From: Candidatus Marinacidobacterium sp.
GTDB taxonomy: Bacteria > Acidobacteriota > Vicinamibacteria > Marinacidobacterales > Marinacidobacteraceae
DNA: 64,000 bases
Assembly (NCBI GenBank): GCA_965204755.1
Contig: OZ242011.1
Coordinates: 2,176,001-2,240,000 of the forward strand
Reading direction: 5' to 3'
In this document: positions 1 to 64,000 of the stretch, one piece after another
Layout: each line of letters begins with the position of its first letter
How positions within the stretch are numbered: the first letter of the stretch is position 1
The notes under the pieces: model-generated
Told to the model about the DNA's origin: nothing
Databases searched by the model: none
What the model saw: only the letters and a program-made list of their open reading frames with translations
Translations under genes and position numbers: made by a program

Positions 1-1195
1 GGGAGGCGACGAGTTGCCCGCAGGCGGCGAGGACCTCGGCGCCCCGGCTGCGACGGAGCGTCGCCGGGAGTCCGGCGGCGGCGAGCGCCGCGAGGAAGCG
101 TTCGGCGTCCCGCTCGGTTCCCCGCCGGTGGGGCGCGCCCGGCGCCGGGTCGCTCCAGGGGTTGAACGGGATCAGGTTCACCCGGAGGTCGAGGCCGGCC
201 GCCGTGAGCCGGCGGAGTTCGGCGGACAGCGCGGCGGCGTCGGCCTCGCGGTCGTTCTCTCCGCCGAGCAGGACATATTCGACGGTGACGCGGCGGCGCG
301 GCGCGGCGGAGAGGCCGCGCAGCGCGGCGAACACCGCCTCCATCGGGTGTTTGCGGTTGATCGGGAGGAAGCGGTCGCGCGTGGCGTCGTCGCCGGCGTG
401 GAGGCTCACCGCCAGGCCGACTTCCGGCGCTTCCCGGCCCAGCCGGGCGATGCCCTCCGGGAGGCCGACGGTGGAGACGGTGATGCGGCGGGGAGGGATG
501 GCCAGGCCGTCCGGGTGGGTGAGCAACTCCAGCGAGGCGAGCACGCCGTCGGTGTTCAGCAGCGGCTCGCCCATCCCCATGAAGACCACATTGCGCCGCC
601 CGCCGCCGGCGCCCCGGGCGCGGGCCGCCGCCTCCGCCAGCATCACTTGGCCGGCGATCTCGCCCGCCGTCAGGTTGCGGGCGAAGGGGACGGTCCCGGA
701 ACGGCAGAAGGTGCAGGCCAGCGGGCAACCCACCTGGGTGGAGACGCAGACGGTGAGGTCGGTCGGGGTTCCTCCGGCGCCGTCCGCCCCGGAGGGAACC
801 GCCGGAGACTCGCCGGAGGGCCGGGGCGCGAAGGCCCGGCCGGCGCGGCCGCCGCTCTCGCCCCGGCGGTTCAGGATGGCTACCGCCTCCACCTCGTAGC
901 CGTCCTCGAGCAGGACGCCGAGTTTGGCGGTCCCGTCGCCCGAGTCCCCGGTCGCCGCCGGCCGGGGCCGGGCGATCCGGTACTTCGCGGCGAGGAGGGC
1001 GCGGAAGTCGGTCGGCAGGTCGGTCAGTTCCTCGAACCGGTCGGCGCGCCGCCGGTACAGGTGGCGGAACAACTGCCGCCCGCGGTACGCCGGGTGTCCG
1101 TGCTCCTCCGCCAGCCGCTCCAGTTGGCGACGGGAACGCCCGAAGAGGTTTTCCGGGGCGGACGGAGCGGCCGTCGCCCGGCCGCCGGCGGTCAC
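1..1195 (-). CDS. rlmN: 23S rRNA/tRNA m2A methyltransferase RlmN (radical SAM); C-terminus runs off the window
   Basis: Minus-strand translation (absent from the ORF track) gives YRGRQLF, CVSTQVGCPLACTFC, NVVFMGMGEP, VNLIPFNP and AACGQL; GTG start overlaps the tyrS stop (GTGA). Confidence 0.93.
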   Translation of the reverse strand, partial: MTAGGRATAAPSAPENLFGRSRRQLERLAEEHGHPAYRGRQLFRHLYRRRADRFEELTDLPTDFRALLAAKYRIARPRPAATGDSGDGTAKLGVLLEDGYEVEAVAILNRRGESGGRAGRAFAPRPSGESPAVPSGADGAGGTPTDLTVCVSTQVGCPLACTFCRSGTVPFARNLTAGEIAGQVMLAEAAARARGAGGGRRNVVFMGMGEPLLNTDGVLASLELLTHPDGLAIPPRRITVSTVGLPEGIARLGREAPEVGLAVSLHAGDDATRDRFLPINRKHPMEAVFAALRGLSAAPRRRVTVEYVLLGGENDREADAAALSAELRRLTAAGLDLRVNLIPFNPWSDPAPGAPHRRGTERDAERFLAALAAAGLPATLRRSRGAEVLAACGQLVAS

Positions 1196-2412
1196 TTCCG
1201 GGGCAGGACCCGCAGGAACCGGCGCTTCCCCACGCGCAGGACCGCCCCCCCGTCGGGGAGGACGACCGGCTCCTTCCAGGAGGTGATGGTTCGCCCGTCG
1301 AGTGACACCGCGTTGTTGTCCACCAGGCGGCGTCCTTCGGAGCGGCTCTTCGCGAACCCGGACCCGGTGAGCAGGTCGAGCACGCCCGCGGGCGAGTCCA
1401 CGCGCAGCGCCGGCAGGTCTTCCGGCGCCTCCCGCCGGACGAAGACCGCCTCGAACCGGTCGCGCGCTTCGGCCGCCTCGGCCCCGGAGTGGAAGCCGGA
1501 GACGATCTCGACGGCGAGCGCCTGCTTCGCCTCGCGGGGATGGACTTCGCCGGACTCGATCCCGGCGGCGAGCGCGCGGACCTCCGCCGGCGTGCGGTCG
1601 GTCAGCAACTCCGCGTAGCGCAGCATCACCTCGTCGCTGACGGACATCAACTTCCCGAACATCTCGCCGGGGGGATCGGTGACCCCCACCGCGTTGCCCA
1701 GCGTCTTGGACATCTTCTCCACGCCGTTCAGCCCTTCCAGGAGCGGCATGGTCAGCGCGACCTGGGGGGTCAGCCCGTATTCGCGCATGATGTGGCGGCC
1801 GACCAGCAGGTTGAACAACTGGTCGGCGCCGCCGAGTTCGAAGTCGGCCTTCGTCCATACCGAGTCGTAGGCCTGCGCCAGCGGATAGAGGAACTCGTGG
1901 ATCGAGATCGGCCGGTTGCCGCGGAACCGGCGCTCGAAGTCGTCCCGCTCCAGCATCCGGGCGACGGTGTAGCGGGAAGCGAGCCGGATCAGCCCCTCGC
2001 TGCCGAGTTCGGAGAGCCACGAACTGTTGAACGCCACCTTGGTCCGCTCCGGGTCGAGGATCCGGAACACCTGCTCCCGGTAGGTGCGGGCGTTCTCCTC
2101 GATCTGCTCGCGGGTGAGTTGGGGGCGCGTCCGGGAGCGGCCGCTGGGGTCGCCGATGAGACCGGTGAAGTCGCCGATCACGAACCAGACCTCGTGCCCG
2201 AGATCCTGGAAGTGCTTCATCTTCCGCATGACCACGGTGTGGCCGAGATGCAGGTCGGGCGCGGAGGGGTCGAAACCCACCTTCACCCGCAGCGGTTCGC
2301 CGGACTCGGCGGACCGGCGCACCCGTCCGGCGAGTTCGCCGGCGGGCTCGATGCGGTCGGCGCCCTTCTCCAGGTAGGCGATCTGCTCCTCGACGGGAGC
2401 GGAGCCGTCCAT
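1192..2412 (-). CDS. tyrS: Tyrosyl-tRNA synthetase
   Basis: GFDPSAPDLHLGH, ELGGADQ, KMSKT and a C-terminal S4-like VGKRRF; ATG at 2412 overlaps the purN stop. Confidence 0.97.
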   Translation of the reverse strand: MDGSAPVEEQIAYLEKGADRIEPAGELAGRVRRSAESGEPLRVKVGFDPSAPDLHLGHTVVMRKMKHFQDLGHEVWFVIGDFTGLIGDPSGRSRTRPQLTREQIEENARTYREQVFRILDPERTKVAFNSSWLSELGSEGLIRLASRYTVARMLERDDFERRFRGNRPISIHEFLYPLAQAYDSVWTKADFELGGADQLFNLLVGRHIMREYGLTPQVALTMPLLEGLNGVEKMSKTLGNAVGVTDPPGEMFGKLMSVSDEVMLRYAELLTDRTPAEVRALAAGIESGEVHPREAKQALAVEIVSGFHSGAEAAEARDRFEAVFVRREAPEDLPALRVDSPAGVLDLLTGSGFAKSRSEGRRLVDNNAVSLDGRTITSWKEPVVLPDGGAVLRVGKRRFLRVLPRK

Positions 2413-3083
2413 CAGTCCGGGGCGCGCCGGGTCACGCGCCGCCCCTCGATCCAATACCCGCCCCGGCGCAGCCGCCGCACCGCTTCCGGCAGGAGGCGGT
2501 GTTCCACCTCCCGCACCCGGTCGGCCAGGGTGTCCGGCGTGTCGTCGTCCTCGACCGGGACGCTGCCCTGGAGCAGGATCGGCCCGTGGTCGAGGTATTC
2601 GTCCACCAGGTGGACGGTGGCGCCGCTGACCTTGACGCCCCGGTCGAGGGCTTGGTGGTGCGCCCTCAGGCCGGGGAACGCCGGGAGGAGCGACGGGTGG
2701 ATGTTGAGCACCCGGTCGGGGAAGGCGCGGGTCACCACCGGGGAGACGATGCGCATGAACCCGGCGAGGCAGACCAGGTCCACCCGGTGGCGGCGGAGCG
2801 CCTCCACCACCGCCCGGTCGAAGGATTCCCGGTCGGGGAACGCCCGGTGGGGGATCACCTCGGTGGGCACGCCGGCGTCCTTCGCCCGCTGCACCCCCGG
2901 CGCTTTCGCCCGGTTGCTGATGACGACGACCGGCTCGGCGTCGAGCGAGCCCTCCCGCGCCGCTTCGAGCAGCCGCATCATGTTCGTGCCCTGGCCGGAG
3001 ATCAGGATGCCCAGCCGGGGGCCGGGAACCGGGAGCGCTTCGTCCCGGTGCGGGTGCTCGTGCGGCGGGAGTTCGTAACTCAC
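2412..3083 (-). CDS. purN: Phosphoribosylglycinamide formyltransferase
   Basis: ISGQGTN, LAGFMRI, NIHPSLLP, HLVDEYLDHGPI. Confidence 0.97.
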   Translation of the reverse strand: MSYELPPHEHPHRDEALPVPGPRLGILISGQGTNMMRLLEAAREGSLDAEPVVVISNRAKAPGVQRAKDAGVPTEVIPHRAFPDRESFDRAVVEALRRHRVDLVCLAGFMRIVSPVVTRAFPDRVLNIHPSLLPAFPGLRAHHQALDRGVKVSGATVHLVDEYLDHGPILLQGSVPVEDDDTPDTLADRVREVEHRLLPEAVRRLRRGGYWIEGRRVTRRAPD

Positions 3084-4135
3084 CGGAGGGCTCCCCGGAA
3101 GCGCGCGCCCGGCGGGCCGGCGCTCGCGACGACTTCGCCGAGCGGCCAGGCTCCCGGCAGTCGTCGGAGCGCCTCGTCCCGTTCGGCGGCGGGGACGACG
3201 ACGACCAGGCCCACGCCGCAGTTGAAAGCGCGCAGCATCTCGTCGGCGGCGATCCCCCCGGCTTCGGCGAGCAGGCGGAAGAGCGGCGGGAGGCGCCAGG
3301 AGTCGAGGTCCACTTCCGCCGAACAGCCGTCGGGCAGCACCCGCGGCAGGTTGCCGGGGAGGCCGCCGCCGGTGATGTGGGCCAGGGCGGAGACGAGGCT
3401 GTCCCGCAGGAGCGGCCGGACTTCCGGCAGGTAGCAGCGGTGGCGGGCGAGGAGCGCGTCGGCGGCGGACGCGTCCATCCCGGGCAGCCGATCGGAGACG
3501 GTGAGCCCCAGCCGGTCTTCGAGGACGGCGCGGGCCAGGGAGTAGCCGTTCGTGTGGAGCCCGTTCGAGGGAAGCGCGAGCAGCGCGTCCCCGGGTCGGA
3601 CGCGGCTTCCGTCCACGATCCGGTCGCGCTCGACGGCGCCGACGATCGTCCCGGCGACCTCGTAGTCCCCGGCGGGGTAGAAGCCGGGCATCTCCGCGGT
3701 CTCGCCGCCGAGGAGCGCGGCGCCGAACTCCCGGCAGGCCTCGGCCATCCCGCGCACCAGCCCTTCCACGGCGTCCTCGTCGAGCGACCCCATGGCGATG
3801 TAGTCGAGGAAGAAGAGCGGCTCCGCGCCCTGCACCAGGATGTCGTTCACGCAGTGGGACACGAGGTCGTAGCCGGGCACTTCGTGCCGCCCGGCCTGCC
3901 GCGCCAGCCGCAGTTTCGTCCCCACGCCGTCGGTGGAGGCGACGAGCACCGGATCCCGGAACCGGGCCGCGTCGAACCGGAAGAGCCCGCCGAAGTGCCC
4001 GATCTCCCCCAGCACCGCCGCGCCGTGCGTCCCCTGAACCAGCGGCCGAATCCGGTCGAGCGCCCGGTCGGCGGCGGCGATGTTCACGCCGGCCGCCCGG
4101 TAGTCGAGGGCAGGCGCGGAGGGCTCGGCGGACAC
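3080..4135 (-). CDS. purM: AIR synthetase
   Basis: YRAAGVN, STDGVGTK, GGETAEMP, GLHTNGYSL, HITGGG; start set at GTG 4135 (estimate). Confidence 0.96.
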   Translation of the reverse strand: MSAEPSAPALDYRAAGVNIAAADRALDRIRPLVQGTHGAAVLGEIGHFGGLFRFDAARFRDPVLVASTDGVGTKLRLARQAGRHEVPGYDLVSHCVNDILVQGAEPLFFLDYIAMGSLDEDAVEGLVRGMAEACREFGAALLGGETAEMPGFYPAGDYEVAGTIVGAVERDRIVDGSRVRPGDALLALPSNGLHTNGYSLARAVLEDRLGLTVSDRLPGMDASAADALLARHRCYLPEVRPLLRDSLVSALAHITGGGLPGNLPRVLPDGCSAEVDLDSWRLPPLFRLLAEAGGIAADEMLRAFNCGVGLVVVVPAAERDEALRRLPGAWPLGEVVASAGPPGARFRGALR

Positions 4136-4395
4136 GGTGCGCGGATTATCGCCGGCACCGGTTCCCACACCGTCCCGCCCAGCGGGGTCGGCCCGGAGGC
4201 TTACGGCCGACCGCGACTCTGGCGAACCGCTCGCCGTTCCCTTTTCGGGGCCCAACAGGTACTATCTTCTAGCGTCTCACCGACCGGATGGCTCGTCTTC
4301 CCGGCTTCCCTAGGCCGCCGACCCCCGCCGTTCCCGTCCGCGGCCCCGGCCGGCTTGGACGACCGCTCCGCGCCCCTCGGTCCAGAGGAGAACAG

Positions 4396-5595
4396 TTGGC
4401 CGGCATCTTTTCCGGGCCGACTTGCGAATGGCTCCGTGCGACCGATGTGCGGTCTCGGAAGGCGCTCGGGCAATACATGACGCCCCGGGCGCTGCGCGAG
4501 CGGCTACTCGACCAGTGCGACCTCTGGCCGGGCATTCGCGTGCTCGATCCGGGTGTAGGCACGGGGGAGTTCCTCGCCTCCGTGCTCGAGCGGCAACCGG
4601 ATGCCCGCACTTCCGGCTGGGATGTAGACACGGACATCCTCTCAGTCGCTCGTAAGGTTGTTCCCGACGCCCACCTCGAACGGCGATCCGCCCTCGATTC
4701 CTGGGACGGAACACCATTCGACTTGGTCGTAGGGAACCCTCCGTACTTTCAGTTTCGTGCGGACACCCAAACCAGGCGTCGTTTTCGTAAAGTGATCTCC
4801 GGGCGAGTCAACATCTTCTCCCTGTTCTTCCAGATCGGCATCGAAGTTCTGCAACCCGGGGGTCAACTCGCTTTCGTCGTCCCGCCGTCAATGAACAGCG
4901 GGGCGTACTTCGATCGCCTGCGCATGTTCCTCGCACATCGGGCAGATGTGGAATTCCTGAAAGTCCACACCGCACATGACTTGTTCGATGGCGCCCACAC
5001 AGCGGTGCAACTCATCGTCCTACGAGTCGGGTCCCAATCTTCAACGAATCGCCATGTTGCGATCTTTCGCGACGAACGGAGCGGCTTTAGGCGGACGGTC
5101 TTCTGCGAAGATGCGGACGCGTTACGCCGACGCCAGACGAAGGGCAGGACGCTCTTCGAACTCGGTTACAAGGCTGCTACGGGCACCATCGTGTGGAACC
5201 AGCACCGCCACGCTCTGCGACATGAGTCTAACGGCGCTACGGTCCGTCTTATCTGGTCGCACAACATCGAAAACGAACTCAACTTCAACGCTCATCGGCG
5301 TAAGCCTCCGTTCATCGAGACTTCGAAGAGGATTCATGGCCCGGCCATCGTCGTGAATCGCATTACCGGTGCAGTTGGTCGGGCAGAACTCCGCTGTGCG
5401 CTCGTACGCGACGAGGTTTTCGTCGCGGAGAACCATGTCAATGTAATCCGTCCGCATGGTCTCTTTGAACCCCTGCTGGAATGGGAGCATCTGTTGGAAT
5501 CTCTCCGCCACCCCGATGTTGCCGACCACGTGCGACTGATAACGGGTAATACTCAGATTTCTGCTACCGAATTGACTCATATGCTTCGCGTCTGA
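4396..5595 (+). CDS. Type II N6-adenine DNA methyltransferase (gamma class, PstI/BsuBI/TaqI-like architecture)
   Basis: LGQYMTP, LDPGVGTGEFL, VVGNPPY, C-terminal ENHVN...GNTQISATEL; TTG 4396 follows AGAGGAG; lower GC than the flanks. Confidence 0.9.
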   Translation: MAGIFSGPTCEWLRATDVRSRKALGQYMTPRALRERLLDQCDLWPGIRVLDPGVGTGEFLASVLERQPDARTSGWDVDTDILSVARKVVPDAHLERRSALDSWDGTPFDLVVGNPPYFQFRADTQTRRRFRKVISGRVNIFSLFFQIGIEVLQPGGQLAFVVPPSMNSGAYFDRLRMFLAHRADVEFLKVHTAHDLFDGAHTAVQLIVLRVGSQSSTNRHVAIFRDERSGFRRTVFCEDADALRRRQTKGRTLFELGYKAATGTIVWNQHRHALRHESNGATVRLIWSHNIENELNFNAHRRKPPFIETSKRIHGPAIVVNRITGAVGRAELRCALVRDEVFVAENHVNVIRPHGLFEPLLEWEHLLESLRHPDVADHVRLITGNTQISATELTHMLRV

Positions 5596-5599
5596 GTTT

Positions 5600-6502
5600 C
5601 TACTGTGAGTGTGATCGATCCACTCCGATCCATATGTGAAAACATGCAGTCCGAACCCAATTCGCGGCGGGCACGACTTCGCCGCCGGGGGCTCGCCAAG
5701 AATTCTTGTAGTGCGGATAGATTTTCGCTGTCCGTCCCGAGTGTTCTCCCCTGAGCATCACGGTAAGCCTCGGCGGTGAAGAGGAGGCGTCGGGGTGCGA
5801 AAGAGTGACTGACTCGACGAGAATCTGTTCGGTGTCTTGGAAACTGTGTTCTTCCTTCCTCCATCCGACTTTCAGGTCGGCATGAAAGATCGTCGGCGCA
5901 GCGCCGATGACATCGTCGGCAGTCTCCAGCCGTTCGATGACAGCCTTCGTAGTTATCCCGCGCGCTACGCAGCGAATGTAGTGTTGAAGGCGAGCCGGTG
6001 CGGGCTCTCCGGGAGTTAGGTGTCGTCGAAAATAGTCTCGCGCGCGACTCATCGTCTCCTGCTTCGATCGGTCAACCTCGTCGTAGTCGCCGTTCAGGTA
6101 AGCCCTCTGCCGGTCCTTCATCGTGGCGCTCATGATCGCCTTCAGTTCCAAACTGGAATCACTCAGAGCCCATGCGATCGATGAGAGTCCGGGGTTCCCG
6201 TCCGTCACCGGTCCGCCTGATTTCAACTCAACGGTTTGTCCGGTGGACGGTATCCGCAGATCCGAGCCCCAGAGGTTGTTCTCGGAGGTCTCGAAGACTG
6301 CGGCGTCACCGTACCACTCACGAAGAAACCGTCGCCCACGATCTACCCACGCTTCCAGAGCCGTGTAGTTGAGGCTCCTGAACAGCGTGGGACGCTGGGG
6401 GTTCGGGATCAGAGACATCTCGCGGACGACTGTCGCGAGCGCTGCGGGCGTCGCGACCATGGACCGCCGGACCAGGCGCTCAAAGGAGTCGAAATTGGCC
6501 AT
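5600..6502 (-). CDS. Putative PD-(D/E)XK restriction endonuclease
   Basis: Convergent with the MTase (4-bp gap), same lower GC, motif GSDLRI...VELKSG; start at ATG 6502 estimated. Confidence 0.6.
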   Translation of the reverse strand: MANFDSFERLVRRSMVATPAALATVVREMSLIPNPQRPTLFRSLNYTALEAWVDRGRRFLREWYGDAAVFETSENNLWGSDLRIPSTGQTVELKSGGPVTDGNPGLSSIAWALSDSSLELKAIMSATMKDRQRAYLNGDYDEVDRSKQETMSRARDYFRRHLTPGEPAPARLQHYIRCVARGITTKAVIERLETADDVIGAAPTIFHADLKVGWRKEEHSFQDTEQILVESVTLSHPDASSSPPRLTVMLRGEHSGRTAKIYPHYKNSWRAPGGEVVPAANWVRTACFHIWIGVDRSHSQ

Positions 6503-6623
6503 GGAAGTCGCGCCGAGCGCTGCGTCCCCAGTGTACCGGATGCCGGCCCCGGAGATGAGCACCAGAAAGCGGGCTCGTTCCGGTTGGTATCCTTGACCCT
6601 TCTGTTTTCTGTCGGAGGCCCCA

Positions 6624-8078
6624 ATGCGCACTGTGCCCTTTCTGCTCGCGTTCTCCGCGAGCGTCACCGTTTCGGCTTACGCCCAGGATCACCCCAAACT
6701 CCAGAAGGACTTTCCCGCGGAGGAGTTCGTGGAGCGCCGCGCGCGGGTCATGGAGGCGATCGGGGAGGACGCGATCGCCATCGTCCAGGGCGCGCCGGCG
6801 GCGCCGGGGTTCGTCGTCTTCCGCCAGTCGAACGAGTTCTACTACCTCACCGGGATCGAGGTCCCGCATTCCTACCTGCTCATGGACGGCCGGCAGCGGC
6901 GGTCGCTCCTGTTCCTGCCCCGGCGGGATCCGCGGAAGGAGCGCGGGGAAGGCCGGATGCTCTCCGCCGAGGACGAAGAGGAAGCCGTCGCGGCCACGGG
7001 AGTGGACGCCGTGTTCGCGATCGACCAGTTGGCCCGCCAGTTGTACGGCTTCGCGCTGCGGCCGCCGTCGCCGACGGTCCATACCTTCCTGAGCCCCGCC
7101 GAAGAACGCCAGCAGAGCCGGGACGAGAACCTGATCGGCCACGCGCAAAGGGTCTCCGACCCGTGGGACGGCCGCGCTTCGCGGGAAGGGGCGTTCGTCG
7201 GCCACCTGCGCGCCCGGTACCCGCAGTTCGAAATCGCCGACCTGACGCCGATCGTGGACGCCATGCGCCTCCACAAGTCGCCGCGGGAGATCGCGCTGGT
7301 GCGGCGGGCGAGCGAACTCGCCGGGCTCGGCATCATGGAGGCGATGCGCTCCACCGAGCCGGGGCTCCACGAGTACCAACTCGACGCGGCGGCGCGTTAC
7401 ATCTACCTCATCAACGGCGCGCAGGGCGAGGGGTACCGCTCCATCACCGCCACCGGGACGAACGCCTACTACGGGCACTACTACCGGAACGACGCGGAAC
7501 TGAAGGACGGGGAGTTGATCCTGATGGATCACGCTCCCGACTACCGCTACTACACGAGCGACATCGCGCGGATGTGGCCGGTGAACGGCGTGTTCGACCC
7601 CGACCAGCGGAAACTCTACGGGTTCATCGTGCGATACGCCGAAGCCTTGATGCGCCGCCTGGGGCCGGGCGTTACCCCGGACCAGGTGCTCGACGGCGCC
7701 GCCGAAGAGATGGCGCCGGTCGTCGAGGAGATGGGGTTCACGAACCCGCTGCACGAACAGGCGGCGCGGGAAGCGCTCTCCTTCCGGGGCCACCTCTCCC
7801 ACCCGGTCGGCCTCGCCGTCCACGATGTGGGGAGTTACCGCGGCCGCCCGATGGAGGCCGGCCTGGTGTTCGCCTTGGACCCGATGCTCTGGGTCCACGA
7901 GGAGCGGCTCTATGTGCGCATGGAGGATGTGGTGGCGATCACCGAGAACGGCGTCGAGAACTTCACCGACTTCATGCCCCGCACTGTAGAAGAGATCGAG
8001 GCCTTCCTCCGCGAGGACGGCGCCCTGCAGCGCACGCCCCCCATGCCCGGAACGCCCCCGCCGCCCCCCGGCCGGTAG
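6624..8078 (+). CDS. Xaa-Pro aminopeptidase (M24B), secreted
   Basis: Signal peptide, FRQSNEFYYLTG, YTSDIAR, HPVGLAVHD, RMED. Confidence 0.9.
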   Translation: MRTVPFLLAFSASVTVSAYAQDHPKLQKDFPAEEFVERRARVMEAIGEDAIAIVQGAPAAPGFVVFRQSNEFYYLTGIEVPHSYLLMDGRQRRSLLFLPRRDPRKERGEGRMLSAEDEEEAVAATGVDAVFAIDQLARQLYGFALRPPSPTVHTFLSPAEERQQSRDENLIGHAQRVSDPWDGRASREGAFVGHLRARYPQFEIADLTPIVDAMRLHKSPREIALVRRASELAGLGIMEAMRSTEPGLHEYQLDAAARYIYLINGAQGEGYRSITATGTNAYYGHYYRNDAELKDGELILMDHAPDYRYYTSDIARMWPVNGVFDPDQRKLYGFIVRYAEALMRRLGPGVTPDQVLDGAAEEMAPVVEEMGFTNPLHEQAAREALSFRGHLSHPVGLAVHDVGSYRGRPMEAGLVFALDPMLWVHEERLYVRMEDVVAITENGVENFTDFMPRTVEEIEAFLREDGALQRTPPMPGTPPPPPGR

Positions 8079-8091
8079 CGCTTCGGCAGCC

Positions 8092-9249
8092 CTACCGGGG
8101 TCGGTCGGCCCGCAGCAGCGCCGGGATGTGGCCCGGCGAGCACACCGTCACGGTCCTTCCCCCGAAACGCCGGGCGTAGGGCTCTTCGACGAACGGGCAG
8201 CAGAGCAGGTCGGGGCCCTCCGGGTAGGCCTCGCGGAACGCGCGGATGCCGCCGGCGGAGAACGCGTCGGGTGAAATCTTCGTTTCCACCGCCGCCACGC
8301 GATCGCGTCCGCAGGGGATGACGAAGTCCACTTCGCGCCCGGCGCCGTCGCGCCAGTAGTGGAGGCGGCTCGCCGGCAACTCCGCCAGGAGTTCGTCGAG
8401 CGCCAGGTTCTCCCAGAGCGGGCCCCGGTCGGCGGGCCGCAGCCCGGTCCAGCCCCGGGCGTGGCAGACCAGCCCGGTGTCCAGGCCGTAGAGGCGCGGC
8501 CGCCGCCGCAGTTCCCGCCGCCCGCCGCCGTGGAACGGCGGCAGCCGAACCGTGATGCCGCAGAGGTCCAGGAGGTCGAGGTAGGCCACGGTTGTCGGCC
8601 GGCTGACGCCGGCGTCGCGAGCGAGCGAAGAGGCGTCCGGGAGGCCGCCGTTGTGGACGAGCGCCAGCGAGACGAGGCGGAGGAACCCGCCGCGGTTCCG
8701 GACCTCGAACAGCGCCTGGATGTCCCGGGCGAAGAAACCGTCCAGCCACTCCTCGAACCAGGCGGGGTCGGGCGCCGCGGCGAGCAACTGTTCCGGGAAG
8801 CCGCCGTGGAGCAGCCGCCGGTCGAGGTCCGCCGCCCCGAGCCAATCGGGACACTCCCGCCAGAGGATCGGGCGGAGGGGCACGGTCCACTTCCGCCCGG
8901 CGAGCGAGTCGCGGAACTTCCGGCCGGCGAAGAGCGAGGAAGAGCCGGTGGCGAGGAGGCGCGCTTCGGGGAACTCGTCCGCGGCGATCTTGAGAAGCGA
9001 GGACGGGTCCTCCGCCCGGTGTACTTCGTCGAGGACCGCCCGACTCCCGGCCGGGAGCCCGCGGAGGAACGCCTCCGGGTCGGCGAGCCGGGCCTGCACC
9101 GCCGGCAGGTCGCAGTTGAAGTAGCCGCAGTCCTCGAGGCCCCGTCCGAGGACCGTCTTTCCGAGCCGCCGAGCCCCGGAGAGCCAGACGATGCTCCGCG
9201 TCCGCCAGGCGTCCTCGATCCGGTGACGCCAGAAAGGTCGCTCGATCAT
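8092..9249 (-). CDS. AAA_14 ATPase with DUF4143 nuclease-like C-terminus
   Basis: Walker A GARRLGKT, LDEVH, TGSS, GGFPE, EVDFV...ETK. Confidence 0.88.
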   Translation of the reverse strand: MIERPFWRHRIEDAWRTRSIVWLSGARRLGKTVLGRGLEDCGYFNCDLPAVQARLADPEAFLRGLPAGSRAVLDEVHRAEDPSSLLKIAADEFPEARLLATGSSSLFAGRKFRDSLAGRKWTVPLRPILWRECPDWLGAADLDRRLLHGGFPEQLLAAAPDPAWFEEWLDGFFARDIQALFEVRNRGGFLRLVSLALVHNGGLPDASSLARDAGVSRPTTVAYLDLLDLCGITVRLPPFHGGGRRELRRRPRLYGLDTGLVCHARGWTGLRPADRGPLWENLALDELLAELPASRLHYWRDGAGREVDFVIPCGRDRVAAVETKISPDAFSAGGIRAFREAYPEGPDLLCCPFVEEPYARRFGGRTVTVCSPGHIPALLRADRPR

Positions 9250-9265
9250 GCGAAGTGGAAGTGTA

Positions 9266-9294
9266 TTTTACATTTTACCGAGTAAAAAGTAAAA
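9266..9294. promoter_or_regulatory. AT-rich palindromic operator-like site upstream of the AAA/DUF4143 gene
   Basis: TTTTACATTTTAC-CGA-GTAAAAAGTAAAA: 13-bp arms, one mismatch. Confidence 0.6.
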
Positions 9295-9348
9295 CATAAC
9301 TTCGTTTCGGCAGCGCGGCGCCGCGGGTCGCGTAGCGGCGGCCGCCCG

Positions 9349-9861
9349 TCAGCCGGCGCCGTCCCCGCCCGCTGCGACCTCGAAGGTGACGCCGAAGCGC
9401 TCGGCGTAGTCCACGACCTGGGTGGGGTTCGGGTCCACATTCAGGATGAGGAAGGTGGCGCCGGGCGGGGAGAGGAGGTGGCGGTCGAGCGAGTGCCAGG
9501 TTCCGGTGTGATAGACGAACGGCGTTCCGGGCGCGATGAGGAAGGCGCGGACTTCCTCCGGCTTCGGGATCGCCCGCTCGTCGTCGGGATCCGTCGGCGG
9601 CGCGACGCAGACCGCGGAGGGAGGCCCCTCGAGCGGCACGAACCCCTGGGCCACGGCGAAGTGGCGCTCGAGCAGGGTGAACCGGCGGTCGTCGGCGTAG
9701 GGCTGCCAGATCACATCCAGCGTGGGGCGTCCGTCGATGGAGAAGGGCACCGGGAAGAAGAGGCGCTCGTCCGCCGGGCGCTCCGGCGCCAGGCCGAGGT
9801 GGCCGAACGGCGCGAACGCCTCGGCGGTCATCGGTTCGGCTTCGAGTTCGAGGATGCGCAT
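9349..9861 (-). CDS. Ureidoglycolate lyase family protein
   Basis: EPMTAEAFAPFG, LERH...QGFVPL, YHTGTWH. Confidence 0.75.
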   Translation of the reverse strand: MRILELEAEPMTAEAFAPFGHLGLAPERPADERLFFPVPFSIDGRPTLDVIWQPYADDRRFTLLERHFAVAQGFVPLEGPPSAVCVAPPTDPDDERAIPKPEEVRAFLIAPGTPFVYHTGTWHSLDRHLLSPPGATFLILNVDPNPTQVVDYAERFGVTFEVAAGGDGAG

Positions 9862-9906
9862 CGCCGTTTCCTCCCGTCTTCGGGGCGCCGGCCCGCCGCC
9901 GCGGAC

Positions 9907-11319
9907 TCAGAACGGGCCGAGCGGAATCGCGTGCGCCACGACCAGTCCGACCGTGGCGAAGCCGAGTACATACCAGAACAGGGGCAGGTAGAACCGCAGC
10001 CAGACCCGCAGGCTGACCCGCCCGATCACCAGGGTGGCGAGGAAGTAGCCCGAGGTGGGGAAGACGATGTTGGTGATGCCGTCGCCCCAGTGCGTGGCGA
10101 GCACCACCACTTGCCGGGTGACCCCGATCAGGTCGCCTACCGGGACCAGGATGGGCAGGGTCAGCAGGCTCTGCCCCGACCCCGAGGGCACGAGGAAGTT
10201 GAACGCGGACTGGGCGTAGAGGATCCCGACGGCGGTCAACTCCTCCGGGAGCGCGGCGACGAGGGCCGCGAGGTGGAAGACCACGGTGTCCAGGATGCTC
10301 GCCTCCACCATCACCACCGAGACGCCCCGGGCCAAGCCGCAGATCAGCGCGCCGACCAGCATGTCCCGGAACGCCGAGTTGAAGTCGTCGCAGATCCGGT
10401 TGGCGCCCCGGCCGGCGACGACCGACGCGACGACCGCGGTCAGGACGAACAGCCCGCTGATCCCCTCGAAGCCGAGCCGCAGGACGACGAAGGCGGCCAC
10501 CGACCCGAGGAAGAGGACGAGGGCGGCGACCGCGGCCCACGCCAGCCGGCGGGGCGCCGGCCGGGACTCGTCCGCCGCGTCCGGCCCGGCGGCCCGGCGG
10601 AGCGCGGCGTCTCCTTCCGGGTTCAGGGCGGTCTCCGGACGGGTGCGCACCCTCCGGGCATAGCGGAGCACGAAGACGGCGGCCATGGTCTGGACCGCCG
10701 CGAACGAGGCGGAGCGAAACCCCGCTCCGGAGAACATCGGCAGCCCGGCGAGGGCGTGCCCGATCCCGATGGTGGAAGGCGCGGTAACCCCGAACGCGTA
10801 GCCCAGCGAGGTCGGGACCAGGGCGACCGCGGTGGCGGTCACCGTGTCGTAGCCGAGCCGCAGCAGCAGCGGCAGGACGACCGGGAGGTAGGCGATCGCC
10901 AGTTCGGGAGTCCCCACCAGCGCGGCGACCGCGGAGAAAGCGGCCATGAGCACCGGGATGAGCAACTCCGACCGGCCCCCCAGCCGGCGGGTCAGCGCCC
11001 GGATGCCCAGGTCGAGGATCCCCGCCCGGTGGACCACCCCGACGGAACCGCCGACGAGGAGCACCAGGAAGACGATGCTCGAGGCCTCCCGCAGCCCCTT
11101 CGGGACGGCGGTGACCAGTTCGAGGAAGCCGGCCGGGGAGGACTCGACCACCCGGTACGAGCCGGGGATCACCACTTCCCGCCCGTCGGGGAGGACGGCG
11201 CGCTCGAACGAGCCCGCCGGGACGATCCAGGTGAGGCCCGCCGCCAGGACGATGAAGCCGAGCAGGATCAGGTAGATGTCCGGCCGGGCCGCGGCCCGGC
11301 GGGCGCCGCCGGCGGTCAG
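9907..11319 (-). CDS. YfcC/DcuC-like membrane transporter
   Basis: PDIYLIL...LTWIVPAG, FNFLVPSGSGQ, WGDGITN; no ATG/GTG/TTG upstream of TM1, so CTG 11319 is proposed as start. Confidence 0.85.
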   Translation of the reverse strand: MTAGGARRAAARPDIYLILLGFIVLAAGLTWIVPAGSFERAVLPDGREVVIPGSYRVVESSPAGFLELVTAVPKGLREASSIVFLVLLVGGSVGVVHRAGILDLGIRALTRRLGGRSELLIPVLMAAFSAVAALVGTPELAIAYLPVVLPLLLRLGYDTVTATAVALVPTSLGYAFGVTAPSTIGIGHALAGLPMFSGAGFRSASFAAVQTMAAVFVLRYARRVRTRPETALNPEGDAALRRAAGPDAADESRPAPRRLAWAAVAALVLFLGSVAAFVVLRLGFEGISGLFVLTAVVASVVAGRGANRICDDFNSAFRDMLVGALICGLARGVSVVMVEASILDTVVFHLAALVAALPEELTAVGILYAQSAFNFLVPSGSGQSLLTLPILVPVGDLIGVTRQVVVLATHWGDGITNIVFPTSGYFLATLVIGRVSLRVWLRFYLPLFWYVLGFATVGLVVAHAIPLGPF

Positions 11320-11455
11320 TTGGGGGTCCGTGTCCTTCGCTGTCGAGGATACCGGGGAGGGACGGCTCGGCGGTTCGCCGCCGGGGGCGGGGAAGCGCCG
11401 GGCCCGGAGACCGGATGAGACGCCGGAAACGGACGCGTCGCGCTAAACTCGAAGG

Positions 11456-11597
11456 GAAAGGGCTGTCGCCTCTACGGTCGCGCGGATGCGCTGAGGGGTG
11501 CCTGGAAACCCAAAAGGAAGGCGCCCGGCCTCGTGCCGGGCGACGGGTCTGAGCGATGCCCGTCGGCAGCCCCGCGGGACTACCAGGCGCAGTCCCA
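11456..11597 (+). ncRNA. Candidate structured RNA (unassigned)
   Basis: TAAACT at 11444, closing stem GGGCTGTCG/CGGCAGCCC, and several hairpins whose G-U pairs fall on the + strand. Confidence 0.3.
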
Positions 11598-11633
11598 CCG
11601 CCGCCTCCCGCGAGGACGGCCTGGAGCGCTCGG

Positions 11634-11681
11634 CCACAACCGGTTGTGGCCGACGGCCCTTGACACCACAAGATGTTGTGG
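11634..11681. promoter_or_regulatory. Tandem NrdR-box-like palindromes
   Basis: CCACAACCGGTTGTGG (11634) and CCACAAGATGTTGTGG (11666), starts 32 bp apart. Confidence 0.6.
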
Positions 11682-11690
11682 TGCGCGGCA

Positions 11691-11720
11691 TTGACCGGCT
11701 TCGCGCGCCGGTGCTAATCT
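11691..11720 (+). promoter_or_regulatory. Sigma70-type promoter for the yycJ-like/pur operon
   Basis: TTGACC-N18-TAATCT with an extended TG motif (TGCTAATCT). Confidence 0.6.
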
Positions 11721-11822
11721 CGCCGGCTTCGGGCGGCCGGGGCGGCGTCCGTTTCCCCGGCGGCCGGCGGTCCGAGAGCGGCGCCCGGGGCGGCTCTCCG
11801 GCGCCGGTTCCGCCCGATCCCG

Positions 11823-12716
11823 TTGTCCCCAGCCATCCACCTCCGCGCCCTCGGCTCCGGGAGTTCGGGCAACGCCGCGCTGGTCACCGGCGGCGGCTCG
11901 TCGCTGCTGGTGGAGGCCGGGTTCTCCTGCCGCGAACTGGAGCGCCGGCTGGCGCGCGCCGGCTGCGAGCCGGGGTCGCTGGACGCGGTGCTCGTCTCCC
12001 ACGAACACGGCGACCACTCCCGCGGCGCGTTCCGCTTCGCCGCGCGCCACGACCGGCCGCTGTTCGCCACCGACGGCACCTGGGAGCGCCTGCTCCGGTC
12101 GGCGGGGAACGGCGCTTCCGCGAACGGTGAGGGTCTGCCCCCGCCTCGGCGGGGCCGGCTCCGCGCCGGGCTGCCGGCCCCGGTCGGCGCGTTCACCGTC
12201 GTCCCCTTCGCCATCCCCCACGACGCCCGCGAGCCGGTCGGCTTCCGGCTGGAGGCGGGTCCGGAGGCGGTGGTCCTGGTCACCGACTTCGGCCACATCT
12301 CGCCGGAGATGGAGCGAGCCATCGAGGGCGCCTCCGTGCTGCTCATCGAGTCGAACTACGACGAGCGGATGCTCTACGACAGCCGCTACCCGTTCCCGCT
12401 CCGGGAGCGGATCGCCTCCCGTTTCGGCCACTGCTCGAACGGCGCGCTCGCGCTCTACCTGCGGCGGCGGCTGCCCCGTTCCGTTACGACCCTCCTCCTC
12501 GCCCACCTCTCGGAGAACACGAACACCCCGGCCCTGGCGCTCGCCGCCGCCGAGGACGCGCTCCGCGCCGCCGGCCGCCCGGAGGTGGAAGTGCGGGTGG
12601 CCGCCCGCCGAGACCTCTCCGACCCGGTGAGCACCCCGCTGCGCCCCGTGATGCCGCCGCTTCCCCCCCGTTACCCGCTCCCGGGCGGCGCGCCGTCGCT
12701 GTTCCCGGCCGGCTGA
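11823..12716 (+). CDS. MBL-fold metallo-hydrolase (YycJ/WalJ-like)
   Basis: LGSGSSGN, SHEHGDH, IPHDA, IESNYD, AHLSENTN. Confidence 0.88.
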   Translation: MSPAIHLRALGSGSSGNAALVTGGGSSLLVEAGFSCRELERRLARAGCEPGSLDAVLVSHEHGDHSRGAFRFAARHDRPLFATDGTWERLLRSAGNGASANGEGLPPPRRGRLRAGLPAPVGAFTVVPFAIPHDAREPVGFRLEAGPEAVVLVTDFGHISPEMERAIEGASVLLIESNYDERMLYDSRYPFPLRERIASRFGHCSNGALALYLRRRLPRSVTTLLLAHLSENTNTPALALAAAEDALRAAGRPEVEVRVAARRDLSDPVSTPLRPVMPPLPPRYPLPGGAPSLFPAG

Positions 12717-12720
12717 CCGG

Positions 12721-12766
12721 CAGCCCGTGGAGAAAGTCCGGGGAGCGCCCGTCAGCGCGGAGCGCC
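12721..12766 (+). repeat. Degenerate dispersed repeat, copy A (MITE-like)
   Basis: 46 bp matching 37933-37978 with 5 mismatches. Confidence 0.6.
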
Positions 12767-12783
12767 CTCCCTGCGGGCGGTAG

Positions 12784-14094
12784 ATGCTCACCGACCGGTA
12801 TGTCCGCCCCGAGATGGGGGCGCTCTGGACCGACGAGGCGCTGTTCTCCTCCTGGATGGAGGTCGAAGTGGCCGCCGCCGAGGCGATGGCGGCGGAGGGG
12901 ATCGTCCCGGAAACCGCCGCCGCCCGGATTCGGGAACGGGCCGGCTTCGACCTCGAGCGCATCCGGGAGATCGAGGCGGTCGTCCACCACGATGTCGTGG
13001 CCTTCACCCAGGCGATGGCGGAGCGGGTCGGCGAAGAGGGCCGCTACCTCCACTACGGGCTCACCAGTTCCGATGTGGTGGACACCGCGCTCGCGGTCCG
13101 GCTGACCCGGGCGGCGGACCTGGTGCTCCGGCGGGTGGAGGGCCTGCGCGAAGTCCTCCTCCGCCGCGCCGAAGAGCACCGGCGGACGGTGATGGTGGGG
13201 CGCACCCACGGCGTCCACGCCGAGCCCATGACCTTCGGCATGAAGATGCTCCTGTGGTGGGCGGAGATGGGCCGGAACCGGCGGCGGCTGCGCGCGGCCC
13301 GGAGCGCGGCGGCGGTCGGGAAACTGAGCGGCGCGGTGGGCACCTTCGCCCACCTGCCGCCGTCGGTGGAAGCCCGGGTGTGCGCGGCGCTGGGGCTGGC
13401 GCCGGCGCCGATCTCGACCCAGGTCGTCCAGCGCGACCGCCACGCCGAACTCGCCGCCGCGCTCGCCATCACCGCCGGCACGCTGGAGAAGATCGCCACC
13501 GAAGTCCGCAACCTCCAGCGCACCGAGATCCGGGAGGTCGAGGAGCCCTTCGGGCGGGGCCAGAAGGGCTCTTCGGCGATGCCCCACAAGCGGAACCCGG
13601 TGGGCTGCGAGCAGGTCTGCGGCCTCGCCCGGGTGATCCGCGCCAATGTGGTTCCGGCGATCGAGAACATCGCGCTGTGGAACGAGCGGGACATCTCGCA
13701 TTCGTCGGCGGAGCGGATGACGATCCCGCAGAGTTTCCTGCTGCTCGACCACATCCTGCTGCGGACGACCGCGATCGTAGACGGGCTGCTGGTGTATCCC
13801 GAAGCGATGCGCGCGAACCTGGAGCGCATGAACGGGCTGGTGTTCAGCGGCGGCGCGCTGCTCGAACTGGCCGCCCGGGGGGTGTCCCGGGAGGAGGCCT
13901 ACCGGATGGTGCAGTCCTGCGCGATGCGGGTCTGGGAGCGGGGGACGCCGCTGCGGGAGGAGATGGGGCGGCGCGCGGGGATCACCGCGGTGCTCGGCGA
14001 GGCGGAACTGGACGCGGTCTTCGACCTCGACACCCATCTCCGCCGGGTGGACGAGGTGTACGAGCGCGTCCTCGGGGAGGAGGAGTCCCCGTGA
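12784..14094 (+). CDS. purB: Adenylosuccinate lyase
   Basis: HYGLTSSD, GRTHG, GSSAMPHKRNP. Confidence 0.97.
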   Translation: MLTDRYVRPEMGALWTDEALFSSWMEVEVAAAEAMAAEGIVPETAAARIRERAGFDLERIREIEAVVHHDVVAFTQAMAERVGEEGRYLHYGLTSSDVVDTALAVRLTRAADLVLRRVEGLREVLLRRAEEHRRTVMVGRTHGVHAEPMTFGMKMLLWWAEMGRNRRRLRAARSAAAVGKLSGAVGTFAHLPPSVEARVCAALGLAPAPISTQVVQRDRHAELAAALAITAGTLEKIATEVRNLQRTEIREVEEPFGRGQKGSSAMPHKRNPVGCEQVCGLARVIRANVVPAIENIALWNERDISHSSAERMTIPQSFLLLDHILLRTTAIVDGLLVYPEAMRANLERMNGLVFSGGALLELAARGVSREEAYRMVQSCAMRVWERGTPLREEMGRRAGITAVLGEAELDAVFDLDTHLRRVDEVYERVLGEEESP

Positions 14095-14360
14095 AGTACC
14101 GGGTCCGGGTGGAAGTGCGGCTCCGGCCCTCGATCTACGACCCGCAGGGCGAAGCGATCCGCCGGGCGCTGGCCGCCGGCGGCGCCTCCGGGGTGACTTC
14201 GGTGCGGCAGGGGAAACTCTTCGAACTCGAACTCGAGGCCGACTCCGCCGCCGCCGCCGAAGAGCAGGCCGCCGACCTCGCCCGCCGGGTCCTCGCCAAC
14301 CCGGTGCTCGAGGACTGCGCGGTTTCGTCGCCTACGATGCATCAGGTCCCCACCGCCTGA
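14091..14360 (+). CDS. purS: FGAM synthase subunit PurS
   Basis: DPQG, VRQGK, LANPVLE; GTG overlaps the purB stop. Confidence 0.93.
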   Translation: MKYRVRVEVRLRPSIYDPQGEAIRRALAAGGASGVTSVRQGKLFELELEADSAAAAEEQAADLARRVLANPVLEDCAVSSPTMHQVPTA

Positions 14361-14441
14361 CCGGTCGATTCTCCCCGGTGATCGCCGTTCCTGCCAAGAG
14401 GTTCCTTCATGCCTCGAAGGACGAGGTTGGCGGGGGGACTC
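14343..14441 (+). ncRNA. Candidate novel structured small RNA, copy 1
   Basis: Three blocks identical to copy 2, paired 5'/3' ends, two variable loops, TACGAT -10 box at 14333. Confidence 0.65.
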
Positions 14442-14528
14442 GCGGAGCGATTCCCGCCGCCGGCCCCCGGGCAGCGGCCCGCGGGGAACCGACGGGCGGG
14501 GGCCCTTCCGCGGGCGGGTACGATGCGG

Positions 14529-14635
14529 CAGGTCCCCACCGCCTGACCGGTTTGGATTTTTGCCGGTGATCGCCGTTCCTGCAGTGAGGTTTTCTTCCTA
14601 CTTGGTCTCCAAGGACGAGGTTGGCGGGGGGACTC
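14529..14635 (+). ncRNA. Candidate novel structured small RNA, copy 2
   Basis: Same scaffold as copy 1; TACGAT at 14519; inner stem preserved by G-U pairs. Confidence 0.65.
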
Positions 14636-14699
14636 CTTCGCGCTTCGCCGGCCGGCGCCGCTCTCGCCGGGCGCCGCGCCGCCGGCTCGCCGGCAACCG

Positions 14700-15410
14700 A
14701 TGAAGCCGCGCCGGATCGCGGTCCCGGTGTTCCCGGGCACCAACTGCGAGGAGGATGTGCTCCACGCGCTGCGGACCGTGACGCCCCACCGGGCGGAACT
14801 CGTCTGGCACCGGGAGGGCTCGCTCGCCGGGTTCGACGCCGCGGTCGTGCCCGGCGGTTTCGCCCACGGCGACTACCTGCGCGCCGGCGGGCTGGCCCGG
14901 TTCTCCCCGGTGACGGCCGCGCTCTCGGAGATGGCCGGGGCCGGGAGGCCGGTGCTGGGCATCTGCAACGGGTTCCAGATCCTCCAGGAGGCGGGGCTCC
15001 TGCCGGGAGCGATGCTGAAGAACCGCTCGCTCACCTATGTCTGCCGGGAGGTGTTCGTCCGGGTCGAGACGAGGGAGACCCCGCTGACCGCCGCCCTCGA
15101 AGTCGGCGAAGTGCTGCGGCTGCCGATCGGGCACGCCGAAGGGAACTTCCACCTGGACGACCGCGGGATCGCCGAACTCGAGGCCGAAGGACAAGTGGTG
15201 TTCCGCTACTGCCGGTCGGACGGGGCGCCCGACGAAGCGGCGGCGGAAGTGAATCCCAACGGCTCCCGGAACGCCGTCGCCGGCGTCCGGAACCGGGCCG
15301 GGAATGTGGCGGCGCTGATGCCCCACCCGGACCGGGCCTACGAAGCGGCGCTCGGCGGCGAGGACGGCGTCCGGGTGTTCGCCGGCCTGACCCGGTGGCT
15401 GGAGTCCTGA
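14700..15410 (+). CDS. purQ: FGAM synthase glutaminase subunit
   Basis: [35 protein letters not shown]. Confidence 0.96.
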
Positions 15411-17776
15411 TGGCGCCGGCGGCGGGCCGAGCCGGGCCACCGGCGGAAGGATCTGCCGGGCCACCGGCGAAAGGTCCAGCCGGGCCACCGGCGAACGGCG
15501 CTGTCGAGCGGCCCGTCGGGCCGGGCCAGGGGTTGGCCGATGCGCTCGCGGCGGGTCTCACCGAGTCCGATTTCCGGGAGATCGAGGCCCGCCTCGGGCG
15601 CGCGCCGAACGCCGCCGAACTCGGCATGTTCTCCGCCATGTGGTCGGAGCACTGCTCCTACCGGTCCTCCCGAAGGCATTTGGCGCGCTTCCCCACCGAG
15701 TCGCCCCGGGTCCTCGAAGGGCCGGGCGAGAACGCCGGCGCCGTCGAGATCGGCGACGGGCTGGCCGCGGTGTTCAAGGTGGAGTCGCACAACCATCCCA
15801 CCTTCATCGAGCCGTACCAGGGCGCGGCCACCGGCGTCGGCGGCATCCTGCGGGACATCTTCACCATGGGCGCCCGCCCGGTGGCGCTGATGAACTCGCT
15901 GCGCTTCGGCCCGCTCGCCGACCGGAACAACCGCCGGCTGTTCGCCGGGGCGGTCGCCGGCATCGCCAACTACGGGAACAGCATGGGCATCCCCACCGTG
16001 GGAGGGGAAGTGGGGTTCGAGGACTGCTACTCGCTGAACCCGCTGGTGAACGCCTTCGCGCTCGGTCTCGCGCCGGCGGACCGGTTGTTCCGCGCCCGGG
16101 CGGAGTCGCCGGGGCATCCGGTGTACTGCGTCGGCGCGAAGACCGGCCGCGACGGCATCCAGGGCGCGGCGATGGCTTCCGCGGCGTTCGACGACGAAGC
16201 GGAGGCCAAGCGCCCCACGGTGCAGGTCGGCGACCCGTTCCTGGAGAAACTCCTGTTGGAGGCCTGCCTCGAACTCATGCGGGGCGACGCGCTGGTCGCC
16301 GTCCAGGACATGGGCGCCGCCGGGCTGACCTGTTCCACCGCCGAAGTCGCCGCGCGGGGCGGGTGCGGCGTCCGGGTGGACCTCGACCGGGCGCCGCAGC
16401 GCGAAGCGGGGATGTCCGCCTACGAAATCCTCCTCTCGGAGTCGCAGGAGCGGATGCTGTTGGTGGTGCGGCGGGGGCGGGAGGGCGAGGTGGAGCGGGT
16501 CTTCGCCAAGTGGGACCTGGACGCGGCGGCGCTCGGCGAGATCACCGACGACGGACTGCTCCGGGTGACCCACCGGGGCCAGCCGGCGGCGCTCGCGCCC
16601 TGCCGGGCGCTGACCGAGGACGCTCCGCTGGAAGACCGGCCGATGGCCGCGCCGTCTTCGTGGCCCCCGGCGGAGGTGACCGCCGCCGACCTCGACGAGC
16701 CGCGCGACTGGAACGAGGCGGCCCTGCGGCTGGCGGCTTCCCCCGGGCTCGCCAGCCGGCGGTGGGTGTACGAGCAGTACGACCACATGGTGCGGAGCGA
16801 CACCGTGGCCCGCCCCGGCGCGGACGCCGGCGTGATCCGCATCAAGGGCTCGCGGCTGGGTGTAGCCATGTCGCTCGACGGCAACGGCCGCTACGCCGGC
16901 GCCGACCCCCGCCGGGGCGGGGCGCTGGCGGTGTCCGAGGCCTGCCGCAACCTGGCGGCGGTGGGGGCGGAACCCGTGGGGGCGACCAACTGCCTCAACT
17001 TCGGCAACCCGGAGAAGCCGGAGGTGATGTGGCAGTTCTCCGAGGCCATAGACGGCATGGGCGAGGCGCTGCGGGCGCTCGGCGCGCCCATCACCGGCGG
17101 CAATGTCAGTTTCTACAACGAGACCGACGACGCCGGAATCCTGCCGACCCCGGTCGTGGGCGTGGTGGGGGTGCTGCCCGATGTCCGGGCGTTGGTGCGC
17201 CAGCACTTCCGGGGACCGGGCGACGCGGCGTACCTGGCCGGAGGAGCGTCCGCCGGCGCTTCTTCCGGCGGCGCGTCGCCGACCGTCGCGCTCGGCGCGA
17301 GCGAGTACCTGAAGGTCATCCACGGCCGGACGGACGGTCGCCCCCCGGCCCCGGCGCTCGAGGCGGAGGCGCGCCTGGGCGCGTTCCTGCGCGCGGCCGC
17401 CGCCGCGGGGATCACCCGCTCGGCCAAGGACCTCTCCGAGGGCGGCCTGTTCCAGGCGGCGGTCGAGTCGGTCTTCGCCCCCGACGGTGCCCGCTGCGGC
17501 GCGTCCCTCTCGCTGGAAACCCCCGACCGGATCGAGGGCCCCCTCTTCGGCGAAGCCCCGGCCCGCGCGCTCGTCACGGCGGGGGTCGAGGACACGGCGG
17601 CCCTGGAGTCTCTGGCCGAGGAGCACGGAACCCCGCTGACCCGCCTCGGGACCACCGGGGGCGATGCGCTAAACGTCCGGGCGAACGGCGCCGCCGTGAT
17701 CCATCTGCCCACGCCCGACCTCTGGGACGCCTTCGGCATGGGCCTGGAACGCGAGATGTCGGGGACGGCGCCGTGA
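15410..17776 (+). CDS. purL: FGAM synthase synthetase subunit (small PurL)
   Basis: [39 protein letters not shown]; ATG overlaps the purQ stop. Confidence 0.97.
15431..15502 (+). repeat. 24-bp in-frame tandem repeat x3 in the purL N-terminus
   Basis: [24 protein letters not shown]. Confidence 0.85.
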
Positions 17777-17859
17777 CGGGCGCGGGTCGCCGCGCCGCCG
17801 GGGGTGTCAGGTTTTGGCGTTTCCCTGCGCGAAATTCCCCTCCGGTCTCCGAAGCCTCC

Positions 17860-19023
17860 ATGGACCCGGCCGTTGTCCGCACCGAACGTGCGTCGTCTTC
17901 CCCGCGTCGTCGCCCATCCTCCGCGCGACTCGATCGGCTGGCGGCTTCGGCGGCGTCAACGGCGCGTTCGACCGCGGTAGGCGCACTCCCGCCGCGCCGA
18001 GTTCATCCCGGTGCGGCAGCCGCGCCGGTCCTGCTTCCCGGAAGGCGGACGCGTCCGTCGGTTCGCCGCTCCGGCGGCGCCTCGCCTCGCCGCGCGCGGC
18101 CGTGGGTGCTGCCCGAGGACTGCCGGGATGCCCTCCCCGAACTTGCGGAGAACAGCGTCGCTCTGGTCTTGACCGATCCTCCCTACTTCACGGACCGAAT
18201 GGGCGCGGAATGGGACCTGCGCGCCCTCCGGTCGCGGGTGAAGAACGGGGTCGTCGGCGGCCTGCCGGTCGGTATGAAATTCGATCCGAAACAGGGCCGC
18301 GACCTCTACGAGTTCCTGCGGCCGATCGCGGAGGAGTGGCGGCGGGTCCTCAAGCCGGGCGGTTTCGCCCTCTGCTTCTCCCATCCCCGGCTCGCCCACC
18401 GCACGACCTCGGCGATAGAGGACGCCGGTTTCGAAATTCGGGACCTGCTCGCCTGGAAGCACGAGGGGCAGGCCAAGGCGTTCACGCAAGAGCACTTCGT
18501 TCGCCGCCGCGACCTCTCCGACCGAGAGAAGGCGCGCATCATCCGCTCGCTCGGCGGCCGCAAGACCCCGCAACTCAAGCCGCAGATAGAGATGATCGTC
18601 CTGGCGCAGGCGCCGCGCGCAGGGACTTTCGTGGACAACTGGATGGAGTACCGCGCCGGGCTGATCGATGTCTCCCGCCCGCTCCTCGATCCCGGACGCT
18701 TCCCCGGAACCCTGATCCCCTGCCCCAAACCCAAGGAGCGGTTCGGGCACATGACGGCCAAACCCGTCGCCTTGCTCCGCCACCTCATCCGCATCTTCTC
18801 CGCCCCGGGAACGAACTCGGTCGTCCTCGACCCCTTCGCCGGCTCCGGTTCGACCGGAGTGGCCGCCCGCCTGGAGAAACGCGGCTTCCTCGGCTTCGAG
18901 ATCGACGCGGCCATGGCGAAGACCGCGACAGAGCGGCTTGCGAAGGAAGCCGACGCGCGTCCACCGCGGCTTCGGGCTACGAGATCGCGAACTCCGCGGA
19001 TGAGGAGCCGTAGGCGTCCGTGA
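17860..19023 (+). CDS. Orphan beta-class N6A/N4C DNA methyltransferase
   Basis: TDPPY precedes KP...LDPFAGSGST; start uncertain (GTG 17773 or ATG 17860). Confidence 0.88.
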   Translation: MDPAVVRTERASSSPRRRPSSARLDRLAASAASTARSTAVGALPPRRVHPGAAAAPVLLPGRRTRPSVRRSGGASPRRARPWVLPEDCRDALPELAENSVALVLTDPPYFTDRMGAEWDLRALRSRVKNGVVGGLPVGMKFDPKQGRDLYEFLRPIAEEWRRVLKPGGFALCFSHPRLAHRTTSAIEDAGFEIRDLLAWKHEGQAKAFTQEHFVRRRDLSDREKARIIRSLGGRKTPQLKPQIEMIVLAQAPRAGTFVDNWMEYRAGLIDVSRPLLDPGRFPGTLIPCPKPKERFGHMTAKPVALLRHLIRIFSAPGTNSVVLDPFAGSGSTGVAARLEKRGFLGFEIDAAMAKTATERLAKEADARPPRLRATRSRTPRMRSRRRP

Positions 19024-19367
19024 TGTTCCAACTGCCTCCGGCTCCGGAATCCTGCTTGGCGGGAGATGTTGTCGGCGCGGCGCTTCGTCGCACGGAAGCG
19101 ATGTGGAAGGCGGCAGGTTTCGGTTTCCGGCCGTACGACCCTCCACAGGCCAAGTACGTCCTCGACACCTTCTTCACCGAATCCCACGGCGGGCTCGAAC
19201 TGCTCGACTTCGTCGTCGAGTCCGCGGAAGAGCCGTTCTCGGCGATCCGGATGCGCGTCCGGTACACGGACGACGAGGACGGAACCGGTATGACCCGGTG
19301 GTTCGTGTGGCGGAAGGCCGACGAGGATTCGAGCGCCTGGGCCTTCCAGGAAGACGAAGGCTGGTGA
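19020..19367 (+). CDS. Hypothetical acidic protein (115 aa)
   Basis: Protein-like composition; overlaps the MTase stop and ends 4 bp before purF. Confidence 0.65.
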   Translation: MMFQLPPAPESCLAGDVVGAALRRTEAMWKAAGFGFRPYDPPQAKYVLDTFFTESHGGLELLDFVVESAEEPFSAIRMRVRYTDDEDGTGMTRWFVWRKADEDSSAWAFQEDEGW

Positions 19368-19371
19368 CGCC

Positions 19372-20808
19372 GTGAAGACGGGTGGTTCGCGCCCCGACGC
19401 GCCGGATCGGTTCCATGACGAGTGCGGGGTGGTCGGGGTCTGGAATCATCCGGAGGCGGCGCGGCTCGCGTACCTGGGGCTCTACGCGTTGCAGCACCGG
19501 GGGCAGGAAGCGGCGGGGATCGTGGCGGTGTCGCCCTCCGGGCAGTCGCTGAACGAGGTGAACGGTCCCGGACATGTCGCGGATGTGTTCGACCGGAAGT
19601 CGCTCGACGCGCTCCCGGGGCGGGCGGCCATCGGGCACACCCGCTACTCGACCTCCGGCGAGAACAGCACCGAGAACATCCAGCCGATCCAGATCGAGTG
19701 CAAGTACGGCCAGATCGCGGTCTGCCACAACGGCAACCTGGTCAACGCCCACATCCTCCGGCGGGAACTCGTGGACCGGGGCTCCATCTTCCGGACGAGT
19801 TCGGACACGGAAGTCCTGGTGCACCTGTTCGCCAAGTCCGGGCAGGCGACGGAACTCGATGCCGTCATCGAGGCGGTGCGGCAGGCGGAAGGAGCGTTCT
19901 CCCTCCTGTTCCTGACCACGAACGCGCTCTATGCGGTGCGCGATCCCCGCGGTTTCCGGCCGCTGCTGCTCGGCCGGGTGGGCGACGGGCATGTCGTGTG
20001 CTCCGAGACCTGCGCGCTCGACCTGCTCGACGCCGAATTCGTCCGCGACATCGAAGCCGGGGAGATGCTGCGGATCGACGACGACGGCGTCCATTCCCTC
20101 TCCCTCTTCGACGCCAAGCGGATTTCGCAGTGCATCTTCGAGCACATCTACTTCGCGCGCCCGGACAGCCGGGTGTTCGGGCGCGATGTGTACCGCACGC
20201 GCATCGCCCTCGGACACAGTCTGGCGAAGCGCACCGGAGTGGACGCCGATGTCGTGGTGCCGGTTCCCGACTCGGGCCTGATCGCGGCGATCGGGTATTC
20301 GCAGGCGACCGGCATCCCGATGGAGTTCGGGTTCATCCGCAACCACTATGTCGGGCGGACCTTCATCGAACCGCGCCAGTCCATCCGCAACTTCGGGGTG
20401 CGCGTGAAACTCAACCCGGTGCCGGCGGTGCTGAACGGCCGCCGGGTGATCCTCATCGACGACTCCATCGTGCGCGGAACCACCAGCCGCAAACTGGTGC
20501 AGATGGCGCGGAACGCCGGCGCCGCCGAAGTCCACTTCCGGGTCTCGTCGCCGCCGACTACCGGCCCCTGCCACTACGGCATAGATACGCCGCTGGAGTC
20601 GGAGTTGATCGCCGCCTCCAAGTCCGTCGAGGAGATCCGCGAGTACCTGAACGCGGACAGTCTCGCCTACCTCCCGCTCGAAGCGCTGGAGGAGTCCGTC
20701 GAGGACGAGCCCGACCGCTACTGCATGGCGTGTTTCTCCGGCGACTACCCGCTACCCGTCCCCGAACTCGAACGCGCCCGAAGCCTCTTCGCGAAGAACC
20801 GGACCTGA
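19372..20808 (+). CDS. purF: Amidophosphoribosyltransferase
   Basis: DECG propeptide junction, LQHRGQE, GHTRYST, IDDSIVRGTT, CMAC. Confidence 0.97.
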   Translation: MKTGGSRPDAPDRFHDECGVVGVWNHPEAARLAYLGLYALQHRGQEAAGIVAVSPSGQSLNEVNGPGHVADVFDRKSLDALPGRAAIGHTRYSTSGENSTENIQPIQIECKYGQIAVCHNGNLVNAHILRRELVDRGSIFRTSSDTEVLVHLFAKSGQATELDAVIEAVRQAEGAFSLLFLTTNALYAVRDPRGFRPLLLGRVGDGHVVCSETCALDLLDAEFVRDIEAGEMLRIDDDGVHSLSLFDAKRISQCIFEHIYFARPDSRVFGRDVYRTRIALGHSLAKRTGVDADVVVPVPDSGLIAAIGYSQATGIPMEFGFIRNHYVGRTFIEPRQSIRNFGVRVKLNPVPAVLNGRRVILIDDSIVRGTTSRKLVQMARNAGAAEVHFRVSSPPTTGPCHYGIDTPLESELIAASKSVEEIREYLNADSLAYLPLEALEESVEDEPDRYCMACFSGDYPLPVPELERARSLFAKNRT

Positions 20809-20858
20809 TCGTCAAATACCCAGCGGGCCACGGAGACAGGTTGAGCGACGGGAACTCG

Positions 20859-21494
20859 TTATGGTTTCCGCCGAACACCGTTCGGTCCGATCCATATTCG
20901 GTGTCGGCACGGATCTACGATAGGGCCGTCTCCGAATCTCGACTTGATGCGTAGAGCTGCGAAACTACGAATTACCGTGGTGGGAAACTGTTCGCGCAAG
21001 CGCGCAACGGTCCCCATGATCGTGGCGCCTCGCCCGAGAACGTCGTCGACGACCGTTATTCGTTCGGGCACGGTGTCGGATATGCCCCTTATCTCGAGGG
21101 AGTCGTAGTGTTCTCGATGTGTGGGGCGCTCACCGGGTGCCGAAAAGGCGGACTTAGGCATGGTGTATGTTCTGCGTATCAACAGAGACACACTGATTCC
21201 GAGTCCATGGTTCTTCAACGCTTCCGCGAGGAGGAGGCCGACCCACTTCTGTTGCTCTCCCCGCCAAGGTACGGAGCCCGGGACTGGGACAAGTGTCGTC
21301 TTGGCGCCAAAGAGATCACGCAGTCCCTCATGTTGTGTCAACGCGACAACTTTTTCAGCCACTTGGTTTATGGCCCAATCGTGGCCGTTCTTCACGGCAC
21401 TGCGTATCTGCCGTGACTTGCGTGCGATCTCGCTTGTCTCCTTTGACGAGTAGGCGAGAGCCGTGCCACAGACGACCTCAGAGAAGAGACTCAT
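20859..21494 (-). CDS. ComF-like phosphoribosyltransferase
   Basis: LVPVPGS, VVDDVLGRGAT PRPP loop; lower GC; start estimated at ATG 21494. Confidence 0.8.
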   Translation of the reverse strand: MSLFSEVVCGTALAYSSKETSEIARKSRQIRSAVKNGHDWAINQVAEKVVALTQHEGLRDLFGAKTTLVPVPGSVPWRGEQQKWVGLLLAEALKNHGLGISVSLLIRRTYTMPKSAFSAPGERPTHREHYDSLEIRGISDTVPERITVVDDVLGRGATIMGTVARLREQFPTTVIRSFAALRIKSRFGDGPIVDPCRHRIWIGPNGVRRKP

Positions 21495-22215
21495 CGACGA
21501 TCGTTCGTTCCTCAACACTCTCGCACCATCTGGAGACATCCTCTTGGCGAAGCGGTTCAGCACCGTACCGTATCTGGTCTTCAACCCAATCGATACCACT
21601 GGAAGCGAGAGGTTCCAGAATGGCGAGAGGGCGCCCCAGATTGATTGCTTCCCAGCCTTGGTGTTTCGTACCACTTGTGGGGCTGGCAGCCACGATTACA
21701 GTGGCGTCAGAGAGGATCGCCATGGTGCGATTTCGCATCGCGAAATTTCGCCGCTGGACCGAGGAAGACTCCGGAAACTGGGAGACCACCAAGTGTTCGG
21801 TCGCGATGGTGTGCTGCAACGAAGCGTTGGATGCGGGGTAGGCACGGGAGAGCGGTGTTCCAAGGACGGCCACGGTCTTTCCGTGGAGTTCGATTGCGGT
21901 TTTGTGCGCGACGGTATCGATTCCATCGGCGAGGCCGCTGACCACAGAGATGCCGGCTTGGACGAGACACTCCGCTACGGATCGAGCGAGAGCCAAGTCC
22001 TCTGCACCCGCTCGACGTGAGCCGACGATGGAAATGCGTCGACCTTCTTGCAGCAGCGTGGGGTTTCCCGCGAGGTAGAGCGCCCGTGGCGCGTTTCGAC
22101 TCTCGAACCGGTTGAGGGGGCCGAGAAAACTCTCGATCGGAGTAGCGCCGTCCGCCCTGTCGTGAACGGCTGCCCCGAAGAGCGAAGACGGGGGCGCTTC
22201 GCGGGGGCGGCTCAT
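21478..22215 (-). CDS. Short DprA/Smf-family (SLOG) protein
   Basis: IVGSRRA, VVSGLADGIDT, AVLGT, NFAMRNR; start estimated (22215 or 22284). Confidence 0.85.
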   Translation of the reverse strand: MSRPREAPPSSLFGAAVHDRADGATPIESFLGPLNRFESRNAPRALYLAGNPTLLQEGRRISIVGSRRAGAEDLALARSVAECLVQAGISVVSGLADGIDTVAHKTAIELHGKTVAVLGTPLSRAYPASNASLQHTIATEHLVVSQFPESSSVQRRNFAMRNRTMAILSDATVIVAASPTSGTKHQGWEAINLGRPLAILEPLASSGIDWVEDQIRYGAEPLRQEDVSRWCESVEERTIVDESLL

Positions 22216-22320
22216 CGGTTCGGCCCTCGGTAGGCCGTCCGAAGCAAGCCGGACAGCCCGCTGTCGGGACGAAGGCGTGCCCATCGTTGTTCGGGATTCT
22301 AGGCGACGAGTGCGACGGGC

Positions 22321-25143
22321 TCAGGCGATCGCGGCCCCGTCGGCGTCCATGCGGCTGATCGGGCCGTAGCCCAGGCGGGAGAGGCCCGGCTCCAAGCGGT
22401 CGGCGTCGCCGACCACCACCAGCGCGCCGCCCTCCGGGGAGAGGTGCTTCGCCGCCGCCTCGGCGACCTGGTCGCGGGTCACGGCGGCCACCCGGTCGGG
22501 GAACTCGCGGATGTCCGACAGCGGGCCGCCGCGGTGGAGGATGCCGCCGATGACCCCTTTCACGCCGCCCAGCGTCTCGAAGTGCTGGGTGTAGGTGCGG
22601 ATGAGCGTCTTCTTCGCCTCCTCCACCTCCCGGACGAGGACGCGGCGCCGGCCGGAGGCGATCCGCTCGACTTCCGCGAGCAGTTCCGGGATGGCGGCGT
22701 CCGCCATCTCCAGGTTCACCGACGCGGAGGCGGAGAGGATCGAGCCGTCGGTCAACTGGCGGCTGCCGGCGAAGGCGCCGTAGGTCGCTCCCATCCGCTC
22801 CCGGAGGTTCAGGTTCAGCCGGCTGGAGAAACCCCCTCCCAGGATCTGGAGCGCCAACCGGAGCGCCAGCCGCTCCGGAATGTCCCGAGGCGGGCCGGCC
22901 TTCACCCAGCGCGCGACCGCCTGCGGGCTCTCGGCGGCCATCCGGTGGAGCAGGACCCCCCGGCCGGGCGGCGCCGGCAGTTCCGGCGCGGGCGGCCGCT
23001 CCGGGACTTCGCCCCGCGCCCACTCGCCGAAGAACTCGTCGAAGACCTCCACCACCCGGTCGGTCTCGATGTCGCCGCAGACGATGAACGCCGGATCGTC
23101 CGGGACGAACCGCCGCCGGTGGAACTCGGCCAGGTCGTCCACCCGCACGGCGGCGAGCGAGTCCTCGTCCGACCGCCAGCCGTACGGGTGCTCGTCGGAG
23201 AAGACCGCCCGCCGGGCGATGCGGCCGGCGACCGAGTTCGGGTTGGCCCGCGCCTGTTTCAACGCGTCGAGATGGAGCGGGATCAACTGGGCCAACTCCT
23301 TCTCCGGGAAGGTCGGCCGCCGCAGCAGGTCCACCGCCAGGGCCAGCGTCGGGCGCAGGTGCTCGGTGAGGCAGGAGAAGGAGACGCTCATCGCCTCGGC
23401 CCCGGCCCCGGCGCCGAGGTCCGCGCCCATCCGGTCGAGCGCCGCCTCGAACTCGTGCGCGGTCCGGCTGCCGGCGCCCCGGCTCATCATGGTCGCCGTG
23501 AGGCCGGCGAGACCGGCGAGCCGGCGCGGCTCGTTCACCTTGCCTCCGCGAAACCGGAGCGTGGCTTCGATCATCGGCAGGTCCCGGCGTTCGTGGACGA
23601 CCACCGGGACGCCGGCCGCCGACTCCCGGGACTCCGGCAGCGGCGCGGTGAACCGGCCGGCCGGCCCGCGGCGCGGCGGGCGGGAACGGTCCGGTTCCGG
23701 CGGCAACTCCGGAACGGGCCCGACCGGGGTGACGGTCGGCGCCCGCCAGTCCGCCGGCCCCACCGGGACCGGGACTACGGGCGGCGCCCCGGCGGCGTCC
23801 GGCTCGCCGTAGAGCAACTCCACCCGGGGCGCGAGCAGGTAGCGGTTCGCGACGCGCGCCAGGTCCGCCTGCTCCACTTCGCGGTAGCGCACCCAGTGTT
23901 CGGAGAGTTTGTCCGGCTCTCCGAGATAAGTGGTGTACCGGGCCAGCAGGTCGGCCTTGGTGGCGAGCCGCTCCAAGGCGCCCACGAACGACACCTGCGT
24001 CTCCGCCTTGACCCGCTCCACTTCCTCCGGGGTCGGCCCTTCGGCGGCGATCCGCGCCAGTTCCTCGTCCATCGCTTCCCGGACGCGGTCGAGCGGCGTC
24101 CCCGGCCGGGCGGTAACCACCACCCCGGTCAGCCCGCCCGACTCCAGCGAGTACTGGAACGCGTTCACGCCCGACGCGATGCGGTCCTCATAGACCAGCC
24201 GGTGGTAGAGGCGCGAGTTCAGGCCGTCCGAGAGGACATCGGACAGCATGTCGAGCGCCGGCTCGTCCGGGTGGAAGAACGGAATGGTCGGCCAGCAGCA
24301 GTAGAGGCGGGCGTGGGGCACTTCGTCCGGGGCCGTGATGCGCCGCGTCTCGGTGAGTCCGATCGGCGGGAACTCGGGACGGCCCGGGCGGTCGCCGGGC
24401 GGAATGGAACCGAAGTAGCGCGTGGCCTGGGTAAGCGCCGTCCGCTCGCCCAGGTCGCCGGCGATCACGAGGACGGCGTTGTTCGGGACATACCACGCGC
24501 GGAAGAAGTCGTGGACTTCCTCCAGGGTGGCTTCGGCGAGATGTTCCATGTCGCCGATGACATCCCAAGAATACGGATGCCCGGCGGGAAAGAGCGCATG
24601 GAAGATGCGCTCCCACGCCGTGCCGTACGGCACATTGTCCATGCGCTGCAGCCGCTCGTTCCGCACGACTTCGCGTTGGGTGTCGAGCCGCGTCCGGTCG
24701 AGGACATCGAGCAGCCAGCCCATCCGGTCCGACTCGGCCCAAAGCGCCAGCCCGAGCGCCTCCTTCGGGACGGTCTCGTAGTAGTTCGTCCGGTCGTGGC
24801 TGGTCGTGCCGTTCACCCCCCCCGCGGACAGGCTGGCCCCGGCTTTCTCCATCAACCGGATGAAGTGCTGGTCGTTGTTCCGCGAACCTTCGAACATCAG
24901 GTGTTCGAAGAGGTGGGCGAACCCGGTGCGCCAGGGCTGTTCGTTCTTCGAGCCCACGTGGTACCAGAGCGCGACATGCGCCACCGGCAACCGGCGGTCC
25001 TCGTGGAACAGGACGCGGAGGCCGTTGTCGAGCGTGTGGAGACTCGAAGGGACGCTGACTTCCGCCGCCATCTCGAGCGGCGCGGCGTTTCCCCGGGCCG
25101 GGCGGGCCGATCGGGGCGGGGCGGGAAGCGGGGGTTCGGGCAT
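22321..25143 (-). CDS. M16 (insulinase/pitrilysin) zinc peptidase, two-half fusion
   Basis: GFAHLFEHLMF, NGTTSHDRTNY, LGGGFSSRL; start 25143 or 25071. Confidence 0.92.
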   Translation of the reverse strand: MPEPPLPAPPRSARPARGNAAPLEMAAEVSVPSSLHTLDNGLRVLFHEDRRLPVAHVALWYHVGSKNEQPWRTGFAHLFEHLMFEGSRNNDQHFIRLMEKAGASLSAGGVNGTTSHDRTNYYETVPKEALGLALWAESDRMGWLLDVLDRTRLDTQREVVRNERLQRMDNVPYGTAWERIFHALFPAGHPYSWDVIGDMEHLAEATLEEVHDFFRAWYVPNNAVLVIAGDLGERTALTQATRYFGSIPPGDRPGRPEFPPIGLTETRRITAPDEVPHARLYCCWPTIPFFHPDEPALDMLSDVLSDGLNSRLYHRLVYEDRIASGVNAFQYSLESGGLTGVVVTARPGTPLDRVREAMDEELARIAAEGPTPEEVERVKAETQVSFVGALERLATKADLLARYTTYLGEPDKLSEHWVRYREVEQADLARVANRYLLAPRVELLYGEPDAAGAPPVVPVPVGPADWRAPTVTPVGPVPELPPEPDRSRPPRRGPAGRFTAPLPESRESAAGVPVVVHERRDLPMIEATLRFRGGKVNEPRRLAGLAGLTATMMSRGAGSRTAHEFEAALDRMGADLGAGAGAEAMSVSFSCLTEHLRPTLALAVDLLRRPTFPEKELAQLIPLHLDALKQARANPNSVAGRIARRAVFSDEHPYGWRSDEDSLAAVRVDDLAEFHRRRFVPDDPAFIVCGDIETDRVVEVFDEFFGEWARGEVPERPPAPELPAPPGRGVLLHRMAAESPQAVARWVKAGPPRDIPERLALRLALQILGGGFSSRLNLNLRERMGATYGAFAGSRQLTDGSILSASASVNLEMADAAIPELLAEVERIASGRRRVLVREVEEAKKTLIRTYTQHFETLGGVKGVIGGILHRGGPLSDIREFPDRVAAVTRDQVAEAAAKHLSPEGGALVVVGDADRLEPGLSRLGYGPISRMDADGAAIA

Positions 25144-25195
25144 GAAGCGCGCCAATATACTGCCCCGTTCCGCCCGTTCGGCCCCCGATTTCCCG

Positions 25196-26362
25196 TTGCG
25201 AACCACCCCCCGGACGCGGCGTTCGGCCGCCGCTCGCCGCTTCGCCGGCGGGCTCGTTCTCGCGGCTTCCGCCTCCGGAGCGGCCCCGCCGCCCCAACCC
25301 GCCGACCCGTTCACCGCCGACCGGCCGGTCGAGGCGATGGTCGGCAAGCAGGTGGTCTTCGAGACGACCCGCGGAGACTTCGTCGTCGAGGTCCTGCCGG
25401 AGAAGGCGCCCAACCACGCGGCGTTCTTCCTGAAGCAGGCGGAGGAAGGGGCCTACGACGGCACCGCCTTCCACCGGGTGATCGCCCGCGGCATCGTCCA
25501 GGGCGGGGATCCCCTGTCGAAGGACCCGGAGGCGGCGGACCGCTACGGGACCGGCGGGCTGCTGCGCCTCGCGCGGGAGCCGAACGACGAACGCCACACC
25601 CGGGGCGCGGTGTCCGCGGTGCAGGTCCCCGGTCAGCCGGACAGCGCCGGTTCCCAGTTCTTCGTGGTGATCACCGACCAACCCGGGCTCGACGGCGCTT
25701 ACACCGTGTTCGCCCGGGTGGTGGAAGGCCTGCGCCCGCTCACCGCGATCTCGGAGGTCGAGGCGGACGAGGGCGGCCGGCCGCTCGAGCGGGTGGAAGT
25801 GGTTCGCGCGGTCGTCCGCGACCGGCCGCCGGAAGTCGCCCCGCCGTTCACGGAGGAAAGCGACGCCGAACTCGCGAACCACCGGGTCGTCCTCGAAACG
25901 CCCTTCGGCGAGATCGGGATCGAGTTGCTCCCGGAGACCGCGCCGAACCATGTCCGCAACTTCCTCCGGCTGGCGGCGCTCGGCGCCTACGACGGTACCG
26001 CGTTCCACCGCGTCGTTCCCGGCTTCATGATCCAGACCGGCTGGATGGAGACCCGGGAGCCGCTGCTGCCGGAATCGCTCGAAAAACACATCACCAACCT
26101 GCAGCCGGAGTTCTCCGACCTGCCGCACGAGCCGGGGACGGTCTCCATGGCGCGGCTAGCCGAACCCGACAGCGCCATGACCAGTTTCTTCATCGTCACC
26201 GCGCGGGCGCCGGCGCTCGACGGCGAATACACGGTCTTCGGGAGGGTGGTCTCCGGCTACGAGGCGGTGGAAGCGATCGAGGCCCTCCCGGCGGCGGAGG
26301 ACGAGTCGCCGCTCGAACGGGTCGCGATCCGTCGGGCCCGCACCGAGCCGGTCTCCCGATGA
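25196..26362 (+). CDS. Twin-domain cyclophilin-type peptidyl-prolyl isomerase
   Basis: Two repeats of APNH...YDGTAFHRV...LDGxYTVF; signal-like N-terminus; start approximate. Confidence 0.9.
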   Translation: MRTTPRTRRSAAARRFAGGLVLAASASGAAPPPQPADPFTADRPVEAMVGKQVVFETTRGDFVVEVLPEKAPNHAAFFLKQAEEGAYDGTAFHRVIARGIVQGGDPLSKDPEAADRYGTGGLLRLAREPNDERHTRGAVSAVQVPGQPDSAGSQFFVVITDQPGLDGAYTVFARVVEGLRPLTAISEVEADEGGRPLERVEVVRAVVRDRPPEVAPPFTEESDAELANHRVVLETPFGEIGIELLPETAPNHVRNFLRLAALGAYDGTAFHRVVPGFMIQTGWMETREPLLPESLEKHITNLQPEFSDLPHEPGTVSMARLAEPDSAMTSFFIVTARAPALDGEYTVFGRVVSGYEAVEAIEALPAAEDESPLERVAIRRARTEPVSR

Positions 26363-27387
26363 ACGCCTCCCGGCCGGCGAGTTCCCGAACGGCCGGCGGG
26401 CCGCTCGAGGTGGCCATCGTCGGCGCCGGTCCCTCCGGACTCGCCGCCGCCATCGAATGCCGGCGGCAGGGCCTCCGCCACGAAGTCTTCGAGAAGGGGA
26501 GTCTGGTGGACACCATCCGCCGCTTCCCGGTCCACATGGTGTTCTTCACCACGCCGGAACTCCTGGAGATCGGCGGGCTGCCCCTGGTGTGCCACCGGGA
26601 GAAGCCGTCGCGTTTCGAGTCGCTCATCTACTACCGGAAGGTGGCGCAGCACTTCGACCTGCGCCCGCGCCTGTTCACCCGGGTGGCCCGGTTGGAGCGG
26701 TCGAAGAGCGGTCTCTTCACGCTCCACCTGAAGAGCGAGCGGCAGGGGATCCCCGACCCGGCGCCGGTCGAGGCCGAGAATGTGGTCCTCGCCATCGGGT
26801 ACTTCGACAACCCGAACCGCCTCGGGATTCCGGGAGAGGACCTGGACAAGGTCTCGCACCGGTTCGTGGAGACGCACCCCTACTTCGGCTCGCGGGTCGC
26901 GGTGGTCGGCGGCGGGAACTCGGCGGCGGAGACCGCGCTCGAGTTGTACCGGGCCGGGGTCGAAGTGACGCTGATCCACCGGGGCGAGACGCTCTCGTCC
27001 CACTTGAAGTACTGGGTGCGGCCGGACATCGAGAACCGGCTGGAGCGGAAGGAGATCGCCGGCCGGCTGGGGAGCGCGCTCACCGAGGTGCGGAGTGACT
27101 CCATCCTCGTTCGCGGCCCCGACGGCCGGAGCGAGGAGATCGGGAACGACTTCGTGCTGCCGCTCATCGGCTACCGGCCGGACTACCGGTTCCTCGAGTC
27201 CGTCGGCGTGCGGAGCGCCGGCCCCGACGAGGCGCCGGTGACCGACCCGGAGACCTTCGCCACCGAAGTGCCCGGGCTCTATCTCGCCGGAGGCGTGGTC
27301 GCCGGCAAACGGACGAACACCGTCTTCATCGAGAACGGACGGTTCCACGGCGAGGCGATCGTCCGCCACCTCTGCCGGGAGCGGTGA
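26359..27387 (+). CDS. YpdA-family FAD/NADPH oxidoreductase
   Basis: GAGPSGL, FFTTPELLEIG, GGGNSA, FIENGRFHG. Confidence 0.88.
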   Translation: MNASRPASSRTAGGPLEVAIVGAGPSGLAAAIECRRQGLRHEVFEKGSLVDTIRRFPVHMVFFTTPELLEIGGLPLVCHREKPSRFESLIYYRKVAQHFDLRPRLFTRVARLERSKSGLFTLHLKSERQGIPDPAPVEAENVVLAIGYFDNPNRLGIPGEDLDKVSHRFVETHPYFGSRVAVVGGGNSAAETALELYRAGVEVTLIHRGETLSSHLKYWVRPDIENRLERKEIAGRLGSALTEVRSDSILVRGPDGRSEEIGNDFVLPLIGYRPDYRFLESVGVRSAGPDEAPVTDPETFATEVPGLYLAGGVVAGKRTNTVFIENGRFHGEAIVRHLCRER

Positions 27388-29084
27388 GTCCGGGTCGGGG
27401 CCCCCGGCCCCCGGCGGCGGCTGCCCGCGCGGGGGGGCAGGGGGCGGTCGGCGCGAGGCGGGAGCCGCTCGACTGGCGGATCGAACACGCGCTCATCGTG
27501 GACGGGACCGGCGCGCCGGGCCGGTTCGGCCACCTCGGCATCCGGGCCGGCCGCTTCGCGCCGCCGGAGGCCCCGGCGCACCGCCGCCTGAATGCCTCCG
27601 GGCTGGTGGCGGCGCCGGGATTCGTGGACCTCCATTCCCACGGGGACCTGGTCTTGGCGAGCGAGGGCCCGGGCCGCTCCCGGATGATCGCCGGCCGGCT
27701 GGCGCAGGGGATCACCACCGAGGTCATCGGCAACTGCGGCCTCGGGGCCGCCCCGCTCCACGGGGAGGCGGCGGCCCTCGCTCCCCCGGTGCACGCCTGG
27801 ATGACGCCGGCGGGCGTCCGCTGGCGGTGGGAGTCCCTCGCCGACTACTTCGCCGCGCTGGAGACCCTGGGTCTGCCGCTGAATGTGGCGGCGCTCGTTC
27901 CCCACGGCCTGCTCCGCCTCGGCGCGATGGGCCTCCGTCCGGGAGCGCCGGACGCCGGCGAGAAGGCGGCGATGGGCGCTGCGCTCGAACGAGCGCTCGA
28001 GGAAGGGGCGTTCGGCCTTTCCTGCGGCCTGATCTACCCGCCGGGGATGTTCAGCCCCACCGAGGAACTGCTGGGGCTGGCGCGGGACCTGGCGGCGACG
28101 GACGGGCTCTTCACCGCGCATGTGCGGGGATCGAGCGAGACCCTGCTCCCGGCGGTGGACGAACTGATCGCCATCGGGCGGGGCGCCGGGGTACGGGTCC
28201 ACCACAGCCACGCCGAGGCGGTGGGCCGGGCCCACTGGCCGCAACTCGACCGCTTCCTGGCGGCCGAAGCCCGGGCGCGCCGGGAAGGCGTGCGCGTCTC
28301 GGCGGACATGTTCCCCTACCCGGTGGCCGCCACCATGATGTACGCCATCTATCCGCCGTGGGCGCTCGAAGGCGGGACGGCGGAGTTGCTGGCCCGGTTG
28401 CGCGACCCCGGGACCCGCGCCCGGATCGCGGGGGACATCGAGACCGTCCGCCCGGAGTGGCCTCCGTGGGAGCCGGGCGGCTGGCCCCACAACCTGGTGG
28501 CGGCCGTCGGGTGGGACCGGATCCTGGTGTCCGGCGTCGGCAGCGGCGCCCCGGACGCGGTCGGCCGGTCGCTGGCGGAACTCGGCGAGGCCGCCGGGAA
28601 GACCCCGTTCGACGCGGTCTCGGACCTCATGCTGGAAGAGGAGGGCGCTGTCGGGCAGTTCGTCCTGGACATCACCGGCGAGAGGGGTCTCGCCCGTCTC
28701 GCCGCCGAGCCGGAAGTCGCCTTCATCACCGACGCGAACGACTACGGCCGCGGCTCGCCGCACCCGGCGGCCTGCGGGGCGTTCCCGAAAGTCCTCGCCC
28801 GCTATGTCCGCGCGGAGGGGGCGCTCTCGCTGGAGGAGGCCGTCCGGCGCATGACCTCGCTGCCGGCGGACATCGTCGGCCTTCGAGACCGCGGCCGCAT
28901 CGCCGACGACCTGCCCGCCGACCTGGCGCTCTTCGACCCCAACACCGTCACCGACCGCGCCACCCTCGAGTCCCCCCGCCGCCGCGCCGCCGGCATCCGC
29001 CTGACCTTCGTGAACGGCATCCCGGTGACCCGCGACGGCCACTACACCGGCGCCCTCCCCGGCCGCGTCCTCCGCCGGTCCTGA
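27384..29084 (+). CDS. N-acyl-D-amino-acid deacylase (amidohydrolase)
   Basis: PGFVDLHSH, GNCG, AHVR, HHSH, AVRRMTSLPA. Confidence 0.88.
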   Translation: MSPGRGPRPPAAAARAGGQGAVGARREPLDWRIEHALIVDGTGAPGRFGHLGIRAGRFAPPEAPAHRRLNASGLVAAPGFVDLHSHGDLVLASEGPGRSRMIAGRLAQGITTEVIGNCGLGAAPLHGEAAALAPPVHAWMTPAGVRWRWESLADYFAALETLGLPLNVAALVPHGLLRLGAMGLRPGAPDAGEKAAMGAALERALEEGAFGLSCGLIYPPGMFSPTEELLGLARDLAATDGLFTAHVRGSSETLLPAVDELIAIGRGAGVRVHHSHAEAVGRAHWPQLDRFLAAEARARREGVRVSADMFPYPVAATMMYAIYPPWALEGGTAELLARLRDPGTRARIAGDIETVRPEWPPWEPGGWPHNLVAAVGWDRILVSGVGSGAPDAVGRSLAELGEAAGKTPFDAVSDLMLEEEGAVGQFVLDITGERGLARLAAEPEVAFITDANDYGRGSPHPAACGAFPKVLARYVRAEGALSLEEAVRRMTSLPADIVGLRDRGRIADDLPADLALFDPNTVTDRATLESPRRRAAGIRLTFVNGIPVTRDGHYTGALPGRVLRRS

Positions 29085-29138
29085 GCCGCGGGGCGCGCCC
29101 CGCGCGGCCCCGTCGCCGCCCGGTCGCGCCCGGCCCGA

Positions 29139-29528
29139 TTACGGCTCTTCCCGGCCGTCGCGCGGGACCAGAACCGTCCGGAACCAGTCCTGACGATCGG
29201 CGGCGGCCCGCAACGCCTGACCGGCCCGTGGATCCCTCTTCTCCACTTCGCGGACCAACTGCATCAACTGCTCGTGCTTCTCGCCGGCGTCCTTCGCGAG
29301 TCGGCGCCGCAGTCCGTCGTCACGATGGGCGACTTCCGCGAAAGCGCACCAGAGGTCCTGCGCCACTTTCTCCCAGTCGTGCCGGAACGCTTCGGCGTCC
29401 GACATCACCCGGGTCCGGCGGGGGGCGAGTCCGTACAGGTCGAAGACGCTCGCCAGCCCTTCGAGGAATGCCGCCCACCGGCGCCGCTTGGGCTGCGGCG
29501 CGCCGGGCCCACCGCCGTTTCGAGTCAC
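29139..29528 (-). CDS. Hypothetical protein
   Basis: Start overlaps the S9 peptidase stop; helical segment FLEGLASVFD...SDAEAFRHDWEKVAQDL. Confidence 0.6.
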   Translation of the reverse strand: MTRNGGGPGAPQPKRRRWAAFLEGLASVFDLYGLAPRRTRVMSDAEAFRHDWEKVAQDLWCAFAEVAHRDDGLRRRLAKDAGEKHEQLMQLVREVEKRDPRAGQALRAAADRQDWFRTVLVPRDGREEP

Positions 29529-32029
29529 GGTTCCAGCCCCGGAGACCGATCGCTCGAGGCCCCGCTCGACTTACTCCCCTGACCCGGCGGAGGTGAGGAG
29601 TCCGTCGGCGGTCGGTCTTCGGCGCCGCCGGTCAGGTGGCGGTCGAAGAAGTCGGTCATGCGGCGGTAACTGTCGCGGCGGGTGGGGATTTCGTCCCAGC
29701 CGTGGTCCTCCACCGGATAGACCACGAGGTCGAAGTCCTTCTGCTTCTCGATGAGGATCTGCGCCAGCCGGAAGGAGTCCTGGATCTGGACATTGCCGTC
29801 CACCAGGCCGTGCTGGATCTGGAGCGCGTCTTCCAGCCCGTCGGCGTAGTACACCGGGCTCGAAACGCGGTAGGCCTCCTCGTCGTCGAGTTGGCTGCCG
29901 TTCAGGATGCGGCTCGTGTACCCCTGGTTGTAGTGGGCCCAGTCGGTCACCGGGTAGAGGGCCACTCCCGCCGCATACCTCCCGGGATGGCGGAAGAGGG
30001 ACATCAGCGTGAAGAAGCCGCCGTAGGAGCCGCCGTACACCCCGATTCGTCCGGGGTGGACGCCGTTCCGTTCGACGAGTCGGTCGAGCAGCGGCAGGGC
30101 GCTGTCGATGTCGGAGACGCCCATCTGCCGGTAGGCGTAGGTGCGGTTCCGGTGCCCGTAGCCGGAACTCCCCCGGTAGTCCACGGAAGCGGCGGCATAC
30201 CCGCGTTGCCGGAGGAAGTTCGCATAGACGATGCTGCCGAGTCGGCTCCAGCCCTTGACCACCGCCTGCGCGCACTCCCCGCAGCCGTGCGCGTACACCA
30301 CCGCCGGCGTCTCGCCGGCGACGGCGCCTTCGGGGGTGTCCCAGATGCGCGCCCAAGCCGTGTTGCCGTCGGGCAGGTCGTACTCCACGATCTCGCTTCC
30401 CGCCCAGGCCGTCCGGTAGAAGGCGTCGGTTCCGCTCTTGGTGACGCGGACCGGTTCGGCGCCGGATTCCGCGGCGTCCAGCAGGTGGAGGTCGCCGAAC
30501 TCGGTGAGCGACTGGCGGACGAGGGCCACCCGTCCGCCGTCCGGGGAGACCTCCCAGGAGTGCATCGCCTCCCCCTCGGTCAGCCGGGTGAGCGGGCCGC
30601 CCTGCGCCGGCAGCCGGTAGAGATGCTCCTCGCCCGGGTGTTCCCTGCTGGTGGTGAGGAAGAACGACTCGCCGTCCGGCGCGAGTTCGGCGCGCCGCAC
30701 TTCGAACGCGCCTTCCGTGAGCGCCGAGACTTCGCCGCCTTCGGGCCTCGCGAGCAGCAACATGGCCCAGCCGCTCTCCACCGACCCGAAGACGAAACCC
30801 CGGGAGTCCGGAAGCCAGGTGAGCATTCCCGGCCGCCAGCGCCCTTCGACCAGCGGACCGCCGATCCACGCCTCTTCGGTCTGGTGGTCGAGGTGGCGGA
30901 GCGCGGCGGTGTCGAAGTCCAGCAGCGAGATCCAGCGGCTCTTGTGATCCATGGAGAGCGTCTGCATCGCGGCCCACCGGCCGTCGGGGCTCCATTCCGG
31001 GCCGTGGATGACGGTCGCCCGTTCCTCGCCGTCCTCGATCCAGCGGATGTCGATGTCTTCCTGCCGCGCGGCGGGGTCCACCTCGACGAACCCGGTGCGC
31101 CAGGACGGGAGCGCTTCGCCGACCTTGGGCCGCGCGTCCTTCTCCGTCGCCCGCCCGCTCTCGTTCACGAACTCCATGAACTCGGTCCGGCGCGGCTCCG
31201 CCGGGTCCTTCCGCGAACGGAACGCGAGGTATCGGCCGTCGGGGGACAGCCGCAGGTCAGTAATCCGCTCCCCCTTCGGGACCGGTATCCGCTGCGGCGG
31301 CGCGGTGCGCTGCATCCGGCGCAATTCCTCCCGGCGTTCTTCGCGTTCCTTCCGTTCCCGCACGACGGCGACCAGTTCGGTCTGCTGCGCCTCCAACCAC
31401 GCCTGTTGTTTCGAGTCCTCCTCTTCCGCCGGAACCGCTTCGGCCACCTGGCGGACCAGCCCGGAGGCGAGGTCGTACTCCCACAGGTCGCCGTTCTCCG
31501 AAGCGGTCGGGGTCAGCCCCTCCGTGGCGAAGTGGAGGACGCTCCCGTCCGGACGCATCCGCAGCGCGCCGAGCGATCCCGCGGCGGAATAGACCGCGCG
31601 GGTTCCCCGTTCGGCGGTCCAGACGAACAGCGTCCCGTCCCGGCTCCAGGCGGTGGCGCCCGTGTCCCGGGAACGAACCGCGTCCGCTCCCGGAACCAGC
31701 CGGACCTCGTCCGGCGCGAGTTCGCGCAGCGTCCGCCCTTCCCGGTCGGCGGCGAACCAGGGGTCGTCCTCCGGCAACTGCCCGGGGGTCGGGGATTCAT
31801 TCCAGCGGAAGTAGATCTCGCTCCCGTCGGGCGCCCAGCGCAGGTCGCGCGGCGCGAGCCCGAAGACCCGGGGGCCGCCGCCGAGGTGGTCGAGCGTCAG
31901 TCGGAAGGTCGGGTCGGCGTCTTCGGGCGTCAGGGAAGACTGGGAGCGCAACTGCGCGGACGCCGGCAGGACGCCGCAGAGCGAAACGGCGGCGGCGGCC
32001 AGGGCCGGCAGGACGGGGAGTCTCGGCAT
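29525..32029 (-). CDS. S9 prolyl oligopeptidase/DPP-IV family peptidase, secreted
   Basis: Signal peptide, propeller repeats, GGSYGG, HGLVDGNV, EDHG; ATG 32029 follows GAGGAAGG. Confidence 0.92.
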   Translation of the reverse strand: MPRLPVLPALAAAAVSLCGVLPASAQLRSQSSLTPEDADPTFRLTLDHLGGGPRVFGLAPRDLRWAPDGSEIYFRWNESPTPGQLPEDDPWFAADREGRTLRELAPDEVRLVPGADAVRSRDTGATAWSRDGTLFVWTAERGTRAVYSAAGSLGALRMRPDGSVLHFATEGLTPTASENGDLWEYDLASGLVRQVAEAVPAEEEDSKQQAWLEAQQTELVAVVRERKEREERREELRRMQRTAPPQRIPVPKGERITDLRLSPDGRYLAFRSRKDPAEPRRTEFMEFVNESGRATEKDARPKVGEALPSWRTGFVEVDPAARQEDIDIRWIEDGEERATVIHGPEWSPDGRWAAMQTLSMDHKSRWISLLDFDTAALRHLDHQTEEAWIGGPLVEGRWRPGMLTWLPDSRGFVFGSVESGWAMLLLARPEGGEVSALTEGAFEVRRAELAPDGESFFLTTSREHPGEEHLYRLPAQGGPLTRLTEGEAMHSWEVSPDGGRVALVRQSLTEFGDLHLLDAAESGAEPVRVTKSGTDAFYRTAWAGSEIVEYDLPDGNTAWARIWDTPEGAVAGETPAVVYAHGCGECAQAVVKGWSRLGSIVYANFLRQRGYAAASVDYRGSSGYGHRNRTYAYRQMGVSDIDSALPLLDRLVERNGVHPGRIGVYGGSYGGFFTLMSLFRHPGRYAAGVALYPVTDWAHYNQGYTSRILNGSQLDDEEAYRVSSPVYYADGLEDALQIQHGLVDGNVQIQDSFRLAQILIEKQKDFDLVVYPVEDHGWDEIPTRRDSYRRMTDFFDRHLTGGAEDRPPTDSSPPPGQGSKSSGASSDRSPGLEP

Positions 32030-32061
32030 CGGGCGTCCTTCCTCGGGGGGATCTCCCGGGT

Positions 32062-33486
32062 TCAGCGGACCAGCAGGATTCGATCGTTCACCGGAACGAA
32101 CCATTCGACGCCGCGCTCGGTGACGACGGCGTCGTCTTCGAGCGGGATCCGCACTTTCGCCCCGCCGAATTCCTCGGCCTTGGTGTACGCGAAGAGTTCG
32201 ATCGCGAACATGTTGGACGGACGGATCTCGAACTCGAGCCGCGCGGGGTTGAACCAGGCGATGGAGGGGCCGATCCCGTGTCCGAGATTGCCGACCGAGT
32301 GGCAGCCGATGGCGATGTCGGTCGTGTCGTCGTCCGTGGGTCGGTTGAACTCGATCACTTGGAAACCGGCTTCTTCCAGCGAAGCGCCGAGGCGCTCCAG
32401 CATCGCGCCGGCGGTCGGCCCCGGCCGGATCGTGCGCCGGATGACTTCCCGGGCGGCGCGGCCGCGGTCGAAGGCGTTCTGGATTCCCGGGGGCGCGGCG
32501 GTTTCGCCGTCGCGGAGGACATAGGCGATGCGCTTCATGTCCGTATAGAAGTTCAGGTAGCCGACGCCCCAATCGATCATCACCAGGTCGCCGCGCTGGA
32601 TGATGCGTTCGTTCGAAGTCGCTTCGATGCCGGCGGGCCCGGTGATGTAGATTGAGGGAATGCCGAACGAGGTATCGAGCCCGTTCTCGAGCAGTTGCTG
32701 TTCGATCCACCAGGCCACATCTTCGAGCGCGGTCACGCCGGGGACGATGACCTCGTTGGAGAAGGCCCGCTCGGCGATCTTCCGCGCCCACTCGCTCGCC
32801 TCGCCGAAGGCGACGATCTCGCTCGCCACGCGGCGCGAGCGGAAGTCGGAGATCAACTTCTCGGCGCTCACCAACCGGTCCCGGTACGGCTCGCCGAGCG
32901 TTTCCGTGAGATGGAGCCAGGAAGTGTGCGAGAGCCCGTCGGCCGCGCCGATGCTGCGCGACATGTTCACGCCGATGCGCTGCGGGTCCCGCTCCCGGAC
33001 GAACTCGGCGAGGTCGGCGCTGCCGAGGATGCGGTCGTACACCTCGCAGCGCGCCAGTTTGTAGCCGGAGACGCCGATGGCGACGCGCTCGATCCGGTCG
33101 CCGCCCCGGTCCGTGAAGATGTAGTAGCCGGTGGAGCCGATGTAGCCGCGGCCGAGGTCCTCCCACAGCGGGTCGCGGAGTCCCTCCTTCATCACGGTGA
33201 TCCACATGTCGATCCCGTTCTCGCGCATCGCCTCGGGCAGGACGAGGTCGAACTTGTCGGCGCGGATGCGGCACATGCGTTCCCAGCGGTTCCGCGCTTC
33301 GGTCTTCGCCGCGCCGGGCGCGGGGAAGAGCGCCGGGAGAAGCGCCGCGGCCGCGAGCAGCGGAAGGAGGGTCCGCCGGCGCCTGCCTCCGGTTCCGGCC
33401 GCGTCCCCCCGCCCGCCGGGCCGCGCCGGGCGCGGGGCGGTTTCTCGGCCGGCCGGGCCGGCGTTCCTCGTCAGGCCGATGTCCAT
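32062..33486 (-). CDS. M24 family metallopeptidase
   Basis: IDWG...YTDMKR, HSVG...HG, IEL, LEDD. Confidence 0.85.
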   Translation of the reverse strand: MDIGLTRNAGPAGRETAPRPARPGGRGDAAGTGGRRRRTLLPLLAAAALLPALFPAPGAAKTEARNRWERMCRIRADKFDLVLPEAMRENGIDMWITVMKEGLRDPLWEDLGRGYIGSTGYYIFTDRGGDRIERVAIGVSGYKLARCEVYDRILGSADLAEFVRERDPQRIGVNMSRSIGAADGLSHTSWLHLTETLGEPYRDRLVSAEKLISDFRSRRVASEIVAFGEASEWARKIAERAFSNEVIVPGVTALEDVAWWIEQQLLENGLDTSFGIPSIYITGPAGIEATSNERIIQRGDLVMIDWGVGYLNFYTDMKRIAYVLRDGETAAPPGIQNAFDRGRAAREVIRRTIRPGPTAGAMLERLGASLEEAGFQVIEFNRPTDDDTTDIAIGCHSVGNLGHGIGPSIAWFNPARLEFEIRPSNMFAIELFAYTKAEEFGGAKVRIPLEDDAVVTERGVEWFVPVNDRILLVR

Positions 33487-33593
33487 GCGATCTCCCTCCG
33501 GAATCGGCGCCGAAGGGTACGCGAAAGGATGCGCTCCCCGGCGAACCCGGGTCGGCCGGCGAGGCCTGCGCCGGCGACCGGGCGGAAAACCCG

Positions 33594-34112
33594 CTAGTCG
33601 GCTTCCGTCGGGTTCGCTTCCTCGTCGGGTGCGGCGCCGTCGGACGGGATGCTGTCGGACGGGACGCCGTCGGACGGGACCGGGTTGGCCGTGGGCTCGA
33701 CCGGCGCTTCGACTGCCTCCGCATCGGCTCCGGCGGCCTCCGCGCCCTCCGTGTCCTCCGGCGCTTCCGGCGCCGAAGCGTCAGCGGCGCCCTCGGTCCC
33801 GGCGGCGGCGCCGTCCTCCGGGGCCGCTCCTTCCGCGTCGGACTCGCCGAACATCCGCGCGAGCGCGGCGCGGGCCTCTTCCCTGGCGGCCTGCTGGTCC
33901 TCCGTCGGTCCGCGCGTGTCTTCCTCGATGATCTGCTCGGCTTCGTGCTTGGCGTACACCTCGATCTTCCCCGCCTGCATCTCGGCGAGGGCGACCGCGG
34001 CCGGGCGGCGCAGCGGGCTGGGGACTCTCGGCGGCGCCCCCTGGATCAGTTGCCGGGCGCGCTGCGCCAGCGCGTTCACCTGCAGGAAAGGACTCGCCTC
34101 TTCGATCTTCAA
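33594..34112 (-). CDS. rpoZ: RNA polymerase omega subunit with a long acidic C-terminal extension
   Basis: SPFLQVNALAQRARQL...VALAEMQAGKI omega signature; TTG start follows GAGGAG. Confidence 0.75.
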   Translation of the reverse strand: MKIEEASPFLQVNALAQRARQLIQGAPPRVPSPLRRPAAVALAEMQAGKIEVYAKHEAEQIIEEDTRGPTEDQQAAREEARAALARMFGESDAEGAAPEDGAAAGTEGAADASAPEAPEDTEGAEAAGADAEAVEAPVEPTANPVPSDGVPSDSIPSDGAAPDEEANPTEAD

Positions 34113-34260
34113 TCGGGATCTCCTCGCTCCCGACCGCGCATCCCGGTTCTCCGGCGCGGCCGAACCGGGTAGGTTAGCAGTCCGCGGGGGTACATCGCCA
34201 ACGGCAACCGGTTTCCGGGAGACGAAGCCGGTCGGCGGAAACGAGGGCCGGGTTCGGCGG

Positions 34261-34815
34261 TCAGGAGGCCGGACTCGCGAGCAGCCGGCGGAACACCGCC
34301 AGGGACTCCGGCGCCGACCAGTCGCGCGCCCCGATGATGTGGGAGGCCAGCCGGCCGTCGCGCCCGACGATCCAGGTCTCGGGGTACTGCAGCACTTCGT
34401 AGCGGCGGGACACCCGTTTGCCCGGGTCGTGGAGCACCAGGAAGCGAAGGCCGTGCTCGGTTACGAAGGGCTCGATGTCTGCGTACCGCTCGTCCACCGA
34501 GACCGCCACGACTTCGAGCCCCTCGGGGCCGAGGTCGTCGGCGAGTCGCTGCAGCGAGGGCATTTCGGTCACGCAGGGCGGGCACCAGGTCGCCCAGAAG
34601 TTCAGCACCACGACTTTCCCGACGAAGTCGGAGAGGCGGTGTCGATCCCCGGCGAGGTCCTCGAGTTCGAAGGCCGGCGCGGGGGCGCCGGCTTCCGGGC
34701 TCGGCGGGCGTTCGGCGCACCCGGCGGCGAGGACCGCCGGCAGCAGAGCCATAAGGACGGCGGGCCCGACCGGTGAACCCGCCGCCGCCGGTCGGCCCGG
34801 GGCTCCGCCGCTCAC
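34261..34815 (-). CDS. TlpA/ResA-like thiol-disulfide oxidoreductase lipoprotein
   Basis: LNFWATWCPPC, lipobox LAAGC, YPET cis-Pro loop. Confidence 0.9.
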   Translation of the reverse strand: MSGGAPGRPAAAGSPVGPAVLMALLPAVLAAGCAERPPSPEAGAPAPAFELEDLAGDRHRLSDFVGKVVVLNFWATWCPPCVTEMPSLQRLADDLGPEGLEVVAVSVDERYADIEPFVTEHGLRFLVLHDPGKRVSRRYEVLQYPETWIVGRDGRLASHIIGARDWSAPESLAVFRRLLASPAS

Positions 34816-35390
34816 GAGCCCCCTTCTTCCGTCGCGAAGAACCTCCCCAGGGCGGCGAGGGTCTTGGCGTCCTCGATGTGTCCATGCGGGCCGGTTTCGC
34901 CGGCGAGCATTCGCCGCGCCTCCGCGACCGGAACGAGCACCGGGCGCACCGATTCACCCGATTCGGGCGCCGGCGGGCCGGCGGTGAGCCCCTCGGCCAG
35001 GAACACCCGGAGGTATTCGTCGCAGAACCCGGGCGCGGTGAAGAAGGCGCCGAACGGACGGAGTACGGCCGCCCGGTAACCGGTCTCTTCGGCAAGTTCG
35101 CGCGCGGCCGTTTCTTCCGCCGCCTCCCCGGCTTCCCGCGTGCCGGCCGGAATCTCCAGCATCGGCCTCCCCGCCGCGTAGCGGTACTGCCGCACCATCA
35201 CGAGCCGGCCGGGGTCGGGCCGCGCCAGGACGGCCACCGCCCCCGGATGCCGTGCGACCTCGCGGCGGGACAGCGGGCCGTAGCCGCCCTCGCCGTCCGG
35301 TTCGCGCACCCGGTCCACCTCCACCCGCAGCAGCCGGCCGCGGAACCGGACCTGGCGATGGAACAGGTCGGCGGAGGTCGTCGTTCCCAC
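34812..35390 (-). CDS. NUDIX hydrolase (ADP-ribose pyrophosphatase-like)
   Basis: EIPAG...AARELAEETG Nudix box, RQYRY, APGF, DAKT. Confidence 0.9.
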   Translation of the reverse strand: MGTTTSADLFHRQVRFRGRLLRVEVDRVREPDGEGGYGPLSRREVARHPGAVAVLARPDPGRLVMVRQYRYAAGRPMLEIPAGTREAGEAAEETAARELAEETGYRAAVLRPFGAFFTAPGFCDEYLRVFLAEGLTAGPPAPESGESVRPVLVPVAEARRMLAGETGPHGHIEDAKTLAALGRFFATEEGGS

Positions 35391-35521
35391 GGTGCTCGAT
35401 GGCCTCCCGACCGAACCGGCAGTGTACCGGGGAGGCGGCCCGACGGCGTCCCTGCGGTTTCGGTTCGGAGCGGAGGAGCGGACCGCTGCGCGACAATGCC
35501 GCCCGCTTCGGCGGCCGCTCC

Positions 35522-36766
35522 ATGACCGTTCCCCGCCGGGTCGCCGCCCTCTGCCTCGCGGGCGTTGCGGCCACCGCCGGGGCCCAGTCGGATCCCCCGG
35601 CCCTCGACGCCGCTCGGGGTGGGCCGTCTCCCTCGATCCTCGACCGGGAGGGCGTCCAGTTCCTGTTCGACTACGACTTCGCGGACGCCGACCGGGTGTA
35701 TCGCCGGTTCTCGGAGGAGTTTCCCGACCACCCGTTCGGGCCGTACAACCGCGCGGCGGTGGTCTGGACCCGGCTCGCCCAGAGGAGCGGCGGGATGCGG
35801 GGCTCCGCCCACCAGGGAGACCGGTACTGGACCCAGACCCGCAAACCGGAAGCCTCCCCCGAAGACATCGCCTCGTTCGGGCGATTCGCGGAGGAAGCCC
35901 TGGCGCGCGCCGAACGCGCTCTCGAATCCGCCCCCGGGGACCTGGAAGTCCGGTACTACCGGGGCGCGACCGAGGCGCTGCAGTCCGGCTGGAAGATCGT
36001 GGTCGAGCGCTCCTACCTCGGCGGCGCCCGCCTGATCCGCCGCGCGGTGGGGCGCCACCGGGACATCCTCGAAGCCGACTCCGGCTTCGCCGACGCCTAC
36101 GCCGTGCCCGGCGCCTGGGACTACGGGGTGGCCACGCTGCCGCGGGCGCTCCGGGCGCTGGCGTTCCTCTTCGGGGTCCGCGGGAACCGCGACCGGGGGC
36201 TCGACTGGGTGGAGAAGACCGCGCGGGAAGGACATCGCGCCCGGTGGGGCGCGCTCTGGACCCTGACGGTGCTCCTGCAGCGGGAGAAGCGGTTCGACGA
36301 GGCGCTCGCGGCCCTCGGGACCCTCCGCCGCCGGTTCCCGAGGAACCCGGACTATCCGCTCGAAGAAGCGGCGGTGCTCGTTTCGCTGAAGGACTACGCC
36401 GCCGCGCGGGACGCGGCCGAGGAGTTCCTGCGCCGCCGGGAGGCCGGTTTCGGCAACTACCACCTGGCGGCCGCCGGCCTGCCCGAACTGCGGCTGGGCG
36501 AGTCGCTGCTTTTCGCCGAGGAGTGGGGCGCCGCCGAGCGCGCCCTGACCGAGGGTCTCGCGGCCGAGCCCGTTTCCGAACTCCGGGCGCTCCTCCACTT
36601 CCGCCGCGGGAACGCCCGCGACGGCGGGGGTCTCCGGCGGGCGGCGCTCGGCGACTACCTGCGGGTGGAGCAGTCGGATGCGGACCCGATCCTCGCGGAT
36701 TGGGCGGCCGTCCTGCGCCGGGAACCGTGGCCGGCCGGCGCTCCCGCCGGGGCTGCGCCCGAGTAG
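35522..36766 (+). CDS. Secreted TPR-like helical repeat protein
   Basis: Signal peptide, Ala/Leu/Tyr-rich helical repeats. Confidence 0.7.
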   Translation: MTVPRRVAALCLAGVAATAGAQSDPPALDAARGGPSPSILDREGVQFLFDYDFADADRVYRRFSEEFPDHPFGPYNRAAVVWTRLAQRSGGMRGSAHQGDRYWTQTRKPEASPEDIASFGRFAEEALARAERALESAPGDLEVRYYRGATEALQSGWKIVVERSYLGGARLIRRAVGRHRDILEADSGFADAYAVPGAWDYGVATLPRALRALAFLFGVRGNRDRGLDWVEKTAREGHRARWGALWTLTVLLQREKRFDEALAALGTLRRRFPRNPDYPLEEAAVLVSLKDYAAARDAAEEFLRRREAGFGNYHLAAAGLPELRLGESLLFAEEWGAAERALTEGLAAEPVSELRALLHFRRGNARDGGGLRRAALGDYLRVEQSDADPILADWAAVLRREPWPAGAPAGAAPE

Positions 36767-36857
36767 GACGCTGCCGTCCGGGGAGCGCCGACGGCCGGGG
36801 AGCGCCGCCGGTCGGGGGCCGCCGCGCGGGCGCCCCCGGCCGAGGGCGGGTCTGTCG

Positions 36858-37664
36858 TTATTCCCCGGCGGCGCTGTAGGTGAACGAAGCGTCGGCCGTG
36901 GCGGATTCGCCGACGGTGACCTGCATCTCCATCTCGCCCAGCCGCTCGTGCCAGACCCCGACCGTGTAGTCGCCCGGCGGCACATTGCCGATGCTGTACG
37001 AACCGTCGGCGGCGCTCACCGAGAAGTACGGGTGGTCGAGTACTCCGGCGTAACTGTTCATCCACCGATGCACATCGCACTTGAAGGGCACCATGACTTC
37101 GACCTGGTCGAAGGTGCGGGAGGTGCTCATCCCCTGCACCGGCTGTCCGATGTTGAATTCCCGGTTGGCGCTGGGGGTCGCGTGGATGTTGTGGAGGGTC
37201 TGGTCGCTGTTCAGGATCTGGAGTTCCTGCCCCACCTGGATCCCGAGGACATGGGGCACATAGACGCAACCCTCCTGGTTGAGCGTGACCGGTTCGCTCG
37301 GCGTGGGGAAGGACCTGCCTTCGAGTCCGCCCTTGATATAGACGAACGCGTTCTGCAGGCCGCCCTCCATATCCGTGACGACGAACTCGGTCATGACCGG
37401 GGAGTCGTGCATCCGGGCGCAGTTCGGGTCGGCGGCCATCTGGACGGCGTCGGCCGGCGGGGCCTCGCCGTCGAGCATGATCGCGCCGGTGATCGTCCCG
37501 GCGGTCGCCGGGTCCACCGTGGTCATCTCGGCCGCCGGCATGGCGTCCATGGCGTCGTCGGACGAGTCGGAACCTCCCCCGCCGCAGGCGGCGAGGGCCA
37601 GCGCGGCGAGCGCGGCCGGCAGGGCCGCGGGGAACGAGGGCAGGGAGCGGAAACGCTTGGTCAA
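36858..37664 (-). CDS. Lipoprotein with a cupredoxin-like site and a carboxypeptidase-regulatory-like domain
   Basis: Lipobox LALAAC, HNIH, CDVHRWM, VPPGDYTV; TTG 37664 follows GGAGG. Confidence 0.75.
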   Translation of the reverse strand: MTKRFRSLPSFPAALPAALAALALAACGGGGSDSSDDAMDAMPAAEMTTVDPATAGTITGAIMLDGEAPPADAVQMAADPNCARMHDSPVMTEFVVTDMEGGLQNAFVYIKGGLEGRSFPTPSEPVTLNQEGCVYVPHVLGIQVGQELQILNSDQTLHNIHATPSANREFNIGQPVQGMSTSRTFDQVEVMVPFKCDVHRWMNSYAGVLDHPYFSVSAADGSYSIGNVPPGDYTVGVWHERLGEMEMQVTVGESATADASFTYSAAGE

Positions 37665-37926
37665 GTGGGAACCTCCGTCGGAAAAGTCCTCTGGCCGAAT
37701 CCCGGGTCCGCCCGGCGGCGGGCCGGCCGAGCGGGAAGGTCCGGGATATCGGCTCGCGGCCGGCCGAAGGAAGAGGATTCCGACCGCGGGCCGCCGATCC
37801 ACACGGGCGAAACGCCCGTAAGTCCGCGCAATTCTAGCGGCGCGCGGAGACCGCGCCCCGCCCTTCGTCCTCGACTTCGCGGTCGGGTCGGCGGCGCCTC
37901 GGGCGGGCGGGCGACCGGAGGGCCGC

Positions 37927-38020
37927 GGTCAACAGCCTGTGGAGAAAGTCCGGGGAGGGCCTGTCGGCGCGAAGCGCCGACCGGGGAGGGGTGCGGGGAG
38001 GGGGTGGCGGGCTGTTGACC
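37927..38020. repeat. Degenerate dispersed repeat, copy B, bounded by inverted repeats
   Basis: GGTCAACAGCC...GGCTGTTGACC; shares a 46-bp core with 12721-12766. Confidence 0.55.
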
Positions 38021-38053
38021 GGGGGCGGAGATCGTTAGAGTGAACGGCGCACC

Positions 38054-39010
38054 ATGACGGCCGGCTCCGCCCGCTCCCGGGCGCCCCGCGGCCGGCTCGC
38101 CGGCCGGCTGGTTCTCGCCGGCGCCGCGGCGCTCGTCTCTTGGTCCGGGGCGTCGGCGGCGGGGCAGGAGCGACCGGGAAACGATCCGTTCCGGCTCCGG
38201 CTCGCCGTTGAGGCGGTGAACCTCGGCGTCGCCGTGACGGACTCCCGCGGACGGTTCGTCTCCGGGCTCACGGAGGAGAACTTCGTCGTTCGCGAGGACG
38301 GCGTGCCGCAGGAGATCAGTTTCTTCGCCAGCGAGGTCGCCCCCCTCGACATCCTGATCCTGCTCGACGCCTCGCTCAGCATGAGGGCCAGTCTCGACTA
38401 TGTGAAGGAAGCGGCCTCGATCTTCGTGGATCGGCTCTGGGAAGGCGACCGGGCGATGATCGGCGAGTTCAACGACCGCATCCGGTTCGGCGGGGAGTTC
38501 ACCGACGACCGGAGGCGGCTCACTTCGAGCATCCTGGCGCTGAACCCGCTGGGCGCCACCGCGCTCTACGACGCCTCGATCCTGGCCCTCGAGCGGCTTC
38601 ACCGGGCCGACGCGGAGCGGAAGGCGCTGCTCGTCTTCACCGACGGCGACGACTCCCGGATCACCGGTTTCGGCAGCGAGGCGAGTTCCCGCGACGCCAT
38701 CGAAGCCGCGCGTCTCACCGAGGCGGCGATCTACGCCATCGGCTTCGAGGGGAACGGGGCGCGCGTCAACAAGCGGTTCCTGAACCGGTTGACCGAAGAG
38801 ACGGGCGGCCAGGCGCTCTTCCCGGAACGCACCGGCGACCTCATCGGCAGTTTCGCCCGGATCGAGGAAGACCTCCACTCCCAGTACCGGCTCGCCTACA
38901 TCCCGCGGATCGAGCAACGCGACGGGGAGTGGCGGTCCATCGAGGTAACGGTCACCGGCCGGCGCGGCCTCACCGCCCGCGCGCGCCGCGGCTACTACGC
39001 CGATCCGTAG
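38054..39010 (+). CDS. VWA domain protein (Acidobacterial VWFA-related type)
   Basis: VTDSRGRFVSGL, DASLSM MIDAS, TALYDA, FTDGDD, RARRGYY. Confidence 0.88.
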   Translation: MTAGSARSRAPRGRLAGRLVLAGAAALVSWSGASAAGQERPGNDPFRLRLAVEAVNLGVAVTDSRGRFVSGLTEENFVVREDGVPQEISFFASEVAPLDILILLDASLSMRASLDYVKEAASIFVDRLWEGDRAMIGEFNDRIRFGGEFTDDRRRLTSSILALNPLGATALYDASILALERLHRADAERKALLVFTDGDDSRITGFGSEASSRDAIEAARLTEAAIYAIGFEGNGARVNKRFLNRLTEETGGQALFPERTGDLIGSFARIEEDLHSQYRLAYIPRIEQRDGEWRSIEVTVTGRRGLTARARRGYYADP

Positions 39011-39078
39011 GCTCGGTCCGAGCCCGAGGCGTCTGTCTCGAGTCGCGCTTCCGTTCGGGCCCCGGAGGGGGCCCCGGT

Positions 39079-39411
39079 TCAGGCCTTCCCGCTCTCCGCG
39101 AGCCTCGGGCCGGCGGCGAATCCGGGTCGAGCGGGCGCCGGCGCAGGCGCCGGCGCGGAGGAGCGGCGGCGGGACCGCAGGTAGATCGCGGCGAGGGCGC
39201 CGAAGACCGCATAGGGCATCAGCAGCAGGAACAGGATCGCGCGGTTGAAGCCGGCGGCGGCCCCCGGGTTCTGCTCCAGCGCCGTCCGGCACATGGAGCA
39301 CTGGGCGGACGCGCTCTCGGGCGCCGCCAGCGCGAGCGCCGCGAGGAACGCCGCGGCGAGCAGACCGACCACGCGCGACCGCGGAAGAGTCGCGCGTCCG
39401 ACAGCGGTCAT
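39079..39411 (-). CDS. Small membrane protein with CxxC, downstream of the cox genes
   Basis: Signal-like helix, AQCSMCR, C-terminal TM helix. Confidence 0.65.
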   Translation of the reverse strand: MTAVGRATLPRSRVVGLLAAAFLAALALAAPESASAQCSMCRTALEQNPGAAAGFNRAILFLLLMPYAVFGALAAIYLRSRRRSSAPAPAPAPARPGFAAGPRLAESGKA

Positions 39412-39448
39412 CGGCGGAGCGGAGGGCGGACCCGGGTGGACGGCCCGT

Positions 39449-39751
39449 TCAGGGGAGGCTGCTGGCCAGGATGTGGAATCCGTCGTAGGCCGGGAGCACG
39501 AACATCAGGATGCTGGTCACGAACAGGCCCACGAGCACCGTCAGGATGAGGGTCTTGTGCTCGAACCGCAGGTGCATGTAGTGGAAGATGATCAGCACTG
39601 CCTTGATCCCGGACCCGAGCAGGAGCAGGACCGCCGCCAGCGCGGCCGGCAGGTTCGCTCCCTCGATCGCGATCATGAGCAGGGTGGTGGTGAGCAGCAC
39701 CGCCCACAGGATCCAGTAGAGGCGGTAGGGATGCGCGGATTCGGTGGACAA
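39449..39751 (-). CDS. Cytochrome c oxidase subunit IV
   Basis: Three TM helices, KAVLII...YMHLRFE; TTG 39751 follows GGGAGG. Confidence 0.85.
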   Translation of the reverse strand: MSTESAHPYRLYWILWAVLLTTTLLMIAIEGANLPAALAAVLLLLGSGIKAVLIIFHYMHLRFEHKTLILTVLVGLFVTSILMFVLPAYDGFHILASSLP

Positions 39752-39762
39752 GTGCGGCCTCC

Positions 39763-40368
39763 CTAGACCAGGTAGAAGAGGGCGAAGACGAAGACCCACA
39801 CCAGGTCCACGAAGTGCCAGTAGAGGCCGGCGTTCTCCACCCCGGCGGCCGAGTAGCGGCCGAGGGCGGAGCGGATCGCCACGACCAGCAGCACGGTCAC
39901 GCCGGTGAGGACATGGAAGCCGTGGAAGCCGGTGATCACGAAGAAGAACTGGCTGAACACCGGCGAGCCCCAGGGGTTCGAGTGGAGTCCGCCTCCGTCC
40001 TGGATGAAGTGGGCCCACTCGTAGGCCTGCATGCCGAGGAAGCCGAAGCCGCCGAGGATGGTCAGCCACAGGCACAGGGTCACGGTCTTCCGCCGCTCGA
40101 GTTCGGCGGCGGCCACGGCGCAGGCCATCGTCGCCGACGAACTGATCAGGACGAAGGTCATCGCCGCGATGTAGGTGAGGCTGAAGACCTCGCTCTGGAC
40201 CGGCCACGACCCGGTGGCGATGCGCACCACGCCGTAACTCACGAGGAGCCCGGCGAAGAGCAGCGCGTCGGTGACGATGAAGAACCACATCATCATCTTC
40301 TGCCAAGTCACGCCGAAGGGGCTGGCGGCGCCCCCCCAGTCGGCCCGGGCGATCGCTGTCTGACTCAT
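39763..40368 (-). CDS. Cytochrome c oxidase subunit III
   Basis: TGFHGFHV, YWHFVDLVW. Confidence 0.92.
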   Translation of the reverse strand: MSQTAIARADWGGAASPFGVTWQKMMMWFFIVTDALLFAGLLVSYGVVRIATGSWPVQSEVFSLTYIAAMTFVLISSSATMACAVAAAELERRKTVTLCLWLTILGGFGFLGMQAYEWAHFIQDGGGLHSNPWGSPVFSQFFFVITGFHGFHVLTGVTVLLVVAIRSALGRYSAAGVENAGLYWHFVDLVWVFVFALFYLV

Positions 40369-40417
40369 GGGTCCTCCCGATTCCTTCCCGAATGCGCGTT
40401 CGGCGCCGAACGGCTCG

Positions 40418-41002
40418 TTACCCCACCCAGAACAGGACGACGAGCAGGTAGAGCCACAGGCCGCCCACGAAGTGCCAGTAGATGGCGGTCAGGGTCGGCG
40501 CGTCCGATCCTCCGGGCGACAGCCGTCCGAAGACGGCCGCCCCGAAGAGCGCGAGCAGCGCCACGACGCCGGCGAAGAGGTGCGCGGCGTGCACCCCGGT
40601 CAGCACGAAGAAGAAGGAACTCTTCGGCGTGCTCTGGAGATAGAGCCCGGCCCGGTTCAGGGCGTCCCAGGAAAGGAACTGCCCGACCAGGAACGAGATG
40701 CCCAAACCGGCGGTCACCGCGCTCCATCTCCGGAACCCGGCGAGGTCGCCGGCGGCGAACGCCCGGCGGCCGACTTCCAGCGCGCCGGAACTCAGGGCGA
40801 TGAAGGCGGTGCTCAGCCACACGACGGGAGGGATCCCGATCTCCACCCAGTCCGCGCCGCCGCTCCGGACGATGTACGCGGAAGTGAACGCGGCGAACAG
40901 CATGGTGATCGCGCCGAGCCCGACGAACAGGCCCAGCCGGTTCACCTGGCGCCGGTCCGCGGCGCCTTCGGTCCGGGGCGAAAGCGCCGCCGCTTCGGCC
41001 AT
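40418..41002 (-). CDS. Second cytochrome c oxidase subunit III-like protein
   Basis: LTGVHAAHL, YWHFVGGLW; ATG overlaps the subunit I stop. Confidence 0.88.
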   Translation of the reverse strand: MAEAAALSPRTEGAADRRQVNRLGLFVGLGAITMLFAAFTSAYIVRSGGADWVEIGIPPVVWLSTAFIALSSGALEVGRRAFAAGDLAGFRRWSAVTAGLGISFLVGQFLSWDALNRAGLYLQSTPKSSFFFVLTGVHAAHLFAGVVALLALFGAAVFGRLSPGGSDAPTLTAIYWHFVGGLWLYLLVVLFWVG

Positions 41003-42729
41003 CAGGCCTCCCACTGCGGAATGTAGTCGCGCTTCGCCCCCGGCTTCGAGTAGTCGTAGGGCCAGCGGTGGGCCTCGGGTATGTCGCCCTCCCAGTTCCC
41101 GTGCCCCGGCCTCACCGGGGTGGACCACTCGAGGCCGACGGACTCCCAGGGGTTCTCATTCGCTTCGGCGCCGCGTTTCATGCTCGCGAAGTAGTTGTAC
41201 ATGAACAGGATCTGGCCGAGGAACAGGACGAAGGCCGCGAGCGTGATGAACAGGTTCACCGGCTGCAGCGGCTGCAGGAACTCGTAGACATTCGGGTCGT
41301 AGATGCGCCGCATCATCCCGGAGACGCCGAGGTAGTGCATCGGGAAGAAGACCGCGTAGTAGGCGAGGAAGGTGATCCAGAAGTGGATCTTCCCCAGCCT
41401 CTCGTTCAGCAGGCGGCCGAACATCTTGGGGTACCAGTAATAGACCGCGGCGAACGCTCCGAACAGCCCGGCGCCGGCCATGATGAAGTGGAAGTGGCCG
41501 ACGACGAAGTAGGTGTCGTGGAGTTGGATGTCCACGGAGTTCGTCCCCAGGAAGATCCCGGTGAGACCGCCGGTCACGAACAGGGAGACCACGCCCAGCG
41601 CGAACAGGCTGGCGCTGGTGAACCGGATCTTCGCCCGGGCGATGGTGAACAGCCAGTTGAAGGCCTTGACCGCCGACGGGATGGCGATGGCGAGCGTGGT
41701 CACCACGAACAGGCTGCCGAGGAACGGGCTCATCCCGCTCACGAACATGTGGTGGCCCCAGACCAGGAAACTGAGCCCGCCGATCGCCATGATCGCGTAC
41801 ACCATCGAGCGGTAGCCGAAGATCGGCCTCCGGCAGAAAGTGGCGAGGATGTCGGAAGTGAATCCCATCGCCGGCAGCATGATGATGTACACCTCGGGGT
41901 GGCCGAGGAACCAGAACAGGTGCTGCCAGAGCAGCGGCGTGCCGCCTTCGTGGGGCATCAGGGTGTCGCCGATGTAGATCCCGGCGGGAAGGAAGAAACT
42001 CGTCCCGAGCGAGCGGTCGAAGGTGAGCAGCAGCGCGCCGGCGGCGAGCGCCGGGAACGACAGCAGGCCGAGGATCCCCACGACGAACTGCGCCCAGGTG
42101 GTGAGCGGCATCCGCATCATCCGGAGCCCCTTGGTGCGCAGGTTCAGGATGGTGACCACGAAGTTGAGTCCGCCCATCGTGAACGACGCCACGAAGAAGA
42201 TCATCCCGATGAGCCACAGGGTCTGCCCGGCGTCCGAGCCGGGAATGGCGCTTCGGATGGCGGAGAGCGGCGGGTAGGCGGTCCAGCCGGAAGCCGCGGC
42301 GCCTCCTTCCACGAAGAAGGAGATGACGATGATGATCGCGCCGGGAACGACCGTCCAGAACGAGAGCATGTTCAGGAACGGGAACGCCATGTCCCGGGCG
42401 CCGATCTGCAGCGGGATGAGGAAGTTCCCGAAGCCGCTCACCGGCAGGAGCGACAGCAGGAAGAACACCATGATCGTCCCATGCATCGTGAACAGCGACA
42501 CATAGAACTCCGGCGTCATGATGCCGCCGGCCATCCCTACCGGGAACAGGTTCTCCAGGAAGGGCCAGGGACGGGAGGGGAACCCGAGTTGCAGCCGGAT
42601 CAGGACCGCCAGGATTCCACCGATGAGCCCCATCGTCATCGCCAGCGTGAAGTACTGCTTCCCGATCATCTTGTGATCGAAACTGAAGATGTACCGGCTG
42701 ATGAAGGACTGCTTGCCTCCGTGTTCCAT
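41002..42729 (-). CDS. ctaD: Cytochrome c oxidase subunit I (A1 type)
   Basis: TMHG, GHPEVY, WGHHMF, HDTYFVVGHFH, MRR; start 42729 or 42762. Confidence 0.96.
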   Translation of the reverse strand: MEHGGKQSFISRYIFSFDHKMIGKQYFTLAMTMGLIGGILAVLIRLQLGFPSRPWPFLENLFPVGMAGGIMTPEFYVSLFTMHGTIMVFFLLSLLPVSGFGNFLIPLQIGARDMAFPFLNMLSFWTVVPGAIIIVISFFVEGGAAASGWTAYPPLSAIRSAIPGSDAGQTLWLIGMIFFVASFTMGGLNFVVTILNLRTKGLRMMRMPLTTWAQFVVGILGLLSFPALAAGALLLTFDRSLGTSFFLPAGIYIGDTLMPHEGGTPLLWQHLFWFLGHPEVYIIMLPAMGFTSDILATFCRRPIFGYRSMVYAIMAIGGLSFLVWGHHMFVSGMSPFLGSLFVVTTLAIAIPSAVKAFNWLFTIARAKIRFTSASLFALGVVSLFVTGGLTGIFLGTNSVDIQLHDTYFVVGHFHFIMAGAGLFGAFAAVYYWYPKMFGRLLNERLGKIHFWITFLAYYAVFFPMHYLGVSGMMRRIYDPNVYEFLQPLQPVNLFITLAAFVLFLGQILFMYNYFASMKRGAEANENPWESVGLEWSTPVRPGHGNWEGDIPEAHRWPYDYSKPGAKRDYIPQWEA

Positions 42730-42758
42730 CGTGGTTCCTCCGGTCTGGACGCCGGTCG

Positions 42759-43667
42759 TCAACTGGCCGAAGCCGGCCCGTCGGAATCTGGGGGATTCGC
42801 CGCGGGCGCTTCCTCGTCGGAGTCCCCGTCGTCGGAATCCCCGTCATCGGCCACCGGAGGCGCCGGGGCGTTTTCCCGCTGCCACTCCAGGTAGTCCGCT
42901 TCCTCCATCACTTCGAGGAACGCCCGCATCCGGTAGTGGCCGAGGCCGCACAGTTCGGCGCAGGCGACCTCGTAACTGCCGGTCTTGACCGGCGTGAACC
43001 AGACCTCGGTCGTCATCCCGGGAACGAGGTCCTGTTTCACCCGGAAGTTGGGAAGGAACAGGGCGTGCTGCACATCCTTCGACCGCATCAGGATCCGGGC
43101 CGGACGGTTCACCGGGAGCACCAACTGGTTCGTCAGCACCCAGTCGTCGCCGGCGGCGGGGTCGCTCTCGTCGAGCCCGATCTGGTTGTCGATGGCGTAG
43201 AGCGTCGGGTCGAAACTCCCGAACTCGCCGTCGGCGCCCGGATAGTGGAAGTCCCACTGGAACTGCGCGCCGACCGCCATCACGGTGACCGCGTCGTCCG
43301 GCGCCGGCGAGCGCACCCGCTCCCAGTACGCGAGCCCGGTGAAGACGATCGGGATCAGGATGAGCCCGGTGCCGAGCGTCCAGGTCATCTCCAACTTGTG
43401 GCTCTCGTGCCAGTGGCTCGCCGCCGCGTTCGGCCGGTCGCCCCGGTAGCGGTAGATCACATAGCCGAGGACGAGTTGGTACAGGACATACGCGACCCCG
43501 GTGATGCCGAGGATCACATAGTAGAGCGTGTCCAGGTAGCCGCGGTCCGAAGCGAGTTCGGGGACGCCGTAACGGAAGAAGTAGAACACCGAAACGACGA
43601 CGATCACCCAGATCGACGCCGCCATGGCGATCCCCTGGAGGCTGCCGCCTCGCTTCTCGTCAGCCAC
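42759..43667 (-). CDS. ctaC: Cytochrome c oxidase subunit II (CuA)
   Basis: DVQH, CAELCGLGHYRM. Confidence 0.95.
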   Translation of the reverse strand: MADEKRGGSLQGIAMAASIWVIVVVSVFYFFRYGVPELASDRGYLDTLYYVILGITGVAYVLYQLVLGYVIYRYRGDRPNAAASHWHESHKLEMTWTLGTGLILIPIVFTGLAYWERVRSPAPDDAVTVMAVGAQFQWDFHYPGADGEFGSFDPTLYAIDNQIGLDESDPAAGDDWVLTNQLVLPVNRPARILMRSKDVQHALFLPNFRVKQDLVPGMTTEVWFTPVKTGSYEVACAELCGLGHYRMRAFLEVMEEADYLEWQRENAPAPPVADDGDSDDGDSDEEAPAANPPDSDGPASAS

Positions 43668-43732
43668 TTCGGTTCCTCCGGTGGGTTCTCACGCGGCCCC
43701 GCGGGCCGAGCCGGACTCCGCTTCCCCGCCTG

Positions 43733-46540
43733 TCAGCGGTCGTACTCCATGATGTAGGAAGCGACCGCGCGCATCTGCGCCATCGAGTCGCCTTCCAGGA
43801 TGTCCGGGAGGGCGGTCAGCAGGTTGCCCTCCTGGTCGGTGGGCCAGAACTGCGGCATCTGGGTGCCGGGCGTGATGGTCTGCGGATCGAGCAGCCAGTC
43901 CACGATCCACTCGTGGGTGAGCCGTTCCCCGGAGAGCCGGAAGGAGGGCGCGAGTTGCGACGCTTCCATGGTCCCGGCGGCGGAAGCGATGTGGCACCGC
44001 TCGCACTGCAGGCGGTCCAGCAGGTCGGCGCCGGCGCGAAGTTCCGCCCGGTCGTAGACGCGCTCCCCTTCCGTGTCGAACGGTTGCCCTCCGTCCATCG
44101 CCAGGAAGCCGGACACCAGGGTATTCGCCTCGTCGGCAGTGAACGGGAAGGTCGGCATCCGCGCCTCGAGCCAGAAGCGCACCTCGTCCGGCTCCCTCAG
44201 GAAGTGGTAGAGCCAGTCGGCCTGCGTCCGCTTGCCCTGGGTGTGGAGATCCGGCGGGCGCATCCCGGTGTCTTCGATCGTCTCGTAGATGCCGCCGCCG
44301 ACCCCGTCCACCAGGTGGCAGCCCCGGCAGTTGTAGTTGCGGATCAGGGCGCGGGCGTCTTCCGCCACCGCTTCGGGGCCGGAGAGCGTCTTCACCCCTT
44401 CGAGCGGGAACTCGTCGCGCACCTGGCCGAGGACATTCCGGACGATGTGCCGGCGGTCGCTGTCGGTGAAGTCGAACTGCGGCATCCGCAACTTCTCGCC
44501 CGGACTCCGGACCTTGCCCTCGTCGTAACTCCGGGGAGCGGCGATCTTCTGCTCCAGCCAAGCCTGGCGGGTGTGCGGGATGTCCACATACCCGAAGTCG
44601 AGCCGCGTGACCATCTTGGAGCCCCAGGAAGACAGGTCCACCCCGATCTTCTGCGCCTCCTCGAACCCGGCGATGTCGTGGCATCCGAAGCAGCCGTAGC
44701 GGAGGATGAGCCGCTCGCCCGAGAAGAGCAGTTTCTCTTCTTCGGACATCGCCGCGAGGCGTTCGTCCGCGAGCGCGTCCGGCAGGTTCGTCTTGAGGAA
44801 CTCCCGGGTGAGGGCGTCGAGTTCGGCGCCGTCCGCCCGGGGCGTCTCCGAAGCGGAGAACGCCTCGTTCCCGAGGCCCGTCAGGAACGCGGTGATGTCC
44901 GCGGCCTCGCCGTCGGTGAGCCGCAGGCTGGGCATGAAGGTCTCGTCCCAGTAGTGGCGGGGGTCCTTCACCCACTCGTACAGGAACCCGGCGTCCAACT
45001 TGGCGCCGGTCCCGGCGAGGGCCGGCCCGCGCCGCCGGTAGATGCTGGCCCGGTCGAACCCGGACTCGTCGAGCAGGTGGCAACCCTGGCAACCGAGGGC
45101 CGCCACGAGGGTCTCGCCCCGGGCCGCGTTCCCGCGGGGCGGGGCGGCGTACGCCCGCGCCGGCTCGGACTTCGCGAAGACATATTCGACGATCGCCGCG
45201 ACTTCGGTGTCGTTCCTGGCCTGATGGGTTTCGTCGGCGTTGTTGCCGAGATCCCAGAAGGTCGGCATCCAGGTCGAGGGACGGAAGGCCTTGGGGTTCT
45301 TCACCCAGCGGGCGGCGAAGGCCTTGTCGGTCTTGCTCGCGATCCGCTCCAGGGACGGTCCGCGCTTCCGGCGGTCTTCGTAGCCGGTCGTGTTGTGGCA
45401 CCCCCAGCAGCCGGCCAACTCGTAGGTCAGGCGGCTCTGGTTCAGGTCCCGGGCCTGGGGCAGGAAGACCTGGTCCCGGTGGCACTTGATGCAGCCCGCT
45501 TCCGTGATGTTGGCCGGGTACATCGGGCTGTCCCAGTAGTGGTCTTCCTTCCAGCCGTAGCGCTCCACCCATTCGCGCTCCTCCTCGGGAGACTCCGGGG
45601 TGTGGGTCGCGCCGCTGAAACTGAGTTTCAGACCGCGGCCCAGGTGGCAGGAGGTGCAGCCGAAGTCGTCCACCGGATGGAAGGACTCGCGGCTGACGAA
45701 GGCCTCGAGGTTCGGATGGGCGGTGAACGGCTGGGGCGCGTCCGCGTAGTCCGGGTTGTCGATCCCGAGGTGACAACTCTGGCACCGGTCTATGCGGGGC
45801 ACCTGCGCGAAGTTGAGTTCGCGGGTCACATTCCGGACGAGCACCTGCTGGACCTCGATGGACGGGTCGATGAAGTCCACGATCGGGAGGTTCCGGAAGG
45901 TGTTGGGGAAGTTGTCGGCGAGGCTGTCCAGTTTGCGCCGGGCCAGGGTCACCGCCTGCGTGAGCCGCTCCCGCTCGGAGGTCATCTCGGTGACCCGCGA
46001 ACGCAGGGCCCGGCGGGCGGCGCGCTTCTCGGTCAGTTCGTGGTCGAGGGACACCCGGGCGTCGCGGGCCTCGAAGAAACCGTTCTCCAGCGCCGTGAAC
46101 TCCTCCTCGGACACCGCCCGGCCGAGCGGCGTGCCGCGCACGCGCGTCTCCTCGAAGTAGAACTTGTCGGAGTCGTACACCGCCTTGATCTCCCGCTCGC
46201 GGATGTCGGCGAGAGTGCGTTCCTCTTCGAGTCCGGCGATCTCGGCCTCCACCGCGTCGAGCGCTCCCTGCTCCGAGGCGAGAGCGGCCTCGGCCTCGGC
46301 GAGTTCCGTCTGCACCCGCTCGAACTCCGTCCGATCGATCCCCGCCTGCGCTTCCTGCATCTGCCGCGCGGTCAGGTCCCGCTCCATCTCGACGAACTGC
46401 CGCTGGTAGGTCTTCCATTCCCGCGAGTAGTCGGCCCAGACCATCCAACCGGTGGAGAAGAGCAGGAGCACGCTGGAGGCCGCGAAGAGCACATGCAGCC
46501 GGCTGATGTCGTGCGCGTGGCCCGGCTTCACATTCGACAC
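43733..46540 (-). CDS. Membrane-anchored octaheme cytochrome c
   Basis: Eight CxxCH motifs (CQSCH, CTSCH, CIKCH, CWGCH, CQGCH, CFGCH, CRGCH, CERCH), N-terminal TM helix and coiled coil. Confidence 0.9.
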   Translation of the reverse strand: MSNVKPGHAHDISRLHVLFAASSVLLLFSTGWMVWADYSREWKTYQRQFVEMERDLTARQMQEAQAGIDRTEFERVQTELAEAEAALASEQGALDAVEAEIAGLEEERTLADIREREIKAVYDSDKFYFEETRVRGTPLGRAVSEEEFTALENGFFEARDARVSLDHELTEKRAARRALRSRVTEMTSERERLTQAVTLARRKLDSLADNFPNTFRNLPIVDFIDPSIEVQQVLVRNVTRELNFAQVPRIDRCQSCHLGIDNPDYADAPQPFTAHPNLEAFVSRESFHPVDDFGCTSCHLGRGLKLSFSGATHTPESPEEEREWVERYGWKEDHYWDSPMYPANITEAGCIKCHRDQVFLPQARDLNQSRLTYELAGCWGCHNTTGYEDRRKRGPSLERIASKTDKAFAARWVKNPKAFRPSTWMPTFWDLGNNADETHQARNDTEVAAIVEYVFAKSEPARAYAAPPRGNAARGETLVAALGCQGCHLLDESGFDRASIYRRRGPALAGTGAKLDAGFLYEWVKDPRHYWDETFMPSLRLTDGEAADITAFLTGLGNEAFSASETPRADGAELDALTREFLKTNLPDALADERLAAMSEEEKLLFSGERLILRYGCFGCHDIAGFEEAQKIGVDLSSWGSKMVTRLDFGYVDIPHTRQAWLEQKIAAPRSYDEGKVRSPGEKLRMPQFDFTDSDRRHIVRNVLGQVRDEFPLEGVKTLSGPEAVAEDARALIRNYNCRGCHLVDGVGGGIYETIEDTGMRPPDLHTQGKRTQADWLYHFLREPDEVRFWLEARMPTFPFTADEANTLVSGFLAMDGGQPFDTEGERVYDRAELRAGADLLDRLQCERCHIASAAGTMEASQLAPSFRLSGERLTHEWIVDWLLDPQTITPGTQMPQFWPTDQEGNLLTALPDILEGDSMAQMRAVASYIMEYDR

Positions 46541-46577
46541 GGGAGTTCCTCGGTTCTCGGATGGCCCTTCGACGGCG

Positions 46578-47699
46578 TCAGATGTTGAAGAAGATCTCCG
46601 GGAAGGCGACGATGTACTTCAGGTTGAACGCCCACCGCAGGTACATCTTGATGGGGAGGCTCATCATCATCAGGAACAGGCTGACACCCACATAGTAGCG
46701 GGGGGCGCCCATCTTCTCGTAGTACTTGCGGAGGCTCAGCCACTTCAGCCCGGTCGGGAAGCGTTCCTTCGGCCAGGACATCACCACGGGAAGCGCGAAC
46801 ACATAGGCCCCCACCAGGAGGACGCCCAACCACTCCCTCATGAGCGCGGCGGCGAATCCGCCGGAAGGCAACGGCCGCCCGAGCAGTTTCACCCAGAAGA
46901 AGTCGGAGACATTGACATTCAGGAGCGGCTCGACCCGGTGCACATCCCAGTACTCGTAGGGGCCGAAGAAGTTCCAGTTCGGCCCCCTCAGGAAGGTGCC
47001 GGAGATCACCAGCAGGCTCCAGAGGATCAAGAAGCCGTAGAGGAAGACCACGATCTCCGCCTTGCGCTCGCGGAAGGTGTAGTAGCCGTTGCCCTTCGGG
47101 TTCGTGTCGATGTAGGGGATCGCGATCAGCCCCACGATGATGAGCGTCGGATAGACCACGCCCGCGAGCCAGGGGTCGAAATAGACCAGCATCTCCTGGA
47201 GCCCGAGGAAGTACCAAGGCGCCTTCGAGGGGTTCGGGGAGTCCGCCGGGTTGGCCGGCTGTTCGAGCGGCGCCGCCGCCAGGATGGACCACACCAGCAG
47301 CACGATGCTGAGCAGCACCATCGCCAGCATCTCGGTGTACACCAGGTCCGGCCACACCCAGACCTTCCCGGACTCCTTCTTCTCGAGGACTTCGCCGCCC
47401 CCCCCGCTCCGCTCGTCGTTGCGGGTTCCTTGGTACATCGCGAACCAGGTGAAGAAGAGGACCAGGAACAGGACGCCGGTGATCGGCACATTGTCCGGTT
47501 TGGCGACGATCAGGAAGAAGTTCGGATCCCACATGCTCGCCACATAGAACACGGCGAGGACGGCGAAGAAGATCCGGGCGGAGGTGAGGCTCCAGACCTG
47601 GGTGAACCGGAATGCGGCCAGCAGGCCCACGGTGGTGATCGTGAACAGCACGGTGGGCCCGGAGGCCCAGTTCACGAGGTCCCGGAAGAGGTCGAGCAC
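46578..47699 (-). CDS. Cytochrome b C-terminal subunit (subunit IV-like) with extra TM helices
   Basis: VWPDL, ANPADSPNPSKAPWYFLG (PEWY equivalent). Confidence 0.85.
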   Translation of the reverse strand: MLDLFRDLVNWASGPTVLFTITTVGLLAAFRFTQVWSLTSARIFFAVLAVFYVASMWDPNFFLIVAKPDNVPITGVLFLVLFFTWFAMYQGTRNDERSGGGGEVLEKKESGKVWVWPDLVYTEMLAMVLLSIVLLVWSILAAAPLEQPANPADSPNPSKAPWYFLGLQEMLVYFDPWLAGVVYPTLIIVGLIAIPYIDTNPKGNGYYTFRERKAEIVVFLYGFLILWSLLVISGTFLRGPNWNFFGPYEYWDVHRVEPLLNVNVSDFFWVKLLGRPLPSGGFAAALMREWLGVLLVGAYVFALPVVMSWPKERFPTGLKWLSLRKYYEKMGAPRYYVGVSLFLMMMSLPIKMYLRWAFNLKYIVAFPEIFFNI

Positions 47700-47756
47700 G
47701 CGGCTGCGGTGGGTCTTCGGCGGGTCGCTGAGCGGTTTTCGGACGGATCTCCCCGG

Positions 47757-48557
47757 CTACATCGGGCCGGAGATTCCCCCGTCCTTCCGCACGCGCCAGA
47801 AATGCACCGCCATGAGCACGGCGGCGATGAGCGGGAGCCCGACGCAGTGGAGCACATAGAAGCGCAGCAGCGTCGGTTGGCCGACGGACTGCGCGCCGAG
47901 CAGCGCGAAACGCGCGTCGTTGCCGGCGTTGATCAGGTTGATGTCCCCGAGCGTGAGCGACGCCGAGAGCGGCCCCTCCGTGCCGAGCAGCGGCGTCGCC
48001 CGCGCCATGTTGGAGCCCACGGTGATCGCCCAGATCGCCAGTTGGTCCCACGGCAGCAGGTAGCCGGTGAACGACAGGAGCATGGTGAGCACCAGGAGCA
48101 CGACGCCGACTCCCCAGTTGAACTCGCGCGGCGGCTTGTACGAGCCGGTCATGAACACCCGCAGCATGTGGAGCCAGACGGTGATCACCATCGCGTGGGC
48201 GCCCCAGCGATGGAGTTCCCGCATGATGCCGAGCGGCACATGCTCCTGGAGGTCCACGATGTCCGCGTACGCGTATTCCACCGTGGGCCGGTAGTAGAAC
48301 ATGAGGAGCAGCCCGGTGAAGGTCAGGACCAGGAACAGGAAGAAGGTGATCCCGCCCATGCACCAGGTGTAGCGCAGTTTGATGCCGGCTTTGCGCGACT
48401 TGACCGGGTGCAGGTGCAAGAACACATTGCTCATCATCACCAGCGCCCGGTTCCGGTTGCTGACCGGCTTTCCGTGGCGGAAGACGGACGACCAGATCTG
48501 CGAGTCCGTCGCTTCTTTCCACGCGGCGCCCAAGGCGTCCGTGATTCGTTTCAGCAC
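47757..48557 (-). CDS. Cytochrome b N-terminal (b6-like) subunit
   Basis: WCMGG, HRWGAH...[19 protein letters not shown]...HF. Confidence 0.93.
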
Positions 48558-48582
48558 TCTCTCGCCTTGCGGTTCGCGCCGA

Positions 48583-49230
48583 CTAGATCAGCGGGAGGAA
48601 GGAGGCCGGGTCCTCCCATTGGCCGGCTTCGAACTTGAACAGCCGCGACTTGTCGATCAGGAGTTGTCCGTCGTCGGCCAGACCGACTCCCACCCGCTCG
48701 AGCGGACGGGGCGCCGGCCCTTCGAAGTTGATTCCGGTGGCGTAGAAGCCGCTCCCGTGGCAGGGGCACTTGAACTTCGCTTCCGCTTCCAGCCAGTTGG
48801 GAGTGCAGCCCAAGTGGGTGCAGATCGTCGAGAGGGCGTAGATCTTCTCCTCGTCGCGGACGATCCAGACCTGGTAGCGCTCCTTGAAGCGGGTGTCCAC
48901 CACGCCGATGGCGAAGTCGTCGGGGAGGCCGGCCTTGAAGGTGGACGGCGGCTCCGTCAGCACATTGGGGAAGAGGAACCGCCCGACCGCGGTCAAGCCG
49001 AGCGCCATGGCGCCGGTGAACACCCCCCACGCCACGGCGAGGAACGGGAATTCCCGCCGGGTGACCTTCTTCGCGGCGGGCTTGGCGCCCGGTTTACCGG
49101 CCGCGGGCTTCGCCGCCGCGGCTGCGCCGGGCTTGGCCCCCACGGCGCCGGCGGCCTTCTCCGCGGGCGCTGCGGCCTTCGGCGCCGCCTCCGACCCGGA
49201 GGCCGAAGAGGGGTTCGGAGCGTCCGGCAT
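48583..49230 (-). CDS. Rieske [2Fe-2S] subunit
   Basis: Tat-like TRREF, CTHLGC, CPCHGS, GPAPRPL. Confidence 0.93.
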
Positions 49231-49349
49231 GATCGAGAAGGATCCGGCCGGCCAGAGCGCCGGCGGGCCGCCGATTTTACCCAACTCCCCGCCGTTCCGG
49301 TACCCGGCGGCCGGAGCGGAACCCGGTCGGTCCGCCCGGCGCCCGGGGG

Positions 49350-50243
49350 CTACCGGGGCGTCGGACGGTCGCCGGCGAGCGCCGCGAGCGCCGCTTCGCG
49401 CACGCGCAACTCGGGGTCGGAATCCCCGACGCGCCGCAGGGCCTCGCGGACCGCCGGGGAGTCCAGCGCCCCGGCGGCGCGCACGGCGGCGAGCCGGGCC
49501 GCGGCCCGTTCGCCGTCCGTCATGCCGGGCGCCGCGGCCCAGAAGTCCGGCGCCATCATGCCCAGCAGTCGGCCCTCGCTTGCGGGGTCGCCGAGCCGGG
49601 CGAGCGCCACCACGGCGTTCGTCGAGACATCGAGCACCGGGTCGTCGGCCGCCCGGAGCAGGGCCTCGCGCGCGCCGGGGCCGCCGACCGCGCCGAGGCC
49701 GTACACCGCCATGGTGCGGAGTCCGGCGTCCTCCGCCCGGCTGGCTTCGACGAGCGCCGCGGAGGCCGGTTCGCCGCCGACCGCGCCGAGGGCCCAGGCG
49801 GCATAGACCCGAACGGTGTCGTCCGGATCGGAGAGCGCCGGGACGAGCGCCGGCGCGGCCGCCGGATCGCCGAGGGTTCCGAGCGCGAGCGCCAGGTACT
49901 GCCGGAGGAACGGCTCGGCGCCCGAGTCCGCCGAGGCCTCGAGGAAGGCGTCCACCAAGTCCGGGCCCAGGGCGGCGAATTCGGCGGGCTCGCCGTGCTG
50001 GATGCGGTTCGCCAATTCGAAGGCCGCCTGCCGTTTCTCCCGGCTGCCGCCGCTGCGCAACTGCTGCAGGTAGTCCGCGGCGGTGGTGTCGTCCGACACC
50101 AGCCAGGCGAAACCGAGGAACAGGCCGACGCCGATGACGACCACGCCCATCGGGATGACGAAGAACTGGAGCAGCGTCCGGGCGAAGGACGCCGCCGGCG
50201 GTCCGGTCTCGGCCGGCGGCGGCGGGGGGGAGGATTCGGTCAC
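49350..50243 (-). CDS. Membrane-anchored HEAT/PBS-lyase repeat protein
   Basis: N-terminal TM helix, repeated VRxxAAxALG units; GTG overlaps the upstream stop. Confidence 0.8.
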   Translation of the reverse strand: MTESSPPPPPAETGPPAASFARTLLQFFVIPMGVVVIGVGLFLGFAWLVSDDTTAADYLQQLRSGGSREKRQAAFELANRIQHGEPAEFAALGPDLVDAFLEASADSGAEPFLRQYLALALGTLGDPAAAPALVPALSDPDDTVRVYAAWALGAVGGEPASAALVEASRAEDAGLRTMAVYGLGAVGGPGAREALLRAADDPVLDVSTNAVVALARLGDPASEGRLLGMMAPDFWAAAPGMTDGERAAARLAAVRAAGALDSPAVREALRRVGDSDPELRVREAALAALAGDRPTPR

Positions 50244-51244
50244 AGCGGGTCGAGTTCCCGGAGGACCGCCAAGTCGCCCAGGATTCCGGAGAAAGTCGCC
50301 ACATCCACCGTCTGCCGGGGATCGGTGTACGCGGTGTCGGGGTGGGTGTGCACTTCGATCAGCAGCCCGGAGGCCCCGGCGCCGGCCGCCGCCCGGGCCA
50401 GCGGGCGCACGCGGTCGCGCTCGGCGACGGCGCGGGAGAGGTTCACGAACACCGGCAGGTGGGACATCCGGCGGACGACCGGCACCACATGCAGGTCGAG
50501 CAGCGTTCGGGCCTGCCCGGCGGTCCGGACACCGCGTTCGCAGAGGACGACATCGCGCTTTTCCCGCGCCAGCAGCGACTCCGCGGCGAGCAGCCACTCC
50601 TCCACGGTGGCCGATGGCCCCCGGTCCACGATCACCGGCTTCGAGAGGCTCGCGGCGACTTCGAGCAGCGGCTCGTTCTCCATGTGCCGGGCGGCGACTT
50701 CGACGGCGTCCACATGGTCGGCGACCCGTTCCGCGGACCGCGGGTCCACGATCTCGGTGACCACCGGCAGGCCGGTCTCCTCCCGGACGCGCTCCAGGGT
50801 GTGGAGTCCCTCGTCCCCGAGGCCGGCGAAGCGGTAGGGCCCGATCTGCTCCGACCACAGCCGCGCCCGGAACAGGTGGGCGCCGGCGTCGCGGACCGCC
50901 CGCGCGATCGCCAGGGTGCGGGCCTCGGTCTCGACGCTCCCCGGCCCGGCGGCGACGACCGGGTGGGGCCCGCCGACGGTCACGCCGCCGATTTCGACCA
51001 CGGTGTCCTCCGGATGCACCTCCCGGCTCACCAACTTGAAGGGCTTGGTCACCGGGATGCAGCGGGCCACCCCGGGCAGCCGCACCAGGTAGGAGTCCTC
51101 CACCGGCCCGCGGTTCCCGGTGACGCAGATCGCCGTGCGGTCGGCGCCGGGCACCCGGAGCGGGGTGTAGCCCATTCCGCGGATCGCCTCTTCCACCCGG
51201 GCGTACTCCGGCTCCCCGGAGTCGGGGCTCATGATGACCAGCAT
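50240..51244 (-). CDS. Type I-beta DAHP synthase homolog with a degenerate active site
   Basis: N-terminal ACT-like domain, KPFKLVSRE, LCERGVRT, IEVH retained; catalytic motifs altered. Confidence 0.85.
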   Translation of the reverse strand: MLVIMSPDSGEPEYARVEEAIRGMGYTPLRVPGADRTAICVTGNRGPVEDSYLVRLPGVARCIPVTKPFKLVSREVHPEDTVVEIGGVTVGGPHPVVAAGPGSVETEARTLAIARAVRDAGAHLFRARLWSEQIGPYRFAGLGDEGLHTLERVREETGLPVVTEIVDPRSAERVADHVDAVEVAARHMENEPLLEVAASLSKPVIVDRGPSATVEEWLLAAESLLAREKRDVVLCERGVRTAGQARTLLDLHVVPVVRRMSHLPVFVNLSRAVAERDRVRPLARAAAGAGASGLLIEVHTHPDTAYTDPRQTVDVATFSGILGDLAVLRELDPL

Positions 51245-51268
51245 GGCTTCGGCGCTCGGGGCCGCCGA

Positions 51269-52066
51269 TTATCCGGCCTCGGTGAGTTCGCGCACGGCCT
51301 TCGAGTACTCGGCCAGGAGATCGCCCTCCCCGGCGGGAGACCCGAAGAGCCGCTCCACGAGCCGCGCCAGGTGGCTCCCGACCACCGCCACGCGGGCGCC
51401 CGCGGAGAACGCGGCCGCCACCTGGCTGCCGGTGGAGATGCCGAAGCCGAGGCAGAGCGGGCGGTCCACCGAGCCCGCCACCCCGCGAAGGCGTTCGAGG
51501 ACTCGGTCGAAACCGCCCTCGCGGACCCCGGTGACTCCCTGGAACCCGGCGAGATAGACCAGGTCCGAGGCCCGCGAGAGGCGGCGGAGGCGGTCCCCCG
51601 GCGTGATCGGCCCGGCGAGCGCCACGCGGGCGAGGCCCGCTCGGCGGCAGGCGCTCCGGATCGGCCCGGCCTCGTCCACCGGAATGTCGGGGACCAGCAG
51701 CGAGGAGCCGCCGCAGGCCGCGGCCTCCGCGCAGAACCGCTCGTAGCCGAGGCGGTGGACCAGGTTCCCGTAAACCATGAGGTTCAGCGGGGTGTCCGGG
51801 CAGGCCTCGGCGATCCGGTCGAGCAGGGGGAACGCGGACCTGGTGGACACGCCGGCGGCGAGCGCCCGGCGGGCGGCCTGCTGGATCGCCGGGCCGTCGG
51901 CCACCGGATCGCTGTACGGGAACCCGATCTCCAGCATTCCGGCGCCGGCGGCGACGGCCGCGCGCGCGAGTTCCACGGAAATCTCCGGGGTGGGATGGCC
52001 GAGGACTACGAAGGGCGAAACGGAGGGCCCCCGCCGCAGCGCGGCCCGGAGGCGGGCGCGGCTCAC
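51269..52066 (-). CDS. trpA: Tryptophan synthase alpha subunit
   Basis: EIGFPYSDPVADGPAIQ, GVTG, GFGIS. Confidence 0.95.
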   Translation of the reverse strand: MSRARLRAALRRGPSVSPFVVLGHPTPEISVELARAAVAAGAGMLEIGFPYSDPVADGPAIQQAARRALAAGVSTRSAFPLLDRIAEACPDTPLNLMVYGNLVHRLGYERFCAEAAACGGSSLLVPDIPVDEAGPIRSACRRAGLARVALAGPITPGDRLRRLSRASDLVYLAGFQGVTGVREGGFDRVLERLRGVAGSVDRPLCLGFGISTGSQVAAAFSAGARVAVVGSHLARLVERLFGSPAGEGDLLAEYSKAVRELTEAG

Positions 52067-53289
52067 CGGGCCGGCGCCCCGGACTTCCGGCGCGGCCGCC
52101 GCCGCCCGAGAGTGAAATAGGTCTCGAGGTCCTTGTCTCCCCGGCCGGACAGGTTGAGGAGCACCCGGGAACCGGCCGCGAGTTCCCCCCGGCGCACCGC
52201 CCGGAGCGCGAACGCGAGCGCGTGGGCCGGCTCGAACGCCGGAACGATGCCCTCCGTCTCGCAGAGGACCTCGAACGCCTCGAGCGCCTCTTCGTCGGTG
52301 GCGGCCACATACCGGGCCCGCCCGGTCGCCTGGAGATGGGCGTGCTCCGGGCCGACGCCCGGGTAGTCGAGCCCGGCGGAGATGCCGTGCGGCTCCAGGA
52401 TCTGCCCGTCCTCGTCCTGGAGGACCATCGTCCGGGCGCCGTGGAGCAGTCCGGGAGTCCCCCGCGCGAGCGTGGCCCCGTGCCGCCCGCTGTCGAGGCC
52501 GGCGCCTCCCGGCTCCACGCCGACGAGGGCCACCGACGGTTCCGGGACGAAGGCGTGGAAGATGCCGATGGCGTTGCTCCCGCCGCCCACGCAGGCCGCG
52601 ACCGCGTCGGGCAGCCCCCCGAATTCCCGGCGCCACTGCCGTTTCGCTTCGCGGCCGATCACCGCCTGGAAACCGCGCACCAGGAGCGGGAAGGGATGCG
52701 GCCCGGCCGCGGTCCCCAGCAGGTAGTGGGTGGTCTCGAGGCTCGCCGTCCAGTCCCGGAGCGCCTCGTTGATCGCGTCCTTGAGCGTCGCCGCGCCGGT
52801 CCCGACCGGCGTCACCCGGGCGCCGCAGAGTTCCATCCGCCGCACATTGGGCGCTTGGCGTTCCATGTCCTTCTCGCCCATGTAGATGACCGCTTCCATC
52901 CCGAAGCGGGCGGCGATCATGGCCGTCGCCGTCCCGTGCTGGCCGGCGCCGGTCTCCGCGATGAGCCGGGTCTTGCCCATCCGCCGGGCGAGGAGCGCCT
53001 GTCCGAGGACATTGTTCGCCTTGTGGGCGCCGCCGTGGAGCAGGTCCTCGCGCTTGAAGACGAGGTCGAGGCCGGCCCGGCGGGAGAAGGCCGGCGCGCG
53101 GGTCAGCGGCGTCGGCCGGCCGACCCACTCGGCGGCCTCCCGCTCCAGTTCGCGGCGGAACTCCGGCGAGCGGACGATCTCCCGCCGGGCGGCGTCGAGT
53201 TCCTCGAGCGCCGGGATCAGGAGTTCCGGCGCGAACCGGCCTCCGAAGCCGCCGAAGGCCCCGATCCGCGGCCGGCCGCCGCCGGTCAC
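52063..53289 (-). CDS. trpB: Tryptophan synthase beta subunit
   Basis: LHGGAHK, ETGAGQHG, CVGGGSN, SAGLDYPG, NLSGRGDKD. Confidence 0.98.
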   Translation of the reverse strand: MTGGGRPRIGAFGGFGGRFAPELLIPALEELDAARREIVRSPEFRRELEREAAEWVGRPTPLTRAPAFSRRAGLDLVFKREDLLHGGAHKANNVLGQALLARRMGKTRLIAETGAGQHGTATAMIAARFGMEAVIYMGEKDMERQAPNVRRMELCGARVTPVGTGAATLKDAINEALRDWTASLETTHYLLGTAAGPHPFPLLVRGFQAVIGREAKRQWRREFGGLPDAVAACVGGGSNAIGIFHAFVPEPSVALVGVEPGGAGLDSGRHGATLARGTPGLLHGARTMVLQDEDGQILEPHGISAGLDYPGVGPEHAHLQATGRARYVAATDEEALEAFEVLCETEGIVPAFEPAHALAFALRAVRRGELAAGSRVLLNLSGRGDKDLETYFTLGRRRPRRKSGAPAR

Positions 53290-53930
53290 GCGGCGCCCCG
53301 GAGTTCGTCGAAGAAGCGGCGCATCCGGTCGCCGCTCTTGACCCCGGGGGCGGATTCGATCCCGCTGGACACATCCACCCCCCAGGGACGGAACGGCAGC
53401 AGCGCCCCCACATTCTCCGGGCGCAGCCCGCCGGCGATGAAGGCGCGGGGCGGTGACTGCTCCCCCAGGATCCGCCAGTCGAAGGAGCGGCCGCTGCCGC
53501 CGCCGCCCACATCGAAGACCAGGGGCCCGCGCGGCTCGTTCGAGACCGCGAAGTCGGGCAGCCGGTCGGCGCTCTCCGGGACGGTGACCACGCGATGGAC
53601 GATGAGCCCGGCGGCCTCGAGGGCGCGCACCCCGGCGTCCGAGAGGCCGTGCGGCTGCACCCGCCGGACGCCGAGGGCGGCGGCGTCCGCGGCGACTTCC
53701 GCCCGGGTCCGCCGCCCGGTGGCGAGCACCGGCTGGACCTCGTCGTCCTCTTCGAGGGCCGCGGCGATGACCCGCCGGGCCTCGTCGAGGCTCGCCGAGC
53801 GGGGCGAATCGGGCGCCCGGACGATCCCGATCCAGCGCGCCCCCAACCGGACTGCCAGCCGGCCGTCTTCCGGGCGGCGGAGCCCGCAGATCTTGACCTC
53901 CGGAATCCCGGCGCCGGACGCGATGCCCAT
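53286..53930 (-). CDS. trpF: Phosphoribosylanthranilate isomerase
   Basis: VKICGL, GGSGRSFDW, AGGL, DVSSGIE. Confidence 0.93.
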   Translation of the reverse strand: MGIASGAGIPEVKICGLRRPEDGRLAVRLGARWIGIVRAPDSPRSASLDEARRVIAAALEEDDEVQPVLATGRRTRAEVAADAAALGVRRVQPHGLSDAGVRALEAAGLIVHRVVTVPESADRLPDFAVSNEPRGPLVFDVGGGGSGRSFDWRILGEQSPPRAFIAGGLRPENVGALLPFRPWGVDVSSGIESAPGVKSGDRMRRFFDELRGAA

Positions 53931-53932
53931 CT

Positions 53933-54721
53933 TCAGACCGCCTCGGCGGGGGCCGGGGCGGGCCGCGAGAGCGGACGGAAGAAGTCCGCGGGGTTCGCTG
54001 CGCGCATCAGCGCGGCGCCGATCAGGACGGCGTCCGCGGCGCCGCGCAACTCGGTCAGGTGCTCCGGTTCGAGGTACCCGCTCTCGGCCACGGCGATCCG
54101 GTCGGCGGGGACTCGGGGCAGGAGGGACGCCGCCCGTCGGCGGTCCACCGCGAGCGTGTCCAGGTCCCGGTTGTTGATGCCGATGAGCGCGTTCGGGAGG
54201 GCGAGCGCCCGGTCGAGTTCGGCGGCGTCGTGGACTTCCACCAGCGCCTCGAGGCCGTCGTCCACCGCTTCTTCGTAGAGGGCGCGCAGTTGCCCGTCGT
54301 CCAGGCAGCGGACGATCAGGAGCACCGCGGACGCGCCGGCGTCCCGGCCGGCGCGGACCTGGGCCGGAGCCACCACGAAGTCCTTCATGAGCGCCGGGAG
54401 CCCCGAAGCGCGGGCCGCCGCGCTGAGGTCTCCGAGCGAGCCGCCGAAGCGGGTCGGTTCGGTGAGGACGGAGAGCGCCGCGGCGCCGGCGTCCCGGTAG
54501 CGGACCGCGCGTTCCGCCGGCTCCTCGTCTTCCCGGATCGCGCCGGCGCTGGGGCTGCGGCGCTTGAACTCGGCGATCACGGACACCGTCCGCCGTCCGG
54601 CGACCGCGGCGGCGAGGGACGGAGGCCGCGCCGGCGGGGGTCCCGGGGCGGAGGCCGGCAGCAGGGACGCCCGCTCCCGGGCGGCGGCGGTCAGGGCGTC
54701 GAGCAGGGATCCGCTCGTCAT
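53933..54721 (-). CDS. trpC: Indole-3-glycerol-phosphate synthase
   Basis: IAEFKRRSPS, SVLTE, KDF, GINNRDL, AESG. Confidence 0.96.
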   Translation of the reverse strand: MTSGSLLDALTAAARERASLLPASAPGPPPARPPSLAAAVAGRRTVSVIAEFKRRSPSAGAIREDEEPAERAVRYRDAGAAALSVLTEPTRFGGSLGDLSAAARASGLPALMKDFVVAPAQVRAGRDAGASAVLLIVRCLDDGQLRALYEEAVDDGLEALVEVHDAAELDRALALPNALIGINNRDLDTLAVDRRRAASLLPRVPADRIAVAESGYLEPEHLTELRGAADAVLIGAALMRAANPADFFRPLSRPAPAPAEAV

Positions 54722-55749
54722 GCGCTCGCGCGGGCGGTCACGCGGGCGCTGGTCTCCACATAGCGCTCGAGGGTCCGCAGCGCCTGCCCGGAGGACAGTG
54801 TTTCGCGCGCCGCTCCGACGCCGGCGGCGAGGTCCGGCGCCAGGCCGGCGACGGTCAACGCCGCTCCCGCGTTCAAGGCGACCACTTCCCGCTTGGGGCC
54901 CTGCTCCTCGCCGCCCAGCACCGCCCGCAGGATGTCGGCGTTTTCGTCCGTCGCGCCGCCGGCGAGCGCCGACACCGGCGCCGGCTCCACCCCGTAGTCC
55001 TCCGGCCGGATCTCGAGCGGCGCCACTTCGCCCCGGTCGAGCCGGTGGCCCCGGGTCGGCGCGTGCAGGCCGATCTCGTCGAGCCCCTCGCAGTGGACGA
55101 CCAGGGCCGCTTCGCAGCCGAGGTCCGCGAGGGCGAGCGCCACCGTCTCGGTGAGCGCCGGGTCATAGACCCCGATCAACTGGCGGTCGGCGAGGGCCGG
55201 GTTGGCGAGCGGGCCGAGCACATTGAACAGCGTCCGGATCCCCAGGGCGCGCCGGGCCGGGCCGACATGGGCCATCGCCGGGTGGAACGCCGGCGCGAAG
55301 AGGAACACGAACCCGGTCGCGTCCAGGATCCGCGCCGCCGCCTCGGGTTCGAGGTGCAGTTGCGCCCCGAAGGCCTCGAGGACATCGGCGCTGCCGGTGA
55401 TGGAAGAGACGCTGCGGTTCCCGTGCTTCGCCACCGCGCCTCCCGCCGCCGCCACGACCAGGGCGCTGGCGGTGGAGATGTTGAAGGTGCCGCTCCGGTC
55501 GCCGCCGGTTCCGCAGGTGTCCACCAGCGGGCGGATCTGCGAGGTGACCGCCTTCCGGTGGCTGCGCATCGCCCGGGCGCAGGCGGCGAGCGTCGAGGCG
55601 TCCGGGGCGCGGACGCGGAGCGCGACCAGCAGGCCGGCGGTCTGGGCCACATCGGCTTCCCCGGAGAGGATGCGGTGCAGGGCGGCCTCGAGGGCGCCCG
55701 AATCGGCGGTTTCGCCGGACAGCAGGGTCTCGAGCAGGGGGGCGATCAT
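54718..55749 (-). CDS. trpD: Anthranilate phosphoribosyltransferase
   Basis: DTCGTGGD, FNIST, KHGNRS, GPLANP. Confidence 0.97.
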   Translation of the reverse strand: MIAPLLETLLSGETADSGALEAALHRILSGEADVAQTAGLLVALRVRAPDASTLAACARAMRSHRKAVTSQIRPLVDTCGTGGDRSGTFNISTASALVVAAAGGAVAKHGNRSVSSITGSADVLEAFGAQLHLEPEAAARILDATGFVFLFAPAFHPAMAHVGPARRALGIRTLFNVLGPLANPALADRQLIGVYDPALTETVALALADLGCEAALVVHCEGLDEIGLHAPTRGHRLDRGEVAPLEIRPEDYGVEPAPVSALAGGATDENADILRAVLGGEEQGPKREVVALNAGAALTVAGLAPDLAAGVGAARETLSSGQALRTLERYVETSARVTARASA

Positions 55750-55902
55750 GGAACGGGGCTCCTTGTCGGGTCGGTGTCGAGTCGGGGGACGATTCGGCAG
55801 GCTCGAACCGGTGGGAGGTCAGGAGCCGGAGCGGGCGCCGCAAACGCGCCTTGCCTCGGTTCCGGGAAGCGTCCCGCCGCTCGGGCCGCCTCCCGTCCCG
55901 GG

Positions 55903-56010
55903 TCAGGAAATCAGCGGGTCGCGAGGCGGACTCGGCCGAAACCGCGAACGCCATCGCCGGAGGCAGCCCGACGGCGCCGCGCTTCGGAGGCTCGGCCGGG
56001 TGCTCGTCAT
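55903..56010 (-). CDS. Possible trp leader peptide (35 aa, one Trp)
   Basis: ATG 10 nt downstream of TAGAAT; MTSTRPSLRSAAPSGCLRRWRSRF...; upstream of trpD. Confidence 0.25.
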   Translation of the reverse strand: MTSTRPSLRSAAPSGCLRRWRSRFRPSPPRDPLIS

Positions 56011-56154
56011 GGGGCGCGGATTCTATCGGCCCGCGGGAAATGCGCCCCGCCGTCTTTTCCTCGACCGGAGGGCATGAAGTCCCCGTCCGTTCCACGCCCG
56101 CCGGGGCTCTTTCCCCGCGGGCGGTCGGCCTCGGCCGGCTCCTACAATAGTTTC

Positions 56155-57777
56155 GTGGCGCGAGAGTCTCCCGGCCGGGGAAACCGGTGTGTTTCGCGGG
56201 CCGGGCGGGTCGCGGCGGACCGGTTCGGCCGGAACGCCGGGTTCGCCGCGCTCGCCGCCCTGGCCTTCGCCGGGTGTTCCGGCGGGGCCGACCGGGAGGC
56301 CGCGAGCCCGGACGCGGTCGAGGTGGTGGAACTCGACATCGCCGGCATCCACGACGGATTGCGAACCGGGCGGTTCACCTGCGAAGCGCTGGTGGAGGCC
56401 TACCTGGCGCGCATCGAGGCGTACGACCGCCGGGGGCCGGCGCTCCACGCGATCGTCACCGTGAATCCGGAGGCCGTCACGGAGGCCCGGGCGCTCGACC
56501 GCCGGATCGCCGAATCGGGCGGCGCCCTCCGGCCGCTGGAATGCGTCCCGATGATCGTGAAGGACAACTACGACGCCGCGGACCTCCCCACGACCGCGGG
56601 GTCCGCCTCGCTCCGGGAGTCCCGGCCGCCGGACGACGCCTTCCAGGTGGGACGCGTACGCGAAGCGGGGGCGGTCGTCCTCGCCAAGTCCAACATGGCG
56701 GAGTTCGCGTTCAGCCCCTTCGAGAGCCTCGGGTCGGTGGTTCCCGGCCACACCCGGAACCCCTACGACCCCTACCGGGTCCCCGCGGGTTCCTCCGGCG
56801 GGACGGCGGCGGCCGTGGCCGCGAGTTTCGGCGCCGTCGGCCTGGGCACCGACACCGGCAACTCCATCCGCGGCCCTTCCTCCCACACCGCCCTCGTGGG
56901 CATCCGCTCCACGATGGGCCTCACCAGCCGCGACGGGATCGTCCCCCTGAACCTCTACCGGGACATCGGCGGCCCGATGGCCCGGACCGTCGAGGACGCC
57001 GTTCGCGTGTTCGATGTGCTCGCCGGGCCGGACCCGGCGGACCCGGCGACCGCCGGCGCGGCCCGGGAAGCGGACTACCGGGCGGCGCTCGACGCCTCCC
57101 CGTTGACCGGGTTCCGGATCGGCGTGGTTCGCCAACTCTCCGACACGGAGACGGCGGACCCCGAAATCGGCGCCCTCTTCGCGCAGGCCCTGGCGGACCT
57201 CGAGCGGTTGGGAGCGGAGATCGTGGACCCGGCGGAGATCCCCGGCCTGGACGAAGACCGGACGCTCTGGTGCAACCCGTTCCGCGCGCATCTCGAGGCG
57301 TACCTGGAGAGTCTGGGTTCGGGCGCGCCGGTTCACGCGCTCGCCGAAATCCTGGACGGGGGCGACTTCCACCCCTCGATCGAGTCGCGGCTGGAGCGGG
57401 CGCAGGCGGTGGAGGAGCCCCCCGAAGCCGAGTGCGCGGAAGCCCTCGAGGGCGCCGCGGAGTTGCGAGCCGAAGTGGAGGCGCTCCTGCGGGCGGAGTC
57501 GCTCGATGCGTTGGCCTATCCGAGTTGGAGCAACCCCCCGCGGCTCCTCGGCGACCTCACCACGCCGGACGGGAACAACTCCTACCAACTCTCGCCGCCC
57601 ACCGGATTCCCGGCGGTCACCGCGCCCATGGGCTTCACGCCGGCGGGCCTGCCCGCCGGGCTCCAGTTGCTCGGCGGGGCGTTCGGCGAGTCCACCCTGT
57701 TCCGGATCGCCTACGCCTACGAGCAGGCTACGGAGCACCGGCGACCGCCGGAAGCGACGCCGCCCCTGCGCGACTGA
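56155..57777 (+). CDS. Amidase-signature family lipoprotein
   Basis: VKDN, GSSGG, TDTGNSIRGP; lipobox AFAGC; GTG 6 nt after TACAAT (possibly leaderless). Confidence 0.9.
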   Translation: MARESPGRGNRCVSRAGRVAADRFGRNAGFAALAALAFAGCSGGADREAASPDAVEVVELDIAGIHDGLRTGRFTCEALVEAYLARIEAYDRRGPALHAIVTVNPEAVTEARALDRRIAESGGALRPLECVPMIVKDNYDAADLPTTAGSASLRESRPPDDAFQVGRVREAGAVVLAKSNMAEFAFSPFESLGSVVPGHTRNPYDPYRVPAGSSGGTAAAVAASFGAVGLGTDTGNSIRGPSSHTALVGIRSTMGLTSRDGIVPLNLYRDIGGPMARTVEDAVRVFDVLAGPDPADPATAGAAREADYRAALDASPLTGFRIGVVRQLSDTETADPEIGALFAQALADLERLGAEIVDPAEIPGLDEDRTLWCNPFRAHLEAYLESLGSGAPVHALAEILDGGDFHPSIESRLERAQAVEEPPEAECAEALEGAAELRAEVEALLRAESLDALAYPSWSNPPRLLGDLTTPDGNNSYQLSPPTGFPAVTAPMGFTPAGLPAGLQLLGGAFGESTLFRIAYAYEQATEHRRPPEATPPLRD

Positions 57778-57893
57778 GGCGCGGCTTCTTCGCGGCGTCT
57801 CGACCGGACGCCGGCGCCGGAATTCGCCGGCTGCCCCCCGGCGTCGGGTGCGGCCCCCGGTGGCTACACTCTCCCGCCGCCGAGCCCCTTCCC

Positions 57894-58313
57894 TTGCCGA
57901 TCTACGAGTACCGCTGCGACGAGTGTTCCGAGGTCTTCGAGGCCCTCCAGCGAGTCGCGGACGAGCCGCTCGACTCGTGTCGGCGCTGCGGCGGGCCGGC
58001 GAAGCGGATCGTCTCCTCTCCGGCGATCCACTTCGTCGGAACCGGTTGGTATGTGACCGACTACGCGCGGAAGAACCAGAACGGGAAAGGCGACGGGGAC
58101 GGCGGGGAGGGGAAGAAGGCGGAGAGCGGCGCCGCCGGCTCTTCCGGGAAAGAAGGCGCGACGGACTCGTCGAGCCCGGCAGCCGGAGGTAAGGGCGCGG
58201 ACCGGGGCAAGGATCGAGGCTCGGCGCGCCCCGCCGGCGCGAGCGGCGGAGCGCGCGCCGACTCGTCCGGCGGCTCTTCCCGCACCGAGAGCCGGGCCGG
58301 CGCCGCTTCCTGA
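57894..58313 (+). CDS. FmdB-family zinc-ribbon protein
   Basis: PIYEYRCDEC...CRRCG...GTGWYVTDY with a low-complexity tail. Confidence 0.9.
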   Translation: MPIYEYRCDECSEVFEALQRVADEPLDSCRRCGGPAKRIVSSPAIHFVGTGWYVTDYARKNQNGKGDGDGGEGKKAESGAAGSSGKEGATDSSSPAAGGKGADRGKDRGSARPAGASGGARADSSGGSSRTESRAGAAS

Positions 58314-58323
58314 GTCCTGCCGC

Positions 58324-58353
58324 CGCGATCCCGGCCGCGCAGCCGGGATCGCG
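58324..58353. terminator. GC-rich hairpin after the FmdB gene (no U-tract)
   Basis: CGCGATCCCGGC-N6-GCCGGGATCGCG. Confidence 0.35.
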
Positions 58354-58467
58354 AGTCCCGGTCGCTGCGGGCTCCGGCGGCCGCCGCTCGGCGAAACCGG
58401 GTCAGCACGGCTCGGCGGGAATCGCTGCCGCCGCGTCCGTGGTTCGACGAACCGCGCGGCCCGCTCG

Positions 58468-59418
58468 GTGACCGGCGCCGCACTCGCCGCGGGGCTCCTC
58501 GCCGCGTCCCTCGCGTCCGCCGGCCAACCGGAGAACTCCGCCGCGCGGTGCGAGCGCGCGGCGCAGGCGTCCGAGTGGGATTCCGCGGCCCGGGAGTGCG
58601 AGACGGCGCTCGGGGAGTTCCCCGAATCCTTCGGCATCCACTATTTCCTGGGATTCGCCTACCGGGCGCTCGAGTCCTGGCCGCAGGCGGCGGAGGCGTT
58701 CGAGGCGTTCCTGCGGGAGGCGGAGTCGGCGGAGGACGCGGACTCCCGGTTCGGGGAGCAGATCGCCGTCGCCGTACGCGCCGCCGCGCTCGCGCGGTCC
58801 CGCGCCGGGGCGCCGGAGTCGGCCCTGCCCCTGCTGCGGCGGGCGTCCGCCTCCGACCCGGCGGACACCGAAGTCCGCTTCCACCTGGGGCTGTCCCTGC
58901 TCTCCGCCGGGGATCCGGAGGGCGCCGAGGAGGCGTTCTCGTCCGTAGTCCGCGACGCCCCGGAGTTCCCCGAGGCGCTCTTCTTCGTGGGGCAGGTCCG
59001 GTACGACGCGGAGGACTACGCCGCCGCGGAGGATCACCTGCTCCGCTTTCTGGAGGCCGCCCCGGAGAGCCGGCTGGCCGCGGACGCGCTCTGGATGGCG
59101 GGTTCCATCGCCCTGCGGGCTTCGGCCGCCGCCGAGCCCGAAGCGGCGGAATCCGCGGGGCAGCGAGCGGTGGCCCGCTTCGGCGAATTCCTCGAGCGGG
59201 AGGCGGAGAGCGAGCGTTCCGCGCTCGCCCACTACTTCCTCGGCGCCTTCGCCGCCGACAGCGAAGACTGCGCCGGGGCGGCCCGCCACTACGGGCGTTT
59301 CCTGGAACTCGCGCCGGGGCACGAACGGGCGGGCGAAGTCGAGGATTATCTTCGGGAGGCCGGTCCGGCCTGCGCGCCCCGCGCCGGAATCCCGACGAAC
59401 GGCCGGTCGGGATGGTAG
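58468..59418 (+). CDS. Secreted TPR protein, paralog 1
   Basis: Signal peptide, TPR helices, one CX15C unit. Confidence 0.8.
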   Translation: MTGAALAAGLLAASLASAGQPENSAARCERAAQASEWDSAARECETALGEFPESFGIHYFLGFAYRALESWPQAAEAFEAFLREAESAEDADSRFGEQIAVAVRAAALARSRAGAPESALPLLRRASASDPADTEVRFHLGLSLLSAGDPEGAEEAFSSVVRDAPEFPEALFFVGQVRYDAEDYAAAEDHLLRFLEAAPESRLAADALWMAGSIALRASAAAEPEAAESAGQRAVARFGEFLEREAESERSALAHYFLGAFAADSEDCAGAARHYGRFLELAPGHERAGEVEDYLREAGPACAPRAGIPTNGRSGW

Positions 59419-59510
59419 TTTTCCCCGCCGGTCGGGCGCCGCGGGCTCTCCGCCGTCCTCGATGGCGCGCCGGGCGCGCCGGCCCAACATCTTCACGGGG
59501 AGATCCACCC

Positions 59511-60551
59511 ATGGCATCGAATTTCCGTTTTGCGGCGCTCGTCGTCTGCTGCGCCGCCCTGACTGCCGCGTCCGTCCGTCCGGCCGAGGCCCAGGACACG
59601 CCGGCCGCGCGGTGCAGCGTCGCCGTCAACGCCCAGGATCTCGACGGGGTCATCGACGCGTGCCCCGCCGCCCTGGAGGAACTTCCGACGGATCATCCCT
59701 TCTACGACCACTTCCAGCAGACCCTGAACTACGCCTTCGGGCAGCGGTGCACCCCGGCGGCGCAATCCCAGGACTGGGATTCGGTGCTCACCTACTGCGT
59801 GCCGGCGGCCCCGATGAATCCCGGATTGAACTTCGTCATCGGCCTCGCCTACCAGGCCAAGCAGGACTGGGCCAACGCCGGCCCCTACTTCGAAGCGTTC
59901 GTCAACGCCGGCGGCGGCCAGGCGGAACAGGTGGCGCTCGCGCAGCGCAGCGGCGGGATCGCCCTCGCGCGGGCCGGCGCTCCGGACCGCGCCGTCCCGT
60001 TGCTGCAAGGCGCCGCGCGAGCGAAACCCGACGATGTCGAGGTCCAGTACCGGCTGGGAGTCGCCCTTCTCCGCATGGGAGACACCGACGGCGGCGAACG
60101 GGCGCTCGGAGCGGTGATCGACGCGGCGCCGGCGGGATCCGCGGCGCGCATGCAGGCGCTCTTCATGGCCGGACAGGTCAACCACCAGGCGGGCGACTTC
60201 GCCAAGGCGGCGGAACGCCTCGGCGAGTACCTGGGCGCCGACCCGGACGGCGAGCGGGCTGCCGATGTCCACTACATGTTGGGCCAAGCCCTCCAAGGCT
60301 CGGACACCGCGCAGGCCGCGACCCACTACCGCGGCTTCCTCGACCGGGCCGGGAGCGCCGCGGACGATCCACGGGTCGCCGATGCGGCCTACGCCGCCGG
60401 CACCATCTACTACAACGGCGACGACTGCGCGAATGCCGAGACCTTCTACCAGCGCTTCATCGAGGTCGCTTCGAGCGATGATCGCGCCGCCCAGGTCCAG
60501 GAGATCCTCGCGTCGATCGCCGAGGGGGCGTGCGGCGGCGACCGCTGCTGA
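59511..60551 (+). CDS. Secreted TPR protein, paralog 2
   Basis: ATG 59511 follows GGGGAG; signal peptide, TPRs, two CX15C units. Confidence 0.82.
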   Translation: MASNFRFAALVVCCAALTAASVRPAEAQDTPAARCSVAVNAQDLDGVIDACPAALEELPTDHPFYDHFQQTLNYAFGQRCTPAAQSQDWDSVLTYCVPAAPMNPGLNFVIGLAYQAKQDWANAGPYFEAFVNAGGGQAEQVALAQRSGGIALARAGAPDRAVPLLQGAARAKPDDVEVQYRLGVALLRMGDTDGGERALGAVIDAAPAGSAARMQALFMAGQVNHQAGDFAKAAERLGEYLGADPDGERAADVHYMLGQALQGSDTAQAATHYRGFLDRAGSAADDPRVADAAYAAGTIYYNGDDCANAETFYQRFIEVASSDDRAAQVQEILASIAEGACGGDRC

Positions 60552-60633
60552 TCGCTGCCCTATCGGACAACTCCATCGCCTGCCGACGGTCGGCAGGCAG
60601 GGCTTTCGGACGGGCCGTGAGCGGCGCGGCGTG

Positions 60634-60642
60634 TGCTAATCT
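60634..60642 (+). promoter_or_regulatory. Extended -10 element
   Basis: TGCTAATCT, identical to the element at 11712-11720. Confidence 0.45.
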
Positions 60643-60801
60643 GACCGGCTGAAATTCGCGGGTTTCGGCCCGCGACGGTCGTGATGCGGGCGGCCGGCTC
60701 CGTCAGGTTCGGTGTTCGCTGCCTGCAGGCCCCGTTGCCTCGGCCAGTCCCTTCGGCCTGTTCCTCGTCGGCCTGCCGCTTCCGACGCAAGGAGATTCCC
60801 C

Positions 60802-61953
60802 ATGTTCCTGTGGTTCGCCGCCTTCCTACTGACAGCGCCCGGTCTGCCCGGTCTGCCCGGTTCCGCGCTCGCGTCCGCCGAGGCCGCTCCGCAACTCACC
60901 ATCGAGCGGGTCGTCGAGGACGACGACGAGGAAGGCGCCCCCTGCCGGGACGCCATCGAGGCGCAGGACTGGGGTGAGGTGATCACCCTCTGCGAGGCGC
61001 TTCTCGATGTCCGGGAAGCCGCCTTGGCGGAGATGGACGAGAGCAGCCGGGATTGGGCCCCCACGAAGGACAATGTGGAGACCACCAAGCAGAATGTGGA
61101 CTACGCCTACCGGATGCTCTGCGAGGGCGCGGCGCAGGCTCAGGACTGGGGCTCTGCTATCGCGAACTGCGGCCCGGCGGCGGAGCGCTACCCGGATGCG
61201 TTCCAGTTCCAACTCTACCTGGCGCTCGGCCATCAGGCGGCCCAGGACACCGAGGCGTCGGTCGCGTCGTTCCGCGCGTTTTTGGACGGCGTGCAGGGGA
61301 ATCCGGAAATGGCCGCGCAACTCGCCCAGCAGGTCGCCTTCGCGCAGAAGAGTCTGGGGATCGCGCTGCTCACGACCGGGGACCGCGCGGCGGCGCTGCC
61401 CGTGCTTCGCGATGCGGCGGCGGCGAGTCCGGGCGACCCCGAACTCCAGACCCGCCTCGGTCTCGTCCTCCTGGAGGAAGACGACGAAGGCGCCGACGCC
61501 ACGCTGGACACGGCGATCGGCCTCAACGCCGACAACCCCCAAGTCCTGGAGAGCATCTACCAGGAGATCTTCCGGTTCGGCGCCAACAGTTTCAACGAGC
61601 AGGAATACGCGGCCGCCATGGCCCGCTTGACGAAGTACCTGTCCGGCCAACCGGACGGCGAGTACGCCACCGACGCCCACTTCATGGTGGCGGAGATCGC
61701 GATCCGGGACAACGAGAACGCCCTGGCCATGGAGCACTACCGGGCGTTCCTCGAACGCGCTCCGAGCGACCCTCGCGCGGCCGATGTCAACTTCCGGGTC
61801 GGCGAGTACTACTTCCAGCGCCGGGACTGCAACACCGCGGAGCGCTACTACCGGCGCTACATGGCCCAAGGCGGACGAAGCGGCCAGAACGCCGCGTATG
61901 TCGAGGACATCCTCCTCGACTTCGAAGACGGGATCTGCGAACCCGGCGACTGA
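60802..61953 (+). CDS. Secreted TPR protein, paralog 3
   Basis: ATG 60802 follows AAGGAG; signal peptide, TPRs, two CX15C units. Confidence 0.82.
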   Translation: MFLWFAAFLLTAPGLPGLPGSALASAEAAPQLTIERVVEDDDEEGAPCRDAIEAQDWGEVITLCEALLDVREAALAEMDESSRDWAPTKDNVETTKQNVDYAYRMLCEGAAQAQDWGSAIANCGPAAERYPDAFQFQLYLALGHQAAQDTEASVASFRAFLDGVQGNPEMAAQLAQQVAFAQKSLGIALLTTGDRAAALPVLRDAAAASPGDPELQTRLGLVLLEEDDEGADATLDTAIGLNADNPQVLESIYQEIFRFGANSFNEQEYAAAMARLTKYLSGQPDGEYATDAHFMVAEIAIRDNENALAMEHYRAFLERAPSDPRAADVNFRVGEYYFQRRDCNTAERYYRRYMAQGGRSGQNAAYVEDILLDFEDGICEPGD

Positions 61954-61977
61954 CCTCGACTGACCTCGACTGACCTC
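61948..61977 (+). repeat. 10-bp tandem repeat x3 (GACTGACCTC) at a stop codon
   Basis: Read directly from the sequence. Confidence 0.9.
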
Positions 61978-62013
61978 GGTCGGGGCCGGGCCGGTCGCGC
62001 CGGCCGCCCCCGC

Positions 62014-62505
62014 TCAGGCCGGCGGGGCCTCGAGGGACCTGCCGCCGAAAGGCGCCCCGGCGGGGCGCCGCAGGTAGCGGGGGAGGAGCGGGGTTCCGAG
62101 GAGGCGCAGCCGCTGGCGCTCCACTCCCCAGATCCGGGCCAGGAGCAGGTTGAGGTAGCGGAGTTCGGAGAGCGAGTAACGCACCCCGCCGCTGCGGTAG
62201 CGCCCGAGCCAGTGGCCCGGAAGCGTGCTGGCGACCTCGAACCAGCGGTGGTCCGCCTCGGCGGTGGTCTTCCGCGCCGTTTCCAGCGAGCACGCGACGA
62301 CCTGCAGCAGCGACCCGGGCTCCAGGAGGCGGCCGGCCGCCGCCACCGAGGCCACCCCCCGCAGCAGGTAGAGCAGGCACCAGCGCACTTCCGGCGTGAG
62401 GGACTCGGGATCCCCGAGCATCCGGGGAGCGAGGAAGGCGGCGGCGCTCTCCCGATCGTCGAGCAGCAGCCGGTGGAGCGCCGCCCGCAGCGCGCCGTGG
62501 GGCAT
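62014..62505 (-). CDS. Hypothetical protein
   Basis: Helical, Leu-rich 163-aa ORF co-oriented with the upstream gene. Confidence 0.55.
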   Translation of the reverse strand: MPHGALRAALHRLLLDDRESAAAFLAPRMLGDPESLTPEVRWCLLYLLRGVASVAAAGRLLEPGSLLQVVACSLETARKTTAEADHRWFEVASTLPGHWLGRYRSGGVRYSLSELRYLNLLLARIWGVERQRLRLLGTPLLPRYLRRPAGAPFGGRSLEAPPA

Positions 62506-62590
62506 GGAGGGGTTCCCGGATGCCGCGATCAGCGGGATCTGAAGCGGGAAAAACCGCCCGACCCGGCGGGGCCGTCGATCGTCGCGCCGG

Positions 62591-64000
62591 TCACCGCCGA
62601 CGCTCCCGGGAGTCGTTCGCTCCCGCCCGAGGCCCTCTACCGCCGCCCTCGGCGTCGGTCGGAGACTCTCCGGGTCGGTCGTCCAGGAAGCCGTGGATCA
62701 CCTCCGGCCCGAGGCGGCGGGTGTTGTATTCCTCCGCCCAGCGGAGGAGCGTTTCGTTCGCCGGATACTCGTCCTCCGGGTAGGGGTACGCGCTCATCCC
62801 GTGGAACGGGAGCGGCGCCACGGTGTGCGGACGGGCGGAGTTCAGGTCCATGTCCTTTCCGAAGCCGTCGGCGAGCAGGAAGAAAGCCCGATGGCTTCCG
62901 GGCGGCGGAGGAGGCGCGGCGGAGGCGTCGAAGCGCAGGAGGATCTCGTCGCCGTGCCGCGCGATGACATACCGGTCGTCCACGGCGGTGAGCAGCGGGC
63001 GGACCTCGCCGTATCGCGTGTAGCCCCCTTCGTGGGCGCCCCAGGTGTCCGAGGCGCGGCGGCGCTCGTAGCGGTACTCGACCGGAGGCCGCCCGGAGGG
63101 GCGGTGGGGCTCCGGGTAGCCGGCGAACCGCAGTTCCGCGGTGTCCGGATCCAACTCGAATCGCCGGATCCCGGCGTCCGGGGCCGCCTCGGCGATCTCG
63201 ATCCGGTCCCAGTAGATCCGCATGTTCGTCGAGATGCGGAGCGTGACCGCCGAGCCGTAGTCGCGTTTCGGGAGGGGGACGACCATGGTCTTCGGCAGAC
63301 CGGCCGGGAACCCCATCGAAGGGACCAGCGGCAGGAACCCGTCGCCGTCGGCGATCTCGAGTGACGGCGGGGACGCCGCCACCCCGGCCTGCGAGGCGGC
63401 CAGGTTCGAACTCGAGTCCGCGTAGTCCACCCACCCGTAGAGGAGCAGCACCGGCGCCGGGTTCGGCCGCACTCCCTCGAAGTGGAGGTCGAGGTGGTGG
63501 GTCTCGGCGTAGCCCTTGAACGGCAGGTTCTCGAAGTCGTCCACATAGTCCCGGTCCACGCTGAGGAGCCGGTCGGTAACTTCGCGGGCATCCCGGCCGG
63601 CCGCGCGGGAGACCGCCCGGCCCGGCGGGCGCCGGTTCCGCACGGCGACCAGCGCCGGCGGCGGATAGGGGGGGGCGGGCATCAGGCGCTCGTCGGGGAA
63701 CAGGTCCACCCCCTCCGGCGCGTCCGCGATCCACAGGGAGGCGCGGTCGTAGAAGATGACCTCTTCGAGTTGGTTCACCCAACGGAACTCGTAGGCCCCG
63801 TTCCGGGGCGCCGGGGAGAACGATTCCAGTTTCACCACTTCGGCGGTGTCGGGCGTGTTGAAAACGCCGGGCGCCAGCAGGTTGCCGATCGCGCTGCCTC
63901 CCAGGAAGTCCGTCACGAAACGCGTGCGCTCGCCGTCCCAGGCGTAGAGCACCGGGCAGGAAGTCCCTTTCCGGTTCAGTTCCTCGATGGAGGCCACCCG
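62591..64000 (-). CDS. C-terminal part of a CRTAC1/ASPIC-UnbV-type protein (N-terminus outside the window)
   Basis: SCPVLYAWDG...FVTD, GFPAGLPKT, TNMRIYWD, YTRYG, GFGKDMD, PLPFHGM. Confidence 0.75.
   Translation of the reverse strand, partial: RVASIEELNRKGTSCPVLYAWDGERTRFVTDFLGGSAIGNLLAPGVFNTPDTAEVVKLESFSPAPRNGAYEFRWVNQLEEVIFYDRASLWIADAPEGVDLFPDERLMPAPPYPPPALVAVRNRRPPGRAVSRAAGRDAREVTDRLLSVDRDYVDDFENLPFKGYAETHHLDLHFEGVRPNPAPVLLLYGWVDYADSSSNLAASQAGVAASPPSLEIADGDGFLPLVPSMGFPAGLPKTMVVPLPKRDYGSAVTLRISTNMRIYWDRIEIAEAAPDAGIRRFELDPDTAELRFAGYPEPHRPSGRPPVEYRYERRRASDTWGAHEGGYTRYGEVRPLLTAVDDRYVIARHGDEILLRFDASAAPPPPPGSHRAFFLLADGFGKDMDLNSARPHTVAPLPFHGMSAYPYPEDEYPANETLLRWAEEYNTRRLGPEVIHGFLDDRPGESPTDAEGGGRGPRAGANDSRERRR

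Follow-up and report, generated by a model that had tools for sequence, protein, structure and literature searches.

What occupies the junction between purS and purQ in this genome, and does the pair of similar units lying there serve the purine genes on either side? Within the window, by which we mean the whole 64,000-nt stretch of DNA analysed here, purB (12784 to 14094; Pfam Lyase_1 and ADSL_C), purS (14094 to 14360; Pfam PurS, E 2.5e-25), purQ (14700 to 15410; Pfam GATase_5, E 1.4e-39) and purL (15404 to 17776, its true start lying within that stretch; Pfam AIRS, AIRS_C and FGAR-AT_linker) follow one another on the + strand. A gene for an N6/N4 DNA methylase (17950 to 19023, + strand; Pfam E 1e-30) comes directly after purL. 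A preliminary description, made from the letters alone, had placed a tandem pair of structured RNAs inside the pur operon, on the sense strand and directly before purQ-purL, and the gene order obtained from the Pfam matches agrees with that placement.

Anatomy of the two units

Two units lie between purS and purQ, with starts at 14333 and 14519 and an offset of 186 nt. Each opens with the same 8-nt leader and two variable nucleotides (nn), after which come three blocks (23, 20 and 25 nt) that match without a single difference and keep their order in both units, with the variable segments var1 and var2 between the blocks. The layout given in the preliminary description thus holds in full. Copy 1 (14333 to 14441, + strand) consists of the leader (14333-14340), nn (14341-14342), block 1 (14343-14365), var1 (14366-14374), block 2 (14375-14394), var2 (14395-14416) and block 3 (14417-14441). 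It is followed by spacer 1 (14442 to 14518, + strand), 77 nt at 85-88% G+C. Copy 2 (14519 to 14635, + strand) repeats this arrangement with its leader at 14519-14526, nn at 14527-14528, block 1 at 14529-14551, var1 at 14552-14562, block 2 at 14563-14582, var2 at 14583-14610 and block 3 at 14611-14635. Tail 2 (14636 to 14699, + strand), a G+C-rich segment of 64 nt with short internal repeats, then runs up to the purQ ATG.

The two copies are identical at 76 of the 76 aligned leader and block positions, while their loops and tails can barely be aligned; var1 measures 9 nt in copy 1 and 11 nt in copy 2, and var2 measures 22 and 28 nt. The paired-unit repeat is real and far beyond chance. Tandem Repeats Finder (TRF) did not call the 186-nt period. 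The scaffolds, within 14340-14640, have a G+C content of 50-68% and a T-rich + strand, with an AT skew down to -0.67, and the spacers that follow them reach 85-88% in a genome of 72% G+C. The loops are rich in U and C despite this genomic composition.

Copy 1 also reaches into the coding sequence of purS. It supplies the last seven codons of the gene, from an ATG at 14337, together with the TGA stop at 14358-14360 inside block 1; that the stop comes from copy 1 had been noticed beforehand. The PurS domain, by its Pfam match, has already ended 11 residues upstream of this TGA. The ATGs at 14337, 14523 and 14700 (purQ) all stand in the purS frame, each preceded by CG, with three TGA stops between them. 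Those at 14337 and 14523 each start a seven-codon mini-ORF closed by the TGA of block 1, and after the third TGA the purS frame is open into purQ. This shared frame of ATGs over 14337-14702 is probably chance or a relic. A protein-coding reading of the insert was rejected: we judge it non-coding because the 2- and 6-nt length differences between the copies place block 2 in different frames.

Origin of the insert

The purS/purQ junction of related genomes provides the reference for judging this arrangement. purQ was found in 40 of the 41 genomes searched, the window's own genome (G000) included; this count, like the BLAST comparison and the order-level genome set used below, includes one unpublished genome (G033), on which no conclusion depends. 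purS stands directly before purQ in all 29 relatives' loci fetched, and the two genes abut or overlap in each of them, as against a separation of about 340 nt in the window organism. From the last aligned PurS residue to the first aligned PurQ residue the distance is 15-72 nt in these 29 relatives and 367 nt in G000. Nine junctions were read, of which seven have a stop/start overlap (six TGATG, one ATGA) and two have spacers of 5-14 nt. The overlap is present in the same-genus genome G001, and in the alignment to that genome homology is lost at about 14332 and regained next to the purQ ATG.

Because the relatives, G001 among them, have abutting or overlapping purS and purQ genes, the segment from about 14333 to 14699 (approximately 370 nt) is, by this comparison, an insertion or expansion that arose after the lineage had parted from that of G001. 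By the same comparison, it destroyed a junction at which purS and purQ would have been translationally coupled. The PurS of G001 (locus L010) carries a low-complexity tail of about 20 Pro, Gly, Ala and Asp residues before its TGATG overlap; the PurS proteins of other relatives end soon after a conserved NPVLED motif. The nearest named relatives of the window's PurB, at 57-60% identity, come from Vicinamibacterales and other Acidobacteriota metagenome-assembled genomes, and the stretch is also present in sponge and marine metagenomes. The sequencing runs listed for it, 19 rows in 8 studies, include no RNA run.

Descent of the units from the ancestral junction itself was considered. The 5' half of copy 1 is colinear with the same-genus junction of purS tail and purQ start (score 17, reached by 9 of 1000 dinucleotide shuffles). 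No such alignment was obtained for copy 2, for G000's own junction or for five other relatives. As the single positive fails correction for 14 tests, we do not regard this origin as established.

Part of the insert has another affiliation. A BLAST search of the region against relatives returned many matches within G000 itself, and these led to a dispersed repeat of 222 nt. The repeat forms four strong hairpins (fold z -7.5 against shuffles), and an nhmmer profile built from 36 full copies matches the genome 73 times, 43 of them near full length. It also occurs in arrays, with four tandem units at C1:316611-317508 and two at C1:2849281-2849755; another copy lies at L039:150-371. Relatives of the repeat are present in 16 of the 27 other family genomes; at E<=1e-6 there is none in G001, although it belongs to the same genus. 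The first 118 nt or so often stand alone in relatives, which gives the repeat a modular look. Rfam gave no match for five of its copies.

The segment 14426 to 14488 (+ strand) matches model positions 111-175 of this profile, with E 2e-9 for the region and 2.2e-7 for the window. It is a 5'-truncated piece that retains the third hairpin and the beginning of the fourth, and truncation at this hairpin is also seen in other copies around the genome. The piece starts within block 3, takes in its final 16 nt, among them the 3' strand of the closing helix P1 described below, and runs 47 nt into spacer 1. On the profile match, the spacer part of the insert is thus kin to the dispersed repeat. Blocks 1 and 2 and both loops have no match to the profile. 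After copy 2 the match is weak (nhmmer E 0.6), and by eye only, a stretch of tail 2 resembles the right arm of the third hairpin. The flanks of the two units had been called unrelated; their downstream flanks both begin in or run into pieces of the 222-nt repeat, firmly after copy 1 and weakly after copy 2. Further partial repeats lie at 12717-12766 (+ strand, E 7e-9), between a metallo-beta-lactamase-fold gene and purB, at 37927-38007 (+ strand, E 5e-20) and at 56046-56129 (- strand, E 1e-7). The pur operon accordingly carries fragments of the repeat at two junctions.

Distribution, predicted fold and constraint

The scaffold itself behaves differently from the repeat that touches it. A covariance model built from the two units (R1) scores copy 2 at 128.5 bits and copy 1 at 115.2 bits in the 3.98-Mb, 71.7% G+C single-contig genome, with the next best match at 17 bits (E 4), and together with blastn-short it finds only the two adjacent scaffold copies there. 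This distribution, together with the lack of target-site duplications at the unit flanks, led us to reject a dispersed repeat of the MITE or REP kind as an identity for the scaffold; a plain scattered MITE had been named at the outset as an outcome that would refute the idea. Searches with R1 gave nothing below E 0.29 in 27 other family genomes and nothing at E<=0.1 in 54 other order genomes or in a 150-genome sample of the phylum. A 150-genome sample of the class returned two weak matches (31.8 and 29.5 bits, in 2 of the 150 genomes), which were dismissed because they lie inside Pfam-supported ORFs for a DctM transporter and a BNR/sortilin protein. The model had no match in 80 metagenome purQ loci and 80 genome purB loci, and these loci, from relatives 45-60% identical, yielded no intermediate forms. 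Conservation beyond this species is therefore absent from the family, order, class and phylum genomes searched.

Other searches agree with this restricted distribution. Rfam 15 gave no match at the gathering score over the 64-kb window, and at E<=10 on 14200-14800 (601 nt) it gave only a 15-bit lncRNA match on the minus strand in purS, which is irrelevant; the family thus stays as unrecognised as it was at first sight. Exact patterns, scanned in collections that may omit records of the window's own genome, had no hit for blocks 1 and 2 in genome contigs, for blocks 2 and 3 in metagenome or viral contigs, or for the two P1 strands in genome contigs. A looser pattern of junction and P2 gave at least 120 scattered matches across phyla. 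We attribute these to chance, given that 80 such loci scored no more than 32.5 bits with the covariance model though preselected for 22 matching bases; the best-scoring locus lies inside a 732-aa ORF. blastn with its 'distant' setting gave no match in plasmid and phage collections. The literature search turned up no account of a structured RNA at the purS-purQ junction, the text matches in PMC5737381 and PMC8632094 being to the word 'pursued' and not to purS, and none of repeats in sponge Acidobacteria.

For the two units together, RNAalifold predicts a shared fold in which a 12-bp closing helix, P1, encloses two hairpins, one of 5 bp bearing var1 and a longer, interrupted one bearing var2. 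The arms of P1 form an imperfect inverted repeat of 12-13 nt. Structural support for this fold is weak. Folding energies are not below those of dinucleotide shuffles on the + strand (z -1.22 for copy 1 and -1.26 for copy 2) or on the - strand (z -0.19 and -1.22), and the whole 406-nt region folds no better than shuffles (z -1.22). The covariation suggested at the outset does not show in the two sequences compared, with compensatory changes in 0 of 32 predicted pairs and one one-sided change. The var2 stem, said to persist despite sequence change, does appear in the shared fold; the change within it is one-sided (G-C to G-U) and hence not compensatory.

Copy 1 taken alone has a minimum-free-energy structure that differs from the shared one. 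Since the 3' strand of its P1 lies in the repeat piece, it has two alternative partners, block 1 or the repeat-derived segment 14446-14460 (13 of 15 pairs by hand). In the minimum-free-energy structure of the whole region, the repeat-derived hairpin forms and the P1 of copy 1 is displaced. This competition invites a comparison with tandem riboswitches or aptamers, such as those of the glycine and glutamine classes. In such a reading the units would be riboswitch-like or protein-binding aptamers in series that control purQ-purL, with P1 competing against the repeat-derived hairpin that shares its 3' strand. Their size, three-way-junction layout and invariant junction strands fit, as does their position as two like-folded units of about 100 nt immediately upstream of biosynthetic genes. 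In contrast to known tandem classes, they match no Rfam family, occur in one species only, show no covariation between the two copies and have no recognisable expression platform; relatives carry the same genes without the element. To our knowledge, no riboswitch class is confined to a single species. We consider control of purQ-purL by aptamers quite unlikely.

Models of the purQ start point in the same direction. The probability that the purQ ATG is unpaired is 0.69-0.79 across four folding contexts, and opening P1 in silico does not change this accessibility consistently. A switch driven by ribosomes or by P1 that exposes the purQ start was rejected on these grounds, the models giving no P1-responsive sequestration of the start site. 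There is no Shine-Dalgarno-like purine run before the purQ ATG.

Signals for separate expression of the units were sought with a crude consensus scan of 13800-15000, which gave no terminator-like sites and no + strand promoter-like sites. The scan called nothing at the TACGAT of the leader, which had been read as a -10-like element, and the idea of independently transcribed units finds no backing in it. The sole sigma-70-like site in this interval, 14368-14397, is on the minus strand (shuffles give 0.0). Its -10 element falls in the var1 loop of copy 1, which is A+T-rich, and the scan made no call at the corresponding position of copy 2. No tRNA or tmRNA was detected by ARAGORN in 13000-16000.

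These results bear on the possibility that the units are trans-acting small RNAs. Such RNAs would be cut from the operon transcript or transcribed on their own, with a protein binding the scaffold and the pyrimidine-rich loops pairing with targets. The combination of a fixed scaffold and variable loops, which holds between the copies and among strains, and the U/C-rich loops are what this reading would predict. The missing promoter and terminator speak against it, as does the lack of a partner gene nearby; when the genome was searched for complements of the four loops, the matches were 9-13-mers only and about as numerous as chance would give. In sibling small RNAs the seed is usually the conserved part. 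The present units show the opposite, a fixed body with varying loops, and exist in only two copies and one species. Tandem sibling small RNAs are nonetheless an established theme (review PMC4211561; PMC5362039). The present units resemble them in being neighbouring paralogues, each about 100 nt long and with loops rich in pyrimidines. Overall, a role as small RNAs acting in trans seems to us improbable.

Scaffolds with exchangeable guide segments offer a further comparison, with the bridge RNAs and omega RNAs of mobile elements and box C/D snoRNA-like RNAs as familiar examples. The likeness lies in the fixed scaffold with variable loop segments. The present units differ in having two copies only and no adjoining recombinase, transposase, nuclease or RNP gene; a mobile-element guide RNA of the bridge or omega type was rejected in view of the neighbours, which are purB, purS, purQ, purL and the DNA methylase gene. 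The proposed box D'/C' reading also fell away. Although a CUGA occurs, the last two positions of the C'-like heptamer GUGAUCG do not agree with the box C consensus, and we rejected a box C/D-like RNA for that reason. Only one base separates the hairpin from the GA.

Variation among strains offers a view of constraint that does not depend on the two copies. Contigs from four public runs, belonging to four studies, were compared over 14050-14950 (901 nt), and the unit pair is present in contigs of all four. Two contigs span the whole interval, with 15 and 30 differences; the contig of a third run covers 14196-14950 with 3 differences, and the fourth run contributes overlapping pieces. Variable sites in copy 1 are 14344 (unpaired, just before P1), 14371 (var1) and 14397 (var2); those in copy 2 are 14528 (nn), 14554 and 14557 (both var1) and an inserted base after 14599 (var2). 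Spacer 1 varies at 14454 and 14498, and tail 2 is the fastest-varying stretch, with 6 differences in one contig.

One site varies in 152 nt of blocks compared with six in 74 nt of loops and nn (Fisher p 0.0055), a contrast built on only seven variable sites in related strains, in which A+T-rich loops might mutate faster. No variable site falls in the 128 nt of paired positions (p 0.002). The block limits were taken from the comparison of paralogues and the counts from strains, which are separate data sets, and the pattern of fixed scaffold and free loops recognised between the copies is thus echoed among strains. Taken together, these comparisons speak with moderate weight for purifying selection on the scaffold sequence. 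Gene conversion could explain the identity of the copies, but not the lower variability of the blocks among strains.

The strain data are central to weighing a neutral origin, in which a repeat insertion and its local duplication were tolerated without serving any function, since purQ can still initiate independently. Several observations are compatible with such a relic: the insert is confined to one species in the genomes searched, it is built in part from a piece of a dispersed repeat with tandem arrays elsewhere, its fold is not better than shuffles and regulatory signals are lacking. However, the block positions have stayed identical while the loops and tails diverged almost past alignment, and the blocks vary less than the loops among strains as well; gene conversion would neither lower that variation nor be expected to skip the loops. 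We regard a neutral relic as a possibility worth keeping in mind, if a rather unlikely one.

Stems and junctions are alike identical between the copies, which fits a constraint on sequence, as at a protein-binding or DNA-level site, as well as a constraint on RNA structure. Paired binding or recombination sites in the DNA, with the P1 arms as their imperfect inverted ends of 12-13 bp, would account for an invariance that goes beyond pairing and for the inverted repeat itself. Recombination sites would sit poorly with the lack of a recombinase or transposase gene next to the units and of target-site duplications at their ends, and no contig in the four runs joins across or inverts a unit. We consider an element acting at the DNA level very improbable.

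Possible role in the pur operon

The reading we prefer, with a probability of roughly 0.4, is that the insert is a young intercistronic structured module, partly repeat-derived, which would be co-transcribed in the purB-purS-purQ-purL mRNA and act in cis. We infer this role at the purS/purQ junction from its position, its strand, the absence of signals of its own and the constraint on its scaffold. A fragment of the 222-nt repeat, along with additional sequence, would have entered the purS/purQ overlap, and the resulting unit would then have been duplicated in tandem, as members of the repeat family are elsewhere. The insert would thereby have come to consist of two units of about 186 nt, each with a three-way-junction scaffold of about 100 nt, if it folds in vivo as predicted, and a G+C-rich tail. 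Carried within the operon transcript, the module may uncouple the translation of purS from that of purQ. By analogy with REP/BIME-type repeats, it may perhaps also set the relative output, stability or processing of the two halves of the operon. The invariant scaffold would be the selected part, with the loops free to drift.

REP/BIME-type repeats occur within operons, the malE-malF junction of Escherichia coli being one case, and affect the relative stability or processing of operon parts. The insert would work most like a repeat of this type. Both are hairpin-rich and non-coding, both lie between two genes that are, here presumably, co-transcribed, and both belong at least in part to a genome-wide repeat that also forms tandem arrays. 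There are also differences: the scaffold of about 100 nt is not dispersed but present as two adjacent copies only, and the insert has replaced a stop/start overlap and not occupied a pre-existing spacer. The scaffold matches none of the repeat or RNA families tested.

Some of the evidence weighs against the cis-acting module. It is not obvious why a stabiliser between two cistrons should call for an invariant scaffold of 100 nt in two copies. In addition, the predicted fold is no better than that of shuffled sequences, none of the predicted pairs covaries between the two copies and the modelled accessibility of the purQ start is not consistently changed. A related scenario gives more weight to the invariance. 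The units may represent a newborn structured RNA of a single species, for which the repeat fragment supplied one strand of P1, the scaffold was duplicated and held invariant, and the loops drift or are re-tuned. Such an RNA might bind a protein or a ligand and serve as a regulatory or guide-like module; we think this scenario unlikely.

Our analysis adds to the preliminary description the lineage-specific insertion status of the locus, its kinship to a dispersed repeat and the constraint on its scaffold at strain level. In kind, the insert is an intercistronic structured element derived in part from a repeat, and what makes it unusual is a unique core that looks constrained. Whether selected or neutral, it is an orphan in one uncultured, sponge-associated species, which offers no handle for annotation elsewhere and no general lesson on purine regulation. 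A neutral insert would only illustrate how much non-coding DNA can be accommodated at the purS-purQ junction. If the scaffold is truly selected, it would provide a datable case, younger than the split from a same-genus relative, in which repeat-derived sequence in an essential operon has turned into a constrained, RNA-like module at a site of broken translational coupling. The locus would then bear on how new cis-elements or small RNAs originate.
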